Assembly: GCA_951406725.2 (NCBI GenBank) | Contig: OX597830.1 | Span: 41,106,001 to 41,170,000, forward strand | Direction: 5' to 3' | Origin: Octopus vulgaris | Lineage: Eukaryota | Length of the DNA stretch: 64,000 nucleotides | Shown: positions 1-64,000 of the stretch, in pieces | How the letters are laid out: every line of letters starts with the position of its first letter | How positions within the stretch are numbered: position 1 is the stretch's first letter | Made by a program: the position numbers and the translations under genes | The notes under the pieces: model-generated | What the model was told of the DNA's origin: nothing | What the model saw: the letters and a program-made list of their open reading frames with translations, nothing else | Database searches by the model: none

Positions 1-274
1 TTTCTTCATAATATGGTTAGCAACACAAGTCTCCACACTTTATTTATTCATTTATTTATTTATCTATCTATTTATTTATTTATTGCTATTTGCCAAGCAG
101 TTCAATTGATCTGAATTAACTCTCTACAAACCACCCAACCATTTTTTCTTCTCCATCTATTAAAACTCCTCCTCTACCAAATTTTCTCTCATCTGTCTAC
201 TTAGTATGTCTGTCAATTTAATTACCCCCTTCCCCTGCCATCTCATTCTCACTCTTTTTTTCTGACTTTCTCCC

Positions 275-311
<37 letters not shown>

Positions 312-312
312 A

Positions 313-538
313 CGTCTATCATATTGACTGTTTTCTGTCTCTCTTTCTCTTTCTCTCTCTCCTTCCCTCCTTCTCTCTCTGTCTATCATATTGACTATTT
401 TCTGTCTCTCTCTTTCTCTTCCTCTCTCTCTCTCTCTCTCTCTCTGTCTATCATATTGACTGTTTCCTGTCTCTCTCTCTCTTTCTCTCTCTATCTCCTC
501 CTTTCTGTCTATCTATTGTATTGACTATTTTACTGTCT
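313..538. repeat. Degenerate minisatellite, about 4 copies of a 60-67 bp unit (GTCTATCATATTGACTRTTTTCTGTC plus CT tract)
   Basis: Core recurs near 313, 380, 445 and 506, separated by (CT)n-rich spacers. Confidence 0.85.
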
Positions 539-1259
539 TCTCGTTTGTCCACTTCATCTGTCTGTTGTTGTATTTTGGAATAGTTCCACTCTTCTTCGCT
601 TTCATCTATGCAGTTTTAATCTATTTCTTCTAACATGTCTATCTTCTTATTTCTGTCTCATGTATTTTTTTTCTCCTTTCTTTTCTTTTCGTTAGCTATT
701 ATTATTCAATAAATCAATACTAAACTATCTTTCTTAATTTAAGCGATGAAGGCGATGGTATTTATCAAATCTATCTCCTCCATACAATTATTTTCAATTC
801 TTCTTTGAGCATATCTTCTTTGCCCCCTTTCATAACCTTTCCTTTCTCATCTCATGATACATTCATTGTTTTGTAGTTGTTATTGTTTTCTTACTTTTAC
901 TCCCATAATTTTTTTTGTTTGTTTCTTATGTGTTTTTATATTTTTTTGATTCTCGGTTATTCACTTATCATGGCTTTAAAACTTTTCTTTTGTCCATTAT
1001 TACAGTCTGACTAGTATATGCATATATATATTCTATTATTAGAAAACGTAGCATTTTCCCACCATTCTTGCAAAAAGTGTCATGTTTTTTCATGGCTGCA
1101 GTCTTTTAATGCTCACCACTTCCAACGTCGCCAAGTGTGACGTATGCCCATTATGATACTGTTTTGAATCTATGCAGATTGCATGTGTATGTGTGTGAAT
1201 GCTTGCTTATTGTTGATGTTATTGATGATGTTAGTATCATCATCATCATCATCATCATC

Positions 1260-1448
1260 ATCGTTAGCATCATTATTTTTATTTGACTTTGCTTTTCATT
1301 CTTTCGGGGTTGATAAATTAAATACCAGTGAAATACTGGGGGTTGATGTAATTGACTAGTCCTCCTCCGCCCCCAAATTTCAAGCCTTGTGACTTTAGTA
1401 GAAAGGATGATAATAACAACAATAATAATAATAATAATAATAATAATA

Positions 1449-1498
<50 letters not shown>

Positions 1499-1510
1499 TA
1501 TTATTATAAT
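1260..1510 (+). mobile_element. Family A tRNA-derived SINE (internally deleted) followed by (AAT)n/(TAT)n
   Basis: GACTTTGCTTTTCATTCTTTCGGGGTTGATAAATTAAATACCAG central block and GCCTTGTG...AGTAGAAAGG tail shared with the 9738, 19708 and 52497 copies. Confidence 0.8.
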
Positions 1511-2262
1511 TAGTGTAATTTTATCTGCAACATCTGCAAGCTTTATTTCCCCTTATTGAAATCTACTGCACTTGTTTTCTAGACAATATATATTAATATG
1601 AAAGTGTCATAATATCCATTTTGTGCTTGACAAAATATGCTACCAAATAGATTAAATGTAAACTTTCTTGTTACCACGATAACCTGGAACTGCTGTCTTA
1701 AATTCACATTATTGAAAAACAGTGAAAAACATTAAATGAAACCTTTGAACATCTTAGAACACATCTTTAGACACTAGATTGATGTCCCATCATCATTATT
1801 CCATCATCACCATCAGTGGGTTTTTTTTTTTTCCCCATTCATTATGTTTTTTTTTTTAGTGTCATGGATTGATTTTTCTGTGGTTTATTTAGTAAGTCTT
1901 GGCGTCTCTTGATCTTCTTATCTCTTCAAGTAAAGTGAGACATAATTGTTCTCAAGTCTTACTCAGCTGCTTCATTTTATTTATGTATTATTATAATCAT
2001 ATTTTATTCTAATATATTCATATTTCCATTTATACCAGTATGGTATATCAGCCAATGTTCTTAATAATTCTTCTACTTTCTCAAATTACCTATGTTCAGC
2101 CACTTCCATCAGCATGCTTTTTTTTGTTTTTTTTTTAAATCATGAGGGCAAGTAGTGTCCATGACTCTCCACAGAGCCTCTAAAATATATGTGAGGCAGG
2201 AAAAATCCTCAAATCTGACCTTGAATACTGACAATAGATTGGTCTCTGCTTAAGGCACTTAA

Positions 2263-2483
2263 CCCTTTTTGTTACCATATTTCTGTTGAAATTCACTGCT
2301 TTTGCTTCAATTAATTTTGAAAATAATGAAGAATATAGCAAAAAATATATTTTCCTTATTATGTTGGTTTTTAAAACAAATTAACATGAAATATTGATTG
2401 AAAGTTTTAATTTAGGTCACTTTAAAAGAAGAATCTGTGTCACAGAAGCAGGAGCTGTTTCAGGTGGGTTGGTATCAAAAAAG
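2263..2483. mobile_element. piggyBac-type MITE, family 1
   Basis: TTAA|CCCTTTTTGTTACC left end and GGTATCAAAAAAG|TTCA degenerate right end; interior similar to 58098-58319 and 63295-63488. Confidence 0.75.
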
Positions 2484-2617
2484 TTCAAGGGACCGATGGT
2501 GGTGCTGAATCAGACAACAGAGTCTGCTGCACATTTAACATATCTATTTCATTCCCCTCTAATCAGTACAGCTCTTCCTCTCTTAAGTTTTTAAATATTT
2601 TTTTTTTGTTATGAACT

Positions 2618-2795
2618 CTGAAAGGATGAAAGGCAAAGTAAATCTGGTGGAATTTGATCTCAAATTCCGCCAAGGTTGACTTTTCCTTTCATCCTTTCAG
2701 TGACAATAAAATAAGTACCAGTTGAAATCTGGGGTTAATGCAATCAATTTATTTTCTTTGCCAAAATTGCTGGCCTTGTGCTAAAACTTGAAATC
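2618..2795. mobile_element. Two family A SINE fragments fused head to head (foldback at 2618-2700)
   Basis: CTGAAAGGATGAAAGGCAAAGTAAATCTGGTGGAATTTGA-TC-TCAAATTCCGCCAAGGTTGACTTTTCCTTTCATCCTTTCAG is an imperfect palindrome; the right arm continues as a normal SINE body. Confidence 0.8.
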
Positions 2796-3109
2796 AGTAA
2801 ACCTTTGTACGCACATTCTCAAATAGGTGTGGAAATTCTTTAAAGAAGTCATCCAATAGAGGCAACCACTATTCAAATACTTCCTCTCTCTCTCTCTCTC
2901 TCTCTCTCAAATACTAGCGTCTTTGCTGTCACAATCTTTACCTCCAGTATTTGATATATTCTTAGATCTTATCTATTATTTCCCTAAATCATCAGAGACA
3001 TCAACAACATGTAAATGTTGTCTCATATTGTTTAACTACTCCACTCTGTTTGTGTCATCTATAGTCTCAGTTCCTTATTATTTTCTGCTCTTGCAGTTTG
3101 CAAATGTAA

Positions 3110-3360
3110 AGGCACATGGCCTTATGGTTAGGGTGTTGCACTCATGACTACAAGATCATGGTTTCAATTTCTTGACTGGGTTGTGTCCTTGCACAAAACA
3201 CTTCATTTCATGTTGCTCAAATCCAGCCCACTTAGCTGTAAATGAGTAACCCTGCAATGGACTAGCATCCCATCCAGGGAGAGTGTTGTGGTCTCAGTTG
3301 CTTATACATCACGGAAACTGAGTAATCAGCTCTTTGAGTTCTGGGACTCAAAACAGTTAT
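3110..3360 (+). mobile_element. Family C-related tRNA/CORE-like SINE
   Basis: GGCACATGGCCTTATGGTTAGGGTG head and TTGTGTCCTTGCACAAAACACTTCATTTCATGTTGCTC...CACTTAGCTGTAAATG core; similar copy at about 31687-31850. Confidence 0.7.
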
Positions 3361-3832
3361 ATCCAAAGGTTGATGATGATGATAACAATGATGATGATGA
3401 CTTTTTTTGTGTTGATTATAGCAATTAAACTCTACGCACACATGTTGCTAGGCTTCTGTGAATCTTTCCTATTTTAATTTTGGTTGTTTGCTGCCAAGAC
3501 TTAGATTAAGAAGTTTGCTTTGCAATTGTGTGGTTTCAAGTTCAGTCCCATTATACTGCATTTGGGACAAGTGCCTTCTACTACAGCCCCATTCCAACTA
3601 ATGTCTTGTGAGTGAATTTCGTAGATAGAAACTGTGTGGAAGCCTGTCATGTGTGTGTGTGTGTGCATGTTTTTTTATTTTTGTCCTGGCCACTGCTTGA
3701 CAACTTGTGTTGGTTTGTTTACATCTTCATAACTCAACAGTCCAGCACAAGGTGCTCATAGAATAAGTACCAGAATTTTAAAAACATAAGTACTGGTGGA
3801 GGCAGGGGTGTGTGTGATTTGTTTGACTAAAT

Positions 3833-4418
3833 CAGGGGTTCTCTAACGGGATCCATATGGCTCTTGGGGGTCCACATAAGATTTTGTTGTTAAAATTTGT
3901 GTACAATAATCAGGTTATACTTCTACAATACACAAAATATTCAAATTTTCTTATACAATTCCTAATAATATTTAATTGCATGGTTCAGTGGGTAGACTGT
4001 TGGGCTCACAATTATGAGGTAGTGAGTTCAGTTCCTGGACAAGCATTGTGTTATGTTCTTGAACAAGACACTTTATTTCACGTTGCTCCAGTTCACTCAG
4101 CTGTAGAAATGGGTTGCAATGTTACTGGTGCCAAGCTATATCAGTCTTTGCCTTTCCCTTGGATAACATCAGTGGTGTGGAGAGTTGGAGGCTGGTATGC
4201 ACGGGCAACTGTTGGTCTTCCACAAACAACCTTGCCCAGACTTGTACCCCAGAGGAGAACTTTCTAGGTGCAATCCCATGGTCGTTCATGACTGAAGGGA
4301 GTCTTTGTAGAAATACACTAGGATTTTTTTTACATTTACACCAAATGGCTATGAGGTTCCAGTTCAGTAAAATAGGAATCAAAAAGACCAATAGGTAAAA
4401 AATGGTTGAAGACTTCTG
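3833..4418. mobile_element. hAT-type MITE carrying a nested SINE
   Basis: Ends CAGGGGTTCTC...GAAGACTTCTG; 8-bp flanks GACTAAAT and GGCTAAAC (6/8 match). Confidence 0.65.
3978..4306 (+). mobile_element. Family C tRNA-derived SINE, near full length
   Basis: A-box TGGTTCAGTGG, B-box-like GAGTTCAGTTCC, core TTCTTGAACAAGACACTTTATTTCACGTTGCTCCAGTTCACTCAGCTGTAG; reverse-complement copy at 7879-8212. Confidence 0.85.
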
Positions 4419-4631
4419 GGCTAAACTGTTCTAAGTGGTGTTCCAGCATAGCTGCAAACAAGTAAAAGAATAAAATGTTTATTCAGTTGAAGTGTAAATT
4501 TATATTTCTTTCTTTGTACTTTTTTTCTTTTTTAAATTCTAAATTAGATTTTCTGAATTGTTTGTCTGTCGCATAAATATCTTCAATGAGATTATTCAGG
4601 CCTCCAACAGGTCAGAAACACCCGTAATTTT

Positions 4632-4809
4632 GATTTCAAATTTTGGCCAACGATTTCAGAGGAGGGGGAAAATCAGTTACATTAACCTTAGTACTCAACA
4701 GGTACTTAGTTTATCAACCCCAAAAGGACAAAAGGCAAAGTTGACCTTGGCAGAATCTGAACTCAGAATATAAAGACAGATGGAAAGCCGCTAAAGATTC
4801 TGCTGGCTC
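4632..4809 (-). mobile_element. Family A SINE
   Basis: Reverse complement of the family A central block (AAAGGCAAAGTTGACCTTGGCAGAATCTGAACTCAGAA). Confidence 0.75.
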
Positions 4810-4829
4810 ATTTCTTAGAAACATCCATA

Positions 4830-5750
4830 ATATTGCTCTTTCGGTGTCGTCTTACTGTAAATTACAACTCCTATATTTCTCCCCTCTTTCATTCCACACT
4901 TACCTTAGACCTTTTTATTCCTGACTATCGCAAACAATATACCAGCTTAAGGACCATCTTTATTATTTATAATCTCATAGCCATTGCTATATTTCTTGCA
5001 AACAACACCTGGTGTCTGTTATTCCAATTTATTAGCTTTCTCAAGTTTGATCTCACTTACCAGCATTTAATCACTTCTCTCGGTTACTTTCAGACTATCT
5101 TATTTGTTCAATTTCACTGGAAATCTTTAATCTGAAATCTCACAGATTTTCCATCTTTCTTGTATGGTTTTAACCTAGAGAACTAGCAGTTCTTGGAAAT
5201 TTTAATTTGTTTCCTTGAATAAATTCTTTGAACTATAGTATTCTTTTGCATCAAATAATGGTGAAGTATTCCAGGGCAAAAGTACTAAATTCTTGTGATG
5301 ATAGTTTGTTCAAAGGAAGTGGTTGGAGAATAGTGTTGCCTTGACAACTTAATGAGAGTTTCTGTATCAATTATAGGAAGTAGGTAGGAGTTTAAGAAAC
5401 AAATGCTTTTGTTGATGACAGACTGGTTCCCCTGTCTATAGAAATGATTGGTTTAGTGGTGTGATGTCTAAAATGTGAAGAATTCTTGTCAAGTATGTTA
5501 AAAAAGACTAACAAGGACAGAAGAATTTAAGACTTATCTGCTACATATCTATAATATTGATTTCTTTGGACTAGTTAAAAGGCCATAATCTTTATATTTA
5601 GAAATAAGTTCTTTGAATTTATTTGTACCATATTCCTTGCAATTATATTACCTGTAATTACCCTCCAGGCATTTCTTTTAATTACTGTCAGATCTTGCCA
5701 AATGGAAGCAGTTTGCAAGTCATTGTTCTTTTTTCTCTTTTTCATATCAC
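4830..5750 (-). mobile_element. Highly decayed Penelope-like RT/GIY-YIG remnant
   Basis: Minus-strand fragments in expected order: YYRYVAD (5536-5556, cf. PLE RYVDD motif), FNILD, (W)YRN cf. WYRKP, TPGVV cf. GVVY. Many stops and frameshifts. Confidence 0.4.
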
Positions 5751-7208
5751 AGTATGAAGGCTTATGCAACTAAAGTGTCCAATATTGGTGGAGCAAAATC
5801 AATAGAATAAGCCCCAGTATGTTGCTAGTCCTTATTTTATTAATTAAGGAGGGCAGAAAGGCAAAAATAAACCATGGCTGAATTTGAACTCAAAGTATAG
5901 ACAGACAGAACCTATAATATGGAAAAGCTCAATGATTTGGTTATTTGTTATTTTTGTCCAATTTCAACACCATTATACTAGATCTGTGATTGTAAAGACT
6001 GAGTATAAATTCAACCAAAAAATAGTAGTTGAATATTTCAGTAGTCTGTCATTGCATATAAGAAGTAGCCATGTTGATTTGAATGTTATGATTATAAATA
6101 TGTAATATATTTTTAAAAAATGATGAGCTGCTGCCAGTTGCTGCTCTTACAGCAATTTACTTTCATGCCTTAGATTAACAACACTCACCATTTACTTCTG
6201 TGAGTTTACTTCAAAAAGTTTGATTCGGTTGGAATAAATTAAACTTCCTTTGAAATAACAGTTATATAGATTAGATAAGAAATGTTCAATTGAAGACAAA
6301 ATAGAGCTAATTGTACATGAGGTGGGGAAGTAAACTTGCTTAGATTAGACGAGATCAAAAACAGTTGGCGTTTGCTAAAGAATTGACCAAAGGATACAAG
6401 CAACTACATAATTACAATACTGTTGAAATTTCCTTCCCTTTCTTTTAAACAATAAGTTAGTCCATGGGGACTCTGTTTTGTTTCCTTTCTTTTGTTGACG
6501 GTGGTGGTGAGGCCAACATTTGTCCATGGTTTTTGTAGTATTAACAAGATGAGAGATATTTATCTCTTGGTCTGGGCAATTATTACTGTGTCAATCAATG
6601 CCATCTTGTACAGACAATTATTTAAGAGTCCAGCTGTGGAAGCAAATAGATAAAAACATTTTCCTAGTGAAATGTTCTTAGTCATTGTTTACTAGTTTCT
6701 GTTAGGCAGACTGAGCTATTGAGTCTGTAGTGTTGTTCTCAAGGATGCAATATACTTGTAAGAAACATTGTCAGCCTCTTGAGACAGACAGACAGACTGA
6801 TTGCTCACTATCAAGTCAGTCACCTTCAATTCTAATGATTATCATAATTATCATCATCAACATCACTATTGTTGTCATTTTAATCATCACCACCATCATT
6901 GTTTTTATGGTTACTTTTTCAATGCTCACCTGGGTTGAAGAAAACTTATTGAAGCAGTGTTGTTTGGCCGGAGGTGCTTCCAGTCACCAGCCTTTGTCTT
7001 TCTTTCTTTCTTTCTTTTCCAAGTAAATTATGCTTATTCCAATGGTCTTCACAGGACAAAACCCACCCAAACTGTCAAATTCCAGGACTCATATTGTTTA
7101 CAAGAGATGTGTGCATGACATCACCTTTGCACAATTTGTATCAATGCAAAGACATGCAGGTCTAAACACTCTTGCAGATGTGTGACACACACAAAGACAT
7201 GCGCACAT

Positions 7209-7209
<1 letters not shown>

Positions 7210-7280
<71 letters not shown>
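7210..7280. repeat. (CA)n microsatellite, representative of many (CA/TG)n, (TA)n, (CT/GA)n, (TAT)n, (CAT)n and (TATC)n tracts
   Basis: Directly visible. Confidence 0.98.
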
Positions 7281-7282
<2 letters not shown>

Positions 7283-7703
7283 GAGGCTATAGTAGAAGCT
7301 TGTCCAAGGGGCTACACAGATGGATTGAACCTGAAACTGCATGGTTGCTAAGTGGATTTCACTACCATTGCCATATCTTTATCCATAAATAAATTAATTT
7401 TCGTTTTACAGTGAAATTATTTGATTTTCTTCTTTATTTTAAGTCATACTGTCTTACATTGTTGCTTTATTTTTATATATTGTATTTGTCTTGGATTTGT
7501 GACACACTTTACTTTGTTTGGAATTTTCTTTAATCACCTTCAGGTGATATTCCTTATGAATAATATCTGCTGAAAGTGATTGGAGAGAATATCAACTGAA
7601 ATTTCATGTCAAAAATACATCCAGAACAAAAAAAGACAAAAAACTACATCCTCCAAAACTATTCTTCAGCAGAATATCAGAAAAAAAGTAATAATTGATA
7701 AGT

Positions 7704-8460
7704 GCAGGTGTGGCTGTGTGGTAAGAAGTTTGTTTCCCAACGACATGATTCCAGGTTCACTCCCACTGTGTGGCACCTTGGGGAAGTGTCTACTACTATA
7801 GCTCTGGGCTGACAAAAGCCTTACGAATGAATTTGGTTGATGGAAACTGAAAGAAGCCCACCATATATGTACATATATAAAGGATAACGGCCCCCCTTGG
7901 TCATGAATGACTGTGGGATTGCACCCAGAAAGTTTCCCTTTGAGGCACAAATCTGGGTAAGGTTGTTTGTGGAAGACCAGCAGTTGCCCATGCGTACCAG
8001 CCTCTCTCCTCTCTATTGATGTTATCCTAGGGAAAGGCAAGGGCCAATACAACTTGGCACCATTCATGCCACAACTCATCTCTACAGCAGAGTGAACTGG
8101 AGCATTGCAAAATAAAGTGTCTTGCTCAAAAACACAATACACAGCCCAGTCCGGGAGTTGAACACATTACCTCATGATTGTGAGACCAACATTGTAACTG
8201 CTGAGCCATGTGTGTATGCATTGTGTGTGTGTTTATGTATGTGCATGCTTCTTTGTTTGTATTTGTCACTCATAACTGCTTGACAATCAGTGTTGTTTTG
8301 TTTATGTCCCTGTAACTTAGCAGTTCATCATAAGAGACCAATAGAATAAGTATCAAGCTTAAAAAGAAAAAGAAAAGTAACTGGGGTCAATTTGTTTGGT
8401 TAAATACTTCAGAGCTGTGCCTCAGCATGGCCACAGTCTAATAACTGAAAGAAGTGAGAG
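7704..8460 (+). mobile_element. Family B CORE-type SINE interrupted by a family C SINE
   Basis: GCAGGTGTGGCTGTGTGGTAAGAAG head and GGCACCTTGGGGAAGTGTCT core; 3' half resumes after 8212. Confidence 0.85.
7879..8212 (-). mobile_element. Family C SINE nested in a family B SINE
   Basis: Reverse complement of 3978-4306 over its whole length. Confidence 0.85.
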
Positions 8461-8483
8461 ATATTTCTCTCTTTATAATAGAC

Positions 8484-8750
8484 CAGTGGTTCTCAAACTT
8501 TTCCAGGTCACCGCCCCCTTGGTTCTAAGGCCACATTCCTAGTGTCCCTCCCTCCCTGACACCATCACAGACAGACCATTTTCTGCAGCAAATTCAAAAC
8601 AACAATATTTCACAAATAATACTTAACCTAATTAACCCATTATTTTTTTTTTTTTACATCCATTGCCCTGTTTTGGTCACCCCATTATTACCCCATTTTT
8701 CTTCAACTGCCCCCAGCGGGGTGCAGTACCACCCAGTTCGGGAACCACTG
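8484..8750. mobile_element. hAT (Charlie-like) MITE
   Basis: TIRs CAGTGGTTCTCAAAC and GTTCGGGAACCACTG; 8-bp flanks TAATAGAC and CTATAGAC. Confidence 0.8.
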
Positions 8751-9406
8751 CTATAGACCATCTCCCATCAAGCTCATCATCATAAGATACCATCCAATGT
8801 TTTAATAGCATTTGACATTCAACAAGTTGTATTCCTGATCAGCTTACAACCATACACTAACAATTTATTGTATTTTGTTTTCTTTGGTTTTATTTACTGA
8901 ATTATTCCTTACCATTTTTTCTTTTCATATTTTTTTGATCTCAGCTTTTTTTATTCCTCCTAAATATCACTATTCATCATATTTTCCATTATGTTTATCT
9001 CTTTTTCTTTCTTGCTTTTTTCTGTATTTTCTGGGAGTAAGGGATGGGGTTGAGGGGGGGGATACTTTGCAGTATTTCTTTTAATTCATAATACTCTGAG
9101 TTCAAATTCCACCAGGATCAGCTTTGTCTTTCATCCCTTTGGTGTCAATAAAATAAAGTACTTGCCAAGTGCTGGGTTTGATGGCATTGATTAACTTCAT
9201 CTTGTCATAATGGCTGGTTTTGTGCCAAAATTTGAAACCAGGTATGTGTTAGCAACAGGAGGGGCATCCAACAAATTCTTTCTGATTCTTGCAAGAATGG
9301 AAAAATGGACAACCCACCAGTTGTTTGTGACATCATTTACTGTTTAGCCTGTGTTACACTATATTGGTTTGACTGATTTTTGATCTGGCATTCAGTGTTT
9401 CGTTGT

Positions 9407-9454
9407 CTGATGCTGATGAGCTACAATTGACAGTGAAATCACCTGATACAACAG
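9407..9454 (+). ncRNA. Candidate type I hammerhead ribozyme, copy 1
   Basis: Helix I CTGATG/CAACAG (5 of 6 bp), core CTGATGA (9413-9419), stem II GCT/AGT, GAAA (9435-9438), stem III TCA-CC-TGA, cleavage triplet ATA ending at 9448. Confidence 0.55.
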
Positions 9455-9519
9455 TGCCATCTGCTGGTGCTGATGAAATTTTGTCAACTGATGTTTTCTG
9501 TGTCTTTAGCATTTGTCAT

Positions 9520-9567
9520 CTGATGCTGATGAGCTACAATTGACAGTGAAATCACCTGATACAACAG
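9520..9567 (+). ncRNA. Candidate type I hammerhead ribozyme, copy 2
   Basis: Identical to copy 1; predicted cleavage after 9561. Confidence 0.55.
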
Positions 9568-9737
9568 TGCCATCTGCTGGTGCTGATGAAATTTTGTCAA
9601 CTGATGTTTTCTGTGTCTTTAGCATTTGTCATCTACACACGAGTTTTTGGGATGTTTACCACAGACTACAACATTGTAAACAACACATCCAAATTTGGTT
9701 GGATGTGTTAATGTATTATTATTATTATCATTATTAT

Positions 9738-9967
9738 GGCAGCGAATTGGCAGAATCATTAGCATGCTGGGCAACATGCTGAGGTGCCTTTTGTCAATCT
9801 TTACACTCTGAGTTCAAATTCCACTGAGGTTGACTTTGCCTCACATCCTTTCAGAGTCAATAAATTTAATACCAGTGAAACACAGGGGCTCAATGTAATC
9901 GACTAGTCCTCTACCCCCAAATTTCAGGCCTTGTGCCTTTAGTAGAAAGGATTATTATTATTATTAT
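9738..9967 (+). mobile_element. Family A SINE, full length with (ATT)n tail
   Basis: GGCAGCGAATTGGCAGAATCATTAGCA head, B-box GAGTTCAAATTCC, Meta-like GCCTCACATCCTTTCAGAGTCAATAAA block; flanked by (TAT)n. Confidence 0.88.
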
Positions 9968-10498
9968 CATTGTTGTTTTTTTGTTTTTTTTTAATTTGAA
10001 AATTTACCCTGCTAGCAGAAACTATTGTTGTAAATTGATATTAATGACACTACTTTTCTCTATTTTATCTGATCAATAAACAACTGTACTCTTCCCAGCC
10101 ATGAATTTTCATAATATCTTCCTCACAATCTGACCTCTCTTCCACTTTCACCCACCTTCATATTAATAAACACCAGTCTCCATAGCACACAACTGCTGGC
10201 CTTCTTGCCTCTCTGCCTGCTTGTCTGTCTTTACTTCTTTTGAGTTAAATAAAAAGAAAATGAAGGCAGAATAAAATGAAATAAAAATTTAAAATAAAAT
10301 ATAATGAACTGAATTCAGTAAAAAAAAAAAGGAACTAAAAGAAATAGAAGAGCAAAAGAAAAAGACGTCCCCCCCCCCCCCATTTTTATCATCACCTTTA
10401 CTAAATTCACACTTGCTAATTGTTTCTATAATGCCAAGTTGGCTTTCTGATAAAGTAAAATCATTTAATTTACTGTAAATCCTGAATATTGAAAGTGG

Positions 10499-10554
<56 letters not shown>

Positions 10555-11347
10555 AAGCGGGATATGCACATACATTTGTACACAAATATGCATGTATGTA
10601 CATGTCTACATATATATATACCTATATATATATGTGTGTGTGTGTATGTGTGTGTGTACGTACATACATACACATGCATGTGTAACATATATATAAATAC
10701 ATAAATATGCACACACACAAACACACACACATATGTGTATGTTTGTTTATGACACACACACACACACACACATGTATACTGGTAGAGGGAAGAGGGGAGA
10801 GAGAGGGTGACAGACAGACTGAACTCAGTAAGAAACTAATGATTGATGCACTTAATTTCTACCTAAGCATTTTGAGTTTTTGTGTCTTTTGTTTTGTTTT
10901 TGTCATTGTTCTTGTTTTTTTTTACTGCTTTAGCTTTAGAGAAATAATGAGTTTTTACCAGATTAAATGATTCTTAGTTGGCTTTATAGGACATCTGACA
11001 TTTTTTCTGTAAGTATTTCTCAAGTGGTTCGGATAATTCCGATTTTATATAGCTTTTGAATATATTCTTTCTTTTTAATCCTGATCTGAAATCTATTTAT
11101 TTATTTATTATTATTATACTTTTATTTTTATTGTATTTTTTATTATTTCACTTTTATTTTTATTTGAAACCTTAGTTTATACTGAGAACAAATTTTATAG
11201 TCCATGCCTGAATCCAGCTGTATAACGTTTAATCCAAATACAATATTGTCAAAACACAACAGTTCCAGTGCTCACACACACACACGTGCACATAACACAT
11301 GCATGTTTGTAAGTAACTTTATAAACACCAAACACACAAGCCAACAA

Positions 11348-11410
<63 letters not shown>

Positions 11411-11499
11411 ATATATATATATATATACATATATACATGTATATGTATATATATGTATATACATTTATATAATATATATGTATGTATATATGTATATAT

Positions 11500-11544
<45 letters not shown>

Positions 11545-12590
11545 GTTTATGTAGATGTATGTATATATATATATATTTATATAATTATATATATATATTT
11601 ATGTATACATATATATATATACACACACACACATACACATGGAGGATTTGAATGGGCCTGTTTACAATTAAACTGTAGATATTTGTATTTCAACTATATT
11701 CTTTTACATATTTTCAGAAATGTGTAGATGTGTGTCAGTAAATAGGTGTGTGTGTGTGTGTGTGTGTGTGTAACTTAGGTGTGTGTGCTTGTTTGCATTG
11801 AAAGCGAGACCTTCATATGAACTACATCCACCTGAAAAATGCTTTTCTTATGAAATTTTGTCATAGCAGTGTTGTAATATTTACCTGCAATTCTTATGTG
11901 TGTTATCAGTTTTATCGTTGTATTTCCATTCACACATGTACACATACATACATACGTACACACACATGCTCACACACAAGTTTATCCATGCCTCTATATG
12001 GATGTGGAGATACTTTTATGCATATATCTACACGGCCGCCTGTACGTATATATACTATACACATGCACACAGTTGCATGTATACAAATGCTAGTGCAAAA
12101 GAGATAGTATAAGGGCCATGGAAGTAGATGAAGGTGAAATCAAAAAGTGTGAAATAAAGAACAAAAGGAGAAAAAGAGAAAATAAACTGCGCAAAATAAA
12201 ATAAAAGAAAATGAATCTGTAGTTTTTTTGGGGGGGTGGGGAGGTAGAAATGTCCAGCTTTGTTGTTGCACTGGTGGATAAAAAAAAGTTCAGCAGTGAG
12301 TTGTATTAATATCATATGTGACATAGTATGTTGTTTGCTTTGGAGGTGATGATGGTGTGGGTTCCAGTATCATAGCAAATGCTTCTTGAAATGTTTATAT
12401 TTGTCAGAAAACTCAGATCTCTGTTAGTTTGATATATTTTAGATGTGTGTTTAGACTGGAGGAAGAGGCTTTCCTCTGCTGTGCTGATGTTACATTATTT
12501 AGTTTCGAATTTGTGTATGGGAAAGAGAGCGTGTGTGTGTTAAAGTATACCTGACGGTTTCTTTTGCGTTTCAATTTACATGGTAACCAA

Positions 12591-13133
12591 ATATATGGAC
12601 AATGCTGTAAGAAACAAGGTGAGAAATGAAGCAGGTAAGAAAAGTAAAATAACATGCTGCACAAATATTAATTCAAAGAGAAATCTTACATGAAAAAATT
12701 ATAAAAGATAAGAATTGGAATTTTCTTTATGCATGTGAGCAAAACCATTGAAATAATAATAAAAGATTTTAGAATTTTCAAGGAAGTGTTTCATAAGCAG
12801 TAAGAATTAGGGGAAATATACATTTGGGCATTTTAGAGGGTGGTGAAAATTTACCATATTTTCTTGAGTTGCTAGGCGACAAAAACTAGATGTTGAAGCA
12901 GAAGAATTGCCAATATATCAAGTAGAATGAAATTTCTTTAGCAAAGAACTAAAAATGATTGATACAAACACATACAAAATAACATTTAAACAAGGAGATA
13001 AAAGGAATGGGTAAGGAAAGTGAAATTGTATGACACAGAATTATGTATATACATGTAACTATATATATATACACATTTGTGTGTGTGTGTTTGGGCCTAT
13101 GTATGTATGTATGTATGTATGTATGTATGTATG

Positions 13134-13191
<58 letters not shown>

Positions 13192-13301
13192 ATTTTTTTC
13201 TAGTAAAATTTCTCTTTGAATTGGTATTTGTGCAGCATATTATTTTGCTTTCCTTACTTGCTTCATTCCTCACCTTGTTTCTTATGGCATTGTCCATATA
13301 T
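12591..13301. repeat. Inverted repeat with arms of about 113 bp (12591-12703 and 13188-13301); probable Penelope-like 5' remnant
   Basis: Arms align at roughly 85 percent by eye; the left arm continues into a broken ORF containing NFLYACEQN, similar to the FLxxC motif of PLE N-termini. Confidence 0.85.
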
Positions 13302-13479
13302 ATGTATATGTGTGTGTGTATGTATGTATGTATATATATATATATATATATATACATAAATACATACATATATATATACACACCACACACACATATAAAT
13401 ATATATGTGTGTGTGTATGTGTGTATATATATATATATAAAAGTAAAAGGGGTACAGTGAACTTGCTGTGAGGAGTGGA

Positions 13480-13517
13480 ATATCCAACTTTTCAGATTCA
13501 ATCCTTCATCAGGATAT
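13480..13517 (-). ncRNA. Degenerate hammerhead motif
   Basis: Minus strand ATATC-CTGATGA-AGGATTGAATCT-GAAA-AGTTG-GATAT; stem III and cleavage triplet are corrupted. Confidence 0.35.
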
Positions 13518-13760
13518 ATATATATATACTTACACACATTTATATATACATAGCTGAGTTAGAGGTTTAGAGGTTAAAATAACCATCTAAGGGATAGTAG
13601 TATCTGTTACACCACTGGTATATTACCAATGTTTAACCATGGACATACATATGCAAGCATATTATGCTCATAAATTATAGGTAAAGACAAGGATAAACAT
13701 GAGTCTATGAAGAATCAAAAATTAAAAAAAGAAGAGTATAGATAAAAAAAGGGAAAAGTT

Positions 13761-13855
13761 GAATATGGTTCTAATCATACCATTTTGCTTGCGTATCTCT
13801 TTCTTAATGTTCCAAAGAGATACGCAAGCAAAATGGTATGATTAGAACCATATTC
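13761..13855. repeat. Perfect hairpin with a 42-bp stem and 11-nt loop
   Basis: 13761-13802 is the exact reverse complement of 13814-13855. Confidence 0.97.
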
Positions 13856-14300
13856 CAGTTTTCCCATTTTCTTCTCTATGCTCTTCTTCTTTATTTATTC
13901 TTCAATCTGTTGAAGCTCCATGTTTCAAATAGGTTTTATTACCAAATATAATGTTGTTAGCATATAAATGGCAATACCATCCCACATTGGAAGCAGAAAC
14001 AGCTGTTTGATGGGATGCAATCTATTTGTATTGAATAAATAATTATTGATGTAAGTCAATCGTTGTTCATCGATATTTCTCCGTTTTTTGCCTTCTTTAA
14101 GTTTTATATCTACATATATATATCCATATATATCAGGCACATGCCATGAGTAATTACTCAAGGTAGGCAGTTGGTGATGTTTATGTAGTAAAACACATAA
14201 AAAAATAAGTGAAACACAGGCATGCGACTGAGTTGTAGGCAGATTTACTTCTGCATTTATATCATGTAAATAAAATGTTGTTGTAGGAATGTACATAGCA
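13800..14300 (-). mobile_element. Decayed Penelope-like RT remnant
   Basis: Ordered weak matches: YIPTTTFYL (cf. YIxDTxDFL), FYVFYYINIT (cf. FDVxSLYTNIP), INNYLFN (cf. NNYFxF), ENWNMVLIIPF (cf. NWKRYLDDCF). Confidence 0.35.
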
Positions 14301-14347
14301 CATGTACTACAGCAGTACTATGTGTAGTTTTAATACTGCTATTGAAA

Positions 14348-14519
14348 GGCAGGGGTGAATTATGCCTACCTAATCTACAAATGCAAAAATATTTTGCATT
14401 TTATGCATAATTATCAGAGCAACCTTCACAATTTTATTGAATTGGGTGCATATTTTGCCGTAAAAGGAAAATGTTATTATTGATCTATTTCATTCAGGGT
14501 AGGCACTTCCTACCTTGCC
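14348..14519. mobile_element. Small MITE-like element
   Basis: Imperfect inverted ends GGCAGGGGTGAATTATGCCTACCT and GGGTAGGCACTTCCTACCTTGCC; no clear TSD. Confidence 0.4.
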
Positions 14520-14933
14520 TACCCAGGCAGCACATCCCTGATATAAGTATAATCATTCGAAAAGTATCTAACTTTATTTTCTCCCAATAAAACTAATGCT
14601 GCATGGGCAAAACCCTTTGGGTGAGAGGTGATGCCACCTTCCCTGTAATACAAGGATGTTTTTGTGCTGGTAGGCCACATGTAACATATGCTCATCATCC
14701 TGCAGTACATATATATATATTTATAAACCATAAAAAGTCAGGGGGTATGCAAAATGAATATATTTATTTAACCACCTACATCCTTTGGATTATACTTCTC
14801 TGCATTACATTTCTTTATATTGGATTACTGTGTGGTCTGATAACCATGTCCATTAGAAGAGCTTTATGTGATTGCCACATGATTCTCTGAGTTCACATCT
14901 TATATTACAAATAAATATATATGTATATATGTA

Positions 14934-14977
<44 letters not shown>

Positions 14978-16233
14978 TTTGGGAATACATGGAAAAATAC
15001 ATATTTGTATATATGCATATATGTATTTATAAGTGAAATATATGTATCTGTGCATCTAGATAACTTAGGAATTCATGCAAGCATAAAATAATGGATATTG
15101 AATTCTTGGTGATGTTTACCATAAATTTAAAAACAAATAGGCAAAAAATAAAGAAAACTTACCCATCCAAAATGGAAGAACACAGAATTGCTACCATTGA
15201 TGTGTGTGTGTGTGTGTGTATGTGTGTGTGTGTGTGTGTGTGTGTAAATATATATATGCTGTAATTACTTGATTTAACTTTTTTTGTGTGTTTTTTTTCC
15301 AAGAAAATAATAGTGAATGAAGAAAATATTGTATAATCTTGAAACTCAAAGAGATTTTTCGATCTAAATCTAGTTTTGATAATATTTACTTATGGCTTGC
15401 ATTGCTGAGGTTTATAATTTTAAAGAAATCAGCCAATACAGAAATCGTAGAAATGTTATTTATGATGTGTATGTAGTTCTTGTTGTAACAAACAATTACA
15501 TGTCCATGTGTATGTTTGTGTGTGTGTATAATCTTGCATTGAAAACATGTTTGTGAATTATTTCCAGTAAGTTTTTTTTTGATGTTTTGTTAGAAATTTT
15601 ACTTGCAATTCTACTATTAAGATAACATAAATAAATGTCCTAAATATTCGTATTTATAGTATTCCTTACTCATTATCTAAACTTAGTGTTGAAATTATCC
15701 TTATAGTTTTGTGAAAGTTTTTTAATATTTTTCAAATCTTTTCTTGGTGTTTTTGAGGTCACATGATGTTAAAAATTCTCTACAAAAAATGTGTACATGT
15801 ATTTTAACATTACTGAAAAATTACCGAAAATATGCTACACTCTCATAATGTTATGCTTTTATTTGACACAACAATTCCTTAAAGAACAAGAAATTATACC
15901 CCTGTGCAGGCCTGCATGTTTGTGCATGTCCATGTCCAATCATCATCACCAGCATTTAACACCATTTTCTATGCTTGCATGGGTTGGACAATTTAACATG
16001 ATGTTGCAAGCTCCAGAGTTGCACTGTACCTTATTATCAGCTTTGGCATATTCTCTATAGCTTGATGTCCTTCCTAATGCCAACCGCATTAGAGTTATGT
16101 CCTAGGTGCTTTTTTTCACACCACTGGAGTTGTCAAGTAAGTTACAAGACAGAAAAGAAGATCTCCGATAGAAAAGAAACATGGCCCCATCATTGGTATA
16201 TAACAACTATTACTTAAACATTTTCTCACACCA

Positions 16234-16279
16234 TCTCTGATGAAGGGATATATAAAATATCTCGGAAACAGCTGTAAGA
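16234..16279 (+). ncRNA. Minimal type I hammerhead ribozyme motif (PLE type)
   Basis: TCT-CTGATGA-aGGGATAT-ataaa-ATATCTCg-GAAAC-AGCT-GTA-AGA: helix I TCT/AGA, stem II, palindromic stem III loop, GUA triplet; the first stem II pair is mismatched. Confidence 0.75.
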
Positions 16280-16358
16280 CCTTCTCTTTATAAATATTCT
16301 GTAAAGTTTCACAGCTTAGGATTTTTTTACCTCATTCTGTTAATTTTTTATATATATA

Positions 16359-16420
<62 letters not shown>

Positions 16421-16499
16421 GTCTTAAAGAGGACAAAAAAATGCTAAGGCAAGAATCATTATCTCAAGTCATATATGTTACTATTATTAGAAAAATTTA

Positions 16500-16538
16500 G
16501 TCTTACAACTGTTTCTGGGATATTCCGTCATCAGAGAC
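16500..16538 (-). ncRNA. Minimal type I hammerhead ribozyme motif (PLE type)
   Basis: Minus strand GTCT-CTGATGA-CGGAATATCCCA-GAAAC-AGTT-GTA-AGAC; 4-bp helix I, weak stem II. Confidence 0.7.
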
Positions 16539-17078
16539 AAATAGGGAAAATGTGAAGGGTATAGGTTAAGGGAGAAAAAAGAAATAAAGAAATGAAGAAA
16601 AAAGAAGCATAAAAGTTTACAGCTCAAGTTTCCAATAGTGTAGATGCTAGTCCATCAGTCTTTTGGTACAGTCCTATGTAAATCTAGGAATGATTGAAAG
16701 CTTACATAGTGTAAATATTTGTGGAGCCCTGGTATTCTCTTATAGCACTTACCCAGCATACCTAGTCATTTAGATCACCTGTGGACTAAACTCTCATATT
16801 TTTCTCAGCAATTAATTGATTTCCACAGTACTGCAGATTTTCTTTTTTACCTGTCCTTGATGACTATTTTGGACCTGTTCTTTCATGTTATACATATTTA
16901 CTATCTCTATTCTGTCTTATTTGAACTCCTTACCTTTTCATATTCTGTCTTGTTTGGGGTATTGGCTCTTTCTACCTTCCTTCTTCAGTTCTTCCTTCAC
17001 TTTGTAAATGTAAAATGATGATAATGGTGATAGGGAAATATATTCTACTCTTTTTTTTTGTATGTGCCTAAGTAGTTC

Positions 17079-17215
17079 ATCTACTGAAGATAAGATAGGG
17101 CAATCGCTGTTCTGATGATGCTTACGGAAGCAGAAACATGTCCAGCTGAGGATATTTTTGCTACTTCAGTAAGTATTATCAACACAGCAATTGTCCTACC
17201 TCATCTTCAGTAGAT
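17079..17215. repeat. Imperfect 137-bp palindrome centred on CAGCTG (17143-17148)
   Basis: Left arm CTACTGAAGATAAGATAGGGCAATCGCTGT... aligns to the reverse complement of the right arm CTACTGAAGATGAGGTAGGACAATTGCTGT... Confidence 0.85.
17106..17146 (+). ncRNA. Minimal type I hammerhead ribozyme motif
   Basis: GCTG(tt)-CTGATGA-TGCTT-ACGG-AAGCA-GAAAC-AT-GTC-CAGC; perfect 5-bp stem II, GUC triplet; helix I needs a 2-nt offset. Confidence 0.65.
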
Positions 17216-17223
17216 AGGACATC

Positions 17224-17472
17224 TTTTTAAGTTTGGTGCTTATCCTATTGGTCTCTTTTGCTAAACCACACACACACACATGTATGTGCACTCACACACA
17301 CATGCACACGATGGGCTTCTTTCAGTTTCCACCTACCAAATCCACTCACAAGGCTTTGGTTGGCCGGAGGCTGTAGTAGAAGACAATTGCCTAAGGTGCC
17401 ATGCAGTTGAGCTAAACCTGAAACCATGTTGGTTGTGAAGCAAATTTCTTACCACACAGCCACACCTGCACC
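17224..17472 (-). mobile_element. Family B SINE
   Basis: GGGCTTCTTTCAGTTTCC...CCAAATCCACTCACAAGGCTTTGG...TTCTTACCACACAGCCACACCTGC is the reverse complement of the family B head. Confidence 0.85.
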
Positions 17473-18474
17473 TATTTACAGTTACTTTTTTGAGATTTGC
17501 TAACCTCAAAAAAAAAAGAAAAAAAAAAAAAGATTTAGTCAACCTCAACTGAAAAAAAGCTAAGTCTGTGCATTGTGTCCCTCACTGAAGCAGGTCACTT
17601 CAGCTCAATCTAGTTTAGCCTGACACTCTCTACCACTGAGCCATTAGCCTATTATTTATGTAGGTCAGCCAGCATGGTGAGTGCTTTCTGTCTTGTTTTG
17701 ACTGGGAGAAGAAGACAGTAGTCTTTCATTCATTCAGCTTTCTTTAATAATTGTGAACTTATTCTTTTATGATAGTCTTCTTCCACAAACCACAGTTTAC
17801 ATGGATGACCTGTTTGAATGCAATCTTTTTCTTTCTTTCTGTGAATTTTTTTTTGCTTTCCTTTCATTATTATAAAAATACTTTTCTTTGTGTGTTTTTG
17901 TGTATGTACGTATATATGTATGTGTATGCATATTCATATATGTATGAATGTATGTATAAAGGCTATAGATATTTTTAGTTACTTTTGTAAAAGGAAAACT
18001 ACTTTCATTCTTTTTTTTTTACTGCTTTTTGTATCTACTTTTCTATGTAACATTTGTAATGTTTTCAAGTTTGACATCCTTCCTACACCAAGCCGCTCAA
18101 CATGGAGTCTCTTCCATTTAACCAATACAAAAAATAAGGACAAGTACAGTTACAGCCCTTATTTACAATATGGCAACCATTTTGCTTCATAATCATTACT
18201 CTAATAAAGCTAAAAGGTCATTTTAATCAATTTTATGAAAAAGAAATAAAATTCATTGTAAGTCATTGTTACTTGATATTCCCATATCTACATTGACTTC
18301 TATTCACCATGTGGCAACATGTAGTGAGTACTGCATGGTAGCAGATAATCTCTTTGCAAACCTTGACAAAGCCGCAACTTACTTTGATTCCCACATACAA
18401 ATCTTTTATTTAAATATTACATTACCAATTCCTTTTACCACAATGACCTTTGCTAGTCATCTCATCATCTATCG

Positions 18475-18547
18475 ATGAACATGTAGTAAACCATGGACAT
18501 GTAGCAAACCATGGACATGTAGCAAACCATGGACATGTAGCAAACCA
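18475..18547. repeat. 18-bp minisatellite x4 (ATGGACATGTAGCAAACC)
   Basis: Three exact copies and one copy with 2 mismatches. Confidence 0.95.
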
Positions 18548-18558
18548 AATTGTTGACT

Positions 18559-18780
18559 CATCATCATTTAATGTCTGCTTTTCCCTGCTGGCATGGCTCA
18601 GGAAGATTTTCTACGGCTGGATGCCCTTCCTGTTGCCAACCCTCGCCTGTTTATGGCAAGGTAATATTTTCCCTTGGCAAGAAATGTTCTTACTAAATAT
18701 TGGAAGTGAATGACACCACTTGTGTGATGGTGACACTCATTTACAACCAACATACAATGTCAAGACAAGGAGACACAAAC
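18559..18780 (-). mobile_element. Family D RTE-tail element with (GAT)n tail
   Basis: CATCATCATTTAATGTCTGCTTTTCC...GGATGCCCTTCCTGTTGCCAACC; related copies near 6890, 15938, 18895, 20698, 22915, 23335, 28052, 28410, 42410, 47240, 55780 and 57040. Confidence 0.75.
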
Positions 18781-19174
18781 ACAGTCCCACTCACACATAA
18801 ACATATATACACTCCTGACTCTATTTAAAAAATTTACAAGGGATAACCTTAAAACCCCAGATTTTGAAGTATGGAATAATATGAGATTGTGATGTTCATC
18901 GTCATCATCATCATATGTCTGTTTTCCATGGTGGCATGGTTTGGATGGTTTGACATGGAGCTAGCCAGCCAGGGTACTGACTTGTCTCTAATTGTCTGTT
19001 GTGGCATGCTCTTCCTAACTCCAACTTCATAACTTCTTTTCTGTAGTGCATTGTTACTGGTCCATTTGAAATGAAGTGAAATTGTTGCATCCGAGAGTTG
19101 AAATAGAGTTGCTGTTTCATTTCACCAGGAACTTGTTTTGCCAATTTTGTAGTTGAAGAGGTGAAGTAGATATT

Positions 19175-19399
19175 GGTTTCAGATTTTGGCACAAGGCCAG
19201 CATTTTCAGATCAGTGAGTAAGTTGATTACATTGATCCTAGTACTCATCAGGTACTTATTTCATTGACCCCCCTCCCAACCTGAAAGGATGAAAGGAAAA
19301 GTTGACCTCAACAGAATTTGAACCCAGAACTTGGAAATGGATGAAATGTTGTTAAGTATTTCACCAGGTGTGATAACAATTCTGTCCGCTCACCACCTT
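19175..19399 (-). mobile_element. Family A SINE
   Basis: Full reverse-complement match to the family A pattern; inverted relative to the copy at 19708, about 300 bp away. Confidence 0.85.
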
Positions 19400-19707
19400 A
19401 GAGATAAACTAAATGTCAGTTTCAGTTTGTCTAATCAGAAAGGCACTTGTATTTTAGGAAGAGAAAAAAATGAAACTTTGTGGTATTTAGACCTTTCTCA
19501 AGGGCATCAACAAAATAAATAAAGTGTAAAGATAAACATATTATTGACTAATTATCAGTCAGCAATTAATGGGTAATTTTTTGGTGGTGGGGAAATAAAT
19601 CTATTGTTACTTGTTAACGATCAGTTATAATCTATCTTTTTAATGTAATATATTTGATCACTTTTATGCAATTTATTTCTTTAATTTTTAATATTTATTA
19701 TTTCTTT

Positions 19708-19930
19708 AAGGTGGCAAACTGGCAAAGATGTTAGCATGCCCGGCAAAATGCTTAGCAGTATTTTGCCTGTCTTTACATTCATTCCAAGTTCAAATTCCTC
19801 TATGGTCGACTTTGCCTTTCATCCTTTCAGGGTTGATAAATTAAGTTCCAGTTGTATACTGGGGTCGATCTAATCCACTGGCCCCCCTCCCCCAAAATTT
19901 CGGGCCTTGTGCCTAGAGTAGAAAAGAATA
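19708..19930 (+). mobile_element. Family A SINE with target-site duplication
   Basis: Full body; flanks AATATTTATTATTTCTTT and AATATTTATTGTTTCCTT. Confidence 0.88.
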
Positions 19931-19984
19931 TTTATTGTTTCCTTGTACCATAGAGAGTTTCTGCTTGGTGAATTGACAGGATGT

Positions 19985-20590
19985 AAAACTCCTGCCTGAA
20001 GTATATATAGTTCATAGCTTGTCACCACCATTGTGCTGTATCTATGGCCAAAACACTTACTGGTTGCTGTTTTAGTTAATCTAACAGTAAATAGGTAACA
20101 AGAGTAAGCAGACCTCTCTGTTATAAGGAGTGGTGTTGAGTAATTGACAAGTGTTTGGTTACTATACAACACTGGGGACTGGTTTCACTTTCTCAGGATA
20201 GATTTCATGAAGACATAGAGGTGATGCAAGGGTTGTTAAATAATTATCCATCACTGACTTTATGTCAATGATAGAGTTCTCACGTATTTGTACGCAGGCC
20301 AGTGTGGGGGCTTCTGTGCACTTACATGTTGTATGTAGTAGCCAAATCTCTATGGACATACACTGTAGCTGTTAAATATGTCTACATTTATTCTGCCATC
20401 ATTTTAAGATTGTATGCTCGATGATAAAATACAGGACAATAATAACTGGTAATCTTAATTAAAGATTTTATTTCATCAATTAGCTCTAGTTATTAGGCCT
20501 GCTCACACAGAAGTAACTAAGGTAATTTAACAATAGCCTGAACCTGTATAATTACCTGTATCTTATCTCTTCAACTTCTATTTCTGGGGA
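19985..20590 (-). pseudogene. Possible heavily decayed tyrosine kinase domain fossil
   Basis: Collinear minus-strand fragments EEIR, AIVKL, YLTATVYVHRDLAT (20337-20378), LCLHEIYPEKVKPVP, SNQTLVNY...ER, KCFGH; no DFG or APE motif; stops and frameshifts. Confidence 0.4.
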
Positions 20591-21059
20591 CAGAAAATAA
20601 GGAGCAATAGCTCATGGTATCATTAAGGCACTAATGGAATATTTAGTCTTCATGTTGTATATCTCTCACACATGTCAATTTAATAGAACTGTGCAACATC
20701 ATTGTTTTAACGTCCAATTTTTCTGTATTTGCATGAGTTGGATAGATTTATTGAGGCAGATTTTCTACAGCTGGATGCCCTTCCTGCCACCAACCCTCCC
20801 TTGTTTCCAAGCAAAGTAATATTTCCCCATGGCCAGACATGTTTTTGTGGAATATTAGAAAATGAAAACATTGCTTTTATGAGAAGGATACTCATTTACA
20901 ACTATCCCACAATGTCAAGATAAACACACACATGCACACACACACACTGAGCTTGTTTCAGTTTCTGTCTACTTAATCCACTCACAAAAGCTCTTCTACT
21001 ACCAAATTATATCAACAGGTGTTGATCTCACCACTGTAAATATATAAATAATTTTAAAA

Positions 21060-21114
<55 letters not shown>

Positions 21115-22437
21115 GTCTTTGCCTTGCTGTAATGCAGCGAGTTGTTTCCACTCTCCTGTACTTATTTATAGCTAAATGTAACAGACCATTTGAGAAATTA
21201 AGATCATTGGCCAACAGATACAATACAGTGCTGGTAACAGGATGTAAGCTACCAGCATCAATCTGCCAGCTGATTGGTTGTCTGTTACCCTGTTGACTCA
21301 ACAATTCATGCTCGCATATTTCTTTTGACAATCTGTTCATGAAGTAGACATTTCACTTAGACACAAGATACTCCCCTCCTCTCTTCCACCTCTCTCCTCC
21401 ACTCCCATCTTTGCAATGAAAGAACAACATAGTTGAGTAACATGGTCTCAGAGTATCACAGTCAGTTCCTTAACCAAAATCTGATGGAATAAAAAAACCA
21501 AAAAAAAAACAAAGTTCACATGTGAGGAATTCGAACACCGAAATCTGAAACACTAAACTGTATTCTGTTATGTAATATACCGTCTCCTAGTCATTAGCTT
21601 CACTCAAAACATTGAAGCTGACACTCTGATGTGATAAAATAAAAATAAATATAACAAGGTATATTTTAATAATGGAGTGAAATAAATAATAGTTTGCTTT
21701 TTAAATTAATTTGTTCCATAAATGTCAAAATTCATACTTTTAAGCAACATCTAATATTGTACACCTTATGTGGTGTTTATGTGTGTATATATATATGTTG
21801 TGTGTGTGTGATGTAGTAAACTGGCCAAATTGGATTAGCAATGCAGTGAAACTTCAGCTTTGAATTAATACATTTGAGTGTTCATGAGATATGTATGTCC
21901 ATCAGTTGGTCCTATGATGTGTGTGCATATACGTATATCTATATATGTATATTTTGTGTGTATAACACACACACATACACACACATATATAGTAGTAAAC
22001 CTCCACACATACTCACAAAATATGTATAATATAATATAAAAGTAATTGAGTTAGTAGCTGTTATTCTTCATATAAACTACTTTACAATATTAAAACTATT
22101 TGTCATTAATAGTAAACAATAAAATAATAAAATTGACATGAAAAACTGGAAAAAAATATAAAAAACCAAGACTTAAAATATATATTAAAAAAACTTTTCA
22201 AAAACAAAAATCTTGCTATTTGATAAATTGTTATAATACTCTATGAATTGTTATTTCTCCATACCATATATAGTTCTGGCACCATTATATTGTTAAATGT
22301 TGTAAGGACCAGATTTTTTTCTCTTTTATTTGACAATCAATAGAGAAAGTATTTTTTAACAGAATTTCTATTAATATTAAAGGGATACTTTACTGACAGA
22401 TTATATATGTGTGTTTATACATGTGTGTGTGTGTGTG

Positions 22438-22485
<48 letters not shown>

Positions 22486-23969
22486 ATGCACACACACACA
22501 CGCACATATCTATCTATCTATATATATACATACACACATACACATGTATACACTATATATCTATCTATCTATCTATATATATATATATGACGCAGACACA
22601 CACACACATATATGTATGTATATGTATATATATTCAGTACATGTGTGCAAACCAAGAAGGATCAAAATAATGATGTATATGTTTATTTTTAGTACATTCC
22701 TGTATACAAGAGAGTGACTGGCATTCACTGTAAGATTTTGTCTCAGACAACAAATTTTTTCATATAGATTGTGTGTAAGGACACACCAAGTTCCAAATGA
22801 TGTTAGCAAACTACCAGACACAGAGTTTCAGCATAGTTTTGACTCCTCAGTGATAGATAATGCAGATAGATATGTATATATGTGTATGTGTACATGTGTG
22901 CATATATCTATATATATCATCATCATCATCATAATCATCATCCATTGTCCATACTGGCATAAACTGGACAGTTTGACCAGGACTGGTAAACTGAGGGGTT
23001 GCACTAGACAAATGTCTGATTTGGCATGGTTTCTATGGCTGGTTGCCCTTCCTAATGCCAACCACTACAAGAGTGTAATGGGTACTTTTGTGTGCCACCT
23101 GTATAGGTGTCAGTTGTGTGACACCAGTATCTGCCATGACTCCAATTTCATTTGGTTTGGTGTGTCTTCTACCCAAGCACAGCATATTGCTAAAAGCATA
23201 TTGCTTCCATGAGGCCCAATGCTTGAAAGGTGCTTTTTATGTGCCATATATGCATGCACTTGTATATATGCATGTGTATATATGTTGTGTGTGTGTGTGT
23301 GTGTGTTGTAAGAGGTCACTAAAAACATTAACAATTAGGAGGGCATTCAGCTGTAAAAGTTTTATCCTACCCATGCCAGTATAGAAAAGACGACAGGCAA
23401 ACAATGATGAGGATGATATGAGTCTATATGCGAGAGAAAGAGAGAGTGTGAAATATATAGATTTGTGTGTGTGTATGTGTATTAAATATATAAATATACA
23501 TTGGAAGAAACTTCTAATAGTTGAATGGCTAGAACTTATATTTATCTTTTATTATTATCATTATTATTATTATTATTATTTATTAATGAAATGAAACATG
23601 AAAATATAAATTTTCCTCTGACTGTGTGGGGGTGGGGAATTGAATTTAAGAATATTTAAAAATGTAAATGTAGCAGGGTGGGTGAGTGGAAACAGTATCA
23701 AACAATGCGAAATATTTGTGTTTGATAGATAGATAGATAGATACAGAGAGATAGTGAGAGAGAGAGACAGAGAGACAGAGAGAAAGTGGAAAAGTATGTG
23801 ATAGTAAATAAGAAAGAAAGTAATTTGAATTTTTTTCAAAACAAATCAGAACACAGAAGGATGAAACTAAATACAGCAAGGCAAGGCATCTAGTGTTATG
23901 TTCTGTGGTTCCTACCAACCTTTTTTCTCTTTAGTAACAGTAATGCTACTACTGCTAGCACTAGAGTCA

Positions 23970-24022
<53 letters not shown>

Positions 24023-24339
24023 TGTGTGTATATATATATATATATATACACACAGACACAGACACACACTGTAGTTATTATGACTCTGATAACAGTTTGT
24101 TGCAAAATATGAATTATTAAAAAGAATATAGCATACATGACTTTTTCTTGCCAGAAGATCATTTACCGTTTGCCATTTGCTAGAATCTCATAAACAACAT
24201 TCTTCATAAGAGCCTTTCATCTGTAGGATTGCCAAATATCAAGGAGACTTCAAATTTGTCCAACGCTAATGGATTTATACGCCAATGGAATTATGTTGAT
24301 AGCATTGACCAAAGGCAAAACACTAGCACATGACAAGAT

Positions 24340-24470
24340 ATTTCTGAAACAAACTAGAGAACCCACCTAAATATTATGGAGATAACCAGAATGTGGGATG
24401 GACGGGGTTGGCATTGAAAACAGAAACAATATCCCTTGTAATGGGTGCGGTGAGAATGATAAAAAGAGAC
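24340..24470 (+). mobile_element. Old R4/Dong-type LINE endonuclease fragment
   Basis: EITRMW...LKTETISLVMGAVRMIKR matches EVTQMWNLKTETIPTIVGTLGMIK in the 52823-53162 copy. Confidence 0.55.
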
Positions 24471-25530
24471 ATAGGAAAACACATGTTTGTGTGCATACAT
24501 ATGCATATAGATGAATGCATATGCATGTATATGGGCGTGAGAAAGAAAGGCGAAACAAGGAGTGGTGGTGAGATACCTCAGCTTTGAACAAATGGTCTCT
24601 GCTGCACTCACAGAGTAGTTTTCCTACCATTCGTAACTTCAAGTGCCTGCACATTTGCATGTACACATGCACATGTGTGCACACATACATGCACATACAC
24701 ACACACACACTTATAATCATGGCTAGTGTTATCAACCTGTTATTTTCAACAAACCTTTGTTCCAATGTGATCACAATAAGTGGTTTCTAGTGTGTGTGTG
24801 TGTGCGTGCACATGAGTGTCTAAGAGCCTGCACGCGTACACACACGCACGTGCACACACACACATGCACACATATATGCACTCACACGTACGATGGGATT
24901 CCGTACAGTTTTCATCCACCGAATTTCACTCTCAAAGCTGTGTCTAACAAAGGCTATAGTAAACACCAACCCAAAGTGCCATGCAGTAAACTTGAGCTCA
25001 AAACCATGTGATTACAATGGGAACTTCTTAACTATTCAGCCTTGCTTGTAGCTTACATACATTCACACATATGCACAACTAACAATTACAGGTATATACA
25101 TACACATACATGTGCGTGTGTGTGTGTGTGTGTATTTGTGAGCATTTATGTGTTTGTGTGTGTGTGTAATTTTATTATTATTTAAATTAGTTAGCATCCA
25201 ATCTGGTACCTTGGGTTTCCTGCTAGTAGAGTGTCTATCTGCATTCTTCAGTTGTAAGGGAACTCACTGATAGCCATGGTGATAATTGGTTTGGTCTTTT
25301 TGCCAGAAACTTTTAATGAGAGAAGGTTAGCTGATTATATTGGCCTCAGTATATGACTGGTACCTACTTTATCAATCTTGAATGGATGGAGGTTAAAGTT
25401 GATCATGGTGAGATTTGAACTTAGAATATAAAGAATTAGAAGAAACATTGGAAGGCAATTCTTTTCCAATACTCCAGTGATTCTGCTAATCTATCCCTCT
25501 AATGGTAATGATGGTGATGATGATGATGCT

Positions 25531-25990
25531 GGGTGTAGGCCTGCTGTGTAGTAAGAAATATGATTCCCAACCGCAAGGTTTTGGGTTCAGTCTCACTTTG
25601 CAGCACTTGAGCAATATTTAGTTGAATGAATTGACCCCAGTACTTATTATTTTTTTGTAAAGCCTGGTACTTATTCAATCGGTTCCTTTCACTGAACCAC
25701 TAAGTTATGGGGATGTAAACACACCAATGCTGGTTGTCAGGCGGTGGTATGGGACAAACAAATACACACGGCAGGTTTCTTTAGTTTCTGTTAACCAAAT
25801 CCACTCACAAGGCTTTGGTCAGCCTGAGGCTAGAGTAGAAGACACAATATATGCACACAATGGGCTTCTCTCAGTTTCTATCCACCAAATCTACTGAGAA
25901 AATTTTGGTCATCTTGACACTATAGTAAAGACACTTGCCCAAAGTGCCATGCTGTGGGACTGAACTCAGAACCATGTGGTTGGGAATCAC
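25531..25990. mobile_element. Cluster of family B SINE fragments in both orientations
   Basis: Plus-strand head at 25531-25612, followed by minus-strand bodies. Confidence 0.75.
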
Positions 25991-26064
25991 AGTTTCATGC
26001 TTTACTCTTTAAAAGCATCAGACATGTAAATTAGAAATGTATTTTCAGTTTTCTTTTGCAAGTA

Positions 26065-26136
<72 letters not shown>

Positions 26137-26164
26137 ATGCGTTTGTGTGCGTGTGTGTTTGTAA

Positions 26165-26353
26165 AAGAACACGAGTGGAGTTTAATGATTCATGACAGCA
26201 GTTTCAGCTATGGATGGATAGTTCGATTACTATGATTACATCATGAAAATACTATCATTTGTAGTAATCAAACTATTCATCTCTGAAACAAATAAAAATA
26301 AAAATTGCTGCTGAAACAGCTGTTGTGACTCTTTAAACTCCACTTGTGTTCTT
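26165..26353. repeat. Nested foldback carrying hammerhead 3' half motifs
   Basis: Outer arms AAGAACACGAGTGGAGTTTAA...GTTTCAGC and GCTGAAACAGCTGTT...TTAAACTCCACTTGTGTTCTT; inner arms GATGGATAGTTCGATTACTA and TAGTAATCAAACTATTCATC. Confidence 0.85.
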
Positions 26354-26458
26354 CTTTTATGCAAATGTCATATCTGGAACCATCTCTATGTTGCATTCAT
26401 ATTTTTCATTCGATTAGGAAGCTGCATGTGTGTGTGTGTGTGTGTGTGTATGTGTGTG

Positions 26459-26501
<43 letters not shown>

Positions 26502-26604
26502 GTAGCTGGATGTATCTGTATGATATTTCTGTGTGCCGGTAAAACTCAATCCTTTCCCAGCATCCTGAATGTTAAAATACCTAACGAATCCTACAACAGA
26601 CTAA

Positions 26605-26640
<36 letters not shown>

Positions 26641-26644
<4 letters not shown>

Positions 26645-26973
26645 AAATAAGCAACAGGATATCCAGAGGTAATGCAGTACGATCGTTTCAAGCAACTCCA
26701 TTTAATTGAACAATGCAACCATTACATCAATTTAGCTTCTAAGCTGAAATGAAGTCAGCCTGTTCTTTGTCTATCTCCTTACCTTCTTGGAGGTTTTAGG
26801 TAAAATTATACTAATGTGTCCATCTGTTTTAATTTAATTTAACTCTGTGTATTTATGCAGCTGAGGATTGCTCTGCATTTAAATTGATGTAATGGTTGCA
26901 CTGTTCAATTAAATAGAGTTGCTTGAAATGATTGTACTGCATTACCTCTGGATATCCTGTTGCTTATTTTGAT
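26641..26973. repeat. Inverted repeat with 94-bp arms (26641-26734 and 26880-26973), PLE pLTR-like, between (TA)n tracts
   Basis: Arms differ at about 4 positions, two of them CpG transitions. Confidence 0.92.
26855..26942 (+). ncRNA. Hammerhead motif with a long stem II insertion
   Basis: ATGCAG-CTGAGGA-(57 nt)-GAAATGATTGTA-CTGCAT; 6-bp helix I; the inverted arm keeps the intact GAAACGATCGTA. Confidence 0.55.
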
Positions 26974-27067
26974 TTTAGTCACCTTATTTTGAAACTGTAT
27001 GGATAATACCATACTAAATTCTGGTGCCTCTACTTAAGTACCTAATTCATTTGAATCTAGATTTTTG

Positions 27068-27126
<59 letters not shown>

Positions 27127-27851
27127 GTATATATCCACACACACATATGTGACCTCTGTGTGTGAGTGTGTGTGTAAAACAAGACCTGCAATTGTTTTTT
27201 GTTGTTGTAGATTTTAATCTCTTGCAATAGTAGTAAGATAAACAAGATACTTGTGTTTAAGGTGGGGATGGGTCACCTTAGAAATGGTATTTATTAAACA
27301 TCAGTTACGTTTGACTGTCTAAAATAGAAATCTGTATTATTCCAATAAAAATAGAAATAAAAATAAAGAAGCTCTTCAATACTTTGTCTTTTTATTCATC
27401 TTTTCTTTTTCTTTGGTGTAAACAATAAGTGTTTTGTGGTTAAAACTATAAACTATAAAGCAGATGGGGGTGAGAGCGAGAGGGCACATCACCAGCTGTC
27501 CAAATAAATAATAGTAAATAAGTATAAGGCTAAGACTATATTTGAGAGTCTTGAAACTGATTAAGGAACAAAGAAGTTACTGAAGCTGAAGAGTGAAAGA
27601 GACGTGGTGGGGGGAAGGAAACCCGTGAATGAAAGACTATTTGAATGAGGGTGGTGGATCTAATGTTGATTAAACATCAATAACAATAATTTAGATAATG
27701 TACATGACACATACATAAGTTTTTCGTGTATAGAATAAGTGAGGCTATAATATCAAAACATGTGTTTTCTCCTGTTTTTAAAAGAGCAGAATATGATTTG
27801 AAAGAGATTAGAGTGCCAATTCTAGCAGGTCAAGTTACTGTATAAAGGACC

Positions 27852-27875
27852 CCCTAACCCTAACCCTAACCCTGA
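27852..27875 (-). repeat. Short interstitial telomere-type repeat, (CCCTAA)3 plus CCCTGA
   Basis: Directly visible. Confidence 0.8.
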
Positions 27876-28308
27876 ACTTAACCCTTTTCTTTGGTTCACT
27901 GTTTAATGTGTATTGGAGCAGGAATCTAACAATGAGACTTGACTGGGTTGAAAAGTTTTGTGCTGTTTTTATTATTTTCTTTTAGTTGTCATTTATCATG
28001 GAGAACATGCATAGCTTTGTCCAATGGCTTACTGGATAAAAACCACCTGAGCATCATCATCATCATTCCACATTCATGTTTTTTTTTTTTCCCATGCTTG
28101 CATGGGTCAGACAGAACTTGTTGAGGCAGATTTTCTACAACCGGATGTTCTCCCTATCACCAACCCTCACTTGTTTCCAAACAAGGAAATACTTCCTCGT
28201 GACCTGGCGTGTCTTTCACAGAAGACTGGAAACAAACATCATCGCATATATGATGGTGATGCTTGTTTACTCCCATCAAATGATGCCAGGACAAGAGTAC
28301 ACCACACA

Positions 28309-28383
<75 letters not shown>

Positions 28384-29373
28384 CACACACATACATACAC
28401 ACAGTCCACTCTGCTAGGTGTTTGGTGATAGGAAGGGCATCCAACCGTAAAAACTGTGCCAAGACAGACACACCAGTCTGATGCAGTCTTCTGCCTGACC
28501 AGCTCCTATCAAACCATCCAACCCATGCCAGCATAGAAGGCAGATGTTAAATAACAACAATGATGTTGATGATGATGATGATGACAACACACACACACAT
28601 GATGTTTCTGTCTATCAAGTCCACTTTGGTTGACCCGTGGTGATAGTAGAAGACAATTTCCCATGGTGCCACTCACTGGTATTGAACTGACGGCTTCATG
28701 GTTGAGAAGCAAGCTTCTTAACCATGCAGCCATACCTGCACCTAACATATATATTGAGTGTTTCTATGTCAGTGTAAAGAACCACCATGTTGTTATTCTG
28801 CTGTGATAGAATGGTAATGTGGAGAAAAAAAAAATGAACCTTAGTGGATTAAATCTTATGGAAATTGCTTTACTAACAACATATATTTTTAGGAAAGGCA
28901 TGAAATGTTTCAATTTCCTGCTTTCGGGCAAGCATTTAGTATTTAATTAAAAGGCACATTTCCCAAAGAGAGAAGAACAAGAGGGTTGATTCCAAACAAA
29001 CTACAAGACCTTTATTCTCAGTTGGATCTATTTGACTTCAATGATACTGTGTAATTCTTTTATGAAAGATTTCAATACCACAACTTTCCAACAAATTTTC
29101 ATAATATAGATTGTGTCTTTATGCCTAGTTAAACAAAACACACCTTTATAAATACCTAGAGTAATATGTGTTAATCAATCAATCACAGCTGGTTAATCAT
29201 TAGAGTGGTAGAATACCTACAATCTGTGTTGTGTTCCAGTTTATACAGATGTAAATAAGTACCATGTCTGTATGAATAAGCACAACTCCCTATTGAAAGC
29301 GTTAGCAGATTTGTAGAATTAACAAGCATTTCATTGCCCTGTCGTGCTGAGCCTGCTACAATAAATAAGGATA

Positions 29374-29580
29374 CCAAATTTTGGCACAAGGCTAGTAATT
29401 TCAGGGGACAGAGAGTAAGTTGATTACATTGACCCCAGTATGCAACTGGTACTTATTTTATCAACGCCCCAAAAGGGTGAAAGTCAAAGATGACCTCGGT
29501 GGAATTTGAACTCAGAACGTAAAGATGAACGAAATGCCACTGTTTTGTCAGGCATGCTGACAATTCTGACAGCTTGCCAT
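29374..29580 (-). mobile_element. Family A SINE
   Basis: Full reverse-complement match to family A. Confidence 0.85.
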
Positions 29581-29761
29581 CTTCTGTTGCAATAAACAAC
29601 ATAATGGAAGAAAATCAAAATATTCCTAATTCTTTGAAAGTTCTAAATCTTGAAAATTGTTCTGCAAAAGATTCCCAGGGTTTGAATAATAAAATCATCT
29701 TCCTTTCATCCTTACCATTTCTGAAGAAGTGCATTTCCATTGGTATCATTACCAGTTTATC

Positions 29762-30572
29762 TTTGTACTTATTTCAGTCATTAGACCGTGGCCATGCTAG
29801 AGCACCACCTGGAAGAATTTTAGTTGATTAAATCAACCACCAGTATTAATTTTCCAAAGTTTGGTACTTATTCTGTTGGTCTCTATTGCCAAACTGCTAA
29901 GTTACGGGTATGTAAACACACCAACATCAGTTATCAAGCTGTAGTGGGGTGGGGGTCAAACAAAGGCACACACACACGCACACATGTATCTATATGTATT
30001 TTACTTTTATTCTTTTACTTGTTTCAGTCATTTGACTGTGGTCATGCTGGAGCACTGCCTTTAGTTGAACAAATTGACCCCAGGACTTATTATTTGTAAG
30101 CCTAGTACTTATTCCATCGGTCTCTTTTGCCAAACTGCTAAGTTACGGCAACATTAACACACCAACGTTGGTTGTCAAGCGATGATGGTGGGGAGACAAA
30201 CACAGACACACACAGAAATATATTTATATATATGACAGGCTTCTTTCAGTTTCCATCTACGAAATTCACTTGCAAGGGTTTGGGCAGCCCGAGGCTATAG
30301 TAGAAGATGCTGGCCCAAAGTACCATGCAGTGAGACTGTACTCAAAACCATGTGTTTGAGAAGCAAGCTTCTTACCACACACCCACTCCTGCACCTATGT
30401 AATATATGTGTATGTGTATGGTGGGCTTCTTTCAGTTTCCGTCTACCAAATCCACTCACAAAACATGAGGCTATGGTAGAAGACACTCGCCTAAGGTTCC
30501 ACACTGTGAAACTGAACCCAGAACCATGTGGTTGGGAAGCAAGCTTCTTACCACACAGCCTCTCCTACGCCT
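29762..30572 (-). mobile_element. Three stacked family B SINE copies or fragments
   Basis: Tail module at 29762 and 30010; head module at 30235-30395 and 30420-30572. Confidence 0.85.
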
Positions 30573-30871
30573 GTGGTTGTTAACTTCATTGATATAAATT
30601 CCATCCGTCCTATGTTTTTGAATGGTAGGCATGTTCTCTGATCAACACCAATTCATGTGGTCATGTATGTGCATCCATATGTGGCTACTCTGGCTACTCC
30701 AGCTACTATGTCTGTAGTAACTGACCTGTTTGGTATGCCTGAAATTTACCAGGCAGAAAAACTGCACAAATAACTCTAATACATTCATAATCATATGTTC
30801 CAGATAAATTGATTGATAGATATATACATATACACACACATGCATGTGTGTCCCCACTCTCTCACATTGTG

Positions 30872-30906
<35 letters not shown>

Positions 30907-33045
30907 ATGTGTGTATAAATATGTATATATACACACACATATCCACACACCCATTTGAAAAATTGTTTGCATTTTTTTTTTTGTATTTAGTCTTGATGTT
31001 TTTTTAGAAAAATCTTATATTGCATCAGGAATCTGCAAAACTCATAATTTGAATTTCAATAAAACACACACACACACACACACATGCACACACACACACA
31101 CAACAAGGGGGTTAAAAAAAAAAGAAGGATCTTATTGGTGGCAATTTTGACACTTCAAAGCCTTGTAATAAATTTTTTTCCCCCTTTAAATTGAACAGTG
31201 TAGAAAAAATTCCACTTAAATGTTCAATTTGAGAAGAAGAAGAGAAACAAACAAAAGCTACCATTTTATTAGGGCTGATTTTCATTGGGGGTACCACCAA
31301 TGCTGTGAAAAGAAAAAGCTGCAAAGCAAAACTGGTGAGAAGGAAAGAGAAGGGGATTCTTCTTATTGGCAGTTTTGTTCTGCTCCTCCCATTGCTCTTT
31401 TATGTTGCTGACTGAATGTAAATAATTTCATTAAACCATTTTTTTTACACAATGAAATATTTTCTTCTCAATACTTTCCACCCATTAAACCTTTGCCGGG
31501 TTTCATCCACCCTCCAGTCTTACCCCTTTTCTACAGCAGTTTCATTCTGTTTTCATTTGAAAGAAAGGCAGAAGATCATTTACAGGAGGCTAACAGGGTG
31601 GGGATTTTAAAAATATGTGGTGAGATGGACAACTGTCCTGGGGTGAGATTGCGGAGACAGACTGAATTAACTTAATGTATTAGGTGAAGGTGTGTGTCCT
31701 AGTGGTCAGGGTGTTGCACTTGTGATTGCAGGATTGTGGTTTCAATTCTCAGACTGGCAGTGTGTTGTGTTCTTGAACAAAACATTTCATTTTATGTTGC
31801 TTCTGTCCACTTAGCTGTAAACGGGTCACCCTACGCTGGACTGGCATTTTGTTCCGGGGTTGGGGAGGATGTTGGTGACTTCACCTCATCAGCAGGGTGG
31901 CATCATTCAAAAGCTACTGCAGTGCAAGAAAGAGCATTGTGACCAGTGATGTATAAGAATACCTGCTAGTCTGGGTGATATAGCAATTTGGTGCAAGTAT
32001 AGCCATATGGTTAAGATGTTTGGTTTCTAATCCTATGGCTTCAGGTTCAATCTCACAGCAACTTTGGCTAGTGTCTTCTGTTCTTGCCCCTGGTTGACCA
32101 ATGCCTTGTGAATGGAATTTAGTCAACAGAAACTATCCAGAAGTCCATTATGTATTTGTGTGTGTGTCTACGTGTGCTGATGTAATAAGTTACGTGAAGA
32201 CAAACTATTACATGAAAACAGCAACCTAACTGTTTGATAAATGGAGATTGATAAAATAAATACTGGAGTTGACATGGAATCCAATAATATACACACATGC
32301 ACAAACATACACATATATGCATACACAAGCATATACACAAAAATCATACATGCATATCTTTCTAAGCTTGTGTTAGGATTGATCTTGGAGTACCTTCATA
32401 TGTAATATTGGATTTTCCCTGCTTTTATCTACCACACCACATATTAACTGATCTCAGCAATGCAGACATGTAATTATAATTCTTTTGTTGGTGTAATTAA
32501 ACTTGTCTTTGATAGTAATTGTCTTGATTCTACAAAACTGTTGACACAGATTTATTTTCTAATAAACAGTGCATAGCAGCCAGGGACTGAAATAATTTCA
32601 AAAACCACCAGCTCAATATGTACTGGAGTTTTTATTTATTTTCAATATTTGTTATCTCTTACATCTCATCAGAATAGCTTTGAAGGTCTGGAGACATCTT
32701 AAATAAGGGGAAAAAATATAAATAAAATAAAATAAAAAAAAACCCTCATTTTTTTTGTTTTTGTTTTCCATGCTACTAGTAACTTTTAATATCACCATCA
32801 GTTAATGATAGATCTTTTGATCAAGTTATCCTGTATGTTTGATGAATTTATCTACAAATTGTTGCTGAATTTAATTTGTAATTTGGAAATTTATGAAACG
32901 TTAATGTTGACTGAATTAATGAATAAATAACAGTCATTTACACTGAGCTCGCTTTAATGTGGCACTGATAGAATTAGAATATGGTAAACAAAGATAGATA
33001 AAGCTCTTCTCTTTTTCTGCAAACCCAAAGGAAGACTTGAATATG

Positions 33046-33275
33046 TATTTCTTTATTGCCCACAAGGGGCTAAACATAGAGAGGACAAACAAGGACAGAC
33101 AAAGGGATTAAGTCAATTACACCGACCCAGTGCGAAACTGGTACTTTTATTTATCGACCCCGAAAGGATGAAAGGCAAAGTCGACCTCGGCAGAATTTGA
33201 ACTCAGAACGTAACGACAGACGAAATACCGCGAAGCATTCAGCCCGGCGTGCTAATGTGTCTGCCAGATTGCCGC
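33046..33275 (-). mobile_element. Young family A SINE with an alternative tail and perfect 10-bp TSD
   Basis: CTTGAATATG at 33036-33045 and 33276-33285; many intact CpGs; tail ...TTTAGCCCCTTGTGGGCAATAAAGAAATA. Confidence 0.93.
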
Positions 33276-33583
33276 CTTGAATATGGTGAAAGAAGCTGAA
33301 AGGCTCTCATTAAATATACACAGTGCCTCATTGTCAGTGAACCCAATGCAGAGAAGCAATGAATTACTAATGATGTTTTATTTACAATTGCATCAGTTCA
33401 ACCAGAAACAGTTAAGTATGTTTGGGCAATGATGGTGGCTAGCTATAAAATACATCAACCCTACTTGTCAGAAGTCAACACAACCTATCAACTCTACCAT
33501 TGATTATATTATAATGAAACTAATGAGGCTGATGCTATAGATGAGCTGCCTTGATTATGAGTTCCACGAAGCAACTGCTACAT

Positions 33584-33730
33584 CAGTCATGGGCAAACTG
33601 TGACCCACAGGACTTTTTGAATGGCACATCTAATGAGAAATTAGCTGGAAGATCTTTTAGTAGTGTGGCCTGCTTGACTATGAATTATGTCTCATGCTGC
33701 CAGCTTCTCAAAAATGGTTGCCCACACCTG
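33584..33730. mobile_element. hAT-type MITE
   Basis: Ends CAGTCATGGGCAAAC and GGTTGCCCACACCTG; flanks TGCTACAT and CTGTACAT. Confidence 0.65.
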
Positions 33731-35169
33731 CTGTACATCATCCTACAATTTGCTAGAGATAATAGGTAAATATTCCTCGAACAATACTTTGCCATCTGGC
33801 AAAAGCAAAAAACCAAACAAAAAAAAACAGAAAAAGTACACATCAAAAAATGTAGTCCAACACACACTATATCTGAGTAAAAGACAGGATGGTCATAACT
33901 AGACTCCCATACATCTTAGGTCTGCTCTTCAGTGTTGACCTGTAACTGAACAGTAATATGATAAAATAATATTTATAAAGTGGTACAATTGTTTCAAAGT
34001 CTGACTCTGTTTGTTGTTCTGAAGTATTTTAAAAATATTCTGTGACTAATAATCTTATGAAAACCATGTAAATTGTTAGAATTCCTTTCATAATTCATAG
34101 TTTGTATTTAGATCATATCTCTACTGTAGATATGTAGAGCGCATGGTTGATTAAGTTGATAGCATACCAGACAACTAGCTTGAAGGTCATCAGTTCATAT
34201 TCTACCATTAGTACTTCTGCATTGTGTCCTTTGCCTAAACACTCAACTCACAATTTTGGGTTTATCCAGCTCTAATTAATTACCATGAATAGAATAATTT
34301 TTCATACTAGTACAGTACTAACATTTCTGAATTGTTTAATAATACTTGCTCATAATGGCAAGTTCAATTCCTTCCTCAAAATAACCTGCTTGCAATCAGC
34401 TATATCTTATTGAGGCAGAGATTTTCTTCTCATTTGCTTAACAAATTTTTCTGGCATACAAGTCAAAATATTTGACCAAAATTTACAGTCAAAAAAGGCA
34501 GGTTGACAACTTTAGAGGACCAAAAATTACCCATAAAATGCAAAAGGATTTGGAAAGATGACATCTGGTTGTTTACACTACATACTATGTCATCTTGTAT
34601 ACCAGAAAATCTGGCCATAGTGCAGAAACATAGAGCACCAGTTTTTTTATTTTTTGTGGTTCAAAAATGATCAGCCCTCAGCTACAGCCATGTATAGATA
34701 AGTTGAAATGAAAACTTTTATCTACTCTCCTAAGGGTATTGTGATAACTGTGAAAATTTCATCACAATGAAACATGTTGATAAAAGTCAACCTCGTGATA
34801 CCCAGATTATCCTTCTGTTAACACACACACACTCTCTCTCTCTCTCTCTCTCACACACACGTTCTAAGACATGGATTTGGTTGCTACTCAAGTTGTTGAA
34901 TGCTCTGCAAAGGATAAAGCTTCACCAGCCTCCAAATCTTCAATTTAAATACGTTACGAATAAACTCTTCACTATGTATTGAACACTATCTTCCCCTTTT
35001 ATTTACAAACTGCAACATGTGTGTGAGTGAAAGAAAGTGTGTATGAGTGTGTGAGAGAGGGGGAGATACAAATCTAGGAACTGGATCAAGAGCTTGGATC
35101 ACCATGGTATATCAATGTTCTATATGACCTACGCATTCTTGATGTAGTTTAAAGATATTATTTCTGTTT

Positions 35170-35640
<471 letters not shown>

Positions 35641-36275
35641 ATTTTAAAGAAAATAATTTATGACAAAATATATAACCAAATCTTCTTTGTGAAATCCTGA
35701 AATTCTACTAAGGCAAATTGAATGAAATATACAAATATATTGGATATTAAAAAAGATTTTTTCTTTTTTGTTTTTTTGCTCAAGAATTCGTTAAAAATCA
35801 ACACAGAATAACAATCAAAAGTATCTCATAATGAAATAAGAGATTACATTCAAAGATGTCAGCATTGTAAATTAAATGAAACCAGACATTATTTGTGGTT
35901 CCTCAATCTTTGATCAAATTTATATATATGTCTGTATATATATATATGTATATGTATGTATATGTATGTATATCTTTGTAAATAGTGATCATCATAACAA
36001 AGGGATTAAAATATAAAATGAAATGAGATCAAGCTAACTATAATTGAAATAAATATAAATTAGACGGAAAGATGGAAAGACAAAAAGGCAAAAAGAAAAA
36101 AGGAAAAAGGAAAAAGGAAAAGAAAATGAATAAATGAAAATCAAATAAATAAAAATGGAAAATTCTAGAACAGATTACAGAAGAAAGTTAACTTTAAAGG
36201 CAGGATGGAAGTTGGAGATGACATTCAAACATACATCAACATTAACACACACACACACATGTAGATATGTATGTG

Positions 36276-36322
<47 letters not shown>

Positions 36323-36424
36323 AGATATATATGAATGTGTATATATGTGTATGTATGTATATATATATGTATGTGTGTGTATGTATACATGTGTGTATGT
36401 ATGAATGTATGTATCTATCTATCT

Positions 36425-36463
<39 letters not shown>

Positions 36464-36546
36464 GATGACAAGTGGTTACATGAATATCTTCATCTCTCAT
36501 ACCTCCTGACTTTTTATGGCTTGTGTGTGTACGTATAGATACATAC

Positions 36547-36591
<45 letters not shown>

Positions 36592-37269
36592 AGCACACAA
36601 ATGAAATGTTTGAAAATTTTCATTTAGCATTTATATAAAGACATGAATAAAATCTTATTTTCATTTCAAAATATACATCCATAAAGAAAATAGAATAAGA
36701 CGAATAGAAGATAAAAAAGAAAAAGAAAAAAAAGAAGAAATTGTTTTGGGGAGGTCATTTGAAGATAAGTTTCAGAGATGTACTTGGTTGGCAAGTGTCT
36801 TGGAGATGAGTGTCACTTATATTAAACTAAAAAGAAGATGAAAAGAATTTTAAAATGGAAACAAAAATTATTGCAAAAGACAAACAAACCCCAGAATGAA
36901 ATGAAATAAAACAAAAGAAAAGAACAAAAATATTTAATGAATTGAAATTGGAGAAAACACTTGATAACAATAATTCTGTGGTTCAGCCAGAGAAGAGAAT
37001 TCAGTAAGGTAACTTGAGGGGAAAATGGAAGACAAAAAAAAAAAAGAAAAGAAAAGAAGAGCAATAAATACAAAAAAAAAAAAACCCAAAAAACAAAATG
37101 CCACATTGACCTCTATTTTGTATAAAATTTTCAAAACTAATTTTATTCTTGTTGTTTCAGTTATACACAATCAAAGATTTTGGAATTCAGCTGCTTTGTG
37201 TGTATGTATGTTTTGTGTGTGTGTGTACGTACACCTACATATATATATATATCGGCAAATATCTATATG

Positions 37270-37320
<51 letters not shown>

Positions 37321-37334
37321 CAGATATAGGAAAA

Positions 37335-37393
<59 letters not shown>

Positions 37394-37873
37394 ATTTGAT
37401 AATAAAAGAAAATACTGAGGGTTTCATTTTCTTCTTTTGTGTTACTGAATTTTTTTTCCATTTATTTAGATTTCAGAATTTCTTCTCTCAGCATTGTAAT
37501 GAAAATATTGGCATATTTTCGTTAAATTCTTATCAGTGTTTACAACAACTGAATACTTCAAAATAAAAATTCAAATTGATTTTTAGGAATGTGTATCTAG
37601 TAATAAGATATATATACATGTCTGGTTGTGTGTGTGTGTGTGTGTGTGTTTGTATGTATTGCTCTTGAAATCTTCAGCTCTTTGTTATCAAAAATTTTTT
37701 TAAGGAGTCTAAATTGAAAGGAAATATTTGGTTTAACAAAAATTATAGGGCATAATAGAATTTGTTCTAACCCTCCTTTCATTTTACTTTTTCATTTACC
37801 ATATAAAGAACACTGATAGATAAAAAGAGCAGAAGAAAGCAAGAAAGTTACATGAAGAGAAAATATACTCATG

Positions 37874-37910
<37 letters not shown>

Positions 37911-40900
37911 GTAGATATATCATTTTTGCTTTTTTTATGAATATCTTTCTAAAGATAAGATATATGCTAAAAGTTTAATTTGGCTATATTCAGAATAGTG
38001 AACGTACGAGAATTCTTTCTCATATGCTGGTTTGATTGTCTTTTGAATGAGCTCAGAAAAGAAATTTAATACATAGTTAAAGAGAAAGACAGACAGAGAG
38101 GAATATTGAGAATTATTTCTCTAAATATAACAATCTTGTTTATTAAACCAAGCCATAGAAAGTATTTGGAGTTGAGAAATGGTCATTTGGTCTATTCAGA
38201 AAGAACACAGAAAAAGAAGAGAAAAAAGCCCTACCCGTCAGCTTTTCCATCCAATCTACTTAATTCTAGAGGAAAACAGCCCATCTTTTCAATATCTTGT
38301 ATATAGCAAAGACTTGATTTTTAAGCATCTTATCTCTAACACTAGAATATATTAATTCTTATGTGACCTTGTCTTATATGAGGTCTTCTACTTTTCTGCT
38401 GAGAGACATATACCAGAAGCACAAATAAATTGGTTGTACATTATGCGGAATAAAATACACTGTGGTCTAATGTCACTTTATTAGACTTCCATAGTCTATC
38501 AACGTACATTAATTTGATCATTTCTTTTGTAAACACAACAATGAACCAATGTACAAATTCATATTACCTTAACAGTATGAAGAAGCTAAAAGCACATTTC
38601 TAATGTACAAAATTACTTAAATCTTGACAGAAAACAAGAAAAAGGGGAAAAAAAAAAAAAAAAATGAAAAGATGCTACAGTGCTGAAAGAAAAAGGTAGT
38701 GTAAGAAATGCAATAATTGTATTTATAAGTTGAAATAGTCCATTTCTATAATTTCTTGATATTTTGTACTGTCATACAAGTGCAAAATATTGACAGATCA
38801 GAAACTTTGTCTATACTGATGGTTTCATTACAGTGGTGTACATTTCACTCTGTTTTTCTCTAAGTATGTCTTCGATAACAATGCATTGCTACTCAATAAT
38901 GATAAATGCCATGGAATAGATTACGCTAAACCTCATGTAGAGTTTCTTCTATAGAAGACAATGGTTTGCTGCAGGAATCATTATGTACACTTTTCTCCAA
39001 CGTTTTCATATTTGTTTGCATAACGTGGATGGTGGTCATATCTGGAATTTTTCTGCATCAACATTTCTAAAAGACAGTCTGGTATAGATGTTTTTCTCTC
39101 TTTATTTGGAAAACTTTTCCCTTAATATTCTCACATTTATCTAGACACTTACATCTTTATGCTTATATGTTGAATGCTTCTGTAAATTTAGATATACAAT
39201 AAGTCTTGGGATAAATTTTATTTAATTATTTATTGTAACAACTTCACTTAGTATTTTGTACTAATTAGAAATACCTAGTATCAAATAGATACACTATTTT
39301 ATTAAGTTACCATGCCTGAGTCCATTAGTTAATATCCAGCCAGGGAAGGTGTTAAGGCTCAAGGTCAGAACATGCAATGACCATTAGACACCATTTGCCA
39401 ACATCAACTCCTTCTGGCTAAAATGACATTCACTGAAGGTGAATGAAAAGAAACCATCTTCTTTTAGATATAATTATTCTCTTTTTAGTAAGGTTCCAGG
39501 CTTAAACACATTAACTGGTATCAATGACAGCACTTAAACTTATAACCTTTACATTGACAGTCCAGCAATTTAACCACTATAGTGAAACACTATCACAATT
39601 GTTCAACCTTTTAAAACAAACCTGCTTGAAACCAGCTCTACTAAAGTGTTTGAATGAAAATCAAAATCTTGGTCTGAAATCTCATTAGTCCTTGATAACA
39701 TTAGAACTGTAATATGAAAGCATTTGCATTTTATTAAGTTGGAAGTAATTTCAATAAACCCTTCATAATTATTGATTGTTTTGCAAATTAAAATGCAAAG
39801 GCAGAAGTATATTGTTATTAGAAATATGCTCTCAAAATGTTTAAAGAATGAATTGTTTCTAGTATAGTCTACTGTCCATTCTATGGTTAACAAGCAATTA
39901 AGTAACATATACTGAAGTTCTGCATGATATTCACTCTATTGTTAGGTATTATTGCCATCCTGCTATTAGTAAATTCTAATGCTATGCCTGACATTAGCAA
40001 AGCCATTGTTAAAATAACTCATTGAAGTGCTTCCACATGAAGCCTATCCAGGCAACAAATGTTTACCTACTTTCTCATTCAAGTAGAATGTTTACTTGGC
40101 AGAAAGGTTGAGTACAAGTGAGATGAGGAAGTGGCTTGCCATCATGACTAGAGTAAACAAGAGAGATGGTTACATAAGTGTAAATATGTGAATATAAATG
40201 CATGTTGTAGCTAATCTTTCTCTAAACTGCAATATTTCACCGGATCAGTCTGTATCACTAGTTCTCTATAAGTAGATCAAGGATAAGTTTTTTCCCTGAA
40301 TGGAAAGTTGATTTATTGCATGTAGCTTTTTTTTGTTTATGTGTGGAGTTGAATTCACTAATGTAAACTAAATATTTGTTAATTTCTGAGTGCTGCTTCT
40401 TACGGGCACAAATTATACCACTCATCAGTACCTACTTAAGGTTAGATGGACTTAGTGTTTGTGTACTAAGTTTGTTCAGTACAGATACAATGTAGGAAAG
40501 GAACTGCTCCAACTCCTCAGCTAGATGCTCCAGAAGTCTGCTGATTCACCGTTTGTGACTCTGAATATGACAAGCGATGAAAATAAGTGCTAAAGATTGT
40601 TGATGATCGCAGGTTGAGGTGACCCTAAAAAGGCCTTCAAAGTTGAAGCTTAGATAAAGTACAGAACATTGTTCCACACTGATAAAATAACTCTTTATTA
40701 AGAAACATAAAAAGATTCAGTGCCATGAACCATCAAAGGCTTGCTGTCTTGATAGAACATGTTGAGATGATGATGGTGATGCTGATAATGAGGATAGTCA
40801 TTATTATCATCATTATCATCAATTGTTGTATAAAACTGACACTGTGAACTTTAGATCAGTAAATTATTTATTCTTTTCTTTGCTCTCAATTAAATCCGTA

Positions 40901-41328
40901 AGTAACTAGTTACTCCCTACTAAAAACATTTCTACTTCTGCATTGAAATAGCATGACTGAATGGATATAGATATAGAGTTCAAGTTCAAACCCAGCTTTC
41001 AAAGTAATAGAAAAGAAGTAGATTTAATAGATACAATAAACCATGTTGATTTCTTGACAGTTCTGCTAAGAACGAGTAAAACATCTCTTGTCAAACCACT
41101 TCGCATATCTTTTCAAAACTTCTTTGGAAGTTGTAAACACCTCACCTTTTGTTAATGGGATAAAATACCTCAATTTTGATGAAAAACTAGGATAGTATTA
41201 AGTTACATGATTTCTTTGTTTTTTAAAGGAACAGAAGTTGAGTACTTTCAATCAAAGAAATTGATTCTCAGCAGAATGCCTCAAAGAACCATTCCGTGAT
41301 GCCATCACTTTTATAATTGCTCTCATGG

Positions 41329-41480
41329 ATGCAGGTGTGGGTTTGGGGTATGAGGTTTGCTTCCCAACTACATGGTTCCAGGTTCAGTCCCACTGCGTGG
41401 CACCTTGAGGTGCCAACCAATACCTTGGCTTTGAATTTTGTAGATGGAAAATGTGTGGAGGCCCATTGTATATTTATGCA

Positions 41481-41524
<44 letters not shown>

Positions 41525-41742
41525 TTTGTATCTGTGTTTGGCGTTTGTATCTGTGTTTGTCATTACACACTGACAACTTGTGTTGGTTTGTTTGTTCTTA
41601 AAATTTTGCAGTTTGGCAAAAGAAACAGATAGAATAAATGCTAGTTTTAAAAAATAAGTACCAGAGTCAATGTGTTCATGTAAAACCCTTAAAAGTGGTG
41701 CCCAAGCATGGTCACAGTACAACGACTCAAACAAGTAAAAAG
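41329..41742 (+). mobile_element. Family B SINE, near full length with internal (TG)n
   Basis: Head, partial core, (TG)n and tail AAACAAGTAAAA all present. Confidence 0.85.
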
Positions 41743-42696
41743 CAGAAGTTAAGAGATATTACCCAGTATGCCTTCCTTGTTATTAAGACAGGTATGATTT
41801 GAGGTACATTTAGCTGCTATTTCTAGGAAGTTTAATGATCACACAGAGGTTCCATCATTGGCTCATTACGTGCTGATTTGAAATATATTGCAGATAAGAT
41901 TATCAGAAATACAAAGGTTTGTTTTCTATCTGCAAGAATAAACCTAATTTGGAAAGAGGGACACTTGGGAATTGTAGGTATTTGCAAAGTAGCACCAGAG
42001 GTTACAAAATCATAAAGATGTTAAAAATTCAAAGAATGTAAATTTCTTTTTAACTGTGAACAAAGTAATTGCCTGAAAACCATATAGGCATTAACACCTG
42101 TGTTGCTAATTGAATATTTTCTATTTTAAAATTGATTTCATTTACTATTAATCAAATCAAAATTTAATTATGCTGCGTATATATATGGACCTTAAATAAA
42201 GGATAACGAATTTTCCAATTTAAAGACATTAGTATGGATTAATTTTACAATGCTGACATTTTTGGAAATAATCTCTTATTTCATTATTAGATACTTTGGA
42301 TAGTTATGGCTGTGTTGATATTTAAACAAATTCTTGTGGTTGTTGGGTAGGGGAAGAAAAAATTCAGTAGAGACAGTCAATGGCTTTCACATTTAATTTT
42401 GTTACATATGTCATCATCATCATCATTTAATGCATTCTTTTCCATGCTTGCTTGAGTCAGAGTTTCTGTGGCTGGATGCCCTTCCTGTTGCCGACAACAC
42501 TCACTTGTTTTTAGGCCTAGATGTTGAAGTCCAGAGCTGATAATCTCTAGTATAGGTACTACGTTATACATTGAACTTGGAATATAAAGAGCAAGAAGAA
42601 AAGTCAAAAGTTAATTTAGCTGATTCTCTAATGATTCAACTAATCCACTGTGCTAATGTCTGGAGTTAATAATGATTATACTTCATACATATATAC

Positions 42697-42867
42697 TTTA
42701 TTTGTGGGTTAAAGTTGCCATTGGTTTCATACTGAGAAGAATTCTCAGCAGTTATCAAGCTTCCTACATGGGACATTGGTACTCCTCTCCATCCAAGATG
42801 GAAGTTTGATAATTGCTGAGAATTCTCAGTATGAAACCAATGGTAGCCTGATTAATTCACAAATAAA
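42697..42867. repeat. Foldback with arms of about 70 bp containing a GAAACC-AAT-GGTA hammerhead-like 3' half
   Basis: CCATTGGTTTCATACTGAGAA...TTCTCAGCAGTTATCAAGCTTCC pairs with GGAAGTTTGATAATTGCTGAGAATTCTCAGTATGAAACCAATGG. Confidence 0.88.
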
Positions 42868-43019
42868 AAAGAATATCCACCGATGCATTGTTGAGCACTC
42901 ATTCTCACTGTTCGATATTGACATATATATAATGTAGGTAGTTAAGGTAAATTGTAATTCTTGTTAGCAAATGTAACACATGTAATGGTGAATAAATAAC
43001 GCCAAACAATTTCCTGTTT

Positions 43020-43083
<64 letters not shown>

Positions 43084-43460
43084 CAAATTTACAGAAAGAA
43101 AAGACAGAGACAGGTGTAGCTATCAAGGGTGATATTACTTGATTCAGCACTCAGATTAGTGATTTTCATGCATATGATACACGTAGGAATAAGAGAGAAG
43201 CTGAAGATGTAGGATGAAATTGGCATAACAAAATAATACTGTAATATAACTTTGCTTCTCTTTGTACTGGAGGTATGGTCATATGCCATCTTATAAGCAA
43301 CTATTTATGGGAATGGTCACTTTTCCTCAGTTTCCATTTTCTATCAGCATTGAATTTCTAAGTAGCATCTATCATATTTACTCTCACCTTTTCTATTTGT
43401 TACTAATATTCATACATGTTGGTACCTTTCTGATTAGCATCATTCCATTTACTTTTACTC

Positions 43461-44199
43461 ATGCTCGCAACTTCTCTCAGGCTGTCATTGCATATATTAG
43501 CAACTTACTTTTTTTATTGTCATTATTTCTCTTCTTAATGACTCCCTTTTATTATCCCCCTTATTTATGTTAGCAACTCCATGTGTCATTCTTACATCTG
43601 TTAGCAACTTTATTGCTACACTTACTTGCCCTTTATGTTAGCAACTTGCATTCACTGTCAACCTTGTTTTACCACAATCCACTGGCTCTCACTCCTACTC
43701 CTGTTAGCAACTATTCTGTTATCATCTCTCTTATGTTCGCAACTTCATGTGTCATTCTTACATCTGTTAGCAACTTTATTGCTACACTTACTTGCCCTTT
43801 ATGTTAGCAACTTGCATTCACTGTCAACCTTGTTTTACCACAATCCACTGGCTCTCACTCCTACTCCTGTTAGCAACTATTCTGTTATCATCTCTCTTAT
43901 GTTAGCAACTTTTGTCTTACTGTCAATTTACCAGTTAGCAACTTCACTTACTGACATTTTTTCCTCTTGCTAGCCACACTATTGCTATCCTTGTATTACC
44001 AACATGTCACTTTCTCAGGTTCACAACTTATATTCCCTGTCACCCTTGTCTTACATACATTCCACTTGTCTCCTTCTTAATCCTGTGAGCAACTTTCTTT
44101 TATTATCCCTCTTATGTTAGCAACTTTCTTCTTACTGTCTCCAAACCAGTTAGCAACTTCACTTACTGACTGACATTTCTTCCCCTTTTGTTAGCAACT
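43461..44199 (+). repeat. Array of about 15 (T)GTTAGCAACT motifs with variable spacers, including a 166-bp higher-order duplication
   Basis: Motif near 43462, 43495, 43568, 43599, 43636, 43702, 43734, 43765, 43802, 43868, 43900, 43933, 44084, 44115, 44148 and 44189; 43568-43733 is nearly identical to 43734-43899. Confidence 0.92.
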
Positions 44200-44432
44200 C
44201 CCATTTACCTCTTCCCCCCTCCCATCAACACACTTCTTTTGATAACTTTTTATTCTTAGAACCTTACTGACCTTAATACCCTAACCCTTCCACTCTCATT
44301 TCACTCACCTCCTTTTGTATTACCTGTATCCTCTTACTGTCACTCTTTCGACTGCTACCAACTCTCACAAATTTCCTGTTACACTACCTTGTGTTATTGA
44401 CCTCTTCCAAGCTTCTTTTACTCTCACCTCTG

Positions 44433-44484
<52 letters not shown>

Positions 44485-44632
44485 CCTACTCTGAATGTTA
44501 GTCTCCCTCCTTTTAATAATATCCTCTTAGCATCAACCTTGCATTATTGCCCGCCCTAATATTTCTATTATTGCTGTCCACTCACATTTTATGCTGTTTA
44601 TTAGAGTGTGTGTTTATCTATCTATCTATCTA

Positions 44633-44735
<103 letters not shown>

Positions 44736-44788
44736 CTATCTATCTATGTATGTATGTATCTATCTATCTATGTCTATATCTATCTATC

Positions 44789-44861
<73 letters not shown>

Positions 44862-44939
44862 GTGCTCTTATCCTTATTCATGTAACTTTTTTTGTCATAT
44901 GTATATGCCTGGATGTGTACAGAGTTTTTACTTTCGAAT

Positions 44940-44970
<31 letters not shown>

Positions 44971-45601
44971 AACATATGTATTTAATTATGTAGTCCTGTG
45001 TGTTTGCTTTTAACCTTTAAAATCCATTAGCAGCACTTACCTTAGCTTTGGCCTGAGATATTTTCTGCATCAATGTCCTCTCTATTTTTTGGGGTTGGCT
45101 TTTAATTTCCTTTTTTTCTTCTTCTTCAATATATTGTTTAAAGTTTTATTTTTGATTTCTTTTGTATTTTTTTTTTTTTGCATTGTTGTCTTGGCAACTC
45201 CATTTAATTGATGTTCTCCCTCCCCTCTAAAAATCTTGACATATTTAATCACATTAGTTATGAGGGTGGGGAGGGGGACATTTCAGTTTTGCTTTGATAC
45301 AAAAATTGAATTTAAAAAAAAAAAAAACAACGGAAAACTTCTAAACGAACAAATTAATGAAGAAACAATCAAAGAGAGATGAACAAGGAAAAGAAATGGA
45401 GAAAAATAGTTGAACAGTAAAAATGCAAATAGTTATGAAAGAAAGTTGGTTGTAAGTCTTATTGACAGTAAATTTAGACATTTTCTAAATTTAAAACCAA
45501 TAAGCAACGTATAATAAATTGGTTTGCAGGTAATTGGTTTTGCTAATATAAATTAAGTTTGTAGCTATATAAATAAATAAATATATACATATTATTATAT
45601 A

Positions 45602-45717
45602 TATGGAGGACGAGTCTTCTTGAGTACAGCTAGGTGCCAGATATTTTGGTCCTCCAAAAGGTTCAGTGTTGTGAGGTTGTCCTTCAGTACATTGCCCCAT
45701 GTCTTCCTGGGTCACCC
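45602..45717 (-). mobile_element. RTE LINE C-terminal fragment; direct repeat of 46290-46406
   Basis: About 90 percent identical by eye; minus strand reads G*PRKTW..VLKDN, cf. RTE GRPRKTW. Confidence 0.8.
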
Positions 45718-45771
45718 ATTGGTGATTTTTTCCCCTCTGTCTTCCCTTCTTTGGATCTTTCCTTCTCCTAT

Positions 45772-45806
45772 GTTTCCGACAAAGAGCTCCACTCGAAACG
45801 TTAAAC
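45772..45806 (+). ncRNA. Mutated hammerhead motif (PLE-derived)
   Basis: GTTT-CCGACAA-AGAGCTCCACTC-GAAAC-GTT-AAAC; helix I GTTT/AAAC intact, core CTGANGA mutated at two positions. Confidence 0.5.
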
Positions 45807-45894
45807 CCTCCTTCTTTCCTGAGCGTCCAATAATACTATATTTGTTCCACATCCTCGCGTTGTTGTGTTTTTTTTTGTGCTTTCTTGCTTGGAT

Positions 45895-45958
<64 letters not shown>

Positions 45959-46014
45959 CACACACACATGCATATATATATTTAAATATATTATATGTAT
46001 ACACACACATGTGT

Positions 46015-46410
46015 CATTATCATTATCTTTTAATGTCTGCTTTCCATGCTGGTATAAGTTGGACGGTTTGACCAGTGCTGGCAAGCTGGAGAGCTACACC
46101 TGATTCCAGTTTGAATTGGATTGGTTTCTATGGCTGGACTCCTTTCCTAAAGCCAACTATTTTACAGTGTGTACTGAGTGCTTTTAATGTAGCTCTAGCA
46201 TGAGTGCTTTTTATGTGGTACTAGCACAGGACTCTTGACTCATGCAGGTCAATCCTCTTCATCAGGGGACGTAGCCTGAACACTTTTGCTATGGAGGACG
46301 AGTCTTCTTGAGTACAACTAGGTGCCAGATATTTCGAGTCCTCCAAAAGGTTCAATGTTGTGAAGTTGTCCTTCAGTACTTTGTGCCATGTCTTCCTGGG
46401 TCACCCTCTT
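46015..46410 (-). mobile_element. RTE LINE 3' end (family D tail plus ORF end)
   Basis: (CAT)-like tail, CCATGCTGGTATAAGTTGGACGGTTTGAC block and RG*PRKTWHKVLKD ORF remnant. Confidence 0.75.
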
Positions 46411-46836
46411 CTACTCATGCCTCTGTGTGTATGTGTGTGTGCGCACGCGTGTGCATGTTTGTTTATTAATTTCAGCCATGCAGCTGTGATCATGCTGAAG
46501 ATATAATTTTTTATATATATATATATGTGTGACACAAAAGGTGCCACACATATATATATAAAGACACCTGCCCTGTGTAGCACCTTGGCCAGGTGTCTTT
46601 AAACACAGCAGCAGACCAATCAAAGCCCTGAGTGGATTTGCTTGGCAGAAACTGGACTGCTTCATATACGTATAAGTTGTTGATGTCATAAGAATCTTAT
46701 AATCTTTTGAGGGACCGTGAAATAATTCTTTTTTGGAATAGTATAACCCAATGCTCACAAATAGAGCTATAAACAATAGCATGTAAATATTGGGTCACAA
46801 CAAACCATTTTTACATTGAAAAATGGGGTTTTTAGC

Positions 46837-47113
46837 CAGGGCTATGGAGTTGGAGTCAAAAACAATTACTGGGTAGCTGGAGTCAGAGTTGGAATTGGTA
46901 AAACTATACTAACACTGATTCCTACTCACAATATCTTTATTCTTTAATATAAGCCAGTTATAAGATATAGGCCTTCTCAAAGTACAAGCGTATGCATATG
47001 TTTATGAGGTATGAAGACCAGAATCACTTAATTACATAAAGAAGAGTCGGAGTTAGAGGTACCAATAGTAGAGAAATCAGATGCAAGTTTTTTGTTTTGA
47101 CTCCACAGCCCTG
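46837..47113. mobile_element. hAT-type MITE nested in an older foldback (about 46722-47188)
   Basis: TIRs CAGGGCTATGGAGTT and GACTCCACAGCCCTG; TSD TTTTTAGC and TTTTTAAC; the flanks are themselves mutually inverted. Confidence 0.8.
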
Positions 47114-47598
47114 TTTTTAACCCAATGTTTGCATGATGTTTTATTTATAGCTGTGTGTTTCAAGGTATACTGTTCCTAAAAGCAATTACATAGACAAACG
47201 TGTGTGTGTGTGTGTATGTGCATGTGTGCACGCACCTCCTTATCTAGACATCATGTGGTTGTTTTAAATGAATGTCGTTCATTTCCAATATTCTGCAAAA
47301 ACATGTCTGGCCATGCTTGGAAACAGAGGTTGTGATAGGGTATCTAGCTGTAACAAAATCTGCCTCAACAAACTCCATCTGACACATGGAAGCATGGAAA
47401 AGTGATCATTAAATGATGATGATGATGATGAAAGATATGTGTATTAACAACAGGCTTCTTTCAGTTTCCATCTACCAAATCCACTCTCAAGGGTTTGCTT
47501 AGCCTGGTGCCCAATATGCCATACTGTTGATTTGAACTTGAACTCAAGTGGTTGGGAAGTAAATGTCATAACCATACAGCCAAGCCTGTGTCGTGTAT

Positions 47599-47659
<61 letters not shown>

Positions 47660-48057
47660 CTCTCTCTCTCTCACCCCCCCCCAACACACACACACAAGCA
47701 CAAGCAAACTCACACACACACAAACACATGTATAAATAATTGAATAATTTGTGTTGAAGGAAAAGTTTTATTACTATAATTGCCCTGGCAGAAAAGAGAT
47801 AAAGCAGTCTTGTATTACATTTGTCTAAGACATGTCTCATAGTAAAATCAGACAGACAAGAATAGTTTGGCAATGTAGGGGAAAAACATGAAGTAAAATC
47901 ACTTCATGACAACATTCCATTTGTGTAGCACATGTATATATGGAAATCATAGTATACAAGTCGTATGAAAAGTAGTTCATGCACATGTTTTTAAACTGGT
48001 TAAAAACAGATGCCAACAAATGATTTCTCATTCAGCTTTGATGCTTTGTGTATAAGG

Positions 48058-48238
48058 GACCCAAATATTCTGCCTGTTTTATGTTCAAACTGGCCAGATC
48101 CAGCTTCTCACACCTACCCTACAATGTCATTCTTAAATTACACAATCATTGTTGAAATCTCGAAACAATAAGAATATGCATGACAATGTAAGTAAAAAGA
48201 CTTTGTATTTGATAGAGTAATCTGAATGCTGAAAAGAT
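48058..48238. mobile_element. piggyBac-type MITE family 2, partial, opposite orientation to 49343-49560
   Basis: CCTGTTTTATGTTCAAACTGGCCAGATC is the exact reverse complement of a block in the 49343 copy. Confidence 0.7.
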
Positions 48239-49342
48239 TCAAGACAATACAAAAAAGACCTGATTGATTTCTAGGTTGCTATGTTCTCCAAATCTGTGCA
48301 AAGAGCGAGTCAAATGGTCAGCTGCTCAACTTGTCTGGTACCAAGGATGCAGAAGTTTGGCCTTATATGGTCAAAGGGACATTATGCTCACTAGTCAACT
48401 TTGACAAAGCATTTGTACAGTTGTGTGCAATTCTGTGCAAGAGCTTTTGAGGAAGACAGATAATTACTCTCTGTGCTACCAGCATTGACATTTATCTAAG
48501 GAAAAGACATTGCTCTCAGAACACAAAGAGCTGAAACAGAGCGAGGCATCTTCACCAATCCACCATTTCAGATTAATACATTTTTTTATCAATCCCAGAA
48601 AGGTGGAAGACAAGGTTAACCTTAGTGTGATTTGAACTTAGAGCACAGGTAGTCAGAACAAATACTATGAAGCATTTTATACATCACTCTAATGACTCTG
48701 CCATTCCTCAACAATAGAATTATGAGACCTTTTGGCACAACTGTTTCGGTGCTGCCTATTTGGTATTGCTGATTCAATGCTTATTTATTTGACATCAGAC
48801 ATTTTAATATTTCTTTCACTCCCTCTTTCTCTCCTTTCTGTCTCTATCCCTCTTCTCCGCTCTATTTAGCTCTGTCTGTTTATGTGTGTGGTCATATTTC
48901 TCTTTATGTGTCTGAAGAGATGGAACGTGTTTGTGTCAGTCATGTTCAATTAATAAATTTCTCTTTCTCTCTTTCTCTCTCACTTTCTCTACGTGTGTGA
49001 GCATCTGGTTATGTTTGTATGTTGGTTGGCTGGTTTGATATTTAACCAATTGACTAACAATAAAGAAGTGGAATTAAACCAGTGTCTGTGTTATTATTGA
49101 CATAATGACCCTTCCAAAGCACAATAAAATTTGCTTCAACACACAAATTCACATAAAAAATCTTGCAAACAAAATACAAAACCAAAGTATCACTAAAACA
49201 CATTTTTTAATAAAATACCTCGATCAAGTTGAATTCTGACTTCCTTTCCACTATTCTGAGTTATGTTCTGTGTATTATATTACTGATACACATTTTACTC
49301 TTTATAAAAAGAAATACCAGTAATACTCTGTGGTTGGTTTAG

Positions 49343-49560
49343 CCCTTTAGTATTCAGATTATTCTGTCAAATATAAACTAATTAATTAATATTGTTTTGA
49401 ACTAATCAAGGACTATCTTGTTGCTTCAAGGTTTCAATAATGTGATTGTTTATTTTTAGAATGACATTATAGGATTGATGGGTGGGCCAGATCTGGCCAG
49501 TTTGAACATAAAACAGGTAGAATAATTTGGCCAGACATGACTGGTCCAAATGCTAAAGGG
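49343..49560. mobile_element. piggyBac-type MITE family 2
   Basis: TTAG|CCCTTTAGTATT...AATGCTAAAGGG|TTAA. Confidence 0.8.
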
Positions 49561-49978
49561 TTAATTTAACTCTACCCTTATGCATCCAACATTGTGCCTT
49601 ACAAAACTTGGCTATGTGCTGCCTAGCCAAAAGAAATCACCGATCATATATATATATATACTCTTTGTTAACAACAATGATTTATTAATTTGCTAGTGAC
49701 CAATCTCTGATATGTGAAGTAGGTAAAAATAATTATTGAATGCAAACAACACACATGGGCTGTACATCTCTCCTCTCTCTCTCTCTCTCCCCCCACCCCT
49801 TCTTTCCATCTGCCTCTGTTTTTTTTTTTTTGTTTTTTTTTTATAATTCTCCATGTATGTGTTTGAATTAGTCTATAAACCTACTGCTGTTCCTTGTATG
49901 CTTTCCTTTGTGTTTTCCAATTAAAACATTTTGATGGACTTTTTTTTGCTTTTTTGATGTGTTTTGCTGATTAATTTT

Positions 49979-50012
<34 letters not shown>

Positions 50013-50059
50013 TAATAATAATGATAATAACAATAATAATACATACATACATATATACA

Positions 50060-50149
<90 letters not shown>

Positions 50150-50336
50150 ACTGTTTCTGTTGATTTATTAATTTATCTTTTATTAGTCTGCGGACAACAC
50201 TATACATTCAGTGTGATTAGGAAACACGGTACACTTGCAAACAAAGATAAAGAGAAGTGGTGTTAGTATAATACTCATGGTGGTGATGGTGATGATTGCG
50301 GGGGCTGCAGTCATTAAATATGATATATATATATAT

Positions 50337-50412
50337 CCCCGGTCGAACCGTCCAACCCATGCTAGCATGGAGAACGGACGTTAAACGATGATGATGATGA
50401 TGATGATGATGA
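50337..50412 (+). mobile_element. Young, strongly 5'-truncated RTE tail insertion
   Basis: CpG-rich CCGGTCGAACCGTCCAACCCATGCTAGCATGGAGAACGGACGTTAAAC followed by (GAT)n. Confidence 0.8.
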
Positions 50413-50644
50413 TAATATATAATGAGTTACTTGTTTTGTATAAATCAATATTGCATTTTCCCCTCCTTTCCTCTCATTTTATTTTAAAACTTTTTTTTGC
50501 TTCTTAAATCTGAATGTATGTAATGTACAGGTTTCTCTGAACATCACCCTAAATTTCAGTTGATGGCCACTGTTGTTATCAGTTTAGTTTTTCAACAATA
50601 TCTTCCTTATTACTGTATACTTGGTGATGTAAAATATAATTCCA

Positions 50645-50702
<58 letters not shown>

Positions 50703-51022
50703 CAACTTATTTTACTGTAAGCAAAGGTTTGAACATTATCTGAATTAGATATAACAATGAACTGATAAACACACACACACACACACACACATCCACACAC
50801 ACATCCACCACACACACACACATACACATGCACTACATACATCCCAGACACACAGACACACACACACAGGCACATATTCAGCAAAAATGAAATAAACTGA
50901 CACCAATTGAGAATCAAAATCAGGTTACAGATTCAGCTGACTAGGCAGAAGGACAATTTTTATGTTTTCTAATGACAAAAGAGTATAAATAGTGCACACG
51001 CGCACACACACGCATGCACACA

Positions 51023-51058
<36 letters not shown>

Positions 51059-52297
51059 TGATTTCTAATTTGGGCACAAGATCACAGATTTGGAGTGAGA
51101 GAAAGCATAGTTGTGTATATTGGTACTTATTTTATCAACACTGGAAGGATGAAAGGCAAAGTTGACCTCAGTGGCATTGAAAACCAGAATGTAGTGTCAC
51201 CTATATAAAGTGCCACATGGCATTGTTAAAGATTTATTTACTGAATTAAGTCCTTTGTCCCCCACTGGAGCAGAGGCCATTGACATCTTCTCTCCACTCT
51301 TTTTGACTCCAGGCTGTCTTTTCTCCTTCCTCTCTCAGATTTCATTGATTTTGAATTGTCATTGATTTTTTTTGTATCTTTGTTTTGCTTTTTTTTTGGT
51401 TTTTCCTAGGTAGGTGGGGCTGGCCCTGTACAAACCCATTTTTACCTCTGGAAAGAAGTGATCTAAATTAATTTAGTCTTTATCCTTTGGCCTTTCCAGC
51501 ATGGTGGGGGGCCTTAACAAGAGCTTTCACTCTGCTGGTTTAACTCTCAGGGTCATTGAAGCACACAAGCCACAAAGTGCCACAAGAACTGCTGGTTTTT
51601 AAATACTGGAACTGATATAATCAACTATAACCTTACAGGCAGTGCTCCAGCATGGCTGTAGTTACATTTCTGAAACCACTACAAAAATATCATGTATTGC
51701 TGCTACTTATTTTATCAAAAACACTGGATATGAGACAACTTTAACCATGGCATGATTTCAAGCCACTTCTTACAAATATAAGGAATACTGCGTTTACTCC
51801 AAAGCTCCAATGTCTTCGACACTTCCATCAAAACCTATATATATGTGTGTGTTTATGACTTTATGCCTGTGTTTGTTTCCCACCCCACCATTTGACAATT
51901 GGTGTTGGTATGTTAATGTCCCCACAACTTAGCAGTTCAGCAAAAGACCCCGATAGAATAAGTACCAGGTTTAAGAAAATAAGTCCTGGCGGTTGATTCA
52001 TTTGACTAAAAATTGAAAGCACTGCTCCAGAATGGGCTCAGTCTAATGAATGAGACAAGTGAAAGAGAAAAGATATAGTAATATAAAAAGATAATAACTT
52101 ATCTTATTAGTTACCAGCTTCACCGCCAGCTGCAACAGCAGAGATTTACATCCAATATATAAAAATTGGGTGGTTGTTACTGAGGCAGTATTCTATGGTT
52201 AGATGCCTTTCCTGCCACCAACCTTCATTTGTTATCTTATATGATTGTGTATATCCAAATATATGTATATATTTAACTATATATATGTATTTATATT

Positions 52298-52712
52298 AAG
52301 GTGGCAAGCTGGGGGAATCATCAGCATGGTGGACTAAATGCTTGGTAGCATTTCGTTTGTCTTTATGTTCTGTAGTTCAAATTCTGTCATGGTTGACTTT
52401 TCCTTTTACCTTTTGGTGTCAATAAAATAAGTCCTCTCCTAAAATTGCTGGCCTCATGCCAAAATTATTATTATTATTATTATTATTAATATTATTAAGG
52501 TGGCAAGCTGGCAGAATTGTTAGCACACTGGACGAAATGCTTAGCAGTATTTCGCCCATCGCTATGTTCTGAGTTCAAATTCTGTCGAGGTTGACTTTGC
52601 CTTTGATCCTTTCAGGGTCAATAAATTAAGTACCAGTTTATGCACTGGGGTCGATGTAATCAACTTAATCCCTTCCCCCAAATTTGAGGCCTTGTGCTTC
52701 CAGTAGAAAGAA
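52298..52712 (+). mobile_element. Two tandem family A SINEs (52298-52464 and 52497-52712) joined by (TTA)n
   Basis: Both start AAGGTGGCAAGCTGG and contain the central block. Confidence 0.88.
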
Positions 52713-52725
52713 TTATTATTATTAT

Positions 52726-53161
52726 TCAGTAGTCTTATTTTTATCAACTGCTTTCTCTGCACTACCGAGTGCAGCTCTGGTGCCTTGGATATATGCTGTG
52801 GTTTGTTGTGATGCTCTTATGGTTACTGTATTGAGAGCATTTTGCATAGTATGTGTGCAGCGCATAGTAGTGCAATTTTCTGTATGTTATATATATTCGT
52901 TAGTCCTGGTGTTTTTGTTATGTATTTGTCTGAATATTTTTTATCATACCTAATGTGCCCACTATAGTAGGAATTGTTTCTGTTTTTAGGTTCCACATTT
53001 GAGTTACCTCTATTTCCAGATCTTTGTATTTTGGAACTTTCTCCATTTCTTTTAGAAGAACATTGTCATCTGTTAGTATTGATACATCAGTTAGAAAGCA
53101 TTTTTTTTTTCTTGGTGATCTCTGACAACTATATCTGGCCTATTGGTCTTAATTTCTCTGT

Positions 53162-53162
<1 letters not shown>
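52726..53162 (-). mobile_element. 5'-truncated R4/Dong-clade LINE (restriction-like endonuclease plus 3' UTR) inserted in (TAA)n
   Basis: Minus strand REIKTNRPDIVVRDHQEKKCFLTDVSI...KYKDLEIEVTQMWNLKTETIPTIVGTLGMIK...IQKIALL...LSIQ* (with frameshifts); (TAT)n on both sides. Confidence 0.9.
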
Positions 53163-53204
<42 letters not shown>

Positions 53205-53428
53205 GGTGATCTGGTGGAATCATTAGCATATGGGGCAAAATGCTTAGTGGTATTTCATCCTCCTTGATGTTCTGAGTTCAAATGCTGCCAGGGTCAACTT
53301 TGCCTTTCATTCTTTCAAGCTTGATAAATTAAGTAGCAGTTACGCACTGGGGTCAATGTAATCAACTAGTCCCCTCCTCCAAAAAATTTCAGGCCTTGTG
53401 CCTATAGTAGAAAAGATTATTATTATTA
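53205..53428 (+). mobile_element. Family A SINE
   Basis: Full body with (ATT)n tail. Confidence 0.88.
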
Positions 53429-54261
53429 TTTGTTTTTTTTTACTGTTGGTTTGGATTTCTGTTTTTGAAAACTTCTCAGATTTATGAATTTGGAATTTAG
53501 AAAAGAAAAAGAAAATGAGGGGGTGGGATGAAACAAGAAAGTGGGATCAGAATTTTCATTTCTATTTATACAACCAACACTGGTTGCAGTTAAAAACAAC
53601 AACAACAAAAAAAGAAAGAAATGAAATGAAATAAAATCTATAGAAAATTACTGTTTACACAAGTAATTGGCATTCTATAGAAGTCTATGATATTAGAAAA
53701 TATATTATTTACTGGCACTTGTTTACTAATGATTATTACCTCTGTCCAGCTGTGACACGTATGCTTACACAAGCTGAATTATTGGGGTTTTTTTTTGTCT
53801 TTAAATTAAGCATAAGGAACTATACTGAGCTGGTGGTGGGGAAAGATTAGGTGGTGCCATGCTTTTAATTTTTTTCTCTGGAGCATTAGTGGCATGCATG
53901 AAATATGTGACGACTTCAGTTAGACTTGAAATTGACTTAGTTACAGACTTGAGTCATATGGAGTTTATTTCTTCCTATATAGCATGCCCCCTTCTATACA
54001 AATTGTGTTGCTTCCTTTAAGGAGAGTCCATTCAGTTAGAAGTATTTCAGCCAGATCTCTGGACTGAAGATAGCTTCTTTTCTTTCCTAGTTACCATTGC
54101 CCTGAAGAGAATCATGGGCGCTGCTTTGTCCATCTTTGACTATGTCTTTAAAACAAAAATTAAAAATATAAAAAGAAAATAGTATTTTGGGTTGATATAT
54201 TTTGTTCCTAAATTATCATTTGCAAATATATACCATTCTACATTGTTTGTGCTAAAAAACT

Positions 54262-54578
54262 AGCTGTGTATATAAATGTAAGAAATTTGTTTCCCAACCA
54301 CATGGCTCCTGGTTCTGTCCCACTGTGTGGCACCTTAGATAAGTGTGTTCTACTATAGCCCTAGGCTAACCAAAGCTTTGAGAATTGATTTGATAAACAG
54401 ATACTGAAACCAACATATTGTGTGTTTGTATGTATGTGTCTGAGAGTTTGAATTTATATCTCACTACCACTTGACATTCAAGGTATTGGTTTGTTTATGT
54501 CACTGTATCTTAGCAGTTTGGTAGAATAAGTACCAAATTTTAAAAAATCATGAGTACTGAGGTCAATTTGTTCGACTA
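54262..54578 (+). mobile_element. Family B SINE
   Basis: TTCCCAACCACATGG...GGCACCTTAGATAAGTGT...GATAAACAGATACTGAAA pattern. Confidence 0.8.
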
Positions 54579-54837
54579 GAAATCTTCATGGAATTGGTTT
54601 ATTGACTGATACAAGTAAAAGATAAAAGAGATATAAGAGGTGGACTCTACATTGGTGATGAGTGATGAGATCAAATCTACTTCTGCTTCTTTCGTAACAT
54701 TGTATTTTTTTAAAAGAATGGAGACAGGTGCCAAACCAATCTGGCTCTTCCTCTGAAAGCAGTACTCCAATCATCTCAGTCAGCAGTCTTGCCATTACAT
54801 CCCTGTACTGGTTCTGATTAGGGGCTGATATTCAACT

Positions 54838-54934
<97 letters not shown>

Positions 54935-55927
54935 GTCTCTCTCTCTGTCTCTCTCTCTGTCTCTCTCTGTCTCTCTCTCCCTCTCTCCCCACACACTTCT
55001 TATTTGATAACAATTTCAAAGACATTCTAAATGATTTTAATATCAAGTAATTTTGGTGTTGCTCTTTGAAGTAACATCTTTATTCACTTCTGGTATTGAA
55101 AAGCATGTTGTATTTGTCACAGTTGTGAGATATTAAAATAACCTGCATCACTGTAAATAGCAATATCAAGGCGGCAGGTTATTATTGGATGTCAACATAT
55201 TGTCAGCATCTAGACACTTCCTTTACTTCTTCAGGTTATTTTCTTCTAATCTAAAAGATTCTTGGCATTAAATATAGAACCTGTATGTGTATCGCCCTTG
55301 TTTTGGATATAATCCTATATTCCTTGTTCACCAATATAATTTTTTCTTCCTTATCTACTGATTAAAATTCCTTTCAGGGAAGGGAAAATAGAAATGCTTT
55401 CAGAAGTTTTGGTTAAAGTATGAGTTTAGGTTCTGCTGAGCTCAGTCCTGGATTTCGTTTCCTTTACATTTGCACTTGTAGGGATTTCTGTTCCGCTTGC
55501 AAATGACCTTGATAAAGGTAGAAATGTCTACCACGCAATCTCATTTTCTTCTCTGGGCTTTGTGCCAGTATAGTAAATTGTGACAAGCATTGTAGAGTAA
55601 GCTCACTATAAGCTGTATATGTGGTGTTCCACTTGTAGACATTTCACTTCAGTTTCATTGTAGATATCATCTTCAAGAAACATGAAACAAACCACTTCAT
55701 TTTTACCATACACACACATATAATATGCATGTGTGTATCTGTGTTTGTCTTACCTTGTCTTCACATTACATGATTGGCTAGTCATCAACATCATCATTTA
55801 ACATATGTTTTCCACGCTGGCATGGGTTGGACAGTTTTACCAGAGCTGGTACGGCTGGGGCTGCACTAGGCATTATATATATATAATGTGATACCATTAT
55901 GTGTATGTATATACATAATGATATACC

Positions 55928-55981
<54 letters not shown>

Positions 55982-56007
55982 AAATGAGATACCATTACAG
56001 TTCTTAT

Positions 56008-56170
56008 TGGCCTTGTCACATTCTGTGTCATGCTGAACTTCCTGGAGGACTTCATTAAAGGTGCATGTGTCTTTGGAGCGCTCAGCCACTTGCACATTAA
56101 TCTCACAAGCAGGCTGTTCCGTTGATCGGATCAACTGGAACACTCTTTGTTGTGACCAATAGAGAGCCAT
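56008..56170. repeat. Unclassified short interspersed repeat (second diverged copy at about 62952-63030)
   Basis: GCCTTGTCACA..TGTGTC..GCTGA...TTAA.GGT.CATGT...GGA...CTCAGC shared. Confidence 0.55.
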
Positions 56171-56536
56171 AGAAAAATGTAACAAGCAAATGAGAAGAAA
56201 TCACAGCTAAGTATTTAGCTAATATATTTTTTAGTTCTCACTAATGGCAGTTATGAATATGTGTCTATCATATTAGTGACATTTTAACATCATTAATATA
56301 AGATGATGATTTTGTAATTTATTATGGAGAGTTATGAGATATTATTGCTATATTTCTACCAACAGCAAAATATGAACAACAAAGTATATATAAATATATA
56401 AAAAACAACCTCTCGTTATTAATCAAATTTTTATCAAATGACATCTACTGTATAATTTGTAAAATATACTTATTTAAATGTAGATATTTTAGCAGTATAA
56501 TGGTGTCATAGAACCTACATGAATACACACACACAC

Positions 56537-56608
<72 letters not shown>

Positions 56609-56755
56609 TTACATACACACATATATTATATACATATAGACACATATACATAAATATGTATACATACATATGTGTGTTTGTGCATGTGTATATTTATGCA
56701 TATGTGTGTGTGTATGTTTACCCACCCATATATCTATAGCTATATATATGTATAT

Positions 56756-56832
<77 letters not shown>

Positions 56833-58097
56833 CACATACACACACACACACGTATAAGATGTTTACATTTGCATACAGATACACACAAATAAATATATCA
56901 GATGTATGTCAATGGAATGGATTGTCTGTTAGTCTTTATGATGAGTATTCACTTGTTCCATCAGCTGAACGACCTTTCCATTGGGTTAGAGTTGAAGTCT
57001 TTGTGTCTTCTACTGATAGAGATTGCACATCATTATCTTCATTGTCATCATTTGATTCCACTTTTTCCATTCTTGCATGGGCCTAACAGAACTTGTTGAG
57101 GTGGAATTTCTATGGCCAGATGCCCACCTGCCACTAAACCTCACCTGTTTCCAAGCAAGGCTACATTTCCCCATGGCCAGACATGTTGTTCATGGAAGAT
57201 TGGAAACAAACAACATCACTTGTTTGAAGGTGATACTTGTTTACAGCCATTTTATGATGTCAAGAAACTTGCTCCCTCCCCCCTCAGAACTGCTAGCTTT
57301 GTGCCAAAATTAGAAACAACTGTTAGATCTTTGGTCTTTCCAATTATCATGTTCAAAGTTCAAATCTCACTGATGCCAACTTCACCTTTCAATTGTTTTT
57401 GGAGGATGGTGGTGTCAGTAAAATAATACACCAGTCACAGACTGGAGCCACTTTAACTGACTGACCACTCCTGCCAAAATTTCTGATGTCAGCAAAATAT
57501 TGTGATATTTCTGTGAACTTTGAAGGTTTCTCTGGTATCTGGTTTATTTGGAAAAATCTGAAACAATTTTGAATTGAGTTTACGATAAGAAGGTTCTAAT
57601 TTGATTTTTAATTCTTCCTTTCTTGTCAAATTTTGGCTACATAATTCCTCATTTACATCAGTCTGTAGAAGTTACCATCTGTAAGTTGACTTTTAGAAGA
57701 TGATCAGATTGATCTACTGTCAAGCTGTCATTTTTTCTGTGCTAGAAAGGCAAATGGGTCAATCTCTTTGAAAATGTGTGCAATGTTACTGTGTCTATTG
57801 AGATTCAGATATTTCCTATAGAATTTTAAAATAATGATACTATTTTCTCTTTCTCTCATTCTTTTTTTCCTTTTGAAAAGTGCGCTTCTGTTTTCTTCAG
57901 TCTAGAATCATCAGTAGGCTTTGTCTCCAAAGTTAAGCAAAGTCTAGATTTTGCTGACAGTATTCAGTATTTCATTCTGTCTCTTAGTAAGACATTTAAT
58001 TCTTACATACCTAAATTTAATAAATCAATGCTGTTTGTTTTTGTTCTTTAGGATGATAGTTCTGCTAAAAGCTGTGTGCTTGTTTTTCTCTCTTTAA

Positions 58098-58319
58098 CCC
58101 TTTTGTTACCATATTTCTGTTGAGATGCTCTGTGTCTCTTTCAATTAATTCTAAATATAACAAAGAATTTAGTAAAATAACTTAGTTATCATTAAGCTAG
58201 TGTTAGCAACATAAATTGTGACTAAGGTTTGGTGGAAGATTTTAATTCAGAACTTTTGAAAACAAGACATTTGTACTACAGAACCAGAGGCAGTTTCAAG
58301 CAGATTGGTATCAAAAGAG
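58098..58319. mobile_element. piggyBac-type MITE family 1 inserted in one duplicate copy
   Basis: TTAA|CCCTTTTGTTACC...GGTATCAAAAGAG|TTTA; absent from the paralogous site near 61020. Confidence 0.82.
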
Positions 58320-58455
58320 TTTAGAAAGTTACCGGTAAAATATTAGCATTCTATCCAGGATGATGATGATATTTGTCACACATACTGGACTGCACTTACA
58401 TTTCTCCAACTCTTTTTTTTCTCTCTGATTCTGCAAAGTTATAGAAATTTATCTC

Positions 58456-58820
58456 CTTCATCACCATCATCATTTAATGTCCATTGTCCATGCTGGCATG
58501 GGTTGGAGGGTTTGACCAGTGCTGGTAAGCTGAGTGATTGCACCAGACTCCAGTTTGATTTGGCATGGTTTCTACGGTTAGATGCCCTTCCTAATGCCAA
58601 CTGCTCTGAGAGTGTAATGGGTGCTTTTACATGCCACTGGCATGGGTGCCAGTTGTGACACCAGTATCTGCCATGGCTATGATTTCACTTGGCTTGAGGT
58701 GTCTTCTTCTCAAGCAAGGCATATTGCCAAAGGTCTTAGTCACTTGTCATTGCCTCCGTGAGGCCAGCACTTGAACTGTGTCTTTTATGTACCAGATACA
58801 TGTCACTGGCATCGGCCACA
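58456..58820 (-). mobile_element. Family D / RTE 3' end
   Basis: Collinear with 22915-23240 over about 300 bp. Confidence 0.8.
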
Positions 58821-61602
58821 TTGCCTCCAGAATGTATTTCTTGCTACTAGATTACCTAGCTAATGTGTCCTACCTGTTTGTGAAGTACAACTGTTGAATA
58901 TCAACCAGAGATTGAAGACTAACTTGTATCTTTGTGATGTATAAATTCTTTCCACAAGAAACTTCCTCTTTACAAACAGTTTTCATACTGTGTATTTAAC
59001 ATAGTAAAACAGGACTGTATTTGCTGCAGATCTGCAGGGAAATAGAATTATAAAAAAAAAAAGTAGTAATAACTTTGGTGGCGTTAACATTTCAAGGAAA
59101 TTCCACTGAAAGAGGCATTTTTCTTTCCTGTCTTCTTCATTCCAGTTCTGACATAAAGAATTTGTTTTAAACCAAATTTAATTTTATTTTAATCTTCCTT
59201 CCTTCTTTCTTTCTTTTCTTTTTATGTTACTAATCTGTGACTCACTCTGGAATTTTAAAAATTTACTGCACAACTTTTAAATTTAGTATAATGTAAGACA
59301 AAATTTTGAATCCTATTCTGTGTTCTATTTTAGGTAAAAGCAATTACCCTAATCTTAAACTGTTTTTTTTCTTCTTCTTTTTCTTCTTTAAATTGCAATC
59401 AAAACATACATTTCTCAGACATTTGTAATTAGTAGAGAAAAATCAGAAATGGAATAAGACATTATCCAAAAACTGATTTCTGTGTCAGTTAATGGTTTTA
59501 CTAATAATCCAACAGAAAAAAAATAGTAGTTCTAAATGTAGCTGTGATAAATTAATGATTTTCTTCTTTTCTTGTGTTGATAGAAATTAAAAATGACTCC
59601 AGTGATATCTATCTGAAGAAAGGTTATTTGGAAATATTGTGTTATTTTATTGGTTTTGATTCTGACCCAAGAAAAATTTTGATTGAATCCTGCCTAAATT
59701 AACACTATCTAAAAAGTAATAATTTTTCTATTAAAATAATAATTTATTTGCTCTTTGGAATGACAGTTCAGTAGCAAAGTTCACTGAAATTATGACAGAT
59801 ATCAAAATGAATTTCTAAGAATATTTAAAGGGATTTTGGTTCTGTACCATGAAATTGATTGGTTAACGGCTAATAAAATATTTGTTTACTTTGTTGTGGT
59901 TGTTTTTCCTTATATACCTTCAAAATGGGTCTGGTTGGCTTATTTTAAACTTCATTATAATTTCTTCTCATGTTTAAGTTGCTATTACCACAAGACAACA
60001 AATATAGAACCTCTCAGAAGAAGAGCAACACTGTTAGGTTATATCATGATTGGAGATATCAACATCTACAGTTTTTACTGCTCTGTTCATTCTCCTCCAG
60101 CATATTTGGCAAAAGTAGGGATTTGGGGACAAATAGCAGTATAAGCAGCATTACCAAAGACTTCACTAACAACATCATAGGACTGCTTGATCAAAACTGA
60201 TCTGAGTTGCACACGAAATACACAACAACAATAATGACCAGTTACTTACATGGCATAAGCTTATACAATGAGGACTGACCTGAACTACACAACCACAACA
60301 ACAACATGAAAGCGACAACAATAAAACAAAGTTGTTTGGACTACTAATGAAGCATCAAAATTCTTCTCTTGTGCAAATCTCTATTGATTCAGTTGCCCCA
60401 AAGGAATTTGTAAATGGTTCTTCTCCCTGCAGTGTTGCAGATGTTTTATATCAAAACAATGGTGCCACATATGTATAGTATGTGTTTGTATGTATGCATG
60501 TTTCTGTATGTGTGTGTGTCAATATACATGTATGTATGTATGCATATATGTTTATATATATGTATACACATATACATGTATGTGTGTGCATGTATATATA
60601 TATGTATGTGTGTATGCATGTATATGTGTATCTATCTGTGTGTTTGGCTTCATTTATTTTTTCCCTCAGTCTGTTCTGCTCATTTTTCTTTTTACTATTT
60701 CTTTTTCCTCCCTATTCTTAAAAGTACCAATTATAGACAAAGAAAAAGATCCAAAATCTAAATCTTTTCATTAGTTGCCAATGCAGATGAGGCAGTGTAA
60801 TTTAAAACTATTCTACTTAAATAAACATTTAATTAAACAGTAGGGTTATTATGAACGAAGCTACCAGCTTGTGGCTTATAAATTCATAATCCACTGCCAG
60901 CGTTTCATTTTGTCTCTTAGAAATACAGTTAATTCTACATGCCTAAATTTAATCAACTTATAATAAATCAAACAATATATTTGCTCTTTAGAATGACAGT
61001 TTTACTAAAAGCAGAAATCTTTATTTTTTTGGAAAGAAAGTTACCTGTAAAATATTAGCATTCTATCCATGATGACATTTGTATCTCATCAACTTAATGC
61101 TACTAGACTGGAATTAAGCAATCCTTGGTAGTTATGAAAATAAAACTATTTTCTACTTCTAATTGAATGCTTACAACAATGACATTTGATGTAAAATAAC
61201 ACCAAAACCTAGTGTTTGGCAGGAACAGATGGTGGTCTGCATTGATAAAAATTGCACAGTGAAGAATATGAGTTTGGATATGCTTGTATGCTATGGGGAG
61301 AGGAGGAATTTAACATTTCAAGATTGACCCTTTCTTTGGGAGAAGACATTTTTCAACTGATGAAATTTTTGTTTCTTTCTAGATACAAAGATTTAATTCG
61401 AAAACATTCAATTTTCTCTTCTTCCTCATAACATATGCACTTATCTAAACAAATGAATGACATTTGGTGATGACTATGTCACAACCAGCTTTTCTCCTCT
61501 CTGTCAAAACTTGACATCAGATCTTGATTTTTGAGCAATGTTGATTTCATTGTAGTACATGTAGCAACTGCTTGAGCATATAGCCTAAAACAAGTGTAAG
61601 TT

Positions 61603-62742
61603 CAGGGCGCGTAAGATATTAGAGGACAGATTTATGTTTTTATAATAACAGATAATAACTTTATTTATCCAGAAATGCTATGAGGATAAAAATAAACCTT
61701 CTTTTCTATAATGTTAATAATATTATTCAATAAAGCCACCTTCAGCTTCCACAATTGCTTCTATTTGAGATCTAAATCATCTACATGCTAGAATCAAGTG
61801 GTCCTGGTTCATATTGGACATTACTCTGATTATGGCAGCTTTCTAAGAATCTTTGGTGTTATGGGCATGTTCATTGACCTCTCTTTCAATGACACTCCAT
61901 GTTTAATAGTCCAGTGGTTTGAGATCTGGCAAATTAGGAGGCCAAATGTTAAGGGTTATGTGATCATGAAAATTTTCAGCCATCCATTCCTGTGTTACTA
62001 GAGCCATGTGCGATAGTGCAGAGTCTTACTGAAACACATATTGCATACAGGGCTTAACAATTATTTCCAGGACCTCAATGTAGATGGTAGAGTTAACTCT
62101 AAGGCCTCATGGAAAGAAGTAAAGAGGTATCACATGTCCTTCATTACTGACAACCCTTAAAAACCATGACAGTTGCAGGAAAGTTTGTGTGCGTGACACT
62201 TGGAACTTCAGAAGGGTCTGCACATAATCATCTGTCATTTCTGTTAACTTTTTGATCTTGGTCAAAGTTTTTCTCATTTGAGAAAAAACAAATCAAATCT
62301 GCTGCTAGATTTTTCAGTTTGTTTAAGAACCTTTTAGATCTAATGTGATTTTCTTTTGCTTTTTCTGACAAAGTGTCCTCATTGACGTTCTGGGATTGTA
62401 ATCAGTAGTCTGTTGAAGTTGCTGGATAAATTCAGGTATTCTGATGATTTCAGAGTATTTAGAATGCTTTTTATGCTTTGACACTGGTGATACATTTCCA
62501 TCTTCATTCTCTAGCTCCTTACAAACTTTGTAGAGGAAAGATCTGGCAACTTTTTAAAAATCGAGATATTTCTAAATCATTATGCTCAGCCTTTATAACC
62601 ACAATAACAGCATGGCTCTTCATTTCTTGTGTCAGCTGAGGGTCTGCCATTATTATTTTCTGAAACAAAGATTATACATAGTTAGCAAAAAATGTAGCAA
62701 TGACCCAAAAAAGGTATGTCCTCGAATGCCTTATGCACCCTG
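61603..62742 (-). mobile_element. Decayed Tc1/mariner DD37D (maT) transposon with both TIRs
   Basis: TIRs CAGGGCGCGTAAGATATTAGAGGACA and TGTCCTCGAATGCCTTATGCACCCTG|TA flank the transposase remnant. Confidence 0.9.
61723..62650 (-). pseudogene. DD37D transposase pseudogene
   Basis: MADPQLTQEMK...FSNEKNFDQDQKVNRNDR...FPATVMV...YVFQ*DSALSH...WPPNLPDLKPLDY...EAEGGFIE*; 37 residues between the last two catalytic D; several stops, frameshifts and deletions. Confidence 0.9.
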
Positions 62743-63294
62743 TAGAAGTTTTGCTCCTGAGACACAACATTATTTCTACAACAAGATGCAAACTCATTCA
62801 AAGGGGACAAACTGGCAGAATTGTGACTGAACCTGACAAAATGCTTTATACCATTTCTTCTGACTTTACACTCTGAACTCAAATGTTGCCAAGGAAAGAG
62901 CACCCATGCTGGTGCCATGTGAAGAAAGCCTGTTGCTAATTCAGGAAGTACTGCCTTGTCACACAGTGTGTCTCGCTGATTCTGTTTGGGAATTACTTTA
63001 AGGGTACATGTCTGTGGAATACTCAGCTAAAATAGTTTTAGTGCAACAACCCTTTTCTTACGATGCTGCTCGGCTTATGACAGTTCCATCAAAGGCGATG
63101 ACAGTCAATCCAAGGCATTCATTCTCTTCCGTCTCCTGTGCATTGTTTCTCATGGGAGCAGATGTAGCTGACAAGACCAATGTGAAATAGACAGATCCTG
63201 TGGTACTGATGGCACTGAAAGTGACTCCGAACAACAGCCACAGCGGGTTGATGATGATGATGATGTTTCCCCTTCTCTTCATGCAGTCTTCATG

Positions 63295-63488
63295 TTAAAA
63301 TACACAGTCTTAGTTTCAATTAATTTTGAAAATACTTAAGAATTTAGTGAAATTAAACACATCCTTACAGTGTTTGGAACATATATCAGCATGAAATTTT
63401 GATGGAATGTTTTAAATAAAGACATTTTAAAACTGGGAGTTTGTATCAGAAAGCTGGAGCAGTTTCAGGCAGGTTGAGATCAAAAGGG
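63295..63488. mobile_element. piggyBac-type MITE family 1, left end missing
   Basis: Interior matches the 2263 copy; right end GATCAAAAGGG|TTAA. Confidence 0.75.
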
Positions 63489-64000
63489 TTAAAACATGTA
63501 ATATAGGGTCAACTTTGCATATAGGACCCAGTGTGGTATTTTGAGAATTTTTTTTCTTTGAAGGCAGGGTCAAAAGTACATCCTATATATCATCAAATAT
63601 GGTAATTATAATGCTTTGTAGTATGGTGGTTTTGCTTGGCAGTACAATTACGATATTATGTAACAATGCTGTAATATTTTATAAAATATGAGTTAAATAT
63701 TCTGAAAACAAAAATAATGGTAATGTGTAGTTATTTCTCACAAAGTGAAAGTAAAATTCTATTATCTTAAATGGAAATACTTCTTAAGAGTTAAAAAAAG
63801 AAAAAAAAAACATTCTAGAGTTGTTCCAATGTTAGCTTATTACCAGTGATATTGCAGAGTTTGTTTTGTTGTATTTCATTTATATATTTATATTTCTACC
63901 ATTAACCTGTCTGATTATTGATGAAGAAAGAGCTGTAAATGTCATCTTGCTAATATGAATCATACTTTAATGTCTGCACTTTAGCTGTTTTCCATTTGTT

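What the first reader, a model, noticed from the sequence alone, without database searches (positions are those of the whole stretch)
9406..9634. Perfect 113-bp tandem dimer with a hammerhead fold in each unit (mini-retrozyme candidate)
Seen: two identical 113-bp units, each with helix I (5/6 bp), CTGATGA, short stem II, GAAA, TCA-CC-TGA and an AUA site. Established: metazoan non-LTR retrozymes are tandem repeats with minimal type I hammerheads that often act as dimers through a palindromic stem III and release monomers that circularise. Inference: cleavage after 9448 and 9561 would release a 113-nt monomer, smaller than the retrozyme units I know. The quasi-palindromic TCACCTGA fits dimeric pairing. 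This motif differs from the GAAAC...GTH hammerheads elsewhere in the window. Caveats: stem II is only 3 bp including a G-U pair, and the duplication could be an assembly artefact.
Basis: partly seen in the sequence, partly recalled or inferred. Interest (0 to 1): 0.75.

Follow-up and report, generated by a model that had tools for sequence, protein, structure and literature searches.

The report
Recent duplication inside old retrozyme relic
The 113-base doublet is a recent local duplication, missing from other sequenced animals, inside an old worn copy of a roughly 340-base jumping repeat that carries a self-cutting RNA motif, so it is likely an ordinary by-product and not a new miniature element.

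Summary
The duplication and the hammerhead motif are real, but the 113-nt unit is not a retrozyme monomer. It is the middle third of a decayed copy (about 9305-9715) of a dispersed repeat: at least 75 loci, period about 330-345 nt, with partial tandems, head-to-head arms and microsatellite-rich 3' ends. Relatives carry a better hammerhead: covarying stem I, perfectly palindromic stem III, and a long stem whose 5' arm lies outside the duplicated piece. The window copy has lost pairs in stems I and III and is 16% diverged, whereas its two units are identical. The junction occurs once in 2.8 Gb. In sequencing runs it appears in 1 of 8 laid, at about half depth (likely heterozygous); the other seven give single-copy contigs, two related species included. 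Verdict: a polymorphic microhomology-type tandem duplication in a likely dead copy of an old non-LTR retrozyme-like family, probably spread by Penelope-like elements. This scan already reported younger retrozyme families (360 and 485 nt) in this genome. The locus is a useful false-positive case for 'tandem repeat plus hammerhead' screens; cleavage was not tested.

The parts
9305..9715 (+). Decayed, nearly monomer-length copy of a dispersed hammerhead-bearing repeat (family A; about 300 nt without the duplication)
   Evidence: Profile hits 9305-9521 and 9520-9715, E 8e-48 and 1e-46; BLAST to other loci over 9309-9725; 29 of 182 non-CpG sites differ from the family majority
9406..9518 (+). First copy of the 113-bp duplicated piece
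9519..9631 (+). Second, identical copy; junction 9518/9519 unique in the genome and seen in one run only
9632..9634 (+). 3-nt microhomology (TCT) at the duplication end
9407..9454 (+). Hammerhead 1: stem I 9407-9412/9449-9454, core 9413-9419, stem II 9420-9434, GAAA 9435-9438, stem III 9438-9447, predicted cut after 9448; core intact, stems I and III damaged
9520..9567 (+). Hammerhead 2 (identical; predicted cut after 9561); lacks its own copy of the upstream long-stem arm
9362..9403 (+). 5' arm of the family's predicted long stem that extends helix I; not duplicated
   Evidence: alignment A2 columns 23-70, pair counts
9456..9493 (+). 3' arm of the predicted long stem (duplicated at 9569-9606)
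   Evidence: alignment A2 columns 132-172
9716..9737 (+). TTA microsatellite abutting the 3' end of the element, as in many relatives

Best explanation
The doublet is a recent, polymorphic 113-bp tandem duplication in the middle of an old, likely inactive copy of a roughly 340-nt protein-less repeat with a type I hammerhead, most likely a non-LTR retrozyme once spread by Penelope-like elements. Steps: (1) inferred: master copies were transcribed as multimers, cut at AUA by double hammerheads paired through the palindromic stem III, and the 340-nt monomers, probably circles, were reverse-transcribed by a Penelope RT/GIY-YIG protein, giving permuted partial tandems and head-to-head arms next to microsatellites; (2) shown: one copy sits here, shared with two related species, and has decayed; (3) shown: 113 bp of it were duplicated with 3-nt microhomology, in one of the runs examined only; the repair or slippage mechanism is inferred; (4) predicted: the two motifs fold poorly and release little or no 113-nt RNA.
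For: Family: 41 matches to the unit, all but the two own copies 75-95% identical; homology runs 9309-9725; 75 distinct loci from two searches, Chapman estimate about 400, 0 in 400 kb of evenly picked DNA. Period: same-strand self-repeats of 293-352 nt in 12 of 12 loci chosen for showing two segments, profile period 346 columns. Anatomy: 28 of 66 arrays have an inverted partner at the 5' end; 20 of 66 have a microsatellite at the 3' end against 267 of 2080 control 70-mers (Fisher p 3e-4). Hammerhead real at family level: core-plus-stem-III pattern 45 hits against 0 reversed; in the 30 of these 45 that were fetched, stem I, not selected for, has 104 of 150 Watson-Crick pairs against 55, 39, 29 when slid and at most 97 in 5000 partner shuffles; covariation score 0.35 against 0.15. 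Decay: intact core in 15 of 45 copies not chosen by the pattern; stem III centre CG in 13, TG or CA in 27. Duplication young and local: 116 of 116 identical against 58-86% between natural neighbours; junction once in the genome with 2 mismatches allowed; single-copy contigs in X1, X3, X7 (join 9405 to 9519) and unbroken contigs across the expected break points in X6, X10, X11, X13; junction contig 9492-9548 only in X2, depth 38 against flanks 66 and 65 (Poisson p 2e-4 for homozygous, 0.19 for heterozygous). Folding: hammerhead fold costs 15.4 kcal/mol over the free ensemble against 3.9-12.0 in 8 relatives; double hammerhead 35.8; its pairs have probability 0.000 in a 430-nt transcript.
Against: The catalytic core of the window copy is intact and it has gained G10.1-U11.1 where 41 of 45 relatives have U-U, so some cleavage cannot be excluded. 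Nearest-neighbour folding also disfavours the relatives' hammerheads, so it is weak evidence. No locus with two intact hammerheads at monomer spacing was found (0; three printed tandems each have one damaged), RNAalifold gave no consensus structure on 34 copies, only 1 of 8 monomer-length copies folds better than shuffles at z below -2 on the sense strand, and two of the five measures for the long stem do not beat the shuffles. No Penelope element whose ends match the family was found, so the mobilising partner and the RNA circle are inferred. X2 may be the assembled sample; contigs drop rare variants.
Confidence: 0.85

Rival explanations
1. The 113-nt unit is itself a mobile mini-retrozyme monomer.
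For: Two complete motifs in tandem; bioinformatic retrozyme consensus lengths down to 51 bp are reported (10.64898/2026.07.22.740005).
Against: Junction unique in 2.8 Gb; no 113-nt period in other family loci (TRF on the central parts of loci L003-L049, L083-L110 and L158); family sequence flanks the dimer on both sides; single copy in 7 of 8 runs laid; the unit omits the 5' arm of the family's long stem.
Confidence: 0.02
2. The duplication accidentally re-created a working double hammerhead: carriers make a 113-nt cut RNA, perhaps a circle, although it has not spread.
For: Core and AUA site intact twice; 65-nt linker allows the dimer topology; dimeric hammerheads cleave where monomers do not (PMC4209133, PMC7229834). 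Contigs of a run guessed to be RNA cover the locus (X7; RNA status is a guess).
Against: Two central C-C mismatches in the dimer stem III (-3.7 against -12.9 kcal/mol), A-A in stem I, competing hairpins; 8 of 9 genomic dimers tested in Xenopus did not cleave; no promoter or host gene known (0 Pfam hits in 100 of 340 candidate frames).
Confidence: 0.06
3. The duplication is an assembly or library artefact.
For: 100% identity; absent from 7 of 8 runs laid.
Against: Run X2 has a 57-nt junction contig at depth 38 and flanking contigs that stop at 9435 and start at 9605, exactly where a 31-mer graph breaks around such a repeat.
Confidence: 0.05
4. The parent repeat is not a retrozyme but the solo pseudo-LTR of an extinct autonomous Penelope-like element (concerns the parent only; the duplication reading is unchanged).
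For: Partial tandems, inverted 5' arms and microsatellite bias are PLE hallmarks (10.1101/2021.04.23.441226); Xenopus retrozymes are homologous to pLTRs; one distant family member abuts a truncated PLE ORF in L167.
Against: PLE ORF remnants in 1 of 61 family-A loci (weak, 34 aa) and 1 of 16 family-B loci, against 2 of 40 random stretches; unit ends run directly into unit starts with no ORF between; 1 of 30 GIY-YIG loci holds family-like sequence, upstream and not at the 3' end.
Confidence: 0.2

Closest known systems
Metazoan non-LTR retrozymes (Cervera and de la Pena 2020, PMC7229834: abstract, passages, Discussion read; Li, Clavereau and Pollet 2026, 10.64898/2026.07.22.740005: parts 1-3 of 5 read)
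   Same: Parent family: type I hammerhead, about 340-nt AT-rich (GC 0.37-0.44) non-coding unit, tandem and monomeric copies, co-occurrence with active PLEs.
   Different: Old and decayed; at most about 1.8 units per array among the loci seen; expression, cleavage and circles not shown. The 113-bp dimer is an internal duplication, not a unit.
Hammerheads of Penelope-like pseudo-LTRs, minimal and canonical (Cervera and de la Pena 2014, PMC4209133: parts 1-2 of 4 read)
   Same: Palindromic helix III suited to dimers; families with covariation; dispersed single motifs; opposite-strand pairs 100-700 bp apart.
   Different: 6-bp helix I and 3-bp helix II closed by U10.1-U11.1 instead of 4-5 bp helix I, long helix II and G10.1-C11.1; no linked ORF found.
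Natural hammerheads with a U10.1-U11.1 mismatch (Perreault et al. 2011, PMC3088659: passages read)
   Same: The family's usual 10.1/11.1 state (41 of 45 copies).
   Different: Here in an animal repeat family; activity untested.

Membership tests
Type I hammerhead ribozyme | Core CUGANGA, GAAA and UH in three-way junction | tested here: met
   family-wide
Type I hammerhead ribozyme | Helices supported by covariation in homologues | tested here: met
   families A and B pooled; family A alone, weaker; relatedness of subfamilies inflates the shuffle test
Type I hammerhead ribozyme | Rfam gathering score | tested here: not met
   HH9 18.6-24.8 bits against 52
Type I hammerhead ribozyme | Self-cleavage | not testable with these tools
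   Folding predicts the window copy to be poor
Non-LTR retrozyme (113-nt unit) | The tandem unit is the mobile monomer, found at several loci | tested here: not met
Non-LTR retrozyme (113-nt unit) | Operational screen: two consecutive tandem units with a complete motif | tested here: met
   criterion (their rnabob model and energy filter were not run here)
Non-LTR retrozyme (340-nt parent) | Unit of 170-400 nt, low GC, head-to-tail or permuted copies | tested here: met
Non-LTR retrozyme (340-nt parent) | Non-coding, no RT | tested here: met
Non-LTR retrozyme (340-nt parent) | Two intact hammerheads in consecutive units | tested here: inconclusive
   0 by strict pattern; tandems with two hammerhead positions exist but one is damaged in each of three printed
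Non-LTR retrozyme (340-nt parent) | Expressed linear and circular monomer RNA | not testable with these tools
   No raw RNA reads offered
Penelope-like element pLTR | Flanks an RT plus GIY-YIG ORF | tested here: not met
   flanks of 1.5 kb only, and a sample of loci
Penelope-like element pLTR | Partial tandem plus inverted 5' arm, microsatellite bias | tested here: met

The most novel reading that the evidence does not exclude
A retrozyme caught at birth: a still-segregating local duplication of a fossil hammerhead re-creates a double ribozyme that excises a 113-nt RNA circle, the smallest functional animal retrozyme unit, present in carriers and absent in non-carriers.
Probability: 0.05. Interest if true: 0.65.

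Novelty: new member of a known kind. Interest (0 to 1): 0.2.

Why it matters
Mostly as a caution and a test case. Screens that call a retrozyme from 'tandem repeat plus hammerhead in each unit' would likely count this locus, although the unit is an accident; such loci may explain very short reported consensus lengths and non-cleaving dimers (inference). It also adds an older layer (families A and B, palindromic stem III, U10.1-U11.1) to this genome's retrozymes. If the dimer allele did cleave, it would be a natural carrier/non-carrier experiment on the proposed birth of retrozymes by local amplification.

Tried and rejected
Coding reading of the unit (open frames on both strands): no Pfam hit. 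Host gene: 0 Pfam hits in 100 of 340 candidate frames, so the transcribed strand is unknown. Rfam at gathering level: nothing. Strict search for two intact stem III motifs 330-360 nt apart: 0. RNAalifold on 34 family copies: no pairs; the long stem was drawn by hand from the alignment and counted, which favours it over slid controls. Folding z-scores of 8 monomer-length copies: only L094 clear. Link to the young 781-aa PLE (L111): no hammerhead by my descriptor and no family homology in its 456-bp repeats. L041 and L026 neighbours followed up: ORF remnants not flanked by family sequence. Expression: no RNA holder listed. X10 gives the same 197-nt contig and four differences as X11, so the two are not independent. 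The first stem III duplex value for L028 was off by one base and was corrected. Look-ups of earlier findings near this place and by sequence gave nothing. Literature searches listed no paper on this family; only listings and the named passages were seen, no supplements, and repeat databases were not available, so it may be catalogued there.

Full report
Observation. The window holds 116 identical bases at period 113, 9406-9521 and 9519-9634, that is two units and a 3-nt TCT overlap. The descriptor gave 0 hits in 40 simulated 64-kb windows and in 400 kb of reversed DNA. Rfam sees only weak HH9 matches, 18.6 and 20.8 bits against a cut-off of 52.

The unit is part of a longer repeat. A genome search with the unit gave 41 matches, the two own copies at 100% and the rest at 75-95%. 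Homology to these loci runs from about 9309 to 9725, about 100 bases beyond the dimer on each side; a profile places the element at 9305-9715. Two searches give 75 distinct loci with 3 shared, a rough estimate of about 400 that is biased low; 40 evenly picked 10-kb stretches held none. The end of the element runs into its own start: same-strand self-repeats of 293-352 nt in 12 of 12 loci chosen because they showed two segments, and a profile period of 346 columns. Of 66 arrays of 150 nt or more in 53 loci (10 duplicate loci and hits under 20 bits dropped; the two arms of one locus count separately), 28 have an inverted partner at the 5' end and 20 a microsatellite within 70 nt of the 3' end, against 6 at the 5' end and 267 of 2080 control stretches. 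The window copy ends at a TTA run. Partial tandems, inverted 5' arms and microsatellite bias are described for Penelope-like elements (10.1101/2021.04.23.441226, passages). The genome holds young PLEs, such as a 781-aa RT/GIY-YIG ORF between 456-bp repeats, but none tied to this family: ORF remnants lay in 1 of 61 family-A loci and 1 of 16 family-B loci, against 2 of 40 random stretches.

The hammerhead is real at family level. A pattern of core plus palindromic stem III has 45 exact hits against 0 for the reversed control. In the 30 fetched, stem I was not selected for, yet has 104 of 150 Watson-Crick pairs, against 55, 39 and 29 when slid and at most 97 in 5000 partner shuffles, with A-U/G-C and C-G/U-A swaps; covariation score 0.35 against 0.15. 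These rows pool two homologous families, A (the window's) and B, so part of the signal is a few subfamily changes counted many times. In family A, helix I appears to extend into a long interrupted stem (79% of 1240 cells paired against 24-47% when slid; 60 cells changed on both sides against 39.5 in shuffles; two of five measures not above shuffles), though RNAalifold found nothing unaided. Position 10.1/11.1 is U-U in 41 of 45 copies, a known natural variant (PMC3088659, passage). A short palindromic helix III is the known sign of hammerheads that work as dimers (PMC4209133).

The copies are old and the window's is worn. Among 45 copies not chosen by the pattern, 15 keep an intact core, and the CG centre of stem III survives in 13 and has decayed to TG or CA in 27. 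Core columns are somewhat better kept than background (0.91-0.92 against 0.83-0.84), as expected if masters were selected and copies then drifted (inference). The window copy differs from the family majority at 29 of 182 non-CpG sites; it keeps the core but has an A-A in stem I, a C-C centre in stem III and an altered stem II. The stem III self-duplex is predicted at -3.7 instead of -12.9 kcal/mol. Forcing the hammerhead fold costs 15.4 kcal/mol against 3.9-12.0 in 8 relatives, the double hammerhead 35.8, and its pairs have near-zero probability in a 430-nt transcript. These models ignore tertiary contacts and also disfavour the relatives, so this is modest evidence. The duplicated piece contains the 3' arm of the long stem but not the 5' arm at 9362-9403.

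The duplication is young, local and polymorphic. Natural neighbouring units are 58-86% identical; these two are 100%. The junction occurs once in 2.8 Gb with two mismatches allowed, and no other locus examined has a 113-nt period. Eight of the 24 listed runs were laid. X1, X3 and X7 have single contigs joining 9405 to 9519; X6, X10, X11 and X13 have contigs that pass unbroken through the places where a duplication would break a 31-mer graph. X2 alone has contigs ending at 9435, starting at 9605 and a 57-nt junction contig 9492-9548 at depth 38 against 66 and 65, which fits a heterozygote. X2 may be the assembled sample, and contigs drop rare variants. Organisms B and C carry the element at this place with 4 differences in 189 and 5 in 206 letters, so insertion and most decay precede those splits while the duplication follows them.

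Mechanism. Shown: an old, decayed copy; a late microhomology-bordered duplication; its restriction to one run. Inferred from anatomy and from PMC7229834: the parent RNA was cut from multimers by double hammerheads, probably circularised, and copied by a Penelope enzyme. Inferred: the duplication came from slippage or microhomology-mediated repair; a similar young 166-bp duplication without a ribozyme lies at 43565. Predicted: little or no 113-nt product. Cleavage and expression were not testable; no RNA holder was on record.

Comparison and verdict. The parent works like a non-LTR retrozyme and meets the sequence criteria that could be tested, except intact tandem hammerheads (inconclusive); a solo pLTR origin stays open. 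The 113-nt unit fails the monomer test yet meets the operational 'two units, two motifs' rule of 10.64898/2026.07.22.740005, in which 8 of 9 tested dimers did not cleave and local amplification is proposed as a route to new retrozymes. Earlier notes of this scan describe younger 360- and 485-nt retrozyme families with similar insertion anatomy in this genome; they are unchecked leads, and none matched this sequence. Three literature searches listed nothing on this family; supplements were not seen. New member of a known kind; interest 0.2.

Noticed in passing
window 16440-16700, minus strand (core at 16534): Second hammerhead-like motif of another, more abundant repeat family (47 matches, 1173 candidates); a relative has a perfectly palindromic stem III and some have inverted arms.
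   Followed up: partly
window 43565-43911: Another young tandem duplication, period 166, two mismatches, 7-nt microhomology, no hammerhead; shows that such duplications are not special to the ribozyme.
   Followed up: partly
L111:430-5672 (G000:C16): Young intact Penelope-like element: 456-bp direct repeats 99.3% identical, a 359-aa ORF without Pfam match before the 781-aa RT/GIY-YIG ORF, and no hammerhead found by my descriptor in its repeats; many full-length copies.
   Followed up: partly
L021, L022, L025, L027, L030, L032, L033 and others: Sister family B: same stem III and AUA site, different covarying stems I and II, homologous over the whole unit, period about 320-350 nt.
   Followed up: partly
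L062, minus strand near 3015: Canonical-looking type I hammerhead with AUA site just downstream of a PLE 3' end, on the opposite strand.
   Followed up: no
L167:5898-6199: Distant family-A-like copy directly abutting the truncated 5' end of a PLE ORF on the same strand; a single case, possibly a template switch or chance.
   Followed up: partly
L130 and L140: Two further type I hammerhead candidates in 400 kb of evenly picked DNA against 0 in the reversed control, suggesting thousands of such motifs genome-wide.
   Followed up: no
L014:1000-1842: Two family-A copies 469 nt apart, 85% identical: an older local duplication that also doubles a (damaged) hammerhead.
   Followed up: no
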